64,000 bases of DNA. It comes from Entomortierella parvispora E1425. Its lineage: Eukaryota > Fungi > Mortierellomycota. Location of the stretch: contig BQFW01000014.1 in the NCBI GenBank assembly GCA_020891255.1, positions 806,001 to 870,000 of the forward strand. The letters run 5' to 3'. Made by a program: the position numbers and the translations under genes. Under the pieces are notes generated by a model. That model was not told the DNA's origin and did not search any database. It saw only the letters and a program-made list of their open reading frames with translations. Numbering within the stretch: position 1 is the first letter of the stretch; each line of letters starts with the position of its first letter. Below, piece after piece: positions 1 to 64,000 of the stretch.

Positions 1-2857
1 TCTGTGCAACAATCTCAGACGGCCCAGGAAGTAACACAGGAAGAGGACTCTGGCGCAGCTAGAAGTGGTTCTCGGATGTCTGATGTTCAGGTCTACGAGG
101 AAATGGATGATCTGCCATTCATATCGCCGTCATTACCGCCAACTTTCGTTTCGAAGAGTGTTACCAATCTTCAGGAGGATACTCTGTCGACAACAGCCTC
201 CGTTTCAAAGGCTCAAAGTGTACAATCCAAAGGATTTTTGGACGAGGATGTCTATAACGAGCTCTCCATTGGAGGCACGGAGCGGATAGCGGAGGTATTC
301 CTTCACAAAAGAGGCATCTTGGAGGGAACACTGCCAGCAAGTTCAGCAAACATCGACGCGACCCCTGGCTCATCGCTACCCAAAAAACGAAAGCTATCGA
401 CTTCAATATCGAAACTACCCAACCAACCTCCACAGAGCGAAAAAGGAAAGAATGTACAGCAGCAACAAGAAACGGAGCAAACCACCGCACCTTCATCCGC
501 TGCATCGACTTCAACTAGCGCACCTGGACAGAAATCATACCAGCTCTCAGATTTGGTGGCGTCTGTTAATTCATACGGCCCTGAACTTACCACAGCGTTG
601 CGAAACCTGGAGGCGACTCCAAAGCCAGTACAGATCACTGTGCCGCATCCAACCATCCAGCCCAAACAGCCTGCTGGACTCTTGGATATGGATCCACCTT
701 CGACCCGCTTTCATCACCCTTGCATCTTTTCACACGACAACCGCTCCATGCTCACCCGAGACGAGCATAGGCGGATGCTCATGTACGAGGCTGTGGTTCG
801 TAAGCGACTTCCGGGAATGTCAGCTGAAGACAAGGCTCTCTGTGCTGAAATTCAAGCAAAGGTGGAAGAAGAGCGCCAGAGAGTTTCTCAGTGGAATTCA
901 GCTACCGTTCGATCCAGGATATCCAACTACTTCAACCCAGCGATCCGAGATGCCCTAGAAATGAAGTGGTGTCGAGGGAGAACCCGAGTGAAGGAGGATT
1001 ATCCTCAAAACTATGGATTTCTTCATACTGTTGGATTGCGGCGACCAGGCGTGACCGGAGTCAAAGAGCCCTTCATGACTCGAGCAGTACCGAAGAAGGT
1101 CGAGGATAGCACAAGAGGTGACACTTTGACCGCGGATCAACGACAACGCGGCTTGTTGCACAGAACAGGAGATATTTGCCCCGTCTCTCTGGCAAAGCCA
1201 ATATGGCCAACAGATGAAAACGGAGTACCTTTCGAAAAGACAATTGACGTGGATGATCGATATTGGCGAATGAGCGCAACAACCGCTGAACAGCCTACTA
1301 CAGAAAACGTCAAGACAGGACGAGATAAACGACGCGGGCAGTTACCTGTCAAGAGACAAGTAGTGGCGGTGTCGAACGATCCTCTCGCTCGACAATTTGT
1401 GAGGGAGCAGAATATCACTATCGCCATTGGTGCAAGTGCCATGGTCGCATTAGCAAAAACTCTTCCAAATTTGACGGCCGAGTGGGAGATACCTGTCAAA
1501 GTAGTGATGGAGCCAGATGAGGAAGGTAAGTAACCGAAGGCACGAACCATCTGGCAATTCTATGATGACTTGCATGTCTAACTTTTTGTAATATATGATA
1601 GGGAATATGAAGAAGAGAGTCTACGTCGATAAGCCTCTGATACCAAAGCGAATGACAAGATTGGCTGCGACCCAGCAGTTTTATGATGGTGTTTGTAAGA
1701 AACTTGCACTCATAGGCTTGTCGTCCACGGATGTCAGCGTGCTTTCACAACCTGCACAACGATCAACAGCGTTAAGTTCTGAGCTCACAGAGCCGCAAAA
1801 ACTACGAGTGATCGCCAACGATGCTGTCGAACCCTCACAGTCTTCCGTAGTTTCAGAAGCTGACTCGCAAACAACGGAATCACCTGCAACGGCGTCAACC
1901 TCGGTCTCTACTGATAAGCAGGGAAGTGAAGAGGGGACTCTTGGAAGTCACACGGAAACATTGGGCGCACCCAGTTGCCATAATCTCGAATATTCCCTGT
2001 GGACGTTTGGAGAGCTAACGATTTTGGTCCGCAATCGACTTCATGGATATCTCAATAACACAGTAGGTTCATATTCTGTGGGGTCGGTTAAATACGGCTA
2101 GATTTGGTACTAATTGAGTTGACTTTTCTAGACTCCACGGCGGCAGGTAGTCGTCAGGTCGATTCTGGACTATACTCCAGACATAGGACTATCAGAGGCA
2201 ACCAAATCAACAATGGCGGGCTGGTGGATGGCGACCTGGATAAGAGATGATCGCCTTTTAGCCATTGCTCGCGTGGACGTATCCAAGAACCAGTTTGTAC
2301 AGTACATGGACCCCAACCCATCTGCTACGGCCCTTGTCAATCCCGAAAATCCATTCCGTGGTGTCTTCAGTGATCTGCCTGCCATATCGATTGAGGATGC
2401 AAGCGTCTTAAAAGCACAGGATCGCGAGATTCAAGAATGGATCAAGCCAAACATGCGCTTAATTCATCACGTCCTTGGAAGACTAGTACAGCTCAACCCA
2501 GGGCAATATCTACTGGGACACAAAACAGGCGACGTGAATGCGAACCTGTACCAGGCTCTGACCGATGATGTCAGCTCATCGTCCGCTGCAGCCAGGAAAT
2601 ACGACTTGCACGCCGCCCATCAGTCTTCACCTCAGTTGGCGACGGAGCAAAATGCGGAGGGTGAGAGCGGTGGAAGCACGCTGGCTGAAGACGAGCCCGT
2701 GTTGAGATGGACTGGAACTCCAGATCAAATCCCAGGCACGTTCCCTTATGAAGATAGAGAACTTTCCAAATCCAACCCTGGATCAAAATCCAAGTCAAAA
2801 GGCAAGAGAGGAGCTTCACACGCGACAGGAGGCGTGGGCAGGAAGGCCAAGGGCTGA
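1..2857 (+). CDS. Little elongation complex subunit 2 (ICE2/NARG2)-like protein, 5'-partial
   Basis: The frame is open from the window start. Exons <1-1525, 1602-2062 and 2132-2857 are joined by GT-AG introns that conserve frame. The C-terminal half (KRVYVDKPL, NLEYSLWTFGELTILVR, WWMATWIR, LARVDV, LNPGQYLLGHK) resembles the NARG2_C domain from memory. Confidence 0.65.
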
Positions 2858-3121
2858 AATAAACGACAAGCCGTGACACACATGGTGACGTCCCGTGATC
2901 CGAGTGGCGCAGCCAGCAGCGCACTCGTGTCCCTATTTGAAAAATTTGCGTCAGATAAATGTGAGTCGACAGCGCATTTCATCATCCTTTGTCGCTCCCC
3001 CCGTTCGATCATTGCCCACACACCTTTCAGTCCATCTAACTGCATCCGATCACTTGTACTTCACCCTACAAGTAGAAAGAAGAATCATCAAACAACAATC
3101 AACCACAACAACTCACTCTTC

Positions 3122-3144
3122 CACACACACACACACACACACAC
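3122..3144. repeat. (CA)n microsatellite
   Basis: Run of ca dinucleotides seen directly. Confidence 0.9.
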
Positions 3145-3334
3145 ATACCCCATTTCGCACTCCCTTCCACTTACTCGTACAGTCCGCCCCTTCCCTATCT
3201 GCCTCTGCGCAACTCCGTTGTTTGTTTCTTCTGGTCGTTTGCTGTGGGCTTGCAGCTAGACTCGCCGTTCGTTCGTCAGTCTCCTTTTCCCCTTACCTCA
3301 CTCTTTGTCCTCTTTTCGCTCGACGCCTGCAACC

Positions 3335-3982
3335 ATGGTGGCATGTATGACAGCACCCCGCTCCTTGGACGCCAAGCCAGTGGATACGACAAAGCATGTT
3401 CAGCAGATGCAAGAGCTCTCTGATGAGGCCATCAAGGCCCTGCTGAGGTAAAAAAAAAGAAGATTGATTTTCTTTCTTTTTCCCCCCTTCCCCGCATCTG
3501 TTGGGTCTGAGAAGAATGATTGAGAGAGTCGGGTTTTGACCTGGCCATTGAGCTACATGGGAAGAAAGAACTAAAAATAAGACCGCGGGGGCAATCAGAA
3601 AAAAAAACCCAATATGGGATTTTGCGAGGGATACCAAACACAATTTTGCCAAGGAGCGAGAAGGAAAACAAAGGGCTCCCACTGGTTCTGGGTTGTTCGG
3701 TAGTGTTGTTGGAGAATCTTTGTCTGTTACTTTGCAAAGAAAGGCCACAATATGCTAACAACCAAACATGTTCGCTTGTATTGCGTCTTCTCCCCTCCCT
3801 CTCTCTCGTTTCCTTCTCTTGTCGTTGTTCTTTTCTTTTGAAAACACAGCAAAACGAGAAGGCACAGAAAGAGCAGAACTGCCGGAAAGCAATCTGGCAC
3901 TTCGCCATTGCTTCGCCAAGTCCTGAGACGGTCGCTACTTGGCCAAATCGGAAAACACCAGCTCAAGACGGAAAAGTGCTAA
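3335..3982 (+). CDS. Putative small two-exon protein (81 aa, basic), function unknown
   Basis: accATGg start after a pyrimidine-rich leader. Exon 1 is 3335-3447 with a GTAAAA donor; the CAG acceptor ends at 3849; exon 2 is 3850-3982 and stays in frame to TAA. Product MVACMTAPRSLDAKPVD...QVLRRSLLGQIGKHQLKTEKC. No family recognised. Confidence 0.35.
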
Positions 3983-5741
3983 GCCCAAGCACCATGGTCC
4001 CTCACCAAGAAACCTGGCTCCGTGTGTTTTCCTCCCCCTGTCTTTGTTGGTTTATGGCAATCCTGAGCTCCAAATGTTCAACGACGATGATGGACGAACG
4101 AGTCTCTCCCTTTTCTTTTTTTCTTGCTCTTTTTTTTTATTTTTTGTGGTATCATGTTTCCTTCATTGGAGCCACATCTGCTTTCGGTCTATTTCGGCTT
4201 TCCATGTAAAGCGGTAAACACGGAGAGAGAAGGAAGCAGGCAATCAACACCTTGTGTTGTATTGGTTCTCCTCTCGACTCTCGAAAAAAAGCCAAAAAAA
4301 ACACTCCACATATCCCTTTCATGCCAAAAAAAAAGAACAAAAAAAAAAGAAGTTTTCTACGTGGCGCTTTCCTTGAGCATGGCAACCCCCCTTTGGACTG
4401 GCGACGAGGTCCCGAAGCTTGCCGTTAACTCTGTGTACTATAATAAAATATCGTCTTCCCCCCCAAAACCATGACTCCAGGCCCGATCGAGGGCCTCAAT
4501 GACGTAAATCTTATCTTTTGGAGTGGCGTTGGAGTGGCATGTGGTCCATTGAGAGTTGATCGGGATGACCAATCGGGATGACCAGAGATGAACGAGCTTT
4601 CCATTACCACGTTGCAACAAAAGTCTGGAGCGCATGTATAAACAGGGCAACCATGGTGCCACCTAGTATCCTAGTATCCTAGTATCGTCGAGAAGTCCAA
4701 GAATCACTTGCCTCCTTCCTACTGTATTATCTCTTCAAATGAACGACGTGACATTCGCTGAATACACCGTAAGGCGGCATTTTAGCCCGGAGCATTAGGA
4801 GCGCACGATGAGGACGGATCTGGGCGTGGAGACCAGGCTATTCTTCTATTACTTTCCAGAGGCTTTGGCACCATCGGCAGTCATGATGAAGTCAAAAGAA
4901 CCAGGAACGCAGGAAGAGAGTCCAAAGCAATCGCAGAAAGAACATGGAGAAATCCTTGTGACTTTTCAAGCTGGAAGAAGCCGAAGGAAGCCGAGGCTCT
5001 GGTGTGTCAGCCCGAAACTAGCGGCAGAAGCTGCCGGTACAACACAGTAACTTGACACGTCCATGTGGTTAAGATACATCAAAAAGCCTCAATTCTGTGT
5101 CGTTTGAGGCTAGGCTTGCTTCAGCTCACAAGAAATGATCTCGTTGGAGAATCTCTGGCCATTGTATCTGCGATCTCGAATGATGGTCAGTCTTAACAGG
5201 CACACAATGAGTATTTTACTTACAACAGTCTTTGAAAATATTCTCTTCCAAAAAGACTGCGCCCAAGAATGTTTGAGCCACTCTGCACCCCCCAGCTGCA
5301 CCAATGATCTCCACTAGTCTAGTAGATTGAGAAGACAATGCATTGGAAGAATGTTTGTAGCCACTCCTGCCCACATCAAATATTCTTCGCAGGTCGACAA
5401 GGACTGCGCCCAAAACATTTAACTTTTCAAGCCGCTCCTCACGCTTGCGGCAGCGATACCCATGAGTGAATCACACACGTCAAAGATAATATTGCATTTA
5501 GGAATAGAGTCAACGAAAGAGCTCTGTCTCTTGACTTGGAGATTGGACCTGTGGCCTGAAAAGTCGAGCAGCAGAGGAAACAGGCGCGACCCAAAGCTCA
5601 TTTCCCCCCCGCCCCTCGCCCCTCGCCCCTCGCAATGACGTCACATTTTTTTTTTTTTTTCTCCTGTCAGGACTCAGACACGCCGCGAAAGAGCATTTCA
5701 TTCCACACCCCATCGACATCGACTCTAGTCTGGAACGCAAC

Positions 5742-7845
5742 ATGAGCTCGTTCAAGAAACGCGTCCCTTCCGCTCAGGCGAGTCTACCTGCAGGATGTCG
5801 ACTGTCAGCGTACAATGGACAAGTGCTGATCTCTACAGGCGTGCCTTCTCTGGACGATATCCTGGGCGGAGGACTGCCCGTGGGAACAATTCTCTTGATC
5901 CAGGAGGATCGTCAGACCTCTTATGGCCAGTTGCTGTTGAAGTACTTTTTGCGACAGGGCATTGTAGCCGGCGACAAGTGTGTGGTGGTCAGTGGAGACG
6001 AAAGACCAGAGGCGATCGTACGGTCCTTGATGGGGATCGCAGGCGAGGAGAGTCTGTCAGGTTCAGTCCAGCAGGGAGTCGATAACCGGGACGATGACGA
6101 GGAAGAAAAGGCAAACCAAAGGAGAAACAGAGCCAAGGGAGCAAGCGGTTCGTCTTCTGCTTTGGACGACGAAGATTCTGAACAGGATCGATTGACGATC
6201 GCATGGCGATACAGTGGCCTCAAGAAGTTTGAGAGTGGTGTCGGAACCCGCCCACCAGGTAATTCAAAGTACAATTGGAAATGGGAGCCAGGATCCGATG
6301 TTGGACAGGGAAGAAAAGAACCAATGGTATGATACGAAAAAAGAGCATTGCCCTAACTCTATGTCCTCCTTTCTAGCCATTTCGTCTAGAGTGAACAAAG
6401 GAGGCGCTAGTAACAATGGATCCGAGCCAGCTCTGACTCCCAGCCAGATCCCATTCTGTGAACAATTCGATCTGACAACAAGGATCTCTGCAAAGGCACT
6501 GGAGACCGCCGACACGACCCTGATCGACTCTGGCGAGTTACTGCGGAACAAACTCTCGGACAATGATAACACGGATGACAGCGACGATGACGATGAAGAT
6601 GAAGACAATTATACTGCGCAACGGGCGGAACGTCAGCCTGATCAGTATCGCAATGTCCTGGACAAGATCCGTGAGACGTTGATCGAAGGAGGATTCAGCA
6701 CCACATTGGTCAAAGACCCATCTGCAGCTCCTGCAGCTGCCACCCCAGGAGCATTGGCAGAGCGTCATATCTGCAGAATTGGTATCAACTCGATTGCTTC
6801 GCCCAGTTGGAGAAGTAAAACACCACAGGTACAGCCCTCCCTTCCCTTCCCCTTCAACGTGAGCACACAGTATGAGGAGGACGAAAAACAAAAACAACAA
6901 TTATTTAGCTTTGTGCTACATTTGCACTGCAACGGAAGATCTGATAATCCATATCCTCCTCCGTTCTTTGAAACATAGGATCTCTACAAATTCTTGCATG
7001 CCCTTCGTGGACTTTTGCGTTTCAGTTTCGGAGCCGCAGTCATCACTATCCCAGCTCATCTGTACGGCACCATTGACCAACGCCATGCCACGGATGGATC
7101 AACGTCCTCTCCTTTTATTCATCGACTGGAGCAGCTCTGTGATGCCTCTGTCCGGATCGAATCCTTTGCTGGAGCTTTAACCAATGCTTCTTCTGCCGCC
7201 TCTGCTTATCATGGATTGTTCCACGTTCACAAAATTCCAGTGCTGAACTCGTTGATCCCTTCTTCTACAAAGCTTTCTGTCCTGTTGGACGGTGCTGCCA
7301 AGGGTTCTGGTGGCGCAAGTGCTTCGAGCAATGGTTCTGGAGGATCTAGTAAGGGCGTGAATAACCTGGGATTCAAGGTTAGGAGGAAGCGGTTCGCAAT
7401 CGAGACGTTCCATTTGCCCCCAGAGGGAGGCGTGGGACAGAGACGCACCTCCTCAGAGCCTTCGTCGACCTCTTCTTCACTCTCGGATCGCAAGGGTGCC
7501 TCTGGATCGTCATCGTCATCCTCATCCTCATCTTCTTCAATGGCGCCTAAGAAGCTGTCATCTGGAACTGAAGGCAGCGGTAGATCAAGGTCTCTTGGCG
7601 GCAGTGGCAACAAGGGAGCAACAGGACAAGTGGATGTGCACTCTGTCCCAGGCGCAAGTGGTGTGGCTCGCAAGATGATGGGTCTTCCTCCCAAGGGCAT
7701 CCAGGGTGCTGTGGCATCCGGTTGTAGTACTGGAGGGTCTGATGGCCAAGAACATCAACATTCACATGCCCATGGATCATCGTCATCCTCCTCTCAAAGA
7801 CCAGGTGTGAACCTTGGCGCCAACAGCAGTTTGCTCGACTTTTAA
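5742..7845 (+). CDS. ELP4: Elongator complex subunit 4 (PAXNEB)
   Basis: Exons 5742-6258, 6377-6828 and 6979-7845. Motifs ISTGVPSLDDILGGGLP, LLLKYF, LTIAWRY, RIGINSIASPSW, KFLHALRGLLR and NNLGFKVRRKRFAIETFHLPPE are typical of Elp4. Confidence 0.92.
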
Positions 7846-8076
7846 TAGAGTCAATTGAAGTCAAAATAAAAACCCACCCGCATGTATCATATCAAGTCCT
7901 TCAAGATCTTTTTGTCTATAGTTTCATTTAATTACAAGGTCATCAAGAAGTAAAAAGAAAAAAAAAGAAAGAAACGAAAGCTGAATGGGTTGGGGGGATA
8001 TGTAAGTGGTAACTTTTTCACAAGCATTAAAAAAAAACAAAATGAATCATCTAAAAAGTTATTTTTCTCTTTGTTT

Positions 8077-11064
8077 CTATGCACTAGAAGGGGAAGGAAC
8101 GGCGGCACCGGGGATCTTTGCGTTGGGAGGGACGATGCCAAACTTGTAATGGACATCCAACAAGATCTTGAGCGCGTTCTTGGACTTGAGGTAGCTCAAA
8201 TCGTCCGAGGGACCGGGAGCAACGTGGGCCAGAGCCTGCTGGGCCTTTTCTTGGGATCCATCAAAGGGGAAGGCACGCTGGAGCATCTCATAGACCATCA
8301 AAGTGGTACCGAACTGGGGTGATGAACGGAAGATACGAGCGGGACCACCCTTGAAGAAGGCACGGAATCCCTCTTCAGCGTAGATCTTGCGAGCGGCATC
8401 GCGGATACCGTTGTAACTGCTCTGACCCTTCTTGGCCTCGACTTGAAGACGGGTTTTGATCACATCAGCGGGTGTGGTAAAGTAAGCGGCGGGCATACCG
8501 GCGGCAGCACCGGCCATCAAGAGCTCACCGATCGTCAAGCGGTGATCGGGTCCCTCATGGAACAAGTCCTTCTTCAAATGTGCGTACACGGGGAAGTAGA
8601 TGGCCGAGAAGGGAATATCACGGAGCAAACAGGCGCTGGCACCCTTGTAAAGACCAACAATACCCAAGGTACGGACAATCGCCACGGCTCCAGGACGGGG
8701 AGCACCAGCATCCAAAGTCTTGGCAGCCTCTCCAGCAACCTGAAGACGAATCTTGACAATCTCCAAAGGATTCGTGAACACGACTTGAGATCCTCCAGCA
8801 ACACCTCCAGCAATGAGTTCTCCCGTGAATGTAATATTGCCGTTCTTGTCCGTCAAGTGTCTCCGCACGAGATCGTTCATTGTCAACTTGATGGCCTTCT
8901 CGGGTGCAACTCCGACCAACTGAGGTCCCAATCCACGGTATAATCCCAAAACTCCCTCGTTCTTGACGACCTTCTTGAAACAATCAATGCTGTTCTTGTA
9001 CAAGAGCTCACCGACAACCTTGGAACGCTGGTTCTGCATACGGGTCTTGACCAAATCAATAGGGTACACAACTGTTGCTCCAACGGCACCACTGATAGAT
9101 CCCAACAAGAAACCGTCTAGATTATTAAAAGGCGTCGGAAGGAAATTAGCAAACATCGACAAAGAGGTCAAGATCCAGTAGCCTCAGAGATAGATAAAAC
9201 AAGAAACTCACATGATCCCTTCAAAAGGTCGTGGATGCGACCGTGCTTGACCTCAGGAACGGCAGCTGCGGTGGCTGGCAGAGCGTGCTCCCATTTAGCT
9301 TCCAAGAGCCGGAAGAAATCTTTGAGCGCGAGTTTTCCAGAGGGGTTGTCCAGACCGGCGAAATGGAAGACAATATCAGCCTCCATGGGAGTGAAGAGCG
9401 AGAAGCGGGTCTCCTTGGCGGCTGTGTTCATGAAATCGGCCTTAGTGATGGTGCCATCCTTGCTGGTCTGGATCGCTTTCCGGATCACACGCTCGACCAT
9501 GTCCATCTCACGAATGACATTATAAAAAGCCATTACGTTGGCAAACGAGATCTTGTTGCCGGCGTACAAGTTGCAGAGTGTAGGCAAGTTGTCCAGGACA
9601 TGATCTGAGAGCTTGTGTCCTGCAATGTCAATGATCACCTTCTTGAACTCGTCAGGGGTAATATAGCCGGTTGTCTGGGTATCATAGAATCGGAACTCCT
9701 GGCGAAGACGCTCGGCCTGGAGACCCTTCAAAAGCTGGGAGAACTCCTTGTAAGGCATCTCATGTGACGCGGTCTTGCCACCGGTGTACAAATTGAGCCA
9801 CTCGCACTCGAAATCGAAGGGGATCGAGTCCTTACCAACGTTGGCGGAGAGGATCTGTCTAAATTGATCGCGGGTGATCTTGCCTGAGCCGGTGGTATCG
9901 AAGAGACGGAAAGCAATCTCGTACTCGGCATCAGGATGTGAGAGCAAGTTCTCGAACACGGTGCTGTGGAACGATTGAACGATTAGAAGAATAGGGTAAG
10001 CAATTGGTACAAATAAGCGAAGCCCTGCTTGCATGCAAGCGGGTCAGTCAGTTTTGTCCCTCGGGGGAGAATGAGAAGGGGGCAGAAGAAGAACAGCTCT
10101 CTCTCTTTTTTCGCTCTCGGAAAGAACGTTCTTTATGGTTTTACGGTTGATCGATGTTACTCGCTCCCTCGCTTTTCTTTTCACTTTGAGCCACACTTTT
10201 TCTTCCACTTTTTTTTCCTTCACCACCATTCTTTGGTGTCACCCTCTCCCTTCTTTCCATTCCCCCGCATTTCCTCTTTTGCAGCTTTTTTTCTTTTTTG
10301 TCCTATTCAAACCTGTCGCTCACATGGGCCAGGGTCAATAAAAAACAACAATTGAGAGTGCAGAATCACGTCCCTCTCAACTCTCTTGCTCTTTTTACTC
10401 ATTTTACCCCGCACTCCTCGCTATCCTTTTCTGCTCCTTGTTGTCGACGACGATAAAACAAAGAGAGATGCCGACATCCTCGTGTTCAAATCTTGCTCTC
10501 TAGTGTCGGCTTGATCGTTTCTCCTTGTCCATGCGTTCACCCCACTTTCTTCTCGGCCACCTGTCCCCACAAATGACCCAGTTTGTTCTCTCCTTCACTC
10601 ATTTTCTTTCTCCCGTCTCTCCTTCCTCAATCTTCTTTTTTTGGTCTTCCGTTCTCTTTCGGTCGACAAAAAGAGTCCCCAGAAACAAACAGAGTAGAAA
10701 AAGAAAGAATGGAAACATGATCCCATCCATCATCCATCATCATTCCTGCTTTCTCAAAAAGAAACAAAGCAAAGCAAAGCAAAAGAAAACAAGATAAAAG
10801 ATCAAGGAAGAAAAAGAAAATGAGAACTTACAAGTCAGAGAGGGACAAGAGTCCTTGCTTGGATTGATCTGCGACATTGAAGAGGATACCGTATTGGGAT
10901 CGCTGTAACCGCTTGTAATCCTCGCCGGGTGCGATCGCATTGACAAAGTCCTCTTTGGTCATGAACTTTTCGCCATTCTTCTCGATCGTGGCAAATCGGT
11001 TGAAGACGCGCTTGTAGCGTTGGATAGCATCCTCATGGATGGCCGAGTGGGATAATGCAGTCAT
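8077..11064 (-). CDS. AGC1: Mitochondrial aspartate/glutamate carrier with EF-hand N-terminus (aralar/citrin-like)
   Basis: Exons 11064-10832, 9963-9212 and 9116-8077. Three carrier signatures ([33 protein letters not shown]), plus [10 protein letters not shown] and RSSPQFG. EF-hand-like loops [24 protein letters not shown] and [12 protein letters not shown]. Confidence 0.95.
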
Positions 11065-11872
11065 TCTTTAGAAGGTTATATAAAGATTGTTGACAGTTGG
11101 TATCGAGCAAATGACCACGGATCTTGCGATTCAGTCCAGGAGCGGAAGCAGAAGTGTGGGAGAAAAGGAGAGGAAGGGATGGGGATGAGGGGTAAAAAAG
11201 CCTTGAGGGAAATCTGGAAAAGAGAAAGAAGGAAAGAAAGAAAAGTTAGACCTGAGCGAAATAAAATAATTGAATGCAAGATGGGCAAAGCGGCATGGCT
11301 CCTTCGACCCGTGCACAAGGCGAGGCAGAAACAGACACAGACACCACATCCACGCAATGCTTCGATGGAAAGGAGAGCAGAAGGAGAGGAAGCATTGCCG
11401 CATTGTATTGCAATATACAGCAATACAGCATTTCTATCGCTCCGCACTCAGCAACCATCCAAACCCAATGCAATGTTCCCCTGACGCTGGTCTGTCCTCA
11501 CTCTATTTCGGGCAAAGTGGCCGTGGGGCTGGGAACTGCTTGTAGGCCCTTGTGTCCCGGGTGAGATGTTCTCCCTGATCAGCCTGCATTGCCAATGCAA
11601 TGGACTGATCCAGGGTCGAATAACATGCATTTTCCCAGATCCTGATCAGCTGTCCTGTCCATCTGTCTCTAGATTCTTTTCTTTCGAGAGATCATCCGAG
11701 GAGAGCAAGGCAAGGCCCACAAGTCGAGTTCCATGATAGTCTGCCACGAATCCAGGGAAATCCGGGGTTTGTTGCTAGTTCCAGTCCCCAGACCCTGATC
11801 CAACGAGACGCCAAGTCCCGCGGGATGACCCTGTGTCAGGTCGTTGTCCATATTCCCCCTGGATTTGCTTAC

Positions 11873-12050
11873 CACAGATGAACACGATCCGCACAAGGAT
11901 GGACCCGAGGGATGAGAGAAGGAGAGGAGGAGGGGGAGAGGGAAGTGAGGGGAGAGGTCTGGCTAGGCAAGAGTGAAGAGAAAAGAGAGGAAAAGAAGAA
12001 GAAGAAGAAGAAAAAGAAAAAGAAGAGGTGGTGCTCGATCGACGGAGTCT
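11873..12050 (-). promoter_or_regulatory. Probable non-coding 5' exon of the carrier gene
   Basis: On the minus strand, a pyrimidine-rich ATG-free segment ends in a GTAAGC donor (11872). A matching AAG acceptor (11066) lies one base before the ATG at 11064. The upstream boundary is approximate. Confidence 0.4.
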
Positions 12051-14335
12051 TCAATATAAGGAAAGAGGTGAGTAACCGACGGTTCGTTCACTGAGGACTG
12101 GACTGTGATTCGAGAGGATGGATTTGGTTTTTTGCGGGGTCGAGAAAAGGGCAAGAGACACTTTCAAGGGAAACCCGATCAAAGGAAGGAACGGACGAGA
12201 GCCCTCTTCTCCCTCTCTGACTTTCCTCTCTCTCTTGCAAAGAAAACGTGCTTTTTGTGTTCTCTCTCGAGGTGGGGGTGGGGGGACAGACGGCTAGATG
12301 GCCATGTGTCACCACAAGTGCTGCTGCTGCTGCTGTCCACACTCACCGGCTCTACTTTTTTTTTACGTTTTGAACTTCTTGATTCTGAACTGCTCAATTG
12401 ACTGACTGGACGACTGACTGACTGACCTGCTTTGCCTGACCCTGTTCCTGTTTGCAAGGTTTGCGCCTGCCCTGAACGACACTGTTGTTCCTTTGCACAT
12501 ACTTCAACGTCTCTTCAGCATGTCATTCCTTTGTCCTCTCGCTTGCAACAAGTTCAAGAGATCAGGGCCAGGATATTTTTTCTACGGTTGTCGCTTTCAT
12601 TCGGCTCAACCGTTAATGAAGGTCAGCCAGGAGAGGCAACGAATGAGTTCAACGAGGTATTCTATCGCCCTGTAGCAGGAGAAGGACAGCAGCGCAAAAA
12701 AAAAAAAAAAAAGATTTTTTTTTTTTTTTTTTTTGCTCAGCTCCTCGTCTTTCAGGAACAAGTCGGAAGAAAGCGGTTCGGAAGGCCCAAAAAATAGAAA
12801 AATGAGATCTGAAGAAAAAATCGCTCTGATCTGCATTGCATCCATGTGTTCGTTGTTATTGTTTTGTTTAGGCTGCAGACCCTTTGCGGGGCACAGGGGA
12901 AAGAACTGTTCATGATTAACTACTGTAGGCTGAGTACTCTCTGCTAACTGGAATGCTGCAAGGTGGTCCCTGAGCGGTTTTTTTTTTTTTTTTGGTTTCA
13001 ACGGATCACACAGTTTACAATGAAAAACACGTTTTTTTCCCCTTGTGGCTGCGTACTTGTCCTGCTCTCCTACCTCCCTGAAGATCACTGTCCAAGAGAA
13101 CCAGGTCCAAAATAGACGACCAGGTAAGGAGGACTGCGGGGTAGAAAGAAGAGAGAGTGCAAGCTAGCTACTACACTACAACAAACAAGTGAGCACCGTT
13201 ACCCCGCACCCTCCTCTCCAGAGCTGAGGAATAAAAGGCAAGAACCGGAATGGGGGAAGGAAGATTCCTCTTTTGTGCACCATTGACGACAAAGAAGTGG
13301 GTGGGGCCAAACGATGATCCATCCTTGACGATCCATTGCAAAGTGGAGTCAACCTTGAGAATGAAAGTGGAGTCAACGTCCCAAGAGTTCAGTGAGGATT
13401 CCATCTCGGGTAGGATTTGGCAAGAATCAAACGAAACTTTCACGTGGGATGAGAAGAGTTGAAACTGTGTCTATTGCAGTGGTTAGGAAACCCTCTTTTC
13501 GGGACCCTGTTGGTTGGTGTTCTCTTTGAACTTCTTGGAAGCGTTCTGCCGCTTCAATGGCTATATGTATGTAGTATACCTAGCGGAGAGGTACCGGTAC
13601 CTACCTGCACTGCAGGACGAGCTTGTTCCTCAAACCGTCGATCCAGATCCGGATCATGAGGAATGAGGGGCCAGACTCTGAGGAAGAAGAAAACCTTAAG
13701 ATTCTGCCCACGGACTACTGGCTGCTACCTGATTTGGATCTCCTTAAACGTGGATTCTTTGTATATTTGCGCTTTGCTTTTCTCCTGTCCTCTCCGTTCA
13801 TCTTCATCCCTGTTACAAAGAACCAACACTGACGACAGGTTGATCGAATCCACATGTCTACAAAACAGTAAGAGAGGGAAAAGAGTGAACATGTCGCCGA
13901 CAAAGATGTGGTTCATTGACCATCTATCTAGACGCCTGCACAGCAACGATGCGCTACAGAAAGATCATGATTGTAGTTGAACTGTTGAACTTGTAAGTGA
14001 GAGAGAAAGGACGAGTATCGAGACCGAACCAGACGGCCAGCAACGAACAAGAAAATAGACACAAAAAAAAGGAACAAAGAAGAACAGATCACATGACACA
14101 GGACAGAACTACCCTCTCTAATTGACAGTCCCAAACACGCCCCTCTCCAATTGACCGCACACACAAACACGGTGTTTTTTTTCGTGTTTTTCTCGAAGCG
14201 AAAGCCAAAGGGCAAACACGACAAACCCATTGCTTTCATCATCTCGCTCTCTTCTTTTCTTCCTCTTCTCTTCTTGCTTCATCATCCATCATCTCTCTTT
14301 CCCCTTACCCCACCCCTTCATCATCCTAATTCATC

Positions 14336-17116
14336 ATGCGTGAGATTGTCCACTTGCAGACCGGCCAGTGCGGTAACCAGATCGGAGGCAAGTTCTGGGA
14401 GGTCATCTCTGACGAGCACGGCATCGACGAGACTGGAGCCTACAAGGGCGACTCTGACCTCCAGCTCGAGCGCATCAACGTCTACTATAACGAGGCCAAC
14501 GGTGGCAAGTACGTGCCCCGCGCCGTCCTCGTCGACTTGGAGCCCGGCACCATCGATGCCGTCCGTACTGGCCCCTTTGGCCAGCTCTTCCGCCCCGACA
14601 ACTACATCTTTGGTCAGAGCGGTGCCGGTAACAACTGGGCCAAGGGTCACTACACTGAGGGTGCTGAGCTCGTTGACTCTGTCCTCGACGTTGTTCGCAA
14701 GGAGGCCGAGTCCTGCGACTGCCTCCAGGGTTTCCAAATCACCCACTCTCTCGGCGGTGGTACCGGTGCCGGTATGGGTACTCTTTTGATCTCCAAGATT
14801 CGCGAGGAATACCCTGATCGCATGATGTGCACATTCTCGGTCATGCCCTCCCCCAAGGTAATTTGAAGAGAGAAAAAAAAAGGAACGGGCGGGAAGAAGA
14901 TGAGGAAAGAAAAAGAGAGCACAGATGATGATGATGATGTTGGGTCATGCATCTATGTGGTTTCTGGATCTGCGTGGGAATGACATCCTCTTGCCGATGG
15001 TCGCTTGGGAGGGGAGTTCACGACTCCCTACTCCTGCCTCCCTGCCTGCTCTGCCTGCCGCCCCTCCTTCGCTCCCTCTGCAACCACGGCTGGAGGCCCT
15101 TTTTTGGCCTTGCCCTTGGCTCCCTTTTTTTTATTCCTCGGGTGTACCTCGACTGTTCTCTCAACCCCCCTTTGCTGCCACTGGCTGCTCCTTATCCCTG
15201 CTCTCTCTCTCTCTCTCTCGTTCGTCTCAAGCAACACGCTCCTCACAAGGGCCCCCCTCTCGCACCTAGTTGGCGCATTCTTGGCTCTCGACTCGGGCGT
15301 GAACCACTCAAGCAAACATGCAACACGCGTGTTTTTGTTGTTTATCCCTGTTGAGTGTCCGCCCGTTTTTTTTATCCCGTCACTGCTTCTTCCCACAAAG
15401 ACCATTCCCCTGGAGGTCTTATTTTATTTTTTTTTGTTGTTTTCTGTAATCTTTGATAATCCCAGTCGCCTGTGGCTGCATGGAGAAACAGAGGGGAGAG
15501 GAGGACTGGGGGGGGGGAGAGCGGAAGTTTGACTGTCAGCTTCGCTGTTGCTGGTCTGAGAGGCAAGCGACTGGACTGGGTGGGATGCTCTTGGGAGCCC
15601 GTTTTTATCTTTTTTTTTTAACGAGCAGCAGAAACTATCAGCTGGCAAGCTGGCGTTTGCGGTATTGGTTCTCGACACTGGTGCGGTTTGGGTGCAGTTC
15701 AATGTTTTTTGTTGCTATTTTAAATATCGGGGTCGTATTCTTCTGGGGGAAGCGACGCAATTGAGCTTTCTAGACCTTTTTTGTTCTTGTCCCGATACCC
15801 CTTGCACCCTGGATTGCAACCATGCTCAAAACGATCCTACGTCCCTCTTGGGTCCGCTTTCTGTTCTGACATATGGGCACTTCTGTTGCACATTCTTTCT
15901 CTCCATCTTTCTAGGTCTCCGACACCGTTGTCGAGCCCTACAACGCCACCCTCTCCGTCCACCAGTTGGTTGAGAACTCTGACGAGACCTTCTGTATCGA
16001 TAACGAGGCTTTGTACGATATCTGCTTCCGCACCTTGAAGCTCACCGCCCCCAGCTACGGTGACTTGAACCACTTGGTCTCTGTCGTTATGAGCGGTATC
16101 ACCACCTCTCTCCGTTTCCCCGGTCAGCTTAACGCTGACTTGAGAAAGCTCGCTGTCAACTTGGGTAAGGATTTACAATCGGAAAACAATTCTTTTTGTT
16201 CATGTCAAAGGGCTTTTTGCAGGAAGGACTATACAGGATCTCATGCAGCCCATCAAAATAACAGCAGAAACAAAGAGTTGCAATGCCATGCTCAGAAATA
16301 TGATGGTTGGAATCAATCTCAAATGACAGCCGCCCAGATCTCCTTTGTTTATTTCGTTGTGTTGTTCAAATTGGAGGGAGAGACTTGGCGTGGCAACATG
16401 CATGCGACAAAGTGCCACCAACTTGATGACTAACGCTGTTGTACATAGTTCCTTTCCCCCGTCTTCATTTCTTCATGGTTGGTTTTGCTCCTTTGACCGC
16501 CAACAACTCCCAGAACTTCCGTGCCTTGACTGTTCCCGAGTTGACCCAGCAGATGTTCGATGCCAAGAACATGATGGCTGCCTCTGACCCTCGCCACGGA
16601 CGTTACTTGACCGTTGCTGCCATGTTCCGTGGTCGCATGTCCACCAAGGAGGTTGACGAGCAGATGCTCAACGTCCAGAACAAGAACAGCTCTTACTTCG
16701 TCGAGTGGATCCCCAACAACGTCAAGACCGCTGTCTGCGATATCCCTCCCCGTGGTCTTAAGATGTCCGTCACCTTCATTGGTAACTCGACCGCTATCCA
16801 GGAGTTATTCAAGCGTATCTCTGAGCAGTTCACTGCCATGTTCCGTCGCAAGGCTTTCTTGCATTGGTACACTGGCGAGGGTATGGACGAGATGGAGTTC
16901 ACTGAGGCCGGTAAGATTTTTTTTTTGTGTTCAAAAAGGCTGCGCTTTGTCCACATTCCTCATCCAATATTGACTCTTTTAATTTTATTCGCTTCCCAAC
17001 CACTAGAATCCAACATGAACGACTTGGTTTCCGAGTATCAGCAGTACCAGGATGCCACCGTCGAGGAGGATGAGGGCGAGTATGAGGATGACATTGCCGT
17101 TGACATGGACATCTAA
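14336..17116 (+). CDS. TUB2: Beta-tubulin
   Basis: Exons 14336-14857, 15915-16164, 16449-16910 and 17007-17116. Motifs [32 protein letters not shown] and VPFPRLHFF, with an acidic C-terminal tail. Confidence 0.99.
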
Positions 17117-17804
17117 AGAATCCGACAAAAAAACCTCTCTTTCCCAGTTTTTTCCTACTTTCTTTTTTTCATAGTTCTTTTTTTTTTCTTCCTCCTTCTT
17201 TTCTTACTACCTAATTCGTTCTTGCGAAAGGCGACGACAGGCTTGGGATCTCGGCCAGTTTGCTCTAACGGCTGCTTTCTGCTGTCCCCAAGATTATATC
17301 CCCCCCAAACCCCCCACCTTTTAGCTACCTCTCTTTTTTCCCCTTCCCCTCTCAAACTTCTTCATTCCTTTGTTTTTATTTATCGGGCAGAGAATGAAGT
17401 AAAGAGACGGAAATAGAGAGAATACAAAAAAAAGGGCGCTTCCCTTGGCTGACAATCATGTTTTTAACTGATGTCTTGGTTCAAGAGACACGCATGGCGG
17501 ACACAGCAGTTTGAAATTGTGTGTTGTAATATTTGTTTGATGCAGAGACTTTGTGTGTTTTTGGTCTCGGATCCCCCGAATTGAATGCATCCCGTCTTCA
17601 TTACAAGGTCGAGTCTGTGATTATAGACGGCTGCAACAGCAGCCACAGCTTTATGGAAAGAAGTGGGATATCGAGAAACGCAAAGGAAATAACTATAAAC
17701 CGATCGAATCTATCGATGATTGTTTAAAAAGAGGTGGGAACCTGAAGAAGAAAAGGACACACAGACAGAGGGGCTGCAGGAGAGAGCAACAGTCAGACGA
17801 CGTC

Positions 17805-20176
17805 TCACTTGCGGGGTTTGGGCGAAAGTCCAGCCTGCATGGCCTCCAACTCGGCTTCCAGAGCCTTGATATGAGAGTGTTCAGCCTCGAGGTCCTTGTT
17901 GAGACGATCACGTTCTGCAATGAGTTGCTGCTCCCAAGATCGGAACCGGTTCTCCTCCAATCGAACCTGTTCCGTGAAGCGTTTACGGAGCGCCTCTTCC
18001 TCTTCCTTCCACTTGGGGTTGGTGACGGTTTTGACCCTAAGTAGCAGAAAACAAAAAGTGAGTATGTGAGAATGACTGTACCTCAAGAGCTTCACTAGGA
18101 TATGGAAAATGCCAAAGGCGGAAGAGAGAGTGAACGCCTTACTTGGCTTCACCAATCTTGCGCGTCTCCATCTGAGCATGGCGATATGTCTCGTAATGGG
18201 TTTCCTCGGTCGAGCTGATGAGATCCAACATGTGAGTACGGATCAAAAGCTGGCGTAACTTCTTGAAGTCGCAGTGGTCCTCGTTTTCAACTATTACATC
18301 GTCCCAGTAGGTTTCGTTCATGTTAGGATGCTTTTTCCCTTCTAGGAGATACTCATTGTCGGTACCCCCTCTGTAGTACCCCTTACCTTCCGCGACTCCC
18401 CAGGAGTACTGACGTCCTTTGACGGTGCGGCCATCTGCTGTCACGACATCGTCAGTGCTTCCAATGATGGAGAAGGGCATCGCCGCCTATCGAAGGAGAG
18501 TGTTCGGGTCAAGTCAATGTCAAGCACCAAAAAAAAAGAGTGAATAACAAGCTCATTGTCACTTGTTCCTTTACCATGATGTTCATGTTGCGCTTGGTGC
18601 TGGCCTCGTCGTCACTCTCGAGAGGGAAAGTATAACATTGGATGTTCTGAGCCGCAATGACTTCCAAGATCTATGGAGAAGATGAGATTTAGTTTTTTTT
18701 GATGAGTCCACAGTTAGTCCTTTGCTCACTCATTCCATTTGGCCATTAACGACGAGCCTCTCCCGAAAAGAAGTATAAAAATACTCACTCTCTTCTTGAA
18801 CTTGTGAAGATCGGTGGGTGTCATGGTGTCGGCTTTGGCAATAACGGGAATCAAATTGACCCTGGTCCCCAATCGTTTCATGACCTCGATATCCAAAGGT
18901 TTCAGGGTGTGTCCGGAGGGACGAATGAAATACAAACAACAGTGGACTCTCATATCGCTCAGCTCTTGACGCTTTGGTTGTTGTTCCTGACGCATGTAGG
19001 ACTCATGTTGGTCGTCAATAAAGTCGATAATGGGCATCCAGCTGTCCCGGTTGTTGGTATAGTCACCAAATCCAGGTGTGTCGATCACAGAAAGTTTGAC
19101 GTTGAACTGCTTCTCTTCCAGCTCTAGAGAATACGATATAAAAAATATATTGTCAGCCAACGAACATGTCTGCGTGTATGCGTCTGGTGTCGTCCTTTGT
19201 TCCTTTTTGGCTCTCCTTTTCCTACTCCACCATTTTTTTCGCCACTCTGAAGATTGACAGCAACACCAGCACTGTTGTTGATTTTCGGAGCAAAAAAAAG
19301 GGAAAGATAATTGCTTGAGAGCCATTCATTCAAAGGTGCATGCCAGGAAAACAGGACGGTAAATATAGCAGGATGAGAAAAGCAAAGATAGTGCCTTCAT
19401 CCTCATCCTCCCCTGCCCTGGATCCTTAGAGCTGGATAGCGCTGATCACAGAGAACCACCCTGTTTAGCCTATCGTGCCATCCGCCTAGAAGGAACAGGA
19501 GAACGGGGGGGAGGAGAACCAAGAAGGGAGCTCTGGGTCCCTTTATGTCTTTCCATTCCAAAATTTGTCAAGGGAGACAGAAGACTGAGAAAAAAACAAG
19601 GGCTCAACGAACAGGATGAAAAGGGTGCAAGGGGAAAGCCAAATGTGTCGTCGCTTTTCTCTTTGTCCTTCTCTCTTTCTCATAGCAAGGAGACTTGAAA
19701 ACAATACAAGAGCTACAACCAGCAGCAAAGGGTCCATAAAGGATGACAAGAAATACACATGGAAGGTCCAAAAGAAGACATTTTCATTACCTGCACGAAT
19801 AATCTCAATTTCAACAGTCTTCTCGGCCGTCTTGTTGTAGCGACGCTTATAGGTCTTTGGGGTCTTGATCGAAGTCGTAAACAGAGTATTGATGAACGTG
19901 GTCTTGCCCAGTCCAGACTCGCCTGTGAGAAGGGGGTGTTGTGAGCATTACGTGGTTAAGGGATCATCGCGTCGCTGTCCTGGGAGGAGACAACGTCAAA
20001 GACGCGTCTGGACACTATGGAATGAGAAAACGAGAGTTGGGAGGAACTTGGAATGGGAGGGGCTCCTTACCACAGACCATCAATGTGAAGTTGGCACCGC
20101 TCTTGGCAACAATCTTGTGGCGCTGGTTGGGCAAGTTGGCAATGCCGATGCCTGCTCCGACTTGAACGGGTGCCAT
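17805..20176 (-). CDS. CDC12: Septin, Cdc12/AspC type
   Basis: Exons 20176-20071, 19922-19791, 19123-18789, 18670-18575, 18486-18387, 18290-18143 and 18036-17805. N-terminal [12 protein letters not shown]-loop [20 protein letters not shown], and a C-terminal coiled coil ([20 protein letters not shown]). Confidence 0.93.
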
Positions 20177-21044
20177 GGTGAAGGTTGAAAAAGAAGGTGG
20201 AATGGAGTGATGAAACAAAAACAAAAGAAGGAATGGAAGGTCAGAAGAGCAGGGTCAATGACTGACTAATGGAGAGTGAGTGAGGGGTGGGCAAGGAAAG
20301 GAGAGCAAGAAAGAGAAGAGAGAAGGAAAGGGAAGAAGGAAGGAAAAGAAAAGGGAAGAAAGGAAGGAAGAAAGGAAGGCAGGAAGAAGGGCAGCATGGC
20401 ATGGGCAAGGGTGCGGTTGTGCGGCATGGCACGGCAGGCGGCCTCAGAGGGACAGAATGAGAGAGAGAGAGAGAGAGAAAAGAGACGGAAACGCGTTCCT
20501 AGCTGGCGTGTTCGCGCGCGTCTTCTGTCTGCGAGCAGTCTCTGCGTTTCTCTTCTCTGTCGCTCCTTCCTTCATGATCTCCCTTCTTCTTCCGGTCTCT
20601 CCACCTCTCTTGTCTTCAGCCGGTCTGTCCGTCAGTCGAGTGCGCCTAGGCGAAGGCTCTGTCAGGCTGTCTACCTAACCTTCTGTGTCTCTCTTCTCTG
20701 CAACCCGTCAATCCGCGCTTGTCCTGGGTAATCTTGTCCCAATCTGTCGTTGAAGTTGTACCCCCGAGAGCGTCTCTTCTGGTTCCACCACCAGCGGTCG
20801 TTCGCCTGTTGTGTCTCTGGTCTGCGCTTGTCTGTGTACCTGCAGCACAATGGCTGGCTCTGGGCGGACAAAAAAGCCATGCGCCCGTCCCTCTTGCAAG
20901 AAAAGGGAAAACCTCGTGCTCAAAAGAGCGATTCTCTTTTTTGATTCCCTCCTCCTCTCATTCTCATTTCATTCTCTTTCTCTCCTTCCTCCATATACCC
21001 CTCCCATTCCTCATTTCTCCTTCGCTCTGCCACTGCATTCAGAA

Positions 21045-23317
21045 ATGTCGTCGCATGTGTGTCCTGATTATGACGACCCAAGAACTGGTCCCTCGGACCT
21101 GCTCTTCCCTGGAGGCCTCAATGGAAAACGTATGAACGGAGTGTCGACGGTCGTCTGGTTCTGTTCTGCTCTGTTTGTGTTTGCTCGCCTCCTATCGTGC
21201 CGTTTGTCGCCCTTGCTGCTCCATCCCATCCTAGACAGCCCCGCTTTTTTTTTTTTTTTTGTTTCTCTCTTTGCACGTCTTCACGCCTGCACTCTGAGAA
21301 GCTGTTGCAACTCCGTCTGTGCCCACAGAGAATAGCAAACAACATCCCTTGGACTAACAGTAATCAATCTGTCCTGCCCTCGCCCTTTGTCTCGTTTCTT
21401 GCTCGCGTGCCTGAACGACAAACATAGGCCATATCATTGGATGGACCATTGCCGGAGTGTGTGCCCTGATTTCTACGCTGATCTCCTTCCGGTTGATCTA
21501 TAAACATGCCAGGAACTATACCAAGGTAAAATGATCCTCCTGGACATTTTTTTTTCTCTTCTTTTTTCCGTGTTTTCGCTACAGCCAGTGCTCACCCCAA
21601 ACTAAAAAACCTGTTGTTGTCTTACGTTTTCTTCCATCTTTGAACATATTTAGCCAGCTGAACAACGCAAGTCCTCCTGCCTTGACTCTGTTCATTCAAG
21701 CGGAGAAAAAACTACGGCCTTCATGGTTTTTTCTGTAGGTTTTTCTTTTCTCCCTAACCATGCTCTTACAAAAACTCTCTAGGTCACATCATGCGAATCG
21801 TGCTCATGATCCCCATCTACGCCGTAATTTCATTCCTTTCTTACCGATTCTATCGCGAGGCCATCTACTACGAGACGATCCGGGACTGTTATGAGGCCTT
21901 TGTGATCTACTCCTTCTTTATCCTTCTCTTGACCTACCTCGGAGATGATGTCCAGACCCAGCGTTCAAAGATCACAGGTTCAGAGAAGCGACAGTTGATG
22001 TTCCCATTGAGCTGTTTGTATTATAATCCTTTGCATGAAAACTTCTTGCACTGGATGAAATACGGTATTCTGCAGTACGTGGTCATCAAGCCACTGTGTA
22101 CGATTGCGGCGGTTGTGCTCCAGTACTATGGACTGTATTGCGAAACAGAGTATAGCTTCCATTTCGGCATGGTATACATCACGATTGTGAACTTCATCTC
22201 TGTCAGTGTCGCGCTCTATTGCATGGTAAGAGGCATTGCTTTTTGGTTGACTTGGACCCGATAGCAACGTAGGTGATAGTACTGAACTGTTGTTATGGTT
22301 GGAAATTGCTTGTCGTGTAGGTCCTTTTCTACCAGACGATCAAACTCGAAATCCAGGATCACAGTAAGTCCACTGTGTATGAATTCTCGGTAGAAAAAAA
22401 AATCATGAAGAAATTCAACAATAATCTCACGGCCATTTCTTTGACCCTGTCCATGCCGATAATTACCTCCGCTGCATTAGGTCCGCTTCTCAAGTTCATG
22501 TGTGTCAAGATGGTTGTATTTTTTTGCTATTGGCAAACATGTCTCCTCGGCATGTTGGGCTCTGCTGGTAAGTGAAATGAACGACTCTTGTGAGATGAAT
22601 GATATGAATGCAGAAGGAAATAACGGCGATGCAATGACTGACTATCCCTTTTATTTTCTTTTCTTTTACATCTTAGGCCTGTTGAAGCCAGAGGATGGTT
22701 GGACTGTGATCAATGTTGAACTCGGCATCTCTTCCATTTTGATCTGTGTGGAAATGGTCGTCTTTGCGATCCTCCACGTCTATTCCTTCAGCTACCGCCC
22801 CTATGTCATTGTCGGCCGCTCGACACCCGCCTGGCGATCACTTCAGGATGCCTTCAACCCCATGGACATGGTCCGAGAAATCATGTGGGCTTGCAGCGAT
22901 ACTGTGCTTATGATCCAACACAAGCCCTTGCCTGTGAGAGACGGACAATTGAGCAGCAGGCTGCAAAGAGCTCATGTGATCCGGGTCAGAAGAAGAGATC
23001 GATTCTTGAAGGGCTTGAGAAACGCAGTTCAGCATGGACATGTCCATGGTGTTCCTGGCTCCAGTGATATCGCCATCGCTGTCGACCCAGCTGTGGATGC
23101 CATCTACCAGTCCACGCTCCGAGATGAGGCTTTGGCCGAGGAGGAGAGATTGTTGTCTGGACAGTTGGATGCAAACGCTCCGCTCTTGCAGAACACAGAT
23201 GGTAAGTTTTTTTTTTCTTTTTTATCTTTTCAGGAACAAAAGATCTGGTTGTGTAACTCTCTTGTTGACGCTTTGTTCGTTTTAGATCGCGATTACCACG
23301 CTACGTCGAGAGTCTAA
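21045..23317 (+). CDS. TMEM184/OST-alpha family membrane transporter
   Basis: Exons 21045-21129, 21428-21525, 21654-21666 (13 nt), 21783-22225, 22321-22363, 22481-22567, 22677-23201 and 23286-23317. Motifs PAEQRHIMRIVLMIPIY, RDCYEAFVIYSF, GILQYV, KFMCVKMVVFFCYWQ, ICVEM and YSFSYRPY. Confidence 0.9.
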
Positions 23318-24118
23318 GGGCCTTGTTTTTTTTCGTTAGCAGGAATTAAAGCAACTTGACCCTCATTTGCACATGTCTTTGGTAGAAGATCGAGATGACG
23401 ATTATCAAGTGAAATTTATTTGTATGATATGGAACAGGAGGAAGATATAAAAGTACAAGCGAAAAAAGGAAGCAAGGATGGCTTGAGAACACAGCATGCT
23501 GCAACGAAGGTTGCAAAGCAAACAGAAAATAATAATAACAGGTGGATATGTACAGCATCCCGCCGCCATTGAAAAGACAATGACGGCAAAATAGAAAATG
23601 GAAATAATAAAACAAAAAGGGGAACCCCCAATAGGCTTGAAAGGAAGGAGAAAGAGGAGCCGCAAAACAACAAAAAATAGTTTTTTTACGCCCGTAAATG
23701 AACATCCCTCCCACTGAACTCTCTCGCCCTTGACTCTTTCACTTCTTGCGAAAAGAAAAGGTCAAAACCGAGGTCGAAATCCAGCGAGATTTTGTAAGGA
23801 TGCTCAACCACTTCAGACTCATTTTCCCTTCGAGACAAAGGCAACAATTCGGACCCGATGCAGAGGCACCCGTCTACGAACCGTCCTTGCTCAAAGAAAA
23901 AGAAAAAAAGGAAATCTAGTTAATACAATCGCGTCCAGCGCTCTTCTCTCCCCCACCACTTCGAGTCATCACAAAAAAACGATGCTCGAAGCCTATTCGG
24001 ATTCGCCATCCATCCTCTATCCTGTATTCTCAATGATCCTTTTCCTCCCTTTCAACGCCCATTGGCTTTCGGTAGCCCTCCTCCGGTAAACCGCGTGATT
24101 GGGAAAGGGAAGAGCACT

Positions 24119-25904
24119 TTAGTGCTCATCCTCGGCCTCGAGGGCCTTGGCCTCAGCATCGGTCAAGCTCAGGAGCTCCTTGAGGGACTCCTCGATGATG
24201 CGGACACCGTCCATGAGCTCCTCCTCGGTGATGCAGAGAGGTGGGGCAAGACGGATGATGTTCTGGTGAGTGGGCTTGGCGAGGAGACCCTTGCTCTTGA
24301 GCAAGAGGCACAATTGCCAGGCAGTGCGACCGTTGGCCTTGCTCTCGTCAATGACGATGGCGTTCAAGAGACCGCGACCACGGGTAAGCTGCAAAGCGGG
24401 GGACTGGATCTTGCGGATAGCAGCGCGGAACTTCTCGCCCAAAACGGCAGACTTCTCGACCAAGTTCTCCTCCTTGATGACCTCGAGGGCAGCAATGGCA
24501 ACAGCGCATCCGAGGGGGTTACCACCATAGGTGGATCCGTGCTCACCGGGCTTGATGCACAACATGACCTCGTCGTTGGCGAGGACGGCACTGACGGGGT
24601 AGACACCGCCGGACAAGGCCTTTCCGAGCAAAAGAATGTCGGGCTTGATGTTGTCGTGGTCAATGCAGAGCATCTTGCCGGTACGGGCAAGACCGGTCTG
24701 GATCTCATCGGCGATCAAAAGGACGTTGTGCTTCTTGCAGAGGGCAGAGACCTTGGTCAAGTAACCCTCATCGGGAACCATGATACCAGCCTCACCCTGG
24801 ATGGGCTCAACGAGGAAAGCAGCAATGTTCTCGCCGTTGTGCTCCAAAACGTACTCGAGATCCTCAATGTTGTTGTAGCGGATGGTGCGGCCAGTCTTGG
24901 GGCAGATGGGGCCGACGTTGGGGAGGTAAGGACCGAATCCAATGCGGGCATCGGGGTCAGTGGACATGGAGATGATTCCGACAGTGCGTCCGTGGAAGTT
25001 CTCTGTGCAGGAGAGAACGACAGCCTCGCCCTCGGGGATGTTCTTCTTCATGTAACCCCACTTGCGGGACAACTTGATGGCGGTCTCGACGGCCTCGGCA
25101 CCGGTGTTCATGGGGAGAACCTTGTCGAATCCAAAGTACTCGGTGACGAACTTGGCGTACTGACCAAAGACATCGTTGTAGAAAGCGCGGGAGCTCAAGC
25201 AGAGCTTCTGGGCCTGATCGCAGAGAGCCTTGACGATCTTGGGGTGAGAGTGACCTGGAGAAAGAGAATCCGGCGAAGATCGGAATGAGGAATAAAGATG
25301 AGTATACAAGCAGTTCAAATGGCTATGATTGCTATGATCCCGGTAATAAAAGAAAAAAAAAAGAGGAAAGTTGCGGTTACCTTGGTTGGTGGCCGAGTAG
25401 GCGCTCAAGAAGTCCATGTACTTGTTACCCTAGTAGATCAATGATCACACAGACACGAGACAAAAGAAGTGCGGATCAGCACATGGACACACGAAGAATA
25501 CAAAAGGGGGAGGAGGATGGTAATAAAGATGAGAGGAGAAAGGAGTCAAGTCATGTGTTTAGCGTGCTCCGTGTACTGCTGCTGTTGTTTGGCTTCCTGT
25601 TGTCAAACGATCGGTCGAATGATTGATTTGGTAGATGGATAACAACATACCTCGCAATCCCAGACCCAGATGCCTTGGGCCTTGGAGAAGACGACAGGGA
25701 GGGGGTGGTAGCTAATGACGAAGGAAAAGACAAGGTGAGTCTACGAACAAGGATCAACAAAGTGGGATCAAACAAGGCGCAGCAGGCCACGGCACACGAC
25801 AAAGACCCAACACCACAAGAGACACAACAGAGGACATACTTGTGGGCACCATACTGGTGCTCGAGGTGGATGACTTCCTTGTTGGTAAGAGAGTTGGTGG
25901 CCAT
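24119..25904 (-). CDS. CAR2: Ornithine aminotransferase
   Basis: Exons 25904-25840, 25711-25651, 25429-25381 and 25254-24119. Motifs [56 protein letters not shown] lysine in GKALSGG, and [10 protein letters not shown]. Confidence 0.97.
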
Positions 25905-27414
25905 GATGAAGTAGTGGGGTAAAGGTTAAAAAGAGGGGGTAGAGGGGGTGAAGGTGAAGAAGGATACAGAAGAAAAAGAAAGAAGGAAGAAGAGAAGAAG
26001 AAAAAAAAAAGTTGTTGAACGGCGGGAGAAACATCTTTATATAAGGCCCAGTGGCAGTGGCTCGGAGCGGGTGAAGGGGATTGGTCGGTGTCCTTTGGGG
26101 TCTGAGTGAATCGAGTGTATTCTAAAAGCCATTCATTCAAAGACAGCGAGAGAAAAGAGGCTCCATCACTGGAAAACAAGGTTCAGGTGCACCGGGATAT
26201 TCTCACTTTCTCTTTCCTTCTCGCAGTGCCTGCCTGACTCCACTGGCTCGCCTCGCTCGCTCGCTCGCTGTTGCCTCGAGAGACGGGGCAACAATACAAA
26301 CAGAGTCCCCCCTCTTTGCCTCCCCTGTTACGTTGCTGCTGTCTGTTGACATCACTCTGTCCGGGACCTGTGTCTCTCTGTGTCTGTGTCTCGCTGTAGG
26401 GTTGGCGCTAGTCCCGCTATTCGACTATTACATACCATTACCTCTTTTGCCTTGCTTCCTTCCTCTTTTAAACTCTTCGGCATCCATCCTCTGTCCACTA
26501 TCTTCTGCATCATCATCACTCGCCACTAGCACGCGGCAATCGGTGGATCCGTACTCTGGCTTGACTTGGAACAGAGCAGTAGCCCAAACTGAATCGCACA
26601 TACACTTTTCCGGCTTGTAGACTAAACAGGTGTCCACCCTATCTTCTGCTTCCTCCCGACCGCGATGCGGGGGTCCCACTTGTGGTACTTTTCACAACCG
26701 CAACATAACCCTGTAGGTGCAAAACTCCATCTCACGAACAATGACAGCAACCTGTCCTTTTCTTTTTCTTTGCTCTTTATTTTCATTTCGAAAACAGAGT
26801 TCCCGTGGGAAATTTTCGGGGGGAATGAACAAAAATGGATATCAATGTTGCTGCTGTGGCTAGATGAACCAAAGATGGGACGTGCGACCTCGTCCCTCCA
26901 CAACGAAAGGACAATGACATGCAGAACGCTGTGAAAAGACCACCCCTCCTCCTTCACTCTTGAACAGAAGACAATATTGGGCGAGCCTCTTGCAATAGGA
27001 GGCAAGGGCTATTTGAGAGGGGATCAAGAAAAAGAAAAAGTGCCACTACGAGCCTCAGAGTACTTCCCCTCCCGTGTGGGTGGGTTGGTGGTGACTCGAC
27101 CGGCCCATTTTGGCCGCTTTTGCCTTTTGCCCGCTCGCTCTCATTGTCGTTTCTTTTCTTGTTCTTTTCTTGCTTCTTTGTCTTTTTTGTTTTTGGGGGC
27201 GTCCAATCCGAGCTGTAACTTTGGTCAGCACCTCTGGCATCCAAAATGATGTCACACAGCTTTTCAGGCACGGGGGCATGTATCTCCTTTGGGCCTCACA
27301 CTTCTTTTTTTCTTTCCTCTTTCCGCACAACACACCCTTCCACAGATACCTTCAACACTTTGGCATGTCAGGATTTGTTCAAAATGCTACAATGACTTTT
27401 TTTCAGGATTTCTT

Positions 27415-28531
27415 TTAGGAGATCAAAGGGAACATGGCCTTGCGACCACGGGGATAGTCCGAAAAGTCCTTGCGGTAGCTGCGGTGCTTCTTAAGCGCCC
27501 AGATATACATCTGACCGACGGCGACGACAAAGAACAAATGGGCAGACCAGGACATAGTCAGGACAGAGACTGCCAACCAGGACAGGGTCTCGAAAAAGTA
27601 GTTGGGGCAGGACACAAGATCAAATCCATATCCACGGGGAATCTTGCGGACACGGGTGCCAGGAGGACGAAGGTTACGGAGGGTGACATGGGTATGGAAG
27701 TTGGACAGCTCAGCAAAGATATACAAAGCAATGCATCCATAGACCAAAGCATCGCTCCTCTCGGCCAACTTGGTGCCAGCGGCGTTCCAGGGACCATAGA
27801 CCCAGTAGGCGAGGTTCAAGCCAGACAGCAAATGGTAATGAGCGCTGTTCTTGAAGACGTTGCGGAAGGGCATTGTTCCGTGAGAGAAGCGGTGGACAAA
27901 CACAGTCTCGTACTCGCGCTTCAAGAAGTGAAGCATCACCATCCAGTAAGTAACACTAAGAACGATCCATGAAGAAGCGGGTTAGATCTATTGTAACACT
28001 CCAGATCCAGCTCTTTTGGGTCCAATCTGCGCTATTTTGAGTCCTTACGTCTGCATCCAGCTGTGCTCAAAGGCCTTTCCGTAAAACAAGGAAGGAAGGT
28101 AGTAGACCAAAGGATGAATAACGAGAGGGCCTCCATATTCGATCAAAAAGACAGTTCTCCAGCTGATCTGGGGGCCTGGTTGACAGTTAAAGCAAGATAG
28201 CACAGGATCCAAGCACAGAGATCAGTTCTTTGAGCACTTTGAGCAATTGAGACCTGGGTTCATTCGTCCGACGACTCTCCTGGGACATACCGAGATCCTT
28301 GAACGCCACAGAGTCACCATCCTTGAGGTTGTAGTCAGCGAGGGTCTTGCCGACCTCCAATGCAGTCTTTTCAACGGTCAAGCGCTGACGGTCGGGGTAG
28401 TACTCGGGAAAGCTTTTGGCGATGGCGGCCTTGACGGCGTCGACAGTGACATCCTTGGGCGAGCCAGCGAGGTCGAGAGTAAGAGGGAATTTGCGCGACT
28501 TGGGCGACCGGGGGGTGATGGTCAACTTCAT
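27415..28531 (-). CDS. TSC13: Very-long-chain enoyl-CoA reductase (Tsc13/TECR)
   Basis: Exons 28531-28291, 28175-28049 and 27955-27415. Ubiquitin-like N-terminus, FKDLGPQISWRTVFLIEY, HFLKREYETVFVHRFSHGTMP, FKNSAHY and LVSCPNYFFE. Confidence 0.95.
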
Positions 28532-29430
28532 TGCGGTTGTGGATGTTGATGGAGGGATGGAGAGAAAAAGAAAAAAAAAGACTGATCTCTGTGCCAGCAA
28601 AGCGCACAAGGACGGCTTCTGTAACCCAACAATTTTGGCTTCGGATTCGGTCCTGACAAAGATTCTTTCCCCTGTCTCGTGTCTCGCCTTGGGCGTCGGG
28701 CTTTGCTCCGGGTGGCCAATGTGTGTCTGTTTGTAAATGCGTGCAAAAGCCAAGTAGGCTGCAGAGACGCCGGACAGCGTCTGCCTTGGTCTAAGTCTCG
28801 GCAATGCTTGTGAATGCATTGAAGTAATGTGGACATCGTTCCATCCAAACACTGCCTTTTCTTGCTTTTTGCTATCTTAAAATATAATTGTTCTAGCTTT
28901 TCTCTCTCGCCCAAAGTAACCCTTGTCTATCTCCAAAATGATACATCTTACCATAAAATGACCTTCAGTGGCAACTACAGTTCAATTGCTGGCTGCACTC
29001 GCTATCGACACTCAATTGGTCCCCTTTGTTCAATCTACCACCTGGACACACCAAGAAGATGTGGCAAGATGAAGAAAGGTAATCAAAACCGTAGCTAGAG
29101 GAGATAAGGAACCGGTACCCGGCAGTTCGGTAAGCCCGACTAGCAGTTGCTAGCGCAGTGTTTTGAGCAGGCAGACTTGTCTACGAATATGAGATCGGAT
29201 GGTACATGTTGGGACGATAGCGAAGGAAGACCAAAAAAAGGAACAAAAAAAATAAAAATGGTGGCGTCCTGGGAGGGACTGTCGCGCGTCGCGTCCCCTG
29301 TGTTGTTTGTTTTTGCTGTAAATTAACCTGCTTTTTTTTTGCTGCTTTCGTGTCTTCCTCCGCCATCTGCGTCCCTTCATTCATTCCCATCTCCATCTCC
29401 CATTCCTTCGGCTGTCACTCCCACAGATCC

Positions 29431-32400
29431 ATGGATTCGCCCAACACCACCCCGCCTCGTCGTGACCCAGGCTCGGCCTCTCCCACCAGCTCCGGTCCCC
29501 TTCAGACTCTCAACTCAAGCTTGAAACGCATCCGTCTCGGGGAGAATGCAGGCGACCCAATGACCAGATCAGATTCCTACGACAAGGAATGGGTAAGCGC
29601 ATTCTCAATGCAGGACGCAAATGCCAGCATCCTCTACCCCTTTACTCTCCAAGAGCTCAGTACAACCCATACTCAGTCCTATTGTCAGTCGATACTAACC
29701 AGGGTTGATATCCAACTAACTCTTGTAGAATGCAATCGACTTGGCCGAACTCGACGATTCCGAGGAGGCCGCAACTACTGTCAAGAAAGCTCGCAAAGAG
29801 GTATGACCCTGCTCTCAGAGGAAAGGAGGCACTAATAGCAAGAAATATTGACGATACTGTTGGCACTGACTTGGGCCTCTCTCTATGCTGGATCGATCGT
29901 AGACCGATGAAGTGGACGAGTTGGATTCGGATGACGATTTCGTAAAGGCTGTACCTGAACTGGATGTGAAAGATATGGTCGAGGAACGGTCCATATTCTC
30001 AGAGAATACAATCATGCCAGGACGAACGACAGGGGCAATCCTCGAAAGATCCTTCAAAACAACCACTATAAACAGGACTGTCAAGTCAAAGGGGGCAAAG
30101 CCTACCAGGAACAACAACGGCATGGAGGACGTCTTTACACACGCACAAGTTCGAACATGGTCTGAAGTGCGAGTCAAGACCTGGGAACATCGAAGGACCA
30201 ATACGGAGGGCTTCTATTATCGCTTTGTTGGTAAGTTTTGTGACATCGTCAATCTTACTTCTTAAGTGCAGCAGCATTTGGTGGCGCATCACGTCAACTA
30301 GATCCTGACATTTTTTTTCTTTGGTCACAGATCCCACGGAAGGACAGCAGAATGGACCATGGGGCAAAAAGTCATCAGAGCAGTTTATGGAAAGACTCCA
30401 GGAGTGGAAAGCAAGAGGAATCCGTATCGGAACCTCTTGGGGTATCTTCAGCATGGGTGTCAGCCACAAGGCAGGATATCAGTGTAGCTCCTACTATAGG
30501 AAACTCCTCGAGAACAAGACTCTCACGGATCCGGCGTACGAATGGCAGGGAGGCAAACTCATCATGGTTCACAAATCCAGTGGTGGAGAGATGGCGATTA
30601 GTGGACTGAGCGAAAGATGGGATACACCTGAAGTGAAGGAGATTGAGGCAAATATTAACGGCTGGATCAAGGAATATCACAGCAATATGGCGTAAGTGAT
30701 CGACCTGCTTGAAAAGCTCTGGCTCAAGTCAAAGTTGTATCATGATCTAACTAGTCTTGTCTACTTGGAATATTTCAGAGGTCGGCCAGCAGGTCATAAT
30801 AAGGTGAAAAAGTCCGAGTCGGCGAGCGCTGGATCTGGATCTGGATCTTCTTCGGCAAGCGTAAAGACAACCACAACGTCTATGTCAAGGTCCAGTCTCC
30901 ACTTTAGACCCACCACGGAGGCTCCTCGAGTGAAAGTAACAACGGCACCGGCTGTTCCCAAAGCACTGTCACTCAGACCTAGCAAAAACCAGCCAATTGA
31001 CGAGAGCGAAATGATACCCGTCATTGATATTAATGACAAGTTGGCAGAATACTCATCTTTCATGAAGTAAGTTACAGGGATTACGGCTTTGGCAGTTCTT
31101 GCTGCTGTTCGAGAAGCGAAATGCATTCTTACTTCTGCATGTTACTCTCTAGGAAAACATCAAGTAGCACTGGCAGCATCAGGCAGTCCATGTCTTTTAA
31201 GATCACTGGAACAATAGGCTCTACCACGAGCCCCATTGCAAAAAATATCACCCCAATAGAAGTCAGGAAAGCACCACTAACATCGAGTGGATCCAAGGGA
31301 CAGACAGGTCTTTCATTGTTTTGGAAGAATATCAGGCCTGTGAGAGTGGAATGCCCAGAAGTGCCCCGCTACATTATCCCGAAAGACGTCGAGCAACGAC
31401 CTACTTGGGCCCACAGGATCCAACCCTTTGAGGAGGTATCAACTGCTCTGGTGGAAGGCTCAACGTAAGTCAAAGTTGGATTGAATCACAGCCGTGCAGT
31501 AGACAATCATCTAATGCAGACTTGTTCATTCTCTACTTAGATACAAGGAAGTACGGTCTATGAGTAAACTCGACTGGGCGTCTCTTTCAGAAGGGTTCAG
31601 TGAGCCAATTTCAGATATCCAAGGAATCTTGGCTGATCCACCATGGAACTTTATCGTTGACGATGGACGAAACGATGGCGCCTGTCGGTTAACTATGGCC
31701 GCATTCGAAGGAATCATGGAGAAAGCAATGGAGATGATGCCTAATGGAATCGTCAGTATTTGGACCCATAAGGCCATTTTACCAGAAGTTGTCAGCATCA
31801 TGCATGGACTTGGTACGTTCCCTTTCATTTTTTTTTTTTTTTTTTTTTTCACTCGCTAAATACTTTGCGAGCAAGAATCATCGGTGAGGATGCTAACGCG
31901 TACAGCCCACGCTCTCACGTCTTAGGTTGTCGATATGTCGAGAATTTGGTTTGGTACAAGCTCGGCCTTAACAATGCCAACCTCGACCGTGCCTCCCCTT
32001 ACTTTCGATCATCCAAAGAGATTCTGCTCATGTTCAAGAGGGTACGTCATTGCTGAGCTTTGTGTACCCTTTTTACCAGACACTGACAATATTCTACTCC
32101 ATGAAAACTTTGGAATTTATAGGGCGATGGATTTGATATTCGCCACCAACGTACAGCAGATGTTATCATGGACTTTGAGACGCCCACCACGGCTTGGATT
32201 CACGAAGAGTTTACAGAGCCAAAGCCGGAGGCTGTTTTTGAAATGATGGAGATTATGCTTCCTGATGCACGGTATGTCCCAGAAGTTGGACGAGGCAGGC
32301 TGCTAGAGCTGTGGGCCAAGAAGAGTCAGACCCGCCGTCCTGGATGGATCAGTATTCACGAACAAAAGTTGGCTCTATCGGAGGTTGAGGAGAAAGATGG

Positions 32401-32635
32401 TAACATGACCGAATCGGATGCAAAGGTCGCAATAGAAGTCGCAGTGGACAAGCAGCAGGAGACGGCACTGGGCGTGGATGAGAAACCACTTGAGCTTGAC
32501 ACGGATGGGATCGCGCCTTGTGAAGAGGCCCCTGAGCAATTAGTCTCTGGCAGGAGCACTCCTAACTCTTTGGAGGACCTGGACGAATCTGCCCTCGAAG
32601 CTCTGGTGAGCAACGATATGGATGTAGATGAGTAG
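29431..32635 (+). CDS. MT-A70 family adenine methyltransferase (MTA9/AMT6-7-like) with N-terminal Myb/SANT-like domain, 807 aa
   Basis: Nine exons (29431-29592, 29729-29800, 29903-30230, 30331-30691, 30779-31066, 31153-31464, 31541-31812, 31926-32041, 32123-32635). All junctions are GT-AG and phase-consistent, totalling 2424 nt. C-terminal motifs ILADPPW, IWTHK, YVENLVW, YFRSSKEILLMFKR, IRHQRTADV, LLELWA and RPGWISI. N-terminal segment FYYRFVDP..Q.GPW...F..R.....WGIFSM....GYQCSSYYR. Confidence 0.85.
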
Positions 32636-33305
32636 GTTGCGTCTGCAATCAAAATAAAAACGCGATTTGTATCATCCTGTTATCCTCTTGTCTGATGTTG
32701 AAGTTCTTTCCCCCATCTTCCCCCTCTTTGTCCCGCGAAGTGTATTTTTTTACTTGCCTTGCCGCTTCAGCCTCACTCTTTTTTTTTTTTTTGGTCATGT
32801 AACTCCCACATCTCCTCTTGGTCGTATCCTTCTCCCGTTCCGTCTTGTGCTGTTTCGGTCATCTATACTTTAAGCCCCGCTGTTCGCCATACAGAACGAA
32901 GAACTTATAACATCCCCTGAACCACTCCTCATTGCTGATTTGACTCCCCATCTAGATCTTCCACTCTCTTCACTCTTTCCTGCTTCTCATCCACTGCTCT
33001 CTCGCCGTCCCCCATGGTAATCTGCAGAAAATATATCAAAATTCGAGCACAATTTCATCTCTGGAAGTCCCAATTATTTTTTCCAATCACTAATTCTTTC
33101 TCTCAACGATGAAACGTCATCTGCGTTATTGTTTATAGGTTTTTTTTCCATCGTTTGACGTGTTTTTCGGCGGGAAAACCTCTTTTTTGGCGAGGAAAGC
33201 CATGATCGTGAAAGGGTCATGTATTGATATACCGCAGAGAGAAAAATCTTTCATCAAAGATCAACAAAAACTGGCCAATCAGGTCAGGATCATGCGATCT
33301 TATCA

Positions 33306-33378
33306 GGGGATCTAGCTCAAATGGTAGAGCGCTCGCTTAGCATGCGAGAGGCACTGGGATCGATGCCCAGGTTCTCCA
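33306..33378 (+). tRNA. tRNA-Ala (AGC)
   Basis: 73-nt cloverleaf: acceptor stem GGGGATC/GTTCTCC-A, D arm GCTCAAATGGTAGAGC, anticodon arm CTCGC-TTAGCAT-GCGAG, T arm CTGGG-ATCGATG-CCCAG, and downstream T-runs. Confidence 0.97.
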
Positions 33379-33855
33379 ATATTTTGTTTTTGGCCTTTTT
33401 TTGTTGTTTTTCCGTCGGTCGGTGAAGGATGGATAAAAAATCTAACCAACGACCATGTCGTTTGTTAGTTTTCCACCGACCATGGGGGGGGAGGACCATC
33501 TACAGGACATCCACCCTACAAAGTTATTTTGGTACTTTTCTGGTTGAGAGCAAACGGACACAACGTTCGTAAAGGTACTTTTCTTCTTTTGCACCCAATA
33601 AACGCGATGAGTGCCTTTGCCCTAGAAACCGGGTCCACACTCTTCTGGCGGTACCTTTTCGCACACTCTGTTCTTCTGTCTCATTATTCATTTATTCATC
33701 GGGTGGTCAAAAAAAGGAAGACCTGGTCAATCGAACGACCAATGACCATTTTCAGGACTTTATTACAGAGCTCCCCCTCGAATTTCCGACCGCTGCAACG
33801 CAGTTATCAACATCGTATGTTGATGAGGCGAGTCCGTGGTCGTGGCAACGTTGTT

Positions 33856-34350
33856 TTACATGCTACTAATGCTGAGGGTATTCAGCAAAAGTGTAAGATC
33901 CTCTTCTTCTGTATGTGCTTGCAGGACTGAATTAGCCGCAGCAGCTGGGTAGTGAAGGTGGACTTGTATGTGGTCAGTTCCTTTTCCAAGACCGAGATCG
34001 CAAGAAGACGTCAAGAAACTGACGGGATCGTAAAAGAATCTGCCGCTGATCTTGGAGCAGTTATCGTATAACAGGAGTGCGTCGGGCTCTTCGACCAACA
34101 CATCTGCTAAAGCATCTTCTCGAGACTTGTGTATCATCAGCACATCGTGGAACACATGTACCGCGCCTCTTTTCGGTGCTAGGAGGTACATGCGCCACTC
34201 ATTGTGGTTCATCATAATCCCTTCGAAAGGAATCTCAGTATCTCCAAAGCTACAACAGGCGCGTCCATTGGACCTTTTAACTTGTAACCAAATAGATTTA
34301 TCATGGTCATCAAGAATGATAAAAGGCGCCTTGGTTCGATGGTTGATCAT
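33856..34350 (-). CDS. Hypothetical protein, family unknown
   Basis: 164-codon ORF with globular-looking composition. It has a possible 5'UTR intron (GTGAGT...CCCTAG) and a possible internal intron that would end the protein ...FFYDPKKRILHFC. No motif recognised. Confidence 0.35.
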   Translation of the reverse strand: MINHRTKAPFIILDDHDKSIWLQVKRSNGRACCSFGDTEIPFEGIMMNHNEWRMYLLAPKRGAVHVFHDVLMIHKSREDALADVLVEEPDALLLYDNCSKISGRFFYDPVSFLTSSCDLGLGKGTDHIQVHLHYPAAAANSVLQAHTEEEDLTLLLNTLSISSM

Positions 34351-34925
34351 TTCCGCAAAAATGATAGCTCTGCTTCTCTAGGGGATTGATGGAGTTCGGA
34401 TTGCTATATCGCTCTTTAGATGCCATTATGATCAAGCTGACTATCCCATGGTACTGCTTTTCTTCACTACTCACCTAACGGCAGTTGATGTAAAGAATCA
34501 AAGGAAAGGGAAAGTGCCCACGGGGAAGGATTAAAAGGCAGTGAAGATATCACTACGGCGGCTTAAGCAGGGAGTTGAAAGGCAAGGACTTGCGGAGAGA
34601 AGACTCCAGCGGCTGAAGGGGGGGGGGGGGGGGAGGAGTTGCGGAGTAAAAGTGTTGATGGTAAAGAAAAGAGACACCATTGCGAGTCAGCAGCTGTGCA
34701 AATGTGCACCTGCCGAGAAGGCGAAGCGCGTGCAGTTGAAGGCAAAGTAAAAGGGGATGTTGTTGTTGTCACTGACGCCTTGTGGACACACATCGACCTT
34801 ACGCTTTTGACCAGAGCAACTGAAGATCACTGTGATAACTTCTTCCACCGTCATGTCATATACATGTCAGTTCTTGTCGACGCAGTCCAACGGACCTATC
34901 AGAGACAAAGAGAAATTCGGAGAAG

Positions 34926-35729
34926 TTGAATGCAAAGAAGCAGATCGCCCCGTCTCTGAACGCTTGGTTTTCGAGGGCGGGCATTGAGGATACGGTAGAC
35001 GAGAACGAGCAACAGCCACGACCACAGACACAGCGATATCCTTCACAGCCGCACCATGACATCGACAAACAAACAGCGTTCTTCATCGATACCTGGAGAA
35101 CCACAGTAATGATCGATCAAGATGTCAATGACTTGGAACCCTGGAGGCAACTAATGCCCGAGAGGGTGAGTGCAATGAACGAGCTGATCGATGGATGTGA
35201 AGAAGAAGTTCATCATGTCAAGGAATTGCAAAGGATGGCTGCAGCGGTTACCAACTCTGATACCAACACTGCATATGAGAGTGAGAAACCCATGAATTCC
35301 TGCACTTTCTTTTTTTTTTTTAAAAAAAAAAAAGAAATAGCCGGCTTCGTTGCAGAACTAGCACTTGAACCGGCAGCACCGGAGATTGAGACGAAGGAGT
35401 ATCGAATGCCACGCGAGGCTTTTTAGTCTTGAGCCAAAGGGGTGAAGACCAACGATACAGAATATAGGCTAAAAACCAGGTCGAGTAGTCCAGTTCACTG
35501 GATCTTTCGGATCCCTCCCACGCGTTGCGACAAATTCCGCAGTTCCTTCCCTGCAAAGAATAAAATGGCAAACTCAAAAGAACGTAGCGCCGAGCCACCC
35601 GTCGCGGCCCCCTTTGACGTCAAACTAGGCACAGGCCAAAGAGCTTTACTTGATCAGATATACCCGGATTTACTTTGTTACCCACCCAAGTCGTACCAAG
35701 TTTTGAAGCAATTGCTTGTGCAACATTGA
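34926..35729 (+). pseudogene. Possible degenerate or lineage-specific gene
   Basis: Two same-frame open segments (34926-35426 and 35442-35729) are separated by TAG TCT TGA. A possible 60-nt intron lies at 35281-35340, and there is no clear in-frame start codon near the 5' end. Confidence 0.25.
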
Positions 35730-35946
35730 AGTTGACAACTATCTTCTTAAACCTGGGGTCAATTCGCGCGTTGGATCGTTCAAGAGGAAAAACAAAAGTG
35801 GATGCGGATATCGAGAGTGGGAAACGCTGGCGATTATTATTATTATTATTTGTTGCTGATGGTACAAGTTTGGGTAGATGAGGGTAGAGGTGTACAGATA
35901 GTAAAAAAAAATTGGGGCGTTGTCAAGGGCGGCTGGATGTCTCCAT

Positions 35947-37295
35947 TCAAAGCACGAGCTCCGTGTTGAAGACCCTAAAGAAACGACCATGCATGAAAAA
36001 AAAAACGAACGGATGTCAGTAAAAAAAAAGCTTCAGAGCAGTATCATATCTTTGATTCCCAAATCAAAGAAACATCTTTCCACAACCACACAAGGGGAGG
36101 AAAAAAAAAAAAAAGGAGATGACATACTTGTCCCAGATCTTGGAAGTGATACCGTATCCACCCTGGAAGTTCTTGTAATGATGAGCAAGGTGATATGTCT
36201 TCATCTCCCTGAAGTGAGCAAAAGGTTGGTTGCTGTGGTGCAAAAAGAAGTGGGTCATGTCGTAGAGAACATAGCCAAAGAAGGCTCCTGCCATGACTGC
36301 GTAGGCCTGGCTGTCTGCAAAGATGGAATGACCCAGAGCATTCAAGGGGAAGGCCAGGGCAACGGCGAGAGCTGGGGGCATGACCAATCGCAATCTAAGA
36401 TGCAAGGGTGAGCGAGATCGATGCTTTAGCAAAAAGAAAATACCAGGAGAAGACACAAACCAAAAAAAAAAAAAAATTGCAAAATCTCAAAAACACAAAA
36501 AAAAGGTGACCACAACAGAAGCAAAACATACCTGTCCATGGGAAGATAGTGGTGAATGCCATGAAGCAAAAAGTGGAGCGTGAGCCAGGCAGTGGAGTCC
36601 GGCAAGAGATCATCCAAATGAAACAAAAACCGGTGGATAACATATTCCGCGAGGGTCCAGAGGGCCATTCCGCTCAGAAAATATAGGGCCACCTGATCAA
36701 CTGCAAAACCTGTCTCCAGACTCCTCTTGACGTTGTAGGCGATGATGGGCAACCAGAAGATGGGAATCATGTACCAGGGCGTCTTGGTGAAGACTTCCAG
36801 GTAAGGCGCACCAAAGATCTGGGCCGGCCTGGACAGGTGACGAGGAATATGGACTTGTTCCAAATAGAAGGCCTTAGAAAAGTCGCTGTTCCAGAGTTGC
36901 CAAAGCAATGGCTTGGAGAGGTCCAAGAACTTTGTCTTCTTGTCGGCAGCGAGGTCTGTGGGTTTGAGGTAGTCTTCATCATCGCCGCTGCTCTGGACAG
37001 ACTTGACGTGTGCCCGTTGCTGCAATCCTGAGGAAGTGGAGGACGAAGACGAAGTGTCAAGGGTTCCAACTCGGAAGTCGTCCATCATCTCGTAGGCGCC
37101 TTCGGAATGTGTGTGGGAGAGCTCGTCCTTCATGAGTTGCGTGATATCTTTTCCCGCGTTGTCAAGGATGTATTCTTCTCCACCTGGATGGTCCTGGACA
37201 AACGAGGTCATGTCAAAGACACCATCGTTGTGGATTACCCAGCAAGAGTCTGCCGTGTTGTGAGCCTTGACCTCAGCGCTGGTATAGGTGGTCAT
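35947..37295 (-). CDS. SCS7: Sphingolipid fatty acid 2-hydroxylase (cytochrome b5 fusion)
   Basis: Exons 37295-36532, 36394-36128 and 35974-35947. Cytochrome b5 HPGG motif. Histidine boxes HRFLFH, HGIHH, HFFLHH and HLAHH, plus FLEQVHIPRH-like YLEQVHIPRH and LRLVMPP. Confidence 0.95.
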
Positions 37296-38202
37296 GGTGG
37301 TGTCGGATCCTGGTATTTTTTTTCCGGCTGTGGATGATATGGACGGAGAAGGAGGAGGAGGAGGCAATTGAGAAAGAGAGAAGAGAGAAAGAGAAAGAGA
37401 GAGAGAGAGAGAGAGAGGTAGAAATAAGAGAGGAGGATGAGCGAAAAAACAAAGTAAAACGTCCGATCTGCTGAGAAATGGAGCGGAAAAAGGGATCAAG
37501 AAAGGCCAGTCACCGAAGACTTCGCAGTTTCGTTTTCCCGGAATGACATCGTTGTGCGCTGGGTCTGAATGGTCAGAATCTGACACCGCGGAAGTCTCCC
37601 TGGGGCGTGGCCCAGACACCTATCCCGAAGCATGGAAGCGGGTAAAGACGTTCGTAGTCTGACACCGCTGACACCTGAAAGATTGTTCTCTGATGGCGCT
37701 CGATCATGTTTGCTCTTCTCTGAGCTGGGGGGAGGTGGAGCCAGAAATTAACGCGTGCGGGGGGATGGATGTGGATCATTGTGTTGTGACCAAAGAGCGC
37801 GTGCACTGCGTGTGAACAGGAGAAGAATGAATGAAAGAAAAAGAGAGAGAGGGACAGAGAGGAGAGAGAGGAGAGAGCAGGCAACAAGCACCAGAACTCC
37901 AAAAGCGAAAAGCGCGCACTCAAGAGAAGGAGATTGAGAATAAAAAAAGAAAAAAAAAGACGGCTGTCGCACGTTGCAGCCACCATGATGTCTTCGCCCT
38001 TCTTGGCACAGCCAGAGCCGACTTTTTTTATCTTCTTTCTTTCCTGTTTCTCTTCTCTTCTTCACTTTCCTTTCATTCTCCCGCACACGCACGCACCCAA
38101 CTCGCCCACACATTCACTCCATCCATTCCCCATCTGCTCTCATTTCTTTACAACTTCTCCACTCTTTCACTCACTCTACACACCTCTTGACACTTACACA
38201 CT

Positions 38203-40093
38203 ATGAGTTCTATCAAGAGCAGCATGAAGATGAACAGTCCTCTTCCAAAGGACCTTGCTGGTAGGCCTCTTCCTTTTATTGTTACCGACTCGCGGCGACA
38301 AAGCACATCAACTAACATTGACTTGTAACCTCCCTCATTAGGTGAATGCAAACGCGCGTCCAAGATTCTCAATGCCTTTGTTGGTAGGTCAACTTTTTTT
38401 CTGTGCTTCGTTCGGTCTTTGCTCTCACAGCCAGGAGGATCGATGCAAGGAGAGGGGATCTTCTTTCAACAGAGAAAAGCGACCGACACTCGCAGGAAGT
38501 TCAGCAGTAGCAAGGACAGTTATCGATGAATCGGGAAAAGGCTTCGAGTCAGTAATCACCAAAAAAAAAAAATATGACGACCGGCAGCTGGCGATGACGA
38601 ACAGGCTTTCTTTTTTTTTTTTTTTTCGACCGTCAAAGTCGGACACAGAACGGGAAAAGGAACTCCAAAAAACCTGAATTTGACGCACAAGGATAGAGTG
38701 CGCGGGAGTACACAACTTGTCGTCGGGACCTCTGCCCGATTGTTGGTGGATCGCTTTCTCTCTTTTATTTTGGAGCGCCGCATTGATCTCGACCTTTGGA
38801 TGGCGTAGTTGACTAACAGACCCAACCCCTACCCGAATGTTTGTCCCTGCTCTTCCTCCCCCTCAAATTATCCACTGTAGATCCGATTGCTGCCAAGGGT
38901 GTTGATAACATCATCCCAGCCGACATTCTCTCCAAGGCTCAGGGTCTTGCTATTTTTACAGTCGTTAAGGCTGGATTCCTCTTTTCAGGCAGAGCAGGCT
39001 CAGGTATTGTGGTCGCACGTCTCGAGGATGGCTCTTGGTCTGCACCATCTGCAATTGGAACTGGTGGCATGGGTTTTGGAGGACAAATTGGAGCAGAGAT
39101 TACCGACTTTGTCGTCGTGCTCAACAACCACATGGCCGTAAAGTCTTTTGCCTCGGGAGGAAACGTCACTCTCGGAGGCAACTTGTCGGGTAAGGATTCT
39201 TATCTCCTGTAGATTCTCAGCACCAGTCGACTTTTCGTCTTTTTTCTTTCGTGCGAAAGCGCTAAATGTGGATCCTTTTTTTTTTTGGTCTTGTTTTAGT
39301 TGCCGCTGGACCTATTGGCAGAACTGCAGAAGCTGGAGGATCCGCCAGTTTGAAGAGTGTGGCCGCCATCTACAGTTACAGCAAATCCAAGGGTCTCTTT
39401 GCAGGTGTTTCGATTGAAGGATCTGTGATCGTGGAGCGCAAGGACGCCAATGAGGCTTTCTACCGCCAAAAGGTCTCTGCCTCCGAGCTTCTCTCCGGTG
39501 CCATCACTCCACCTCCTCAGGCCGATATTTTGTACAGGGCTTTGAACTCAAAAGCCTCGGGCGGTAACTACAGCATCAACCGTGGTCCCAGTTCGGCTGG
39601 ATATGGCGACAGCGACTATGACCACAGCTCTTCCGGTGTTGGACGGAGTGCAAGCACGATGAGCTCTGGACGTTACGGAGGTTATGCCAGTCGCAATGCC
39701 ACAACGGTGGTGAACAGCAGCCGAGATTACCACAGTGAGGACAAGGCACGGGAAGCAGAGAGCGATTCCCTTCCTCGATACACTCCTTCGGCGGCCGCTG
39801 CACGCAAGCCAGTAGTGGGAGTAGGTCGCGTCTCGACCGACAACAGCGGATACCCAGCGTCGACCAACCAGAACATTGCCAACTCTACGGGACCAAGGGT
39901 GCCCCCAAGGATCGGAGCCAAGCCTGAGGTGGTGACGGCCTTGTATGACTTTGCAGGCGAGCAAGCAACGGATCTGTCGTTCAAGAAGGGAGATGTGATC
40001 ACGGTGGTGAAGAAGACGGAAAGTCGCGACGACTGGTGGACTGGCAGAATCGGGGCCAAGGAGGGTTCCTTCCCAGCAAACTACACCCAGTGA
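38203..40093 (+). CDS. YSC84: Ysc84/Lsb3/SH3YL1 actin- and lipid-binding protein (SYLF + SH3)
   Basis: Exons 38203-38260, 38342-38383, 38881-39189 and 39300-40093. Motifs KAGFLFSGRAGSG, WSAPSAIG, GGQIGAEITDFV and SKGLFAGVSIEGS. C-terminal SH3 ALYDF...DLSFKKGD...DWWTG...GSFPANY. Confidence 0.95.
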
Positions 40094-40356
40094 GAGAGTG
40101 ATCTTCAAATACCAAAAAAAAAAGAAAAAAAAGTCAAATAAAAAGTTGCCACGTGATCGCTCTTTGGCCAGAGACCGTTGCCCAGGGGCATGGTGATGGT
40201 GGTCCATTTCTATTGTTCCTCCCATTCCTTCCTCCTTCTTTCTTTCTCTCCCTTCACTCCCCCACCCACCTCCCAAGGACCCGACCATTGCAGGATACCC
40301 AACGGTCAAAGGACAAAAAAGAAGGCGACATCCAACACAGCATTTAACCTCTCGAA

Positions 40357-41043
40357 ATGAATCAAGACCTCCTCAATGGCGCGTTACCCTTGTTGTCGAA
40401 CATTGTCGGCAACAATACCGCAGCGGGCCTCATGACCGTCCTGAGCCTGGCTGTCAACACTGTCGTCATGACCACATCCGCGCTCAGTCAACTGGCCACC
40501 TCCACTTCCTCGGGCAAGGACCACGACCAGCACTTTCAACAATCGACCTATGGTGACCAACAAGGTTCTGGACAATTCGCCTTTTCCAACAACGACGATA
40601 CCGACAATGATCTGAAGCAACGGGCTTTCCAGTCCATGATCCTCTCCGCCGTCGCCACGCTGTTCTCTACGTTGAACTCGACCTTTCAATCCATGACCCA
40701 TGCCGAAACCCCTTTGACAACGTACATTTTCTTGGCGTTGTTCTCGTATCTGGTCTTCAAGATCGTCTATGGCTTCGTGGCATGGATCGTTCGCTCGGTT
40801 TTGAACTTGATCAAGGTCTCGATCATGATCACCGTCTTGACCACCGTCCTCTGGTTCATCTTTAATATCACTTCTTCGGGCCCTTCAGACTCGGAATTGG
40901 ACCCTCTGGCGGGCGATGGACAGTACCGACCCAAGCAGCAACACAAGGATCCCATCTCTCAAATCTTGGGCAACCTTCAGACCAAATTCAAGGCTGAATA
41001 CCAACGCCAGCAAGAATATCTCCAGAATCCTCATGTCTATTAG
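40357..41043 (+). CDS. Predicted membrane protein (228 aa), weakly Apq12-like
   Basis: Intronless ORF with coding-like codon usage and three to four hydrophobic segments (e.g. YIFLALFSYLVFKIVYGFVAWIV, VSIMITVLTTVLWFIF). The Apq12 resemblance is by eye only. Confidence 0.6.
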   Translation: MNQDLLNGALPLLSNIVGNNTAAGLMTVLSLAVNTVVMTTSALSQLATSTSSGKDHDQHFQQSTYGDQQGSGQFAFSNNDDTDNDLKQRAFQSMILSAVATLFSTLNSTFQSMTHAETPLTTYIFLALFSYLVFKIVYGFVAWIVRSVLNLIKVSIMITVLTTVLWFIFNITSSGPSDSELDPLAGDGQYRPKQQHKDPISQILGNLQTKFKAEYQRQQEYLQNPHVY

Positions 41044-41487
41044 AGAGAATCTTCTTTTGAACCCTCCTTCTCCTTCTCTCTTGCCTGCCTGCCTCATCTT
41101 CACCCGCCCAACTTTTCTTTCTTTCGTATACCAAAGCATTCTTTGCCATTTTTTTTTTCTTCCCGTCGAGCAAAATAAATAAAAACAACAAAACTTGTCA
41201 TGCTAAAAAGCAAAACTTTGGCATGCAACGCACGCGGTAAAAAAACCCAAAAAACAGTCCAACCATCATGCGGATCTTCACTGGGACAAAAGAAACTCTC
41301 CCCTCCTCTTCCCCTTCCCCTTCTCCCCTTTCTATCTACCATGGTGCAGCCCAAAATGTTGGTCGACAACAGTGCTGGTCGACAATCAATAATGAAGATA
41401 AATCATCCTTTTTTATAATTTTTTTTTATTCAAAGCAGAAAAGATTTGAAAAAAGAAAAAAACACAAAATCACTCGAGACGAGAGAT

Positions 41488-43531
41488 TTAGAAACCGACG
41501 GACCAGACACGGATGAGCGAGTCAGAGTATCCGGCAAAGAGGGTCTGACCATCAGCGGACCAGGCCAAGGAGACAGCCTGGGGAGGGTTGGACTTCTTGC
41601 CGACGTTGGTGAACTCGGGCTTGAGCTCATCAACAACGGACTTGGACTCCAAGTCCCAGATCTTGATGCAGGACGACGTAGCGGCGCACAACCAGTAGCG
41701 GTTGGGGGAGAAGACCAAGGCGTTGATGATATCGTCACCCTTGCCCTCCAAGGAGTACAAGTGCTTGCCCTCGTTCAAGTCCCAGAGCATGGTGATACCA
41801 TCACGGCCACCGGAAGCGCAGAGGGAACCATCGGGGGAAACGGTGACGGTGTTAATGTAACCAGAGTGTCCGATGTGGTTGGAGCGCAGCTTGCACTTGG
41901 TAAGCTCCCAGACCTATAGTTTTTTCATGAACAAATTGGTTGTTAATTCAAAACTGTCCTTCAAGTCAAAAACGTCCCTTTTTTTTTTCTCTTGAACATC
42001 CAATTGATCCAATTGAACGAGAAAAAGCGGTTGTCAAGCGAGGTTCTTAAAGTCAGAAATTTCCAGTGGAAGATTTGTCTCATTGCTAGGTTGCGACGCC
42101 CGCTCTGAAGTAGCAAATATAATAGACATCATTCAAAAAGAACTCGCTTGATTCGACCGTGTTTTCTCTGTTTGCCCATAAAAGAGAGTGCAATAAAAGC
42201 TTTCTTTTTCCAAGAACTGAGTCCCAGTAGATCAAGTCCCGAACACTCCAATGTCGCCAACAATGATCCATGGCACGCAATTGCTCGATAAAAAAAAAAC
42301 ATTAAAAAGAATATTTACCTTGACGACCTTGTCCCAGCCTCCAGAAACGATGACGGGGTTGGCGGGGTTGGGGGAGAAACGGACGCAGGAGACCCACTCG
42401 GTGTGGCCATCCTCCTGGATGGTGAACTTGCACTCACCGAGGGTGTTCCAGAGCTTGATGGTCTTGTCACGGGATCCAGAGACGATCTGACGGTTATCGG
42501 CAGAGAAGGAAACCGAGAGGACATCGTTGGTGTGACCAACGAAGCGGCGGGTGGTCAAACCGGTGTTGAGGTCCCAGAGACGGAGGGTCTTGTCCCAGGA
42601 AGCGGACAAAGCGAACTGACCATCGGAGGAGATGACAACATCCTGGACGGCAGAGTTGTGTCCGTGAAGGGACTTCTTGGGGACACCAAAGTTACCCTCA
42701 TCATCGCGGAGCAAGTTCCAGACAATGATGGACTTGTCTATGAAACGGTAAGGAAGGTACCAACGAAAACAAACAGGCAATTAGATTTCTGCAAAGTCCC
42801 TTCCTAATGCTCCCTGTTCCTTGTTCCTGTATCGCAGATCGAGCTGCTCAGATGATAGCTGTTTCCTGTTTACGTACCACGGGAGGAGGACAAGATCATG
42901 TCGGGGGCCTCGGCGGTGGTGGCGATGGCGGTGACCCAGTCGCGATGACCTGTTTGAAGAGAATAAAAAAAAAATTAGTTTATATTTTCCAAGAGATCTT
43001 TCTGTTGTCAAAGACCCATCGCTCGCCCTGTATACAATCCATCCAGATCCTGCGCGAGAACAGTATTCCTGATCTGCCGCTGAAGTGCTGGAGGTCGTCT
43101 TTTTCCCGTTCTAATCGCCCTTGGTGCTCTGGTTGAAGATGGTGCAGTGCCTGCAATGACTGATCAACAAGTATAAATCCAGAGGTCTGACCCTGGTTCG
43201 TAATGAACGACCCTCCAAGGTCGATGGTGGCCAAATCAGGGACAGCTTCTGATGATGGTGATGATGGTAAAGTGATGGATCATAGGTCCTGCCCTTCCAG
43301 TATACGAATTCATAGATTTCAAAAAAATCGCCTGTTCTCGGTCTATCCTTCAAGGCAGAGGATGTATCCGTTATCGAGTCGATTGCAAGACATCCATCGA
43401 TCATAGTATCGAGTCCGTTTCCGCCGGATTTGGTGTCAGTGCCTGTCCTACGATCGCCCCCAGTTCAGATCCAGAGAGAAAACAAACGCACCGGCCAACT
43501 GTCCACGGTAGTGAAGGGACTCAGTAGACAT
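41488..43531 (-). CDS. RACK1: RACK1/Asc1/Cpc2 40S-associated WD40 protein
   Basis: Exons 43531-43492, 42949-42878, 42737-42319 and 41913-41488. Motifs [56 protein letters not shown] and [12 protein letters not shown]. Confidence 0.98.
42049..42136 (-). ncRNA. U24: Box C/D snoRNA U24 (snR24) in RACK1 intron 3
   Basis: Minus strand reads ATGATGT (box C), ATATTTGCTACTT-CAGA (guide plus D'), ATGAGA (C'), then CTGA (box D). The guide is complementary to the conserved LSU segment AGUAGCAAAUAU. Yeast snR24 sits in the ASC1 intron and has the same layout. Confidence 0.85.
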
Positions 43532-44294
43532 GATGAAAGAAAGAGAGGAGGGACCCTTTGGATTCCCGAGCACACCTTCCTTTTATACGACCGTGACTCG
43601 TTTTATGTACATGTACTTTATGCTTCGTACCTTGTGGGTGAAATCTTGTTTTGGGCGTGCGACGATCAATCGGTCCCTGGGCCTGTTTGTTTTGTCTGCT
43701 TGTTCCCGTCCTTCTTCTCTCTGGCTGGTTTGCTCTGGGATGTCTTTTTTCAGGTTTTCAAGCAGAGGCAGACATCAGCAAGCAATATAATGACCCAAAC
43801 ACCTTGGAGATCAGCGACAAATGACGGTGGTATTGAAGTCAACCAAGTGCAGGAGAGGTCGTCCTTGAGCACACGTCGGTCTGGTTGGTTATCAAACGCT
43901 TGGGTCGGCGAACGGGATGATGTTTTGTTTTGAAAAAGGGAATTGTTACAAAGTCAGTCTTGTTTGAGTTGCAATTGAGTTTCACTTGGCATCCCTGACA
44001 CCCAGTCCTCTTTGCTTTTGGTCCTTTGGGTCTAGTGTGGACTTGAATCATGACAAGGAGTAGGCGGAGAGGATCTTTTGGTTTGATTGTGAGTTTGAAA
44101 AAGTTTTTCATTTTGTTTTCTTTTATCAATCGATTATGGGGGTCTATTAAAACTGTGAGGAGGTAAACGGGTAATGCATGCATGCTGCGGGAGGGGAGTA
44201 CTATTTCATTGGGGGAAGGGTTTTTTTTGGTTCGTAATCAAATGCTGGAGGGTGGTAAAATGGTAGTGGTAGTAGTGCGTAATAAATAATGCTT

Positions 44295-47200
44295 TTAGAA
44301 GGGAGTGGACGGCACAGGCGCAGTCTCCTCCGTGGGCGAAGGCGAAGGCGAGCGACCGTTAAAGTAAAAATGGGATGACTGGGATGACTGGGATGAAGAA
44401 GACGTTGCGCTGTCCGAAGACGAAGACTGGATCGAGGTCCAAGTCTCGCGCCTGGATCCTCCCTCGACGCTCTCGTCGTCCTCGCCGCGGTTATGGCTAC
44501 GCCAATGCTTCTGGTTCAGACTCCGGGCCACGTTCTTGCTTCCGATTACAATGGACACAGAATCTACAGATCCTCTGCGGATAGCCTCTGCATCGAGTTC
44601 ATCGTCCTCCAGGATCCGTCGGTGGCTGCTCTTGTCCGTCAACACTGATAAGGACCTCTCACTCCGACCCCGGGATCGGAGCGAAGACGAAAAACTCGGC
44701 CGGCGAGCCACACTGGCGTCGTCTCCATCCTGGTCCAGACTGTCACGTTCCTCATCCACATCCCAGCCCGACAAATCGTCACGGGTATCACGCTGGTTGG
44801 ACGAACGCCAGGAATCCAGAGTCAAATCACTGCTGCCGCCCATGCTCATCATCGATCCGTGGCGACTCTGACGCATGGGGTGACGTGGGGGTCTGGAAGG
44901 GGTAAGGGTGGCGCCGGTGGGCTCGACCGTGACAGTGGTCATCATCGACATGCGGTAAGGAACAGCCTTGGGCAGGTCTTCGTAAAGGACATGGTGTTCC
45001 TCTGTCTCTTCCTTTTTAGCCTCCAATGGCTGCTTACGAGGGCGAATAACAGGCTCCTGGAACTCGGGAGCAATGTCGGACGACTCCACAGTAACAACAG
45101 GGTTGGAACTGTCCTGCTGGGGTGCCTCGGTGATCAACAAAGAAATCGTGTCCTTGGACTGACTGGCCTCACGATCGATAGATGCAGCCAAGGTGGAAAC
45201 AACTGTTGTAGCAGTTTCCTCAGAAATCGACTTTTCGATGGTCATAGCGGCGGCAACATTCACCTCGGTAGCTGGTTCAGCAGCAGCAGCGGTGTTGAAG
45301 GAGCCTTGTCTGGATAGATTGGCAAGATCGCTGCCTCCAATCTGACTCTCGTACTCTGAAGCAGAGTCGTAATCATAGCAGTCATAAATGCTGTCGGCGT
45401 ACATGGACCGGATCGAAGCTCTCTCGGCCAGGTTGGATCCTTGGCGAGCAAGCACCGCTGGGAAGGGGTGAAGGATAGGCGTTCCGGCGCCCTGGGCTCC
45501 TGCCGCAGGCGCTGGGTTTGAAGACGCAGAAGGAGAGGGAAGAGGTGATGTTGGGGCCTTGGGCAGGGTGAACGAGCTCAGGGACAAGGTCCTAAGACTG
45601 GATCTGCTCTGGCTCACCTTGCGTTCCAATCCAGCCTTGGCACTAGCGGAGGCTTCCTGCGCCAACTGAGACTCGAGCGGCGAGATAGACTGAGCATTGA
45701 CCGCTGGTGGAGTTGTAGGGGTCGAGAGCGTTGACGACACACTGGCGATCGAGGCAGTGCGGCCAGAGTTGATGGTCCCACGGCGGATGGGCGAAAGAGG
45801 GCGGATTGTCATAGGTGCGAATGGCTTGCCGTTGTCCACAGATTCCTTGCGAGCTACAATTTTATCAATCAATATTACGATTTAATTCCTCGTTTTTTTT
45901 TTTTTTGAAAATGTGAAAATAAAGATACAACATAGAGTGCACATTACCTTCGGATGGGATGGGAGGCAACTTCTTGTCAAGAATGGGCGAGAGTTGTTGC
46001 ACGCTTGACATGGGCACTTCGACCTTTTCCTTGTGCTCCACAGGAGAAGGAATTGAAATGCCAAGGCCGAAATGAGCAGTTGTTTGCGTTTGAATCTCGG
46101 AGACCTTGTCCTTTGTTTCTTCCTCCTTTTCTGACCGTCTAAAGTTTCTCTTCATGGACGACTGTCGGGTCAAGACTTGGGCGACAATCACACCACCCAC
46201 AGAAGAGACATTCGAGGAGGCTTCGCTGACAACAGATGCCCTCGAGTCGAGTCCTGAAGCAGAAGAGTTGGAAGCAGGTACTACAGGGTCCTGCTGATGA
46301 TCAGCGGCCTCAGTAGACGTGGAAGTCTTCTCTTCTGACTCGGAAGGTTTTGTGGCAGACTCGGGGACAGATTCTTCGTTCGTATCCTTGAGTGAGTCCT
46401 TCTCGATCACAGGCGAGGTCGAAACAGCGGTAGTGTCATCATGAGTTTCCTTGGATTCGGCGTCAGTCGCAGGAGAGTCAGAGTCCTTCTTTTGAGTTTC
46501 TTCCGCCTCACCCTCTGCCACTGTCGATCCTTGGAGACGTTCAGCAATCGACGCAATGGCCTTGCTGGTGGAGTTGTTGGAGGAGGTCACAGTCGACGTG
46601 GAAGGGGAGCGATCGAGCTTTTTGCTGGACTGAACACTGATAACAGACTTGGACGAGCCCAGTTCGTCGGCCCTGGGATCAAAGTCCCATCGAGGAACAA
46701 AGAACGACTCGCCAGTGCCATCCTTGACCTCCATCATCTCATCCTTGTCAAAAGTCCTGCTTCCAAACTTGGCCATGCGAGCCTTGGCTGCCGCGTCTTC
46801 ATCCGTCTCGGCAGGAGTAGGCTCTGCTTCTTCATCCTGGATTTCTTCCATGGCGCCAAATTCTTGCTTGTCACCTTCGCCTCCGCGCCTCCTGTACATG
46901 CTCATAGGTGCAGCACCCGCATCTCGCGTCGTGTTGCTTCTCCGAAGGGCAGCCCCAGCAGCAGCAAGACTGTTGCCACCCATCTGTTCTTGCTGGAGAT
47001 ACCTTGCACGAAGGTTATCCTCTGAAAAGAACTGGACAGGACCACGACTTCCCTCTTCACCGTGCTCAGAGACTTCGTTGTTTTCCTGTCGACTGGATCC
47101 TCCATGACTGGGTCGATGAAGCTTCTTGGCTAGCTTGCTTCTCAAAGCCTTCAATTGCTTCAGTCCTCCCTTCTTTTCGGCATCACTCTTGGATCCAACA

Positions 47201-49727
47201 GCATCCTCGCGATCCGAATCGTCGTCGTGGAAAACACCATTGGCGGCACTGCGGACAGCCCTGCGCATCCTGCGAACAGTCTTCTTGATACCTTCGCCGC
47301 CACTCGTGTACTCGGATCGAGCTCCAGCATCGTCGTTATCGGACTGATCCGCAGGCCTAACAATCGGTACAGTCTTGACCTGATTCGTAGAGGAGACAAG
47401 CTTTGGAACACTAATGACAGAAATCTGTTTGCGGTGGCGAGTCTTGCGACCGGGTTTTGATCCGTCAGAGTTGCCGCCCGAGAGATTGCCATTGCTGCCC
47501 TTTGTACGGAGAGGTGGGTTCATGGCCTTTTCTTGCAAGAAGAGGGCCTGTTGCTGTTGAATGTACATGATGTGGGCGATCTCGGCCTGCCGCGAGTTGG
47601 GAAGAACACCTGCGTTCAAGCTGGGAGGTTGAGGGGCGGATCGGGTCGGTGTAAAAGGCACATCCGAGCCAGATCTCTGGCGGCGACGCCTGCGTTCCGC
47701 TTGGTCCTCTGCACCCGAAAGGCCATCGCCATCCGTGTCGTCATTCAAACCATCGTCCTCATAGTCTCCATCCTCGTGATGATCCTGTCCATGACCCTCG
47801 GACGCCTGTTGGGGTGGCATGTTATCCCAGCGGGGGATGCGACGGCTGGGTGAAACGGGTGATGTCAAGGATGAGGGCGAGAGTGCAGACTGAGGGTACT
47901 GTTGTGCTGAGCCCACCTGAATGGGTGGGGCCATGCGTCTGCGAGAGGTGGATCGCTGCAATGTTGGGTCCGAATTCAAAAAGTTGAAGGCGTTTGGCGC
48001 AGCAGAAGGACCCATGCGAGGAGACACTATGGGAGAAGGAGGGACAGGGACCTGTATTTTTCCATACAAAAGAAAGAGCGCGTTAAAGTGGTGAGCAGTG
48101 CATCGCATCCCGAGAGAAAAAAAAGACCAACGAATGCATCAAGTGTGGCTCGCCAAGGTGAGAGATAGCAATCATTACCTTGTAATTGGCAGAGTCACGA
48201 GCGGGGACATGAACCGCTTCTCGGTCCACCAACTCCTGGCTAGCCTAAAGTGCGAATAGGGAGGACAGGGTCCAAGGACGACCATGTTAGAGTCAAAGGA
48301 GGAACATGCGTTGCATTTGCTTTCTTTCCTTGACCGTTGACAAATTCAATTGAGAGCACATGCATGAAGAGGTACAAACAAATGCATGGTGGTGGTGGCA
48401 AACCTCCTCCGCCCCCACCCGTCCCTTTCCTCCTTTTCCCCCCTGACTTTGGCCGTTATTCATGTACTGTGACCGAAAGAGAGAGCTGCTTGAGAGGCTC
48501 TCATCATCCACTCGTCCATTCATTTCCTCTTTCCATCGCTCTGCCTTTTCATTTTCCAGTCTCATTGGGTTACATGGGGCACAGACAAACAAAAAAAATA
48601 AAATAAAAAACTAAACGCACCTGTGTCGGTTGTGCACTCTCGTTTTCTGGGGAAGCGCCCACTGGACCGAGACCTCCCTCTTGAGAGCCAGATCCTGCAT
48701 TCAGTGACCCCTGCTCTTGCGACTCTGTGCTCTTGGCAACAGCGGCAGCGGCGGCTGCAGCATTTGTGGCCATCGCCCGCAAATTGGATGCGGAACCGTA
48801 CTGAGAAAGAGCAGGTGGAGGTCCGCTCAGACTAGGGCCAGAGACAGCGGGGTTTGGGCCTGCAGCAGAAGGCTCCCAGGCATGATTCAAGCTCTCCTGA
48901 TTCATAAGGTACCCGCCCTTACTGCTCGACAGATAAGGGGCGTCCTTGGAGCCGTTTTTCAGGATCGAGGCCTGACGTTTCAAGGGCCCTGGGGAAGGTG
49001 ATTGGGAAGGAGACTGCAACGGAGAGTTCGACGGGCTGAGAGATCTGAACAACGGTGAAGAGTAATTGACCTTGCTGTTGGATCGCTGAAGGCTGGGTGA
49101 GGTCGATATGGAGAGCAGAGAAGAACCGTCCTGCTGAGACGACTGGGACCTGTTCTCAAAATAGTCGTTTGAGCTTGCATTACCACTGCCATAGCTAGCG
49201 GTGCCGCCGGGGGTTGAGGCGGGCGTGCGAAGAAAAGGCGATGGGAGGGGCGAGGAGGAAGCGCTAGAGTGAGTGGGCGATTGAGTGGGGTCCTGCGGAT
49301 CTGGCATTGGTGGATGGGAGTTTCCTGGATTTGGGCCGTTGGCGGGATTGCTGTCGTAGGATTGGTTCAGGGAGCTGTACGAGTTTTGCTGGCGGAGACC
49401 GCTTTGGGAAAGTTGGCGTCTCAGACTTGTGGCTCTTGAGGGCGTGCCTGGGCGGGAGGGCGGCAGGGCTTGCTTGACTGGAGGCAGGATGGGGTGAGGG
49501 CCTTGGGTCTTGAGATCAAGAGGACCAGAGATGTTGATGGAGCCAGAGTTGGAGGAGGAGGAGGAGGAAGGGGAGGGTGGGCCAGAGGCGCCGGCGGGGA
49601 CACTTGGAGACCACACGGCGAGGCTCTGGATGTGTTGCTGTTGTGGAGAGGGTTGTTGCTGCTGTTGTTCCTGTCGGTACTGCTGATAGGCCTGCATTTG
49701 CCTAGTAGGGCTGTGTGGGTTGGACAT
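44295..49727 (-). CDS. Large low-complexity, probably disordered protein (~1611 aa)
   Basis: Exons 49727-48621, 48244-48179, 48051-45948 and 45853-44295 join in frame at GT-AG junctions. The product is S/P/Q/D/E-rich and no folded domain was recognised. Confidence 0.75.
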
Positions 49728-51268
49728 TGTGGATGGAGAGAGGAGAGAGAGACAGAGGAAAAAGTAGAGAGGCAGAGGGGCAAAGAAGAAAAAGAGAATG
49801 AGGGTTCACAATGAATCCCGGGGATGGGGTGAATGAGGCCGAGGACAAAGGGAGGAGGAAAAAGGGGAGAGGAGAGGAGAGACAGAGGCTCCAGTGATGG
49901 GGTTGTGTTTAGGATGCACCCGAGGAGACAGGGCAGGGCAGGGCTGGGCTGGTTGACGAGAAGAGAGAAAGAAGGAGGAGGAGAAGAAGAAGGGAGAAGG
50001 GCGATGGGGATGATGAATTGAATCAAACAGACAAACACATACATACATACACACACGGTCGAGGAGGGCAAGGGGGACACAAAGGGTGTGTATGTGTCTC
50101 GAAGCAATTATTAAGGGGCGTGTGCGCCCCCCCGGCTGGGATTCATTTCTTGTCGAGCGTATGTTGCACAGACGGGCGATGGATAGATGCCATGAAGGTG
50201 GAGGGGTCATCGGCAGTGTCACAGTGCAGGGACGAGTCGCACGGAGGAGCGAAGGGGACGGAGAGGCACTCACTCACTCACAGCCTCAGTCCATGAAAGT
50301 GCCATTAGCCATTAACTTATAATTTATTAAATTGCGCGTGGCGTGGCGTATTTGTCCTCTCTTTCTTTGCTTTTTTTTTTTTTTTTTTTTTTCTGCTTGC
50401 TTGTCGCTCTCTTTAATTTGCCGTGCCCACTTACAAATCATTCTTCTCATCCTCCCGCCTTCCGGAGTATTGGACCTCGTAGAGGGGACGGGGACGGGGG
50501 ACTCTTTTTTCTTTCTTTTTCTCTGTCTGTCTGTCCGTCGGTCTGTCTGTCATCTCCGAGCTGTCGGATGAAGAAAGATTCTTGAGAGCACCGGCCGATT
50601 GCATCAGCGTTTTTAAATGCAATCAATCAAAAAAAAAGAGGAAAAGGGCCCTTTTGGTCCCCAGTCCATTCCGCAAGGAAGAACTGGCGGAAGATCTCTT
50701 CTCTGCTCTCCATGCCATCCTCCTTTGACCCGAGGCCACATCAACAAAAAAAGAAGCTATCTCAAATAGCCTCACAGTCTAGAGATTAGATTGTTTGATC
50801 CATCCGTCCCTGCTGCTGGCCCATTTCAAGAACACAGGGGCTGTGTTGAAAGACCAACGTGCCGCTCTTTCCTCTCGTTCATCCAAGACACGAGGAGCAG
50901 AACGTCTTGTCCTTCTCGACATATGTTGCAATTGAGATTGAATATCTTGTGTCCCAGCTCTCAATCGCACATGCCATATCCCATGCCCATCGTCCTTCAA
51001 AGGTTGTCCAAGGTGACAAGACTATGAACGATTGCCATGTTAAAGTTCCCATATGACAGTGTCATAAAAAGGCTCCCAACATTTTATTTTTGTATGCTTT
51101 TTTTTTCTGTTTTGATGATCGTCCAAAAGAAAAGAGTCCGTTGTTGTTGGTTAGGTCGGGGTCTCCAAGGGAACCAAATAAAGAGAGAATGGGGCTCCCT
51201 GGATGCAACTCTAATTTCGCCACCGAAGGAGCTGCATACGTAGATGGTAGACCACGCGATGAAAAGCT

Positions 51269-52168
51269 TTAGTTGCCAACAACCGCACTGACACCTTCTT
51301 TCAGCAGAGTCTACATCGTGGATGGGAATAGAATGCCTATCCACGTTAGTCGAGTTCAATGAGGCCATGTTCAACAAAAAAGCGCGCATTGGCCCACAGT
51401 CTGCGAATTAACCAAAACTTGCCTGGTCCAAAAGATAGAGACCCAGTCCGTCTCCTCCAACACGGTTCAGCTGAGTGACAAGCTTGGCGATCTCTGCAAT
51501 GGAATGGACTTGCTCCTTCAGGAACTGTGATCGAAGAATGTTCGCAAAGTTGGCATCATGATGCTCCTCCGCCAAGGACTCGATTCGGAGGAGACTTTTG
51601 TTCACATCCTTTTCGAGTTGCAGCGCAGATTCTTTTTTTTTTGTTTCGAAAGGGAATAAAGAGAGTGACATCAGTCGATGATCATCATAGGTTTACCAAA
51701 ACAAAAAAAAAAAAAAAAAAAAAAAGAAAAAAAGGCGAGCTCTTCCTAATTCACTTTCTTCATGAGCAACGTACCCACGGCGTTCTTGGCAGATTGCCAT
51801 TCTGAGGTAGGAGCGGGAATGGTTTGGATGATGACCCTTCCTCCGCGCCTATTCTGATAGTCCATCAAGATCTGGGCATGTTCGCGCTCCTACGGTACGG
51901 CAACAAGGTCCCAGGGTCGCATGTTAGTATGGGTCTGACGGGGACAAGTCAGACAGGGTCAAGACACCGCCATCAAGGCGAGATTCCTTTTTACCTCCTG
52001 GGCCTGTTCTCGAAAGTACTTTTCAAAGCCTGGGAGGGCCACTGCATCTGCACCCATGTAGGCAGCAATAGCGAGATAGGTATGAGCGGCGATCATCTCC
52101 AGGTTGATCTGCTGGTTGACAGCATCCTCGACGACACTGGCAAAGTTTTGCTTGGCGAGAGAAGTCAT
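51269..52168 (-). CDS. Ferritin (H-type, 179 aa)
   Basis: Exons 52168-51995, 51889-51775, 51631-51423 and 51310-51269 (last intron GC-AG). Motifs NQQINLE...TYLAIAAY, LPGFEKYF, EEREHA, LMDYQNRRGGRV, ALQLEKDVN and FLKEQV. Confidence 0.93.
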
Positions 52169-53425
52169 GGCCGGAAGGTGGTTGTTTCTGTAGAGTTCAA
52201 GTGGGATGAGAGTAGACAAGGCAGGGGTAGAAGGGTTTGAGTACAGGGTAGGAGTGTCGACAGGAAAGAAATGAAGGCAATGCAAAGCAATGTCCATGCA
52301 TTGACTCTCATTCCCCCTCGAGAATGGCGGCCGGGAATCGCCCCGTGACCCCTCTCGAAGGGAAAGTTTTTTTTTTTTGGGGTTTTTCACCTTTTTGAGG
52401 TTGCGTTTTTTTTTCCACACGCATCCATCTACTTTGCGCCAATCTTTTTTTTTTTTTTTTTTTGGCAGGGGGGATTCGCGTGCTTGCATGCGTGTCCATA
52501 GATGGAGTGCTGTCCGTGCCCTGTTGTTCTGTGGTGTTGTTTGTCGTGTCATCTCGATCTGATAACGAAAGAGCAGCCAGCGCGCTTTGGGCTCCATGTC
52601 CTTCTAGTGAGCGCGTGTTTCTTTCATTTTTTTTTTTGAGAAAGGGGGCGAGAAGAGTGATTGTCCACCGTTGGTTTTTTGTGTCTCTTTCTGGTCAACG
52701 CAATTCGACAGGATAGATACCCCATCTCGATCTTTCCAGCGGATGGTTCCTCTCGTCCCACAATGTTGAGTGATTGCCCATGTTGGCGGTAACATGCTCA
52801 CTGCAGGGGGAGAGGAGAGGCAAGAGGTCGGTTAAGTGCTGTGAATGACGACAGACAAATGAGCTGCACGAGGAAGAAAAAAAAAGAGTTGATGACAAGA
52901 AGACATGACCAGTTGCAACGATTCTGATCTCAACGTGTCTCGTACAGTCCGTTTTCTGTTGCAATTGGTCAGACAAAGACCATGCATGGTAATGAGAGTG
53001 TTAGACTTAAGGCCATCGATGAAGAAGAGAGATGAAAAGCAGTAGAGAACCAAAAGAAGACATGCAGTGGTATGATGGCATGACACGCCGGCTGATTCCT
53101 TCTGCGGCATGCGGAACAGCAGAGAGAGGGTATACCCGTTCTTGTCCACAGCAAGAGGGAGAGGCAGGAAAAACAAAGAAAAAGAGGTCTGGACGTCCAG
53201 CAGTTTTGGGATACAGAAGGCGACAAAAGGGGGGGGGTTGTGCGACAGAATCGGCGGCAAGCGAGGCCGCATTGTGTGCAGACAACAGACTGCAGACAAG
53301 ACAACAGAGAAGAGAATACCGCCGACCAGACCAGACAGACAAGCAGGGTGAGGAATGCAAATGCAGACAGCCCAGGAAGGAAGGAAGGAAGGAAGAGGGA
53401 AGGACCGACGCAGGACAGACAGACA

Positions 53426-53470
53426 GACACACACACACACACACACACAGACACACACACACACACACAC
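53426..53470. repeat. (AC)n microsatellite with interruptions
   Basis: ac dinucleotide run preceded by gaca repeats, seen directly. Confidence 0.85.
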
Positions 53471-54163
53471 AACAAAAGGACGATCCATTCCCGCCCTTCT
53501 TTGTCCTTGACCTGCCTTCTGTGTCTTTCCCGCGCATTGCAAGAACAGTGAAGTGAAAGAAAGAAAGAAAGAACACAAAATTTTCCCTTCCTTCCTTCTC
53601 TCTTCTCTCCCTTCTCTCCCTTCACCCACTGTCCTTTGTCCTTCTCTCCCTTCCTTTCCTTTGACCTTTCTCTCTCCCTTCCTTTCCTTTGACCTTTCTC
53701 TCTCCCTTCCTTCTACCCTCCTCCTTCTCTTCCTCTTCCTCTTCCGTATACTCTGGCGCTGTCTCCTCTCTGACCTTTGCTCTTTGTTTGTCCAGTCTCC
53801 ATTCCCTTTGCATGGCTCATTGTCCATTCCACTGCAAGGGATCAGCACTCGAGCTCATTATCGTACGCTTGTTGCATGCAGCCATGTCCATGTTGTCCCA
53901 CCTCTTTTTTATTCGTCCTCTTCCTCGGGCTGTGCATCCCCCCTCTGGGCTATTTTTCACATGCGACCCAGCCCTGATTGCATCATGCATACATCCATCC
54001 ATGCACAGACATTTCATGCGCGTTCTGCTCATCTAATGCATCTAAAACTGTCTCCAACTAATCATCTCTCTTTCCGTCATCATCTCCGCCTCTTTTGCTT
54101 CTTCTTGCCAATACCCATCCTTGCAGCCGTAGCCGCTCTCCATCCCCATCCTCCTCTTTGAGC

Positions 54164-57100
54164 ATGCCCCAGATGCAGGACCCACAGCTGACTCCCATCC
54201 ATCACCAGCATGTCTCCTTGCGACCGCCCCATTCCTCTGCCATGACCCCGACCAACAGCGACATCATGCGCTCTACGCGGCGGACCTCGTCCAGCGCCAC
54301 AGACTATGACGAATCCTTCTCGGACCTCGACTCCATCCTCGATGTGCCCTCCTCCCCCTCTCAGACCCATCCTGAATCATCGCCAGACAAAAAGGGCAGG
54401 ACCCCCCGTCTGCGACTCAGTCTGAAGGACCTTCGCACCCCAAAGACCGGCGCGTATGGTCACCCGGAGAGCGAATCATCCCCAGACACCCAACGGCCTC
54501 CTCGGCTCTCGCTGGAGGGACCTCGGCTTCCCTACGACCGCCGGGTGTCGCTCGACCTGCCGTACGAGGGCCGAGTCTCGCTTGATGCCATTGACCCTCG
54601 CAGGCGAGAGCATCTGGCCTCGCCTCCACAGCTCTCGGCCTCTGCCCCAAAGACCTCCTCCCGGTTCTCATTCATTCACTCCCCGACCCCTTCCACACCG
54701 ACCATGGCCCGCCCAAGTCATCATCGAAGCAGCACCACCCCGATCCACTCGCCTGCCCCCTCCAGCGTCAGCACCTCGCCCCGCCGGATGATGGCCTCTC
54801 CTTCACCCCAGCCGGTCAAGGAGACCCACACCATGATGAAGGACTATGATCCTACAACAGGCAACAAAATGATCAACAAGTACATGGTCGTGCGGGAGCT
54901 TGGACGCGGGGTCCATGGAAAGGTCAAGCTCTGCCGGGACACCGAAACCGACGAGTTGTGTGTAAGTACAACATCAACCTATCCTTCTCACTTCAATCTC
55001 CACTCTCACTTTTTTGTCTCCTCATGAAACTGTTGCACTATTGTACGTTCATGCTGCGTTGGCTATCATGCAACGTAATCGAAGCCCAACAGTCCCCCTC
55101 CCGTCGCCTCCTTCCTTCTGTTCTAACCCCTTATCCTTCCCAATACATTGTTTCCCACGTCCCCAGGCCATCAAGATTGTGGACAAAACCACTCGGAGGC
55201 GACTTGGACGGGCACAAATATCGAATGAGCAAAAGATCCGACGGGAGATTGCAATCATGAAAAAGTGTATACATCCCAATGTCGTCCGATTAATCGAGGT
55301 CATTGACGACCCTAGTGCAAGAAAGATATACCTTGGTAAGCATCCCACATTCAACACAAGCAGCGTATTTCACAATGGAAAGCATGCAGAAAAAAACCAC
55401 ACCCGTCTTTATTGTTCAGACCACAAGTCCTTACGTTTCCCCCCAACTTGTAGTGCTGGAGTTTATGGAAGGGGGAGAGGTGCGCTGGAAAGATATGGAT
55501 GAGCAGCCGATCCTGCCCCTGGACGACGCTCGAGCAATCTTTCGTGACATTGTTCTGGGTCTAGAATACCGTAAGTACAAGGATATCGGCTCTCCCTGTT
55601 CAAACAAGCTGATATAATTGACCTGCGGATCGTCGACACGTAACTGTGTATCTCACCACCGTTCTTGATATTCCCATCTCTGACAGTTCACATGCAGGGC
55701 ATTATCCACAGAGATATCAAACCGGCCAATTTGTTGCTGGCGGCGGATGGAACGGTCAAGATATCTGATTTTGGGGTGTCCCACTTTAGCGAAAAGAATG
55801 GACTGGAGCATGACCTGGAGAATACACCGGTCGTCGACAAGATGACCCACATCGCTCCCTCCTCCAATCCATTCGAGAATTTCTTTCGACATCCTGTATC
55901 CCACTCGCCTCTGTTCTCTGGACGTCACCATATGGCATTTGGAAACGATCAGTCCCATTCGCAATACCAACAACCACAGCTCTCAGCTCAGCAACAACAA
56001 TGGGGCGATGATCTGGAGCTGGCGAAGACAGCTGGAAGTCCTGCCTTTTTTGCACCCGAACTGTGCTATGCCTGTAAGGAATCTTGGTCAATGTTCAAAA
56101 GAGTATCTGTGTTCAAGCTGAATTTCTAACTCTAATATGGATGTCACAGGCGAGTTCTCCCCAGCCTTGTCGCCAGCCCCATCCACTGCATCGCAGACCT
56201 CATTTATATTGACCGTACCCACGCCAAGGACCAACCCATCGACCCCTACAGGGACCATCTCGGGACAGGGATATGCAGCCCGACCACCCATTACCAAAGC
56301 CATTGATGTCTGGGCGCTTGGGGTGACATTATATTGCTTTGTGTATGGTCGTTGCCCGTTCATCGCAGAGACAGAGTTTGAGCTATTCAACATCATCTCC
56401 AGAAAGACTCCTAGTTACCTGGATTCTGTCCCCGGTCGGGAGTTCGTCAGCGATCCGCTGAAGGATTTACTTTCTAGGCTGCTGGAAAAGGATGTTGGCA
56501 AGCGTATCACTTTGAAAGAAGTGAAGGTAGGACAATGACCAAGCAAAGAAAGATGTATTGCCTTTAGTCTCGAGACACATCTTTTATTAACATTGTGCTG
56601 TTCTTTTCGGTATCTTATATAGGAACATCCTTGGGTGATCGAGGACCTAGATGACCCAGAGGCGTGGCGGAATGAGACAGATCCATGCAACTATCAGCGT
56701 GTCCTTATCACAGAAGACGATCTCAAAGGCGCTGTCACTATCATGGACAGGATCAAAAACAGGATCCGAAAGCTTTCCGTCTCTCTCAGTAATTTTGGTC
56801 TCAATCGGAGACGGAGCAAATCGATTTCATCCAATGCACCCGGTATGAAATGGTCTTTTGCCTTTTTTTTTTTTTTTTTTTTTGGTAGTTTCTTTGAAAA
56901 AAGATACTTGCGTAGGATCATGACTGACCTTTGGGACGCATTTTCGATGATTTTGTTGAAATTAGATTCCCCTACTGGCACGCGTAGTCCAATCCCCATT
57001 ATTCGATCCCCAGTCCCGACAACATCCCAGTCATCAGCCCACGCGACCGCACAGCCCCACACGTACACGAGCACTGTACCCTTGCCCGAGCGTTTTCAAC

Positions 57101-57798
57101 ACTTTCACGCTTATAGCTCAAACACTCCCCTTCGATCACGATCAGATCGACCCAACAGCAGTTGCAGCAATGCAAGCAGTATTGATGAAATGGACGAGGA
57201 AACGACAGGACCATCTGCCCAGAATGGCGCAATGAGCCGGAGACAGTTATTGCGATCATCAGGATCACTAGAGGCAAGACCAACATCCACCCACTCTGCC
57301 TACTCTACATCGGGTTCTTGGCGCAACCATTCCGACGACCACTTAGATCAAGGTCAAGGACAACTCAGTCGCAGATCGCTTCAAGGAGTGGCCTCCTTCA
57401 ATGGAACCGCCAGTGCTAGGGTTGTTCCCATCGGTCATAGCAATCTTTCCAAAAGCTGGGTAAAAGATTCTTCCACGGAAACGGAGCAAGGTGTCTCTGT
57501 GCCTGATTCCTCTGCGAACGTAAAGCCGGCATCCACTTCTACACCTTCTCTCATCGGCTCGTCAGGACAGCAACAACAGCATCAACAACAACAACAGCAG
57601 CAACAGCAACAGCAGGAGCAGCGACGGAGCCATCGCACGTCGACCTTGTCCCCTTCGTCGACGCTTGTCGCAGACATTGTCCAGGATCAAGGTGAACAGA
57701 GCCCGGATCTGAGTAAATCCCAAGAGTCCTTGACGAAGCCGTCTTCGCCAGTGACGTCTGTCCTCTCAGACCAGGTAGCAGACTCGCAAGAATTGTAA
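54164..57798 (+). CDS. CaMKK/SAK1-PAK1-Ssp1 family Ser/Thr kinase
   Basis: Exons 54164-54961, 55167-55335, 55454-55570, 55687-56073, 56150-56526, 56623-56842 and 56966-57798. Motifs [58 protein letters not shown] and [12 protein letters not shown]. Confidence 0.92.
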
Positions 57799-58171
57799 CA
57801 TAAAATAAACCGCTAGAAATCAAAAGGATGCATGTCATTCATTAAGTGTGACTGGTGTTTATCCATTTGCCACCAACGCGTCCAGGTGTCAACTGGGATG
57901 TCCCCGCCCTGATGTCCTCTTTCTATCGATGAGAGCGCGGCGCGGCAGTTAAGCGCCTTTTCAAAAGGACCAGGATTCCCTTTCTCTCCTTCCTTCGTCT
58001 TTGCCGTCCTTGTCCTTGCTTGCTTGTTCTTGCTGTCGGTGTCCCCTCTGTCTGTCTGCTTGCTTATCCCTGACCACCCGTGCCATCTGATTGTTTGCAT
58101 TCATCCTCTCATTTGCATGCTCATTGGCCCATCATTGCTCCTCCCACGCCCCCCTTTGCTCGCCATTCGCC

Positions 58172-61100
58172 ATGACTGATCCGCCTCCCATGAGGAAGAG
58201 TGCCTCCAAGAGTCCGCCCATCCTTCCCGCGCACTTGACCCCTCCCCGCCCCCCTCCCACATCATCGACACCTCCTCCTCCTGCAGCCTCGACGAGTCAG
58301 CAGCATGCCCGCAACGTCTCCACCAGTGATATCGGAGTTCTCAAACTCTCTGGCCAGGTCTCCCAGAACGACGAGCGTCTGCCGCCACGCACCACAGGAC
58401 AGGCCTCTCTCGGTTCTGGAAGCGAGAGTGGCTCCAGCGGTCCTCAGGATCCCAATATCTCCCAGCTCCCGTTCCTTGATATTTCGCCCCCCGCTCCTGC
58501 CGGTAAGGCGCCTTTCCCCTACTTGATTTCTTTTTGATTTCTTTCCTTTTTTTTTTTTTTTTTTTTTTTTTTGTTATGTTGTTGTCTTTGTTGTTCTTGC
58601 TGGCGTTTGTTTGTCTCCATGCCAATGAAAGGGTGTGGTAATGATACTGAGTGCCTTTTCCCCCCTCCTTCCCCTTCCCTCCACTCTCACCGCTTTGATA
58701 GACACGTCGTTCAGTCTGGACCCCACGGCTCACACTCAACAGACCCGTGAGGTGACCGAACGTCGACAGACCTATTCTTACGTGGCCGACTCTCAGTCGG
58801 TCGATGCGCTCTCATTCCCAGATATGAGCACCCATCCGGGGCAAGCTGTCCTGGCCGAAACCAGCTTCTCGCACCACTCTGACGTCAGCATCAACAACTC
58901 CTCGGACCACAGTACGCTCTCCATCCATTCTGGATCCAGCGGCAGTCATCGGACCCAGAGCAGTAGTCAGGCGGGTCATTCCAGTGGCTCGCTGAATAGT
59001 CGTTCATCCGGTTCCCAGGCAGAGTCTCAACCAGAATCAACCATCTCGGACATCAGTTTCACCAACGTGGAGACCTCGACGCCTAGACAGACGCCTAACC
59101 GACCGACCTCCCAAATCTCCACACCTTCGGACGGTGATCACCATCTTCTGTCTTCACCACTGTCACCTACCGGCCGGTACTCGACCTCCCAACAGTCTCC
59201 GGACTATGCTGGAAGAGGCAGTAGTGCTGGCGCAGGAGGGTCGATGGATCATTTTGTGAGGTCGGCCATTGGGCTACCTGGTCCATCGCCTCCTAGGCCT
59301 ATTCAGGTCGTGGGGCGCAAGGTGACTACGATCCTTGAGGATAAAGCCGAGGAAGGGGACGGGGAGGATGAGGATGATGAAGAAGAAGAGGTTTCTTCTG
59401 GTCAGGTTGCATCGGATGAGATGCCAACCCAGATTCTGGAGCCCTTTGATCCCGATTTGCAAGAAGTTCTAGCTGAAGAGGACGGTTCATCGACTCATCC
59501 CGTGCAGCTGGCGGATGATGAGGAAGATGAGGAGGATATCGACGAACTCAATTTGGTGGCACTAGCAGAGCTGAACAGTCAGGATGTTCATGGATCCGCT
59601 GGCTTGACTCCCCCTGTCTCTAGACTTCTCCAGACCAAGACCACCACCACTACTCAAACCACCCGAACTACCTCGTCCGTCGTTACCTCAGCGGCCCCTT
59701 CCTCGAGAGCAACTTTATTGGTGACTGGGAAGCAGGACCAAGGAAAAGAGGGTGAGGTGGAGGAGCACTTGGGCCTGAATGATTATTATACCAGCGACGA
59801 AGATGATGACACGAATCGCTCAAACACGACTACGGGTGGCGGGATTGACCTTCATATCTCTCAGTCGCAGGCTGATATCGGTGACATTCTGCCTCTGTCG
59901 CGTCACTCCTCGACTGTCATGGGTCAGCCCCTTGCTTCATCCTCGTCCACCGGTTCCACTTCCTCAGCGGCGACGGCCGCCACAGGCGCTAGCAAGTCCA
60001 GCGCTCAAACCACCGCCTCCAAGGGAAGCGCCGAGTCGCACAAGGACCAAGTCGTTGCACACGATGGCCACGACTCTAGGGCGAGGACACCCACACCTCC
60101 AAGTCATGTCGGTAGTTCAACTTCGTTGAGCGACTCTCCAACCGAGAGAACGAAGCGAACCATGAGAGGATCTCGGCGCTCAAGTGGAAGCCATGGTTCT
60201 CAAGAACTAGCATCTTCACAGAACAGTGCACATTCATCCACATCGGCACCCAGTTCGTTTACCCAGAGACTGGCGAGGGCTCAACAAGAAGGTGACAATC
60301 CTTCCGACGACGAGTTAGAGGGACCACTCCATCCCATCATCAACAAGCGGCGGAGAATTGGTGCTGCAGCCGCCACCATCACCCGAGTGCCTTCTTCGGT
60401 AGAGGATGAGGCAGAGAAGCAGTTCTGGATGGGTTCAGGAACGGAGGAGCCAGAAACTTCTGGGAAAGAGAGAAAAGAGAGAGGCAGGCGACAGGAGAAT
60501 GATTCCGATGACGAAAGAAGACACCAACGGGGCAGTCGGTCTCGATCTGCATCCCTGGACATCTCGTCGTTCCCAGATGAGGGACTGTCAGAGCTGGATA
60601 TTGGACCTTATACGGATAGTTCACAACAGGAGGAAAGTTCGCAGCCGACTGGAGGGAAAGAAGGAGACGCGACTGCTGGAGAATCAGCTCGGCATGGACC
60701 TTCACCTCCACCCCAAACAACGCCGACTTCGTCTCCTACGCGCAAGTCTAGACGACGCGTTGGTTCTCCTCCTCCAGAGCCCCCAAGAGTCTCTCCCAAA
60801 CGGGCCCCAGCTCGTCAATTTCGGTCTCGGTCCACCTCTGCGACGAATCTGCGGGGAGCTTCTTCCTCACAGACACCCACAACCGCTCCTGCAAGGGTAT
60901 CCCTTCGAAGGATGCAATCCATAGTGGATGCATCTCGGGTCTACAAGACGGACGACTCTGTGTGGGCACGGTGGCGCAAGGCGTTCTATGCCGGCCGAGT
61001 TGTGCGCAAGAATAATCAATTGTACGATATTCGCTTTTTGGACGATGATGTCGCATCGTGTGAGAATACTCAGATGCGGCCCTTCATGCTGAAGCTTGGA

Positions 61101-62797
61101 ACGTCTGTGATGGCTAAGAAGACAGAATCTATGGATTACGAGGCAGCCGTCGAAGGCATCCAACTGTCGAGCGTACTGGAGCAATCTAGAGTGGATGTTC
61201 GGTTCGGAGATAATACAGAGGCCAACTTGGCCTTGAACCAAATATGTCTGACGACCGAGATGATGGCAGAGTTGGACAAGGAAATGAATTGGGACTCGGA
61301 TAGTTCTAGTTCTAAAGGCGCAGCTGCCAGCAAACGTGCTTCAGCCTCACAGACTCGCCGCGAGGCCTCGTTCGTGGAGCCGTTGTCGGGTCCATCTTAC
61401 AGTCAGGCGAGCGAACTTTTCTCGTCACAGCAAGCAGGCGCGAGGGCTGACTCTCTTATCCCGACGACACCCACGAAGGGTAAAGGAGGCCGGTTTGCGG
61501 CTGCTCAAAAGTCTTTTGCGGCTCCATCGACCCCAACCCGTCGTTCCAAGGGATCAGGTCAGAGTCTTGGATTGGGTACCCCCGTCCGACGTGCCAAAGG
61601 TAAAAAGAAAACTATATGCGATGATTGAATGTCTTTGTAGTTGGTGGGATTTGAAGGGCGTCAACTAAATCTCTACATTTTCCCCCCCCCTTTTTTGTCA
61701 AGTCCTTTTAGACCTCTTCAAGGATATGAAGTTTGTATTGTCGTTGACGGGACCTGGAGGAAGCAGAGACCTTGGTAAGATCCTTATTCTCTTTTGATGA
61801 AACGAGCATGTCACCATAATGGCTCAGATTCTCTGATTCTAATAGCGATATTCTTTTGGTGACCATTCATTCTTTTAACTACCAACAGAACGCGAAACAT
61901 CGGCCAAGATCAAGGCAGGAGGCGGTACGATCATTGAAGACTACAAGACCTTGATGTACCCCAATCAAGACGTGAACCTCACGAACGTAGTCCTCATCTC
62001 GTTTACGACCCTGAGAACGGCAAAGTACATCTCGGCCCTGGCCCTCAACATTCCTCGTCTATCCTATCGATGGATCGATGCCTGCAGTGAAGCCGTAAGT
62101 CATCTTTTGGAAAGGGGAGAAACATGCAAGAATAGGATGATCTTGCTCTTTGACTGAAGTTCTCTGACGCGCTTTGTTTCTGTCTTTCCATATCATTAGC
62201 GCCAATTGTTGCCTCACCATTCCTACCATTTGCCAACTGGATTCTCCAATGAGCTTGAGACGATCGTGTCCAGTATTCCTTACATGCCTACAGGACTTTT
62301 TGACGGACTCATCATTGGTCTTTGCGGAGGCTTGTCTATCAGGGTAAGTCTGACCACTGTTTATTTTGGAGACTCATTTCCCTCAACAGATTCGAGATGT
62401 TTTGTAGATCTTTTCTAAATTCTCACTCTTTTTCCTCTCTTTCGTTTTTCTTGTCATTTTGTAACTCTAGAATGAATGGGAGCGTAATTTGTATGCTGCA
62501 GGAGCAAAGAAAGTCAAGGTTGTCAATGCAAAGACAGGACCCATGAATTGCAACTACATTGTCTTTTTCAACACCAAGGCCTATCGAGCGTTTATCGAGT
62601 CCAATAATTCTGTGCCTTCGCTCTGTGATGAATGGTTGATCCAGTGTCTAATCAACCAACGTATCGTTTCTATCCATGGTCACAAGAGTTACACGGATCT
62701 TGCAAAGAAGGATAATCCTAACCAGCAGCAGCCCCAACAACAGCAATCCCATCATGCTGCCAACACCTCCTCGGCCTCTGGAGGACATTCCAGTTAA
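58172..62797 (+). CDS. DNA-damage checkpoint adaptor Rad9/Crb2/53BP1-like (tandem Tudor + BRCT)
   Basis: Exons 58172-58502, 58702-61599, 61712-61774, 61889-62094, 62200-62343 and 62471-62797. Long SQ/TQ-rich disordered N-terminus, Tudor-like VWARWRKAFYAGRV...YDIRFLDDD, and BRCT-like FKDMKFVLS, RTAKYISALALNIPRLSYRWI and EWLIQCLI. Confidence 0.8.
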
Positions 62798-63298
62798 GAT
62801 TATCAGCAGTAGAAAAAACCCTCCCGATCATCCCCCATGTCCTTTTTGTTTGTTTGTTTGTTGTAGTTGTAGTTATCATTAAAGTCGTTCTCATCATCCA
62901 AGATACCGGACCCCCCTCCCCCCACGCGTTCTGTTCTTGTTCATTAACCTTTTTATTGCGTGCCATCGTCCTGGACAATTGTAATGACATTTGGCCTTGG
63001 ATGGTTCGAGAACTGGAGGTCCTCGCGAAACAGTCCAGGGTTATCAATTAGGTTGGCATGGGGGGGAGGGGGGTATCAGATACTGAGGTCTGCAAGGGTG
63101 CAGGCGTACAAGGTTCAAAGGCAATCGAGAACAGAGTGGATCCTCCTGTCAGTTCTGGCTGGCCTTGTCATTGAGAGTATTCAATTTGGAGTTGCAATTG
63201 CTCAGTCTGTAGTTGCATCTCTTCCTCTTGTCGTCTGCGCTATAGGTGGCTCTCTGCCATGCCTTGATCTGTAAGGAGGAATGGCCCTGGCTGCGACC

Positions 63299-63345
63299 GT
63301 GGCTGCTGCTGCTGCTGTTGTTGTTGTTGTTGTTGTTGTTGTTGC
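63299..63345. repeat. Compound (GCT)n(GTT)n trinucleotide repeat
   Basis: gct repeats followed by about ten gtt repeats, seen directly. Confidence 0.9.
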
Positions 63346-63799
63346 AGTAAGTTCAGGGCCAAGATCCTTTTTGATGGTTTCGTTGTCGTGTTGTTTTCTA
63401 AATTTCGAAAGAGCTCCAGATCCGTCTCGGACACGTTCATTTTTTCCCCTTGGTCTTCGCTTTGCAGAGGTGGATCGTCTCCCTGAACGGATTTTCCATA
63501 CGATGGCTGCGATCACAGCCAGGGTCGCCAAGAATCCCCGCCAGGATCCCGTTCTGCAACTCTACCGCAAAGGTCTGTCTGTTATTCACTTTGATCAGAT
63601 TTATTGATAGCTGGTGGACTTGTATGGGTGGGTTGCGCAAAGTCACCATATCACGGTCATGAGATGCTGCGTCCTTATCAAAAGAAGATAAGATTGAACA
63701 AGCCTCGAGTCAAGAGAACTGGAGAGGCATCGAAAGAGTGTGGTAAAGCTGGAACATATGTACAGTACAAGAGCTTTTGGAAGAAGGGGTGTAGACCCA

Positions 63800-64000
63800 T
63801 TAGGGCGACCAGTCAATATAAGTCTTGCCCTTGACTTCAAAATCACCAACGGGGGATGGACCGACGATTTTGGCTCCGCTCTTCTTCCACTCAAGGACGA
63901 TCTCGCCTCTTCCAATGCGTCCGGAGAATTCACCTTCAAAATCTTCGGGGCGGTTCAGCAAAAAGGTCACGTCTTTAAAGAAAAAATCGTCGATGGGAAA
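63800..64000 (-). CDS. 3' part of an unidentified gene entering from beyond the window
   Basis: The frame is open from the window edge: FPIDDFFFKDVTFLLNRPEDFEGEFSGRIGRGEIVLEWKKSGAKIVGPSPVGDFEVKGKTYIDWSP*. It looks globular and beta-rich, but no family was recognised. Confidence 0.5.
   Translation of the reverse strand, partial: FPIDDFFFKDVTFLLNRPEDFEGEFSGRIGRGEIVLEWKKSGAKIVGPSPVGDFEVKGKTYIDWSP

What the first reader, a model, noticed from the sequence alone, without database searches (positions are those of the whole stretch)
29431..32635. Single gene fusing a Myb/SANT-like domain to an MTA9-type adenine methyltransferase
Seen: nine exons splice in frame into one 807-aa protein that the ORF track shows only as scattered pieces. 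Exons 3-4 encode RVKTWEHRRTNTEGFYYRFVDPTEGQQNGPWGKKSSEQFMERL...WGIFSMGVSHKAGYQCSSYYRKLL, with the Trp/aromatic spacing of a Myb/SANT helix-turn-helix. Exons 7-9 encode an MT-A70 domain whose IRHQRTADV...LELWA...RPGWISI tail matches ciliate MTA9 as I recall it. Established: ciliates and several early-diverging fungi write symmetric ApT 6mA with the MTA1c/AMT1 complex, in which MTA9 partners MTA1 and DNA binding comes from separate subunits p1 and p2. Inference: here the MTA9-type subunit carries its own DNA/chromatin-binding module, a possible targeting route for 6mA. I cannot confirm that this architecture is undescribed.
Basis: partly seen in the sequence, partly recalled or inferred. Interest (0 to 1): 0.85.

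Follow-up and report, generated by a model that had tools for sequence, protein, structure and literature searches.

The report
Fungal Mta9 with built-in Myb domain
This is one nine-exon gene of a Mortierella-type fungus encoding the Mta9 partner subunit of the DNA adenine (6mA) methyltransferase complex, and unlike the well-studied ciliate version it carries a strongly conserved Myb-like domain and an intact catalytic motif, features the papers I could search do not discuss.

Summary
Nine exons with eight canonical GT..AG introns give a 2,424-nt ORF of 807 aa. A 2,529-nt spliced contig from a related isolate lacks all eight introns, so the Myb and MT-A70 halves lie on one mRNA.

The C-terminal domain is MT-A70 of the MTA9/AMT7 type. 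A family profile scores 93 bits on MTA9/AMT7, 53 on MTA1, 20 on METTL3 and 13 on METTL4. Residues 189-250 are a Myb/SANT three-helix bundle, supported by an AlphaFold model, by fold hits that are almost all Myb/SANT, by a c-Myb sequence hit at E 8e-4, and by homologs that pass Pfam's Myb threshold.

The fusion is not peculiar to this genome. It occurs in about 35 Mortierellaceae, in Mucorales including Rhizopus, in Calcarisporiella, in Dimargaritales, and very probably in the amoeba Balamuthia. The Myb module is at least as conserved as the methyltransferase domain. DPPW is invariant in every family member aligned, whereas ciliate MTA9 has NALW.

UniRef already auto-names some orthologs "Myb-like domain-containing protein". 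The 6mA papers I searched call fungal Mta9 inactive and never mention the domain.

I read it as an ordinary fungal Mta9 ortholog with an under-described, testable feature. DNA or chromatin binding by the module is inferred, not shown.

The parts
29431..32635 (+). Whole coding region of the Mta9 (AMT6/7-type) gene. It has nine exons and encodes 807 aa plus the stop codon.
   Evidence: Splicing and translation. A spliced 2,529-nt contig of a related isolate covers exons 1-9.
29431..30115 (+). Acidic, poorly conserved N-terminal region, aa 1-149 (exons 1, 2 and the start of exon 3, with introns 1-2 inside).
   Evidence: Net charge -7, pI 4.75. Only 23-41% identical within Mortierellaceae.
30116..30785 (+). 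Conserved Myb-like module, aa 150-310. It consists of three short pre-Myb helices, the Myb core, a beta hairpin and a long C-terminal helix. Introns 3 and 4 lie inside it.
   Evidence: Alignment A1 of 22 sequences has 25 invariant columns. AlphaFold model of the Podila ortholog: pLDDT 79.4. Identity is 73-88% within Mortierellaceae and 46-60% to Mucorales, Calcarisporiella and Dimargaritales.
30333..30518 (+). Myb/SANT three-helix core, aa 189-250. Aromatic residues are W198, W224 and Y243. W224 to Y243 is 19 residues. The helix 1-2 loop carries a 5-residue insertion. The core is basic (pI 9.7).
   Evidence: Model of the window's own sequence: pLDDT 77.7, helices at aa 200-216, 224-228 and 236-248. 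Foldseek and AFDB hits are almost all Myb/SANT. c-Myb hit at E 8e-4. Charge.
30786..31306 (+). Basic, Ser/Thr/Pro-rich linker, aa 311-455 (exon 5 and part of exon 6, with intron 5 inside).
   Evidence: Net charge +11, pI 10.3. Weakly conserved outside Mortierellaceae.
31307..31577 (+). Conserved lead-in to the methyltransferase domain, aa 456-520, with the motif LSLFWKNIRP..ECP..IPKDV..PTWAHRIQP.
   Evidence: Alignment. The same motif is seen in Balamuthia P0072.
31578..32359 (+). MT-A70 methyltransferase-fold domain of MTA9/AMT7 type, aa 521-716 (exons 7-9, with introns 7 and 8 inside).
   Evidence: Orthologs pass the Pfam PF05063 cut-off. Profile A3 against the PDB: MTA9/AMT7 93 bits, MTA1 53, METTL3 20.
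31635..31646 (+). DPPW motif, aa 540-543, at the position where Tetrahymena MTA9 has NALW.
   Evidence: Invariant in all 16 aligned family members. Aligned to 'NALW' of MTA9. NALW is described in PMC9852454.
32138..32359 (+). MTA9-specific C-terminal segment, aa 643-716: IRHQRTADV ... KPEAVFEMMEIMLP ... GRGRLLELWAK ... RRPGWISIH.
   Evidence: PDB hits only to MTA9/AMT7-type chains, at E 1e-8 to 3e-7.
32360..32635 (+). Acidic, poorly conserved C-terminal tail (aa 717-807) and the stop codon.
   Evidence: Net charge -21, pI 4.05. 10-23% identity to orthologs.

Best explanation
Shown here:
- The gene encodes the Mortierellomycotina ortholog of fungal Mta9, which belongs to the AMT6/7 = MTA9 subclade of MT-A70.
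- It is a single polypeptide with five regions in order: an acidic N-terminus, a roughly 160-aa Myb-like module, a roughly 145-aa basic disordered linker, an MT-A70 domain with the MTA9-type C-terminal segment, and an acidic tail.
- This architecture is conserved across Mucoromycota and Zoopagomycota, and very probably in the amoebozoan Balamuthia.

Taken from the literature: Mta9/AMT7 pairs with the catalytic Mta1/AMT1 to write symmetric ApT 6mA. In Rhizopus, Mta9 binds Mta1 in a two-hybrid assay and is essential.

Inferred: the basic Myb core and basic linker give this subunit its own contact with DNA or linker chromatin. That would add to, or partly stand in for, the contacts that ciliates obtain only from the separate p1/p2 proteins, and would help hold the Mta1-Mta9 dimer on its substrate.

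The recognition helix lacks the base-reading Asn/Lys pattern of R2R3 Mybs. I therefore expect low-specificity DNA or nucleosome binding rather than reading of a sequence motif.

DPPW is invariant, so the subunit may also bind SAM or even be catalytic. This is open.
For: Gene model and single transcript.

MTA9-type placement:
- Exon 9 hits MTA9/AMT7 only.
- The Podila ortholog scores E 5e-15 on MTA9 against 3e-4 on MTA1.
- The family profile scores 93, 53, 20 and 13 bits on MTA9, MTA1, METTL3 and METTL4.
- Pfam MT-A70 is above cut-off in orthologs.

Myb fold:
- AlphaFold models.
- Fold hits almost all Myb/SANT, with TM by query 0.56-0.64 and rmsd 2.0-2.6 A on SNAPC4, RAD, Cdc5 and c-Myb R1/R2.
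- c-Myb at E 8e-4.
- Homologs P0110, P0111, P0113 and P0114 match the module profile at E 1e-28 to 1e-14 and pass Pfam's Myb cut-off.
- The nearest ESM Atlas clusters are Myb.

Conservation and charge: the module is as conserved as, or more conserved than, the MTase domain. The core has pI 9.7 and the linker pI 10.3.

Same architecture elsewhere.

Literature: ciliate MTA1 and MTA9 have no nucleic-acid-binding domain and MTA9 has NALW (PMC9852454). AMT7 surface residues contribute to DNA binding (bioRxiv 10.1101/2025.04.24.650485). Rhizopus Mta1-Mta9 interaction and essentiality (PMC12019607).
Against: - No binding data exist for this module.
- Myb/SANT folds also serve as histone-tail or protein-protein modules.
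- Pfam's Myb model stays below its cut-off on this family itself: 6 of 22 members match, best E 4e-4.
- Fold-search E-values are individually non-significant (0.2-2), because the domain is small.
- Unchecked notes of this scan report separate P1 and p2-like genes and a second MTA9 paralog in this genome. The module is therefore probably not a simple replacement for p2.
- Transcript support comes from an assembled contig of a relative less than 90% identical, not from this strain.
- I could not build a phylogeny with reference sequences.
Confidence: 0.6

Rival explanations
1. The Myb-like module is a SANT-type protein-binding domain. It would dock on histone tails or nucleosomes (for example H3K4me3 or H2A.Z nucleosomes flanking methylated linkers), or on another complex subunit such as the Mta1 N-terminal helix or P1. 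It would not bind DNA.
For: - Fold hits include many SANT domains: SMARCC, NCoR/SMRT, CoREST, DNAJC2 and MTA1 of NuRD.
- Helix 3 (GYQCSSYYRKLL) lacks the Asn/Lys base-contact pattern of c-Myb and WER.
- 6mA in fungi tracks H3K4me3 and H2A.Z and lies in linkers (PMC12019607).
- The genome is noted to hold separate P1 and p2-like DNA binders (unchecked).
Against: - The core is basic (pI 9.5-10.1 across the family), whereas histone-binding SANT domains are typically acidic. That generalisation is my own knowledge.
- The module is followed by a strongly basic linker.
- The best sequence hit is a DNA-binding Myb.
Confidence: 0.25
2. Fungal and amoebozoan Mta9 is itself an active, Myb-targeted adenine methyltransferase. 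It would act as a second catalytic site in the complex or as a writer of its own. The inert NALW form of ciliates would then be the derived state.
For: - DPPW is invariant in all 16 aligned members, from Mortierellaceae to Mucorales and Dimargaritales, and is present in Balamuthia.
- It aligns with NALW of Tetrahymena MTA9.
- The claim that Mta9 is inactive in fungi is made by analogy in the papers I read. No assay is cited there.
Against: - Conservation of the other SAM-binding residues was not established here.
- In Mucor, an mta1 DPPW-to-APPW allele fails to complement, and loss of mta1 removes all symmetric sites (PMC11258239). Mta9 therefore cannot do the job alone.
- A DPPW loop can be kept for substrate or structural reasons.
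Confidence: 0.2
3. The locus holds two genes, a small Myb-like protein and a separate Mta9, as many JGI gene models of other Mucoromycota suggest. On this reading the 807-aa fusion is a modelling artefact.
For: About 20 short proteins of 157-317 aa consisting of the module alone are deposited for Mucoromycota. One EukProt transcript encodes a complete 317-aa module-only ORF in an unnamed protist.
Against: - The spliced contig joins exons 4-5-6-7 at the predicted junctions.
- The ORF is open through the linker.
- In Phycomyces the two annotated models leave unannotated a colinear stretch that encodes the conserved linker and the DPPW exon.
- Cunninghamella echinulata has a 601-aa fused model in one annotation and a 185-aa model in another.
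- About 40 independent fused models exist.
Confidence: 0.04

Closest known systems
Tetrahymena/Oxytricha MTA9 = AMT7 (and AMT6), non-catalytic partner of MTA1/AMT1 in the MTA1c/AMT1 complex (PDB 7YI8, 9O6K, 9U92)
   Same: - Same MT-A70 subclade by profile score (93 bits against 53 for MTA1).
- Same distinctive C-terminal segment, RHQRT.DV ... E.LLP.A ... LEL.A ... RPGWIS.
   Different: - Ciliate MTA9 has no detectable Myb-like module. The module profiles do not hit the full-length chains even at E 10.
- It has NALW instead of DPPW (PMC9852454).
- It carries a large insert within the MTase domain (residues 228-317) that the fungal proteins lack.
Rhizopus microsporus / Mucor lusitanicus Mta9 of the fungal MTA1c (PMC12019607, PMC11258239)
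   Same: Same family. The Rhizopus stolonifer protein P0068, Cunninghamella P0008 and other Mucorales proteins have the same Myb-like module, linker, DPPW and MTA9-type tail. The window's gene is the Mortierellomycotina ortholog.
   Different: The difference lies only in what has been described. Those papers and a 2026 review call Mta9 non-active or inactive and assign Myb-like DNA binding to P1 alone. They mention neither a Myb-like domain nor DPPW in Mta9. I could not retrieve the exact R. microsporus accessions to confirm that they are full-length.
Ciliate p1/p2 (AMTP1/AMTP2) and fungal P1, the homeodomain/Myb-like DNA-binding subunits of the complex
   Same: They have a helix-turn-helix domain of the homeodomain-like superfold and are associated with the same enzyme. 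They are a plausible functional analogue.
   Different: No sequence similarity was detectable. The module profiles hit no p1/p2 chain in the PDB at E up to 10. Here the domain sits on the Mta9 polypeptide itself. Fungal P1 is reported to read an AAC motif through two Asn residues, and this module's helix 3 lacks them.
METTL14 (partner of METTL3)
   Same: Same logic of a second MT-A70 subunit that supports substrate binding for a catalytic partner.
   Different: It acts on RNA, and sequence similarity is very weak (17 bits). METTL14 has a degenerate motif and, from my own knowledge, uses RGG repeats rather than a Myb domain.
Myb-like proteins sharing the W..R..W....N.YYYRF..PGE pre-Myb extension (for example P0110 with a U-box, P0111, P0113, P0114)
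   Same: The whole module (pre-Myb helices plus Myb core) is homologous, at E 1e-28 to 1e-14. These proteins pass Pfam's Myb_DNA-binding cut-off.
   Different: They have no MT-A70 domain and lack the 5-residue insertion in the helix 1-2 loop. Their function is unknown.

Membership tests
AMT6/7 (MTA9) subclade of MT-A70 | MT-A70 domain (Pfam PF05063) | tested here: met
   Orthologs P0002, P0008, P0011 and P0024 score 27.7-36.9 bits against a cut-off of 23.9. The window's domain is 79% identical to that of P0002. Single exon pieces alone give no Pfam hit.
AMT6/7 (MTA9) subclade of MT-A70 | Closer to MTA9/AMT7 than to AMT1/MTA1, METTL3, METTL14 or METTL4 | tested here: met
   Family profile against the PDB: 93 bits for MTA9/AMT7, 53 for MTA1, 20 for METTL3, 13 for METTL4. 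Single sequence: E 5e-15 against 3e-4. This is a score ranking, not a tree.
AMT6/7 (MTA9) subclade of MT-A70 | MTA9-type C-terminal segment | tested here: met
   Exon 9 matches only MTA9/AMT7-type chains, at E 1e-8 to 3e-7.
AMT6/7 (MTA9) subclade of MT-A70 | Eroded catalytic motif, i.e. a non-catalytic subunit (as described for ciliates) | tested here: not met
   DPPW is intact at aa 540-543 and invariant in the family, where Tetrahymena MTA9 has NALW. This is a trait of the ciliate members rather than of the clade. Activity itself was not tested.
AMT6/7 (MTA9) subclade of MT-A70 | Placement in the AMT6/7 clade of an MT-A70 phylogeny | not tested
AMT6/7 (MTA9) subclade of MT-A70 | Heterodimer with Mta1/AMT1 | not testable with these tools
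   Reported for Rhizopus by two-hybrid assay (PMC12019607). No Mta1 sequence of this genome was available.
Myb/SANT (homeodomain-like three-helix) domain | Three-helix bundle superimposable on Myb/SANT structures | tested here: met
   Model of the window's core has pLDDT 77.7. Nearly all of the top 50 PDB hits and all of the top 30 Swiss-Prot AFDB hits are Myb/SANT, with TM by query 0.56-0.64 and rmsd about 2-2.6 A. The best VIA hit is the RAD MYB domain at Z 4.6. Individual E-values are not significant.
Myb/SANT (homeodomain-like three-helix) domain | Match to Pfam Myb_DNA-binding (PF00249) above its cut-off | tested here: not met
   On this family itself only 6 of 22 modules match, with best E 4e-4, all below 24.4 bits.
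Myb/SANT (homeodomain-like three-helix) domain | Homology to bona fide Myb domains through intermediates or profiles | tested here: met
   The module profile hits P0110, P0111, P0113 and P0114 at E 1e-28 to 1e-14. These score 25.2-37.5 bits on PF00249 in the aligned region. The core profile hits c-Myb at E 8e-4.
Myb/SANT (homeodomain-like three-helix) domain | Regularly spaced aromatic residues | tested here: met
   The residues are W198, W224 and Y243. W224 to Y243 is 19 residues. W198 to W224 is 26, which includes the 5-residue loop insertion seen against P0110-P0114.
Myb/SANT (homeodomain-like three-helix) domain | Binds DNA | not testable with these tools
   There is only indirect support. 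The core has pI 9.7 and net charge +5, and the linker pI 10.3.
p1/p2 (AMTP1/AMTP2) DNA-binding subunits | Sequence similarity to solved p1/p2 chains | tested here: not met
   No p1/p2 chain appears among PDB matches of profiles A1 or A2 at E up to 10.

The most novel reading that the evidence does not exclude
The ancestral AMT6/7 subunit was a Myb-targeted and catalytically competent adenine methyltransferase, and fungi and amoebae still use it that way. The fungal complex would then have two active sites, one per strand of the ApT site, and its own chromatin anchor. The inert, domain-less MTA9 of ciliates, on which current models rest, would be a derived simplification.
Probability: 0.15. Interest if true: 0.8.

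Novelty: new variant of a known kind. Interest (0 to 1): 0.55.

Why it matters
Current models of eukaryotic 6mA writing come from ciliates. There, MTA9/AMT7 is a domain-less, inactive scaffold and DNA binding is delegated to p1/p2.

The Mta9 of early-diverging fungi differs in two ways. It carries a Myb-like module that is at least as conserved as its methyltransferase domain, and it keeps an invariant DPPW. Symmetric 6mA is essential in at least Rhizopus among these fungi.

This yields concrete, testable hypotheses about how the fungal complex is held on linker DNA near transcription start sites, and about whether Mta9 is really inactive. The probable presence of the same fusion in Balamuthia suggests that it predates the split of fungi and amoebae.

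It also flags a practical problem. Many public gene models cut this gene in two, and Pfam-based surveys miss the Myb domain.

Tried and rejected
- Pfam on the single exon translations gave nothing. The domains are split by introns, and references containing introns are not accepted, so I worked through full-length orthologs.
- A scan of genome contigs with exon 4 found nothing, because that collection is bacterial and archaeal.
- An RNA-run search listed none. Transcript evidence came only from a run of unknown kind from a diverged isolate.
- PDB sequence searches with exon 4 or the whole module returned only GH11 xylanases at E 0.02-0.3. I regard this as a chance similarity of about 50 residues.
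- Foldseek with the whole 166-aa module gave no significant match. The 72-aa core was needed.
- I considered that the module is the 'missing p2' of fungi. There is no sequence link to p1/p2, and a p2-like gene is noted in this genome (unchecked), so I lowered that idea.
- I tried to map MTA1's SAM-contact residues onto the family from the HMMER alignment. The register was ambiguous, so I make no claim.
- Look-up of Balamuthia P0072 failed; P0073 worked.
- Supplements of PMC12019607 are not held, so I could not check that paper's Mta9 domain drawing.
- No MT-A70 tree was built, because no reference sequences were retrievable.
Full report
**Observation.** The region reads as a typical fungal intron-rich gene. 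This gives 2,424 nt with one terminal stop, i.e. 807 aa. All eight introns (76-136 nt) are GT..AG.

**One transcript or two.** No RNA run of this strain was listed. A wider search gave DNA runs of the strain plus runs carrying the same species label but less than 90% identical. Laid on the locus, run X10 holds a single 2,529-nt contig. It starts 53 nt upstream of the ATG and ends 40 letters past the stop codon.
- Its pieces lie on exon 1 and on exons 3-9, with introns 3-8 removed at the predicted borders. For example, it skips 100 nt at 30229/30330 and 81 nt at 32040/32122, both GT..AG.
- Seven contig letters bridge 31810 to 31931, which fits removal of intron 7 exactly.
- Seventy-two contig letters sit where exon 2 belongs.
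- Contigs of X4, X5 and X9 keep the introns, so those runs are genomic.

This is an assembled contig from a relative, not a long read from this strain.

**The methyltransferase half.**
- Exon 9 alone matches Tetrahymena MTA9/AMT7 and a related chain at E 1e-8 to 3e-7, and matches no MTA1 chain.
- A search of 1.8 billion representative proteins with exon 7 returned only 27 hits. Among them were four full-length proteins of 601-893 aa.
- All four carry Pfam MT-A70 above its cut-off. All four also carry, upstream, the same block that exons 3-4 encode.
- The Podila epigama ortholog scores E 5e-15 on MTA9 against 3e-4 on MTA1.
- A 15-sequence profile of the domain scores 93 bits on MTA9/AMT7, 53 on MTA1, 20 on METTL3 and 13 on METTL4. 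METTL14 appears only at 17 bits, with the N-terminal half-profile.

I could not build a tree, because no reference sequences were retrievable. The ranking and the MTA9-specific tail place the protein in the AMT6/7 subclade and not in the RNA clade.

**DPPW.** The motif DPPW (aa 540-543, window 31635-31646) is invariant in all 16 aligned family members. It aligns with the 'NALW' of Tetrahymena MTA9. The structural paper describes NALW as an eroded motif with no SAM bound (PMC9852454).

**The Myb half: sequence evidence.** Residues 150-310 form a block with 25 invariant positions across 22 sequences from Mortierellaceae, Calcarisporiella, Dimargaritales, Mucorales and Balamuthia.
- Pfam's Myb model reaches only sub-threshold scores on it: 6 of 22 members match, best E 4e-4.
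- A profile of the block finds other proteins at E 1e-28 to 1e-14 (P0110, P0111, P0113, P0114). These do pass Pfam's Myb cut-off in exactly the aligned region. They differ from this family mainly by lacking a 5-residue loop insertion.
- The core profile hits c-Myb at E 8e-4, then WER, B-Myb, SNAPC4 and DNAJC2.
- The nearest ESM Atlas clusters are Myb clusters, with scores 0.92 and 0.89.

**The Myb half: structural evidence.**
- The AlphaFold model of the ortholog's module has pLDDT 79.4.
- The model of the window's own core has pLDDT 77.7 and shows three helices at aa 200-216, 224-228 and 236-248.
- With the core model, nearly all of the top 50 PDB matches and all of the top 30 Swiss-Prot AlphaFold matches are Myb/SANT domains. 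TM by query is 0.56-0.64, and rmsd is 2.0-2.6 A on SNAPC4, RAD, Cdc5 and c-Myb R1/R2.
- The Foldseek-independent search puts the RAD MYB domain first at Z 4.6.
- Each E-value is weak, as expected for about 55 residues. The consistency of the hits is what counts.

The core is basic (pI 9.7). It is flanked by three short pre-Myb helices, a beta hairpin and a long helix, and is followed by a linker of pI 10.3.

**How widespread the architecture is.** The fused architecture occurs in:
- about 35 Mortierellaceae species, Calcarisporiella, and three Dimargaritales genera;
- Mucorales, including Cunninghamella, Thamnidium, Apophysomyces and Rhizopus stolonifer, and Dimargaris.

About 20 module-only proteins in JGI annotations look at first like separate genes. 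In Phycomyces, however, the two annotated models leave unannotated a colinear stretch that encodes the conserved linker and the DPPW exon. Cunninghamella echinulata has a 601-aa fused model in one annotation and a 185-aa model in another. I therefore read these short proteins as split gene models.

In Balamuthia mandrillaris the annotated Myb-like protein stops at a TAA that lies inside a GTAAC donor. A 66-nt GT..AG intron with a TTCTAAC branch site would join it in frame to an MT-A70 ORF. That ORF carries DPPW and the MTA9-type tail and begins about 110 nt downstream. The fusion is therefore probably older than the fungi.

The module is at least as conserved as the MTase domain. Identity to the window is 80-88% against 73-84% within most Mortierellaceae, and 54-60% against 47-54% for Calcarisporiella and Dimargaritales. 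The exception is Cunninghamella, at 46% against 55%.

**What is known.**
[quoted passage not shown] It also states that AMT6/7 lack the catalytic motif (PMC7145601).
- A 231-species survey singles out AMT2/5 as 'exceptional' for having extra (ZZ) domains (PMC12695648).
- The fungal papers and a 2026 review call Mta9 non-active or inactive, and assign Myb-like DNA binding to P1 (PMC11258239, PMC12019607, PMC13297926).
- Full-text searches for MTA9, AMT6 or AMT7 together with Myb found no paper describing a Myb domain in this subunit.
- UniRef automatic names already label several orthologs 'Myb-like domain-containing protein'. The feature is therefore visible in databases but, as far as I could search, undiscussed.

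**Mechanism.** Shown: one polypeptide, a real Myb-like fold, an MTA9-type MT-A70 domain, DPPW kept, and deep conservation. Inferred: the basic Myb core and linker give Mta9 its own hold on DNA or linker chromatin, supplementing P1.
- The recognition helix lacks the Asn/Lys base readers of R2R3 Mybs. I therefore expect low-specificity binding.
- A SANT-like protein or histone contact is the main rival.
- Catalytic competence is a second, non-exclusive possibility.
- Unchecked notes of this scan report P1, p2-like and second-MTA9 genes elsewhere in this genome. This argues against the module being a plain substitute for p2.

**Verdict.** The gene is the ordinary fungal Mta9 ortholog, not a one-off fusion. 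The interest lies in the family-wide, under-described difference from the ciliate model.

Noticed in passing
L002:6001-8783 (Phycomyces blakesleeanus); also proteins P0074-P0090: Many public gene models of Mucoromycota cut this gene into a module-only protein and a C-terminal fragment. In Phycomyces the conserved linker and the DPPW exon (about 6960-7900) are in no model.
   Followed up: partly
L001:8991-9849 (Balamuthia mandrillaris JAVKOQ020000309.1): The annotated stop of the 'Myb-like' gene lies inside a GTAAC splice donor. A 66-nt intron would extend the protein in frame into an unannotated MT-A70 domain carrying DPPW.
   Followed up: yes
proteins P0110, P0111, P0113, P0114, P0098: The same extended Myb module (pre-Myb W..R..W....N.YYYRF plus core) occurs without MT-A70. 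It is found once with a U-box (P0110), and as a complete 317-aa ORF in a EukProt transcriptome (P0098). Their organisms and functions are unknown.
   Followed up: partly
window 30342-30500 (aa 192-244): About 50 residues of the Myb core resemble the C-terminal strand region of GH11 xylanases, including the motif AWKSHGMNLGSSW (E 0.02-0.3 in three searches). The folds are unrelated, so I take this as chance.
   Followed up: partly
window 29300-32800, runs X4, X5, X9, X10: Runs filed under the same species label as the window's strain differ from it by more than 10% across this gene, including in the exons. The label seems to cover more than one lineage.
   Followed up: no
window 31821-31850 and 32780-32793: There are long T runs, about 28 T in intron 7 and 14 T in the 3' flank. 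The read-laying tool skipped these as repeats.
   Followed up: no
window 28187-28852 (- strand): The upstream ORF on the minus strand contains a short ubiquitin-like-looking segment (MKLTITPRSPK...DYNLKDGDSVAFKDLG). It is probably the first exon of the divergently transcribed neighbouring gene. I did not analyse it.
   Followed up: no
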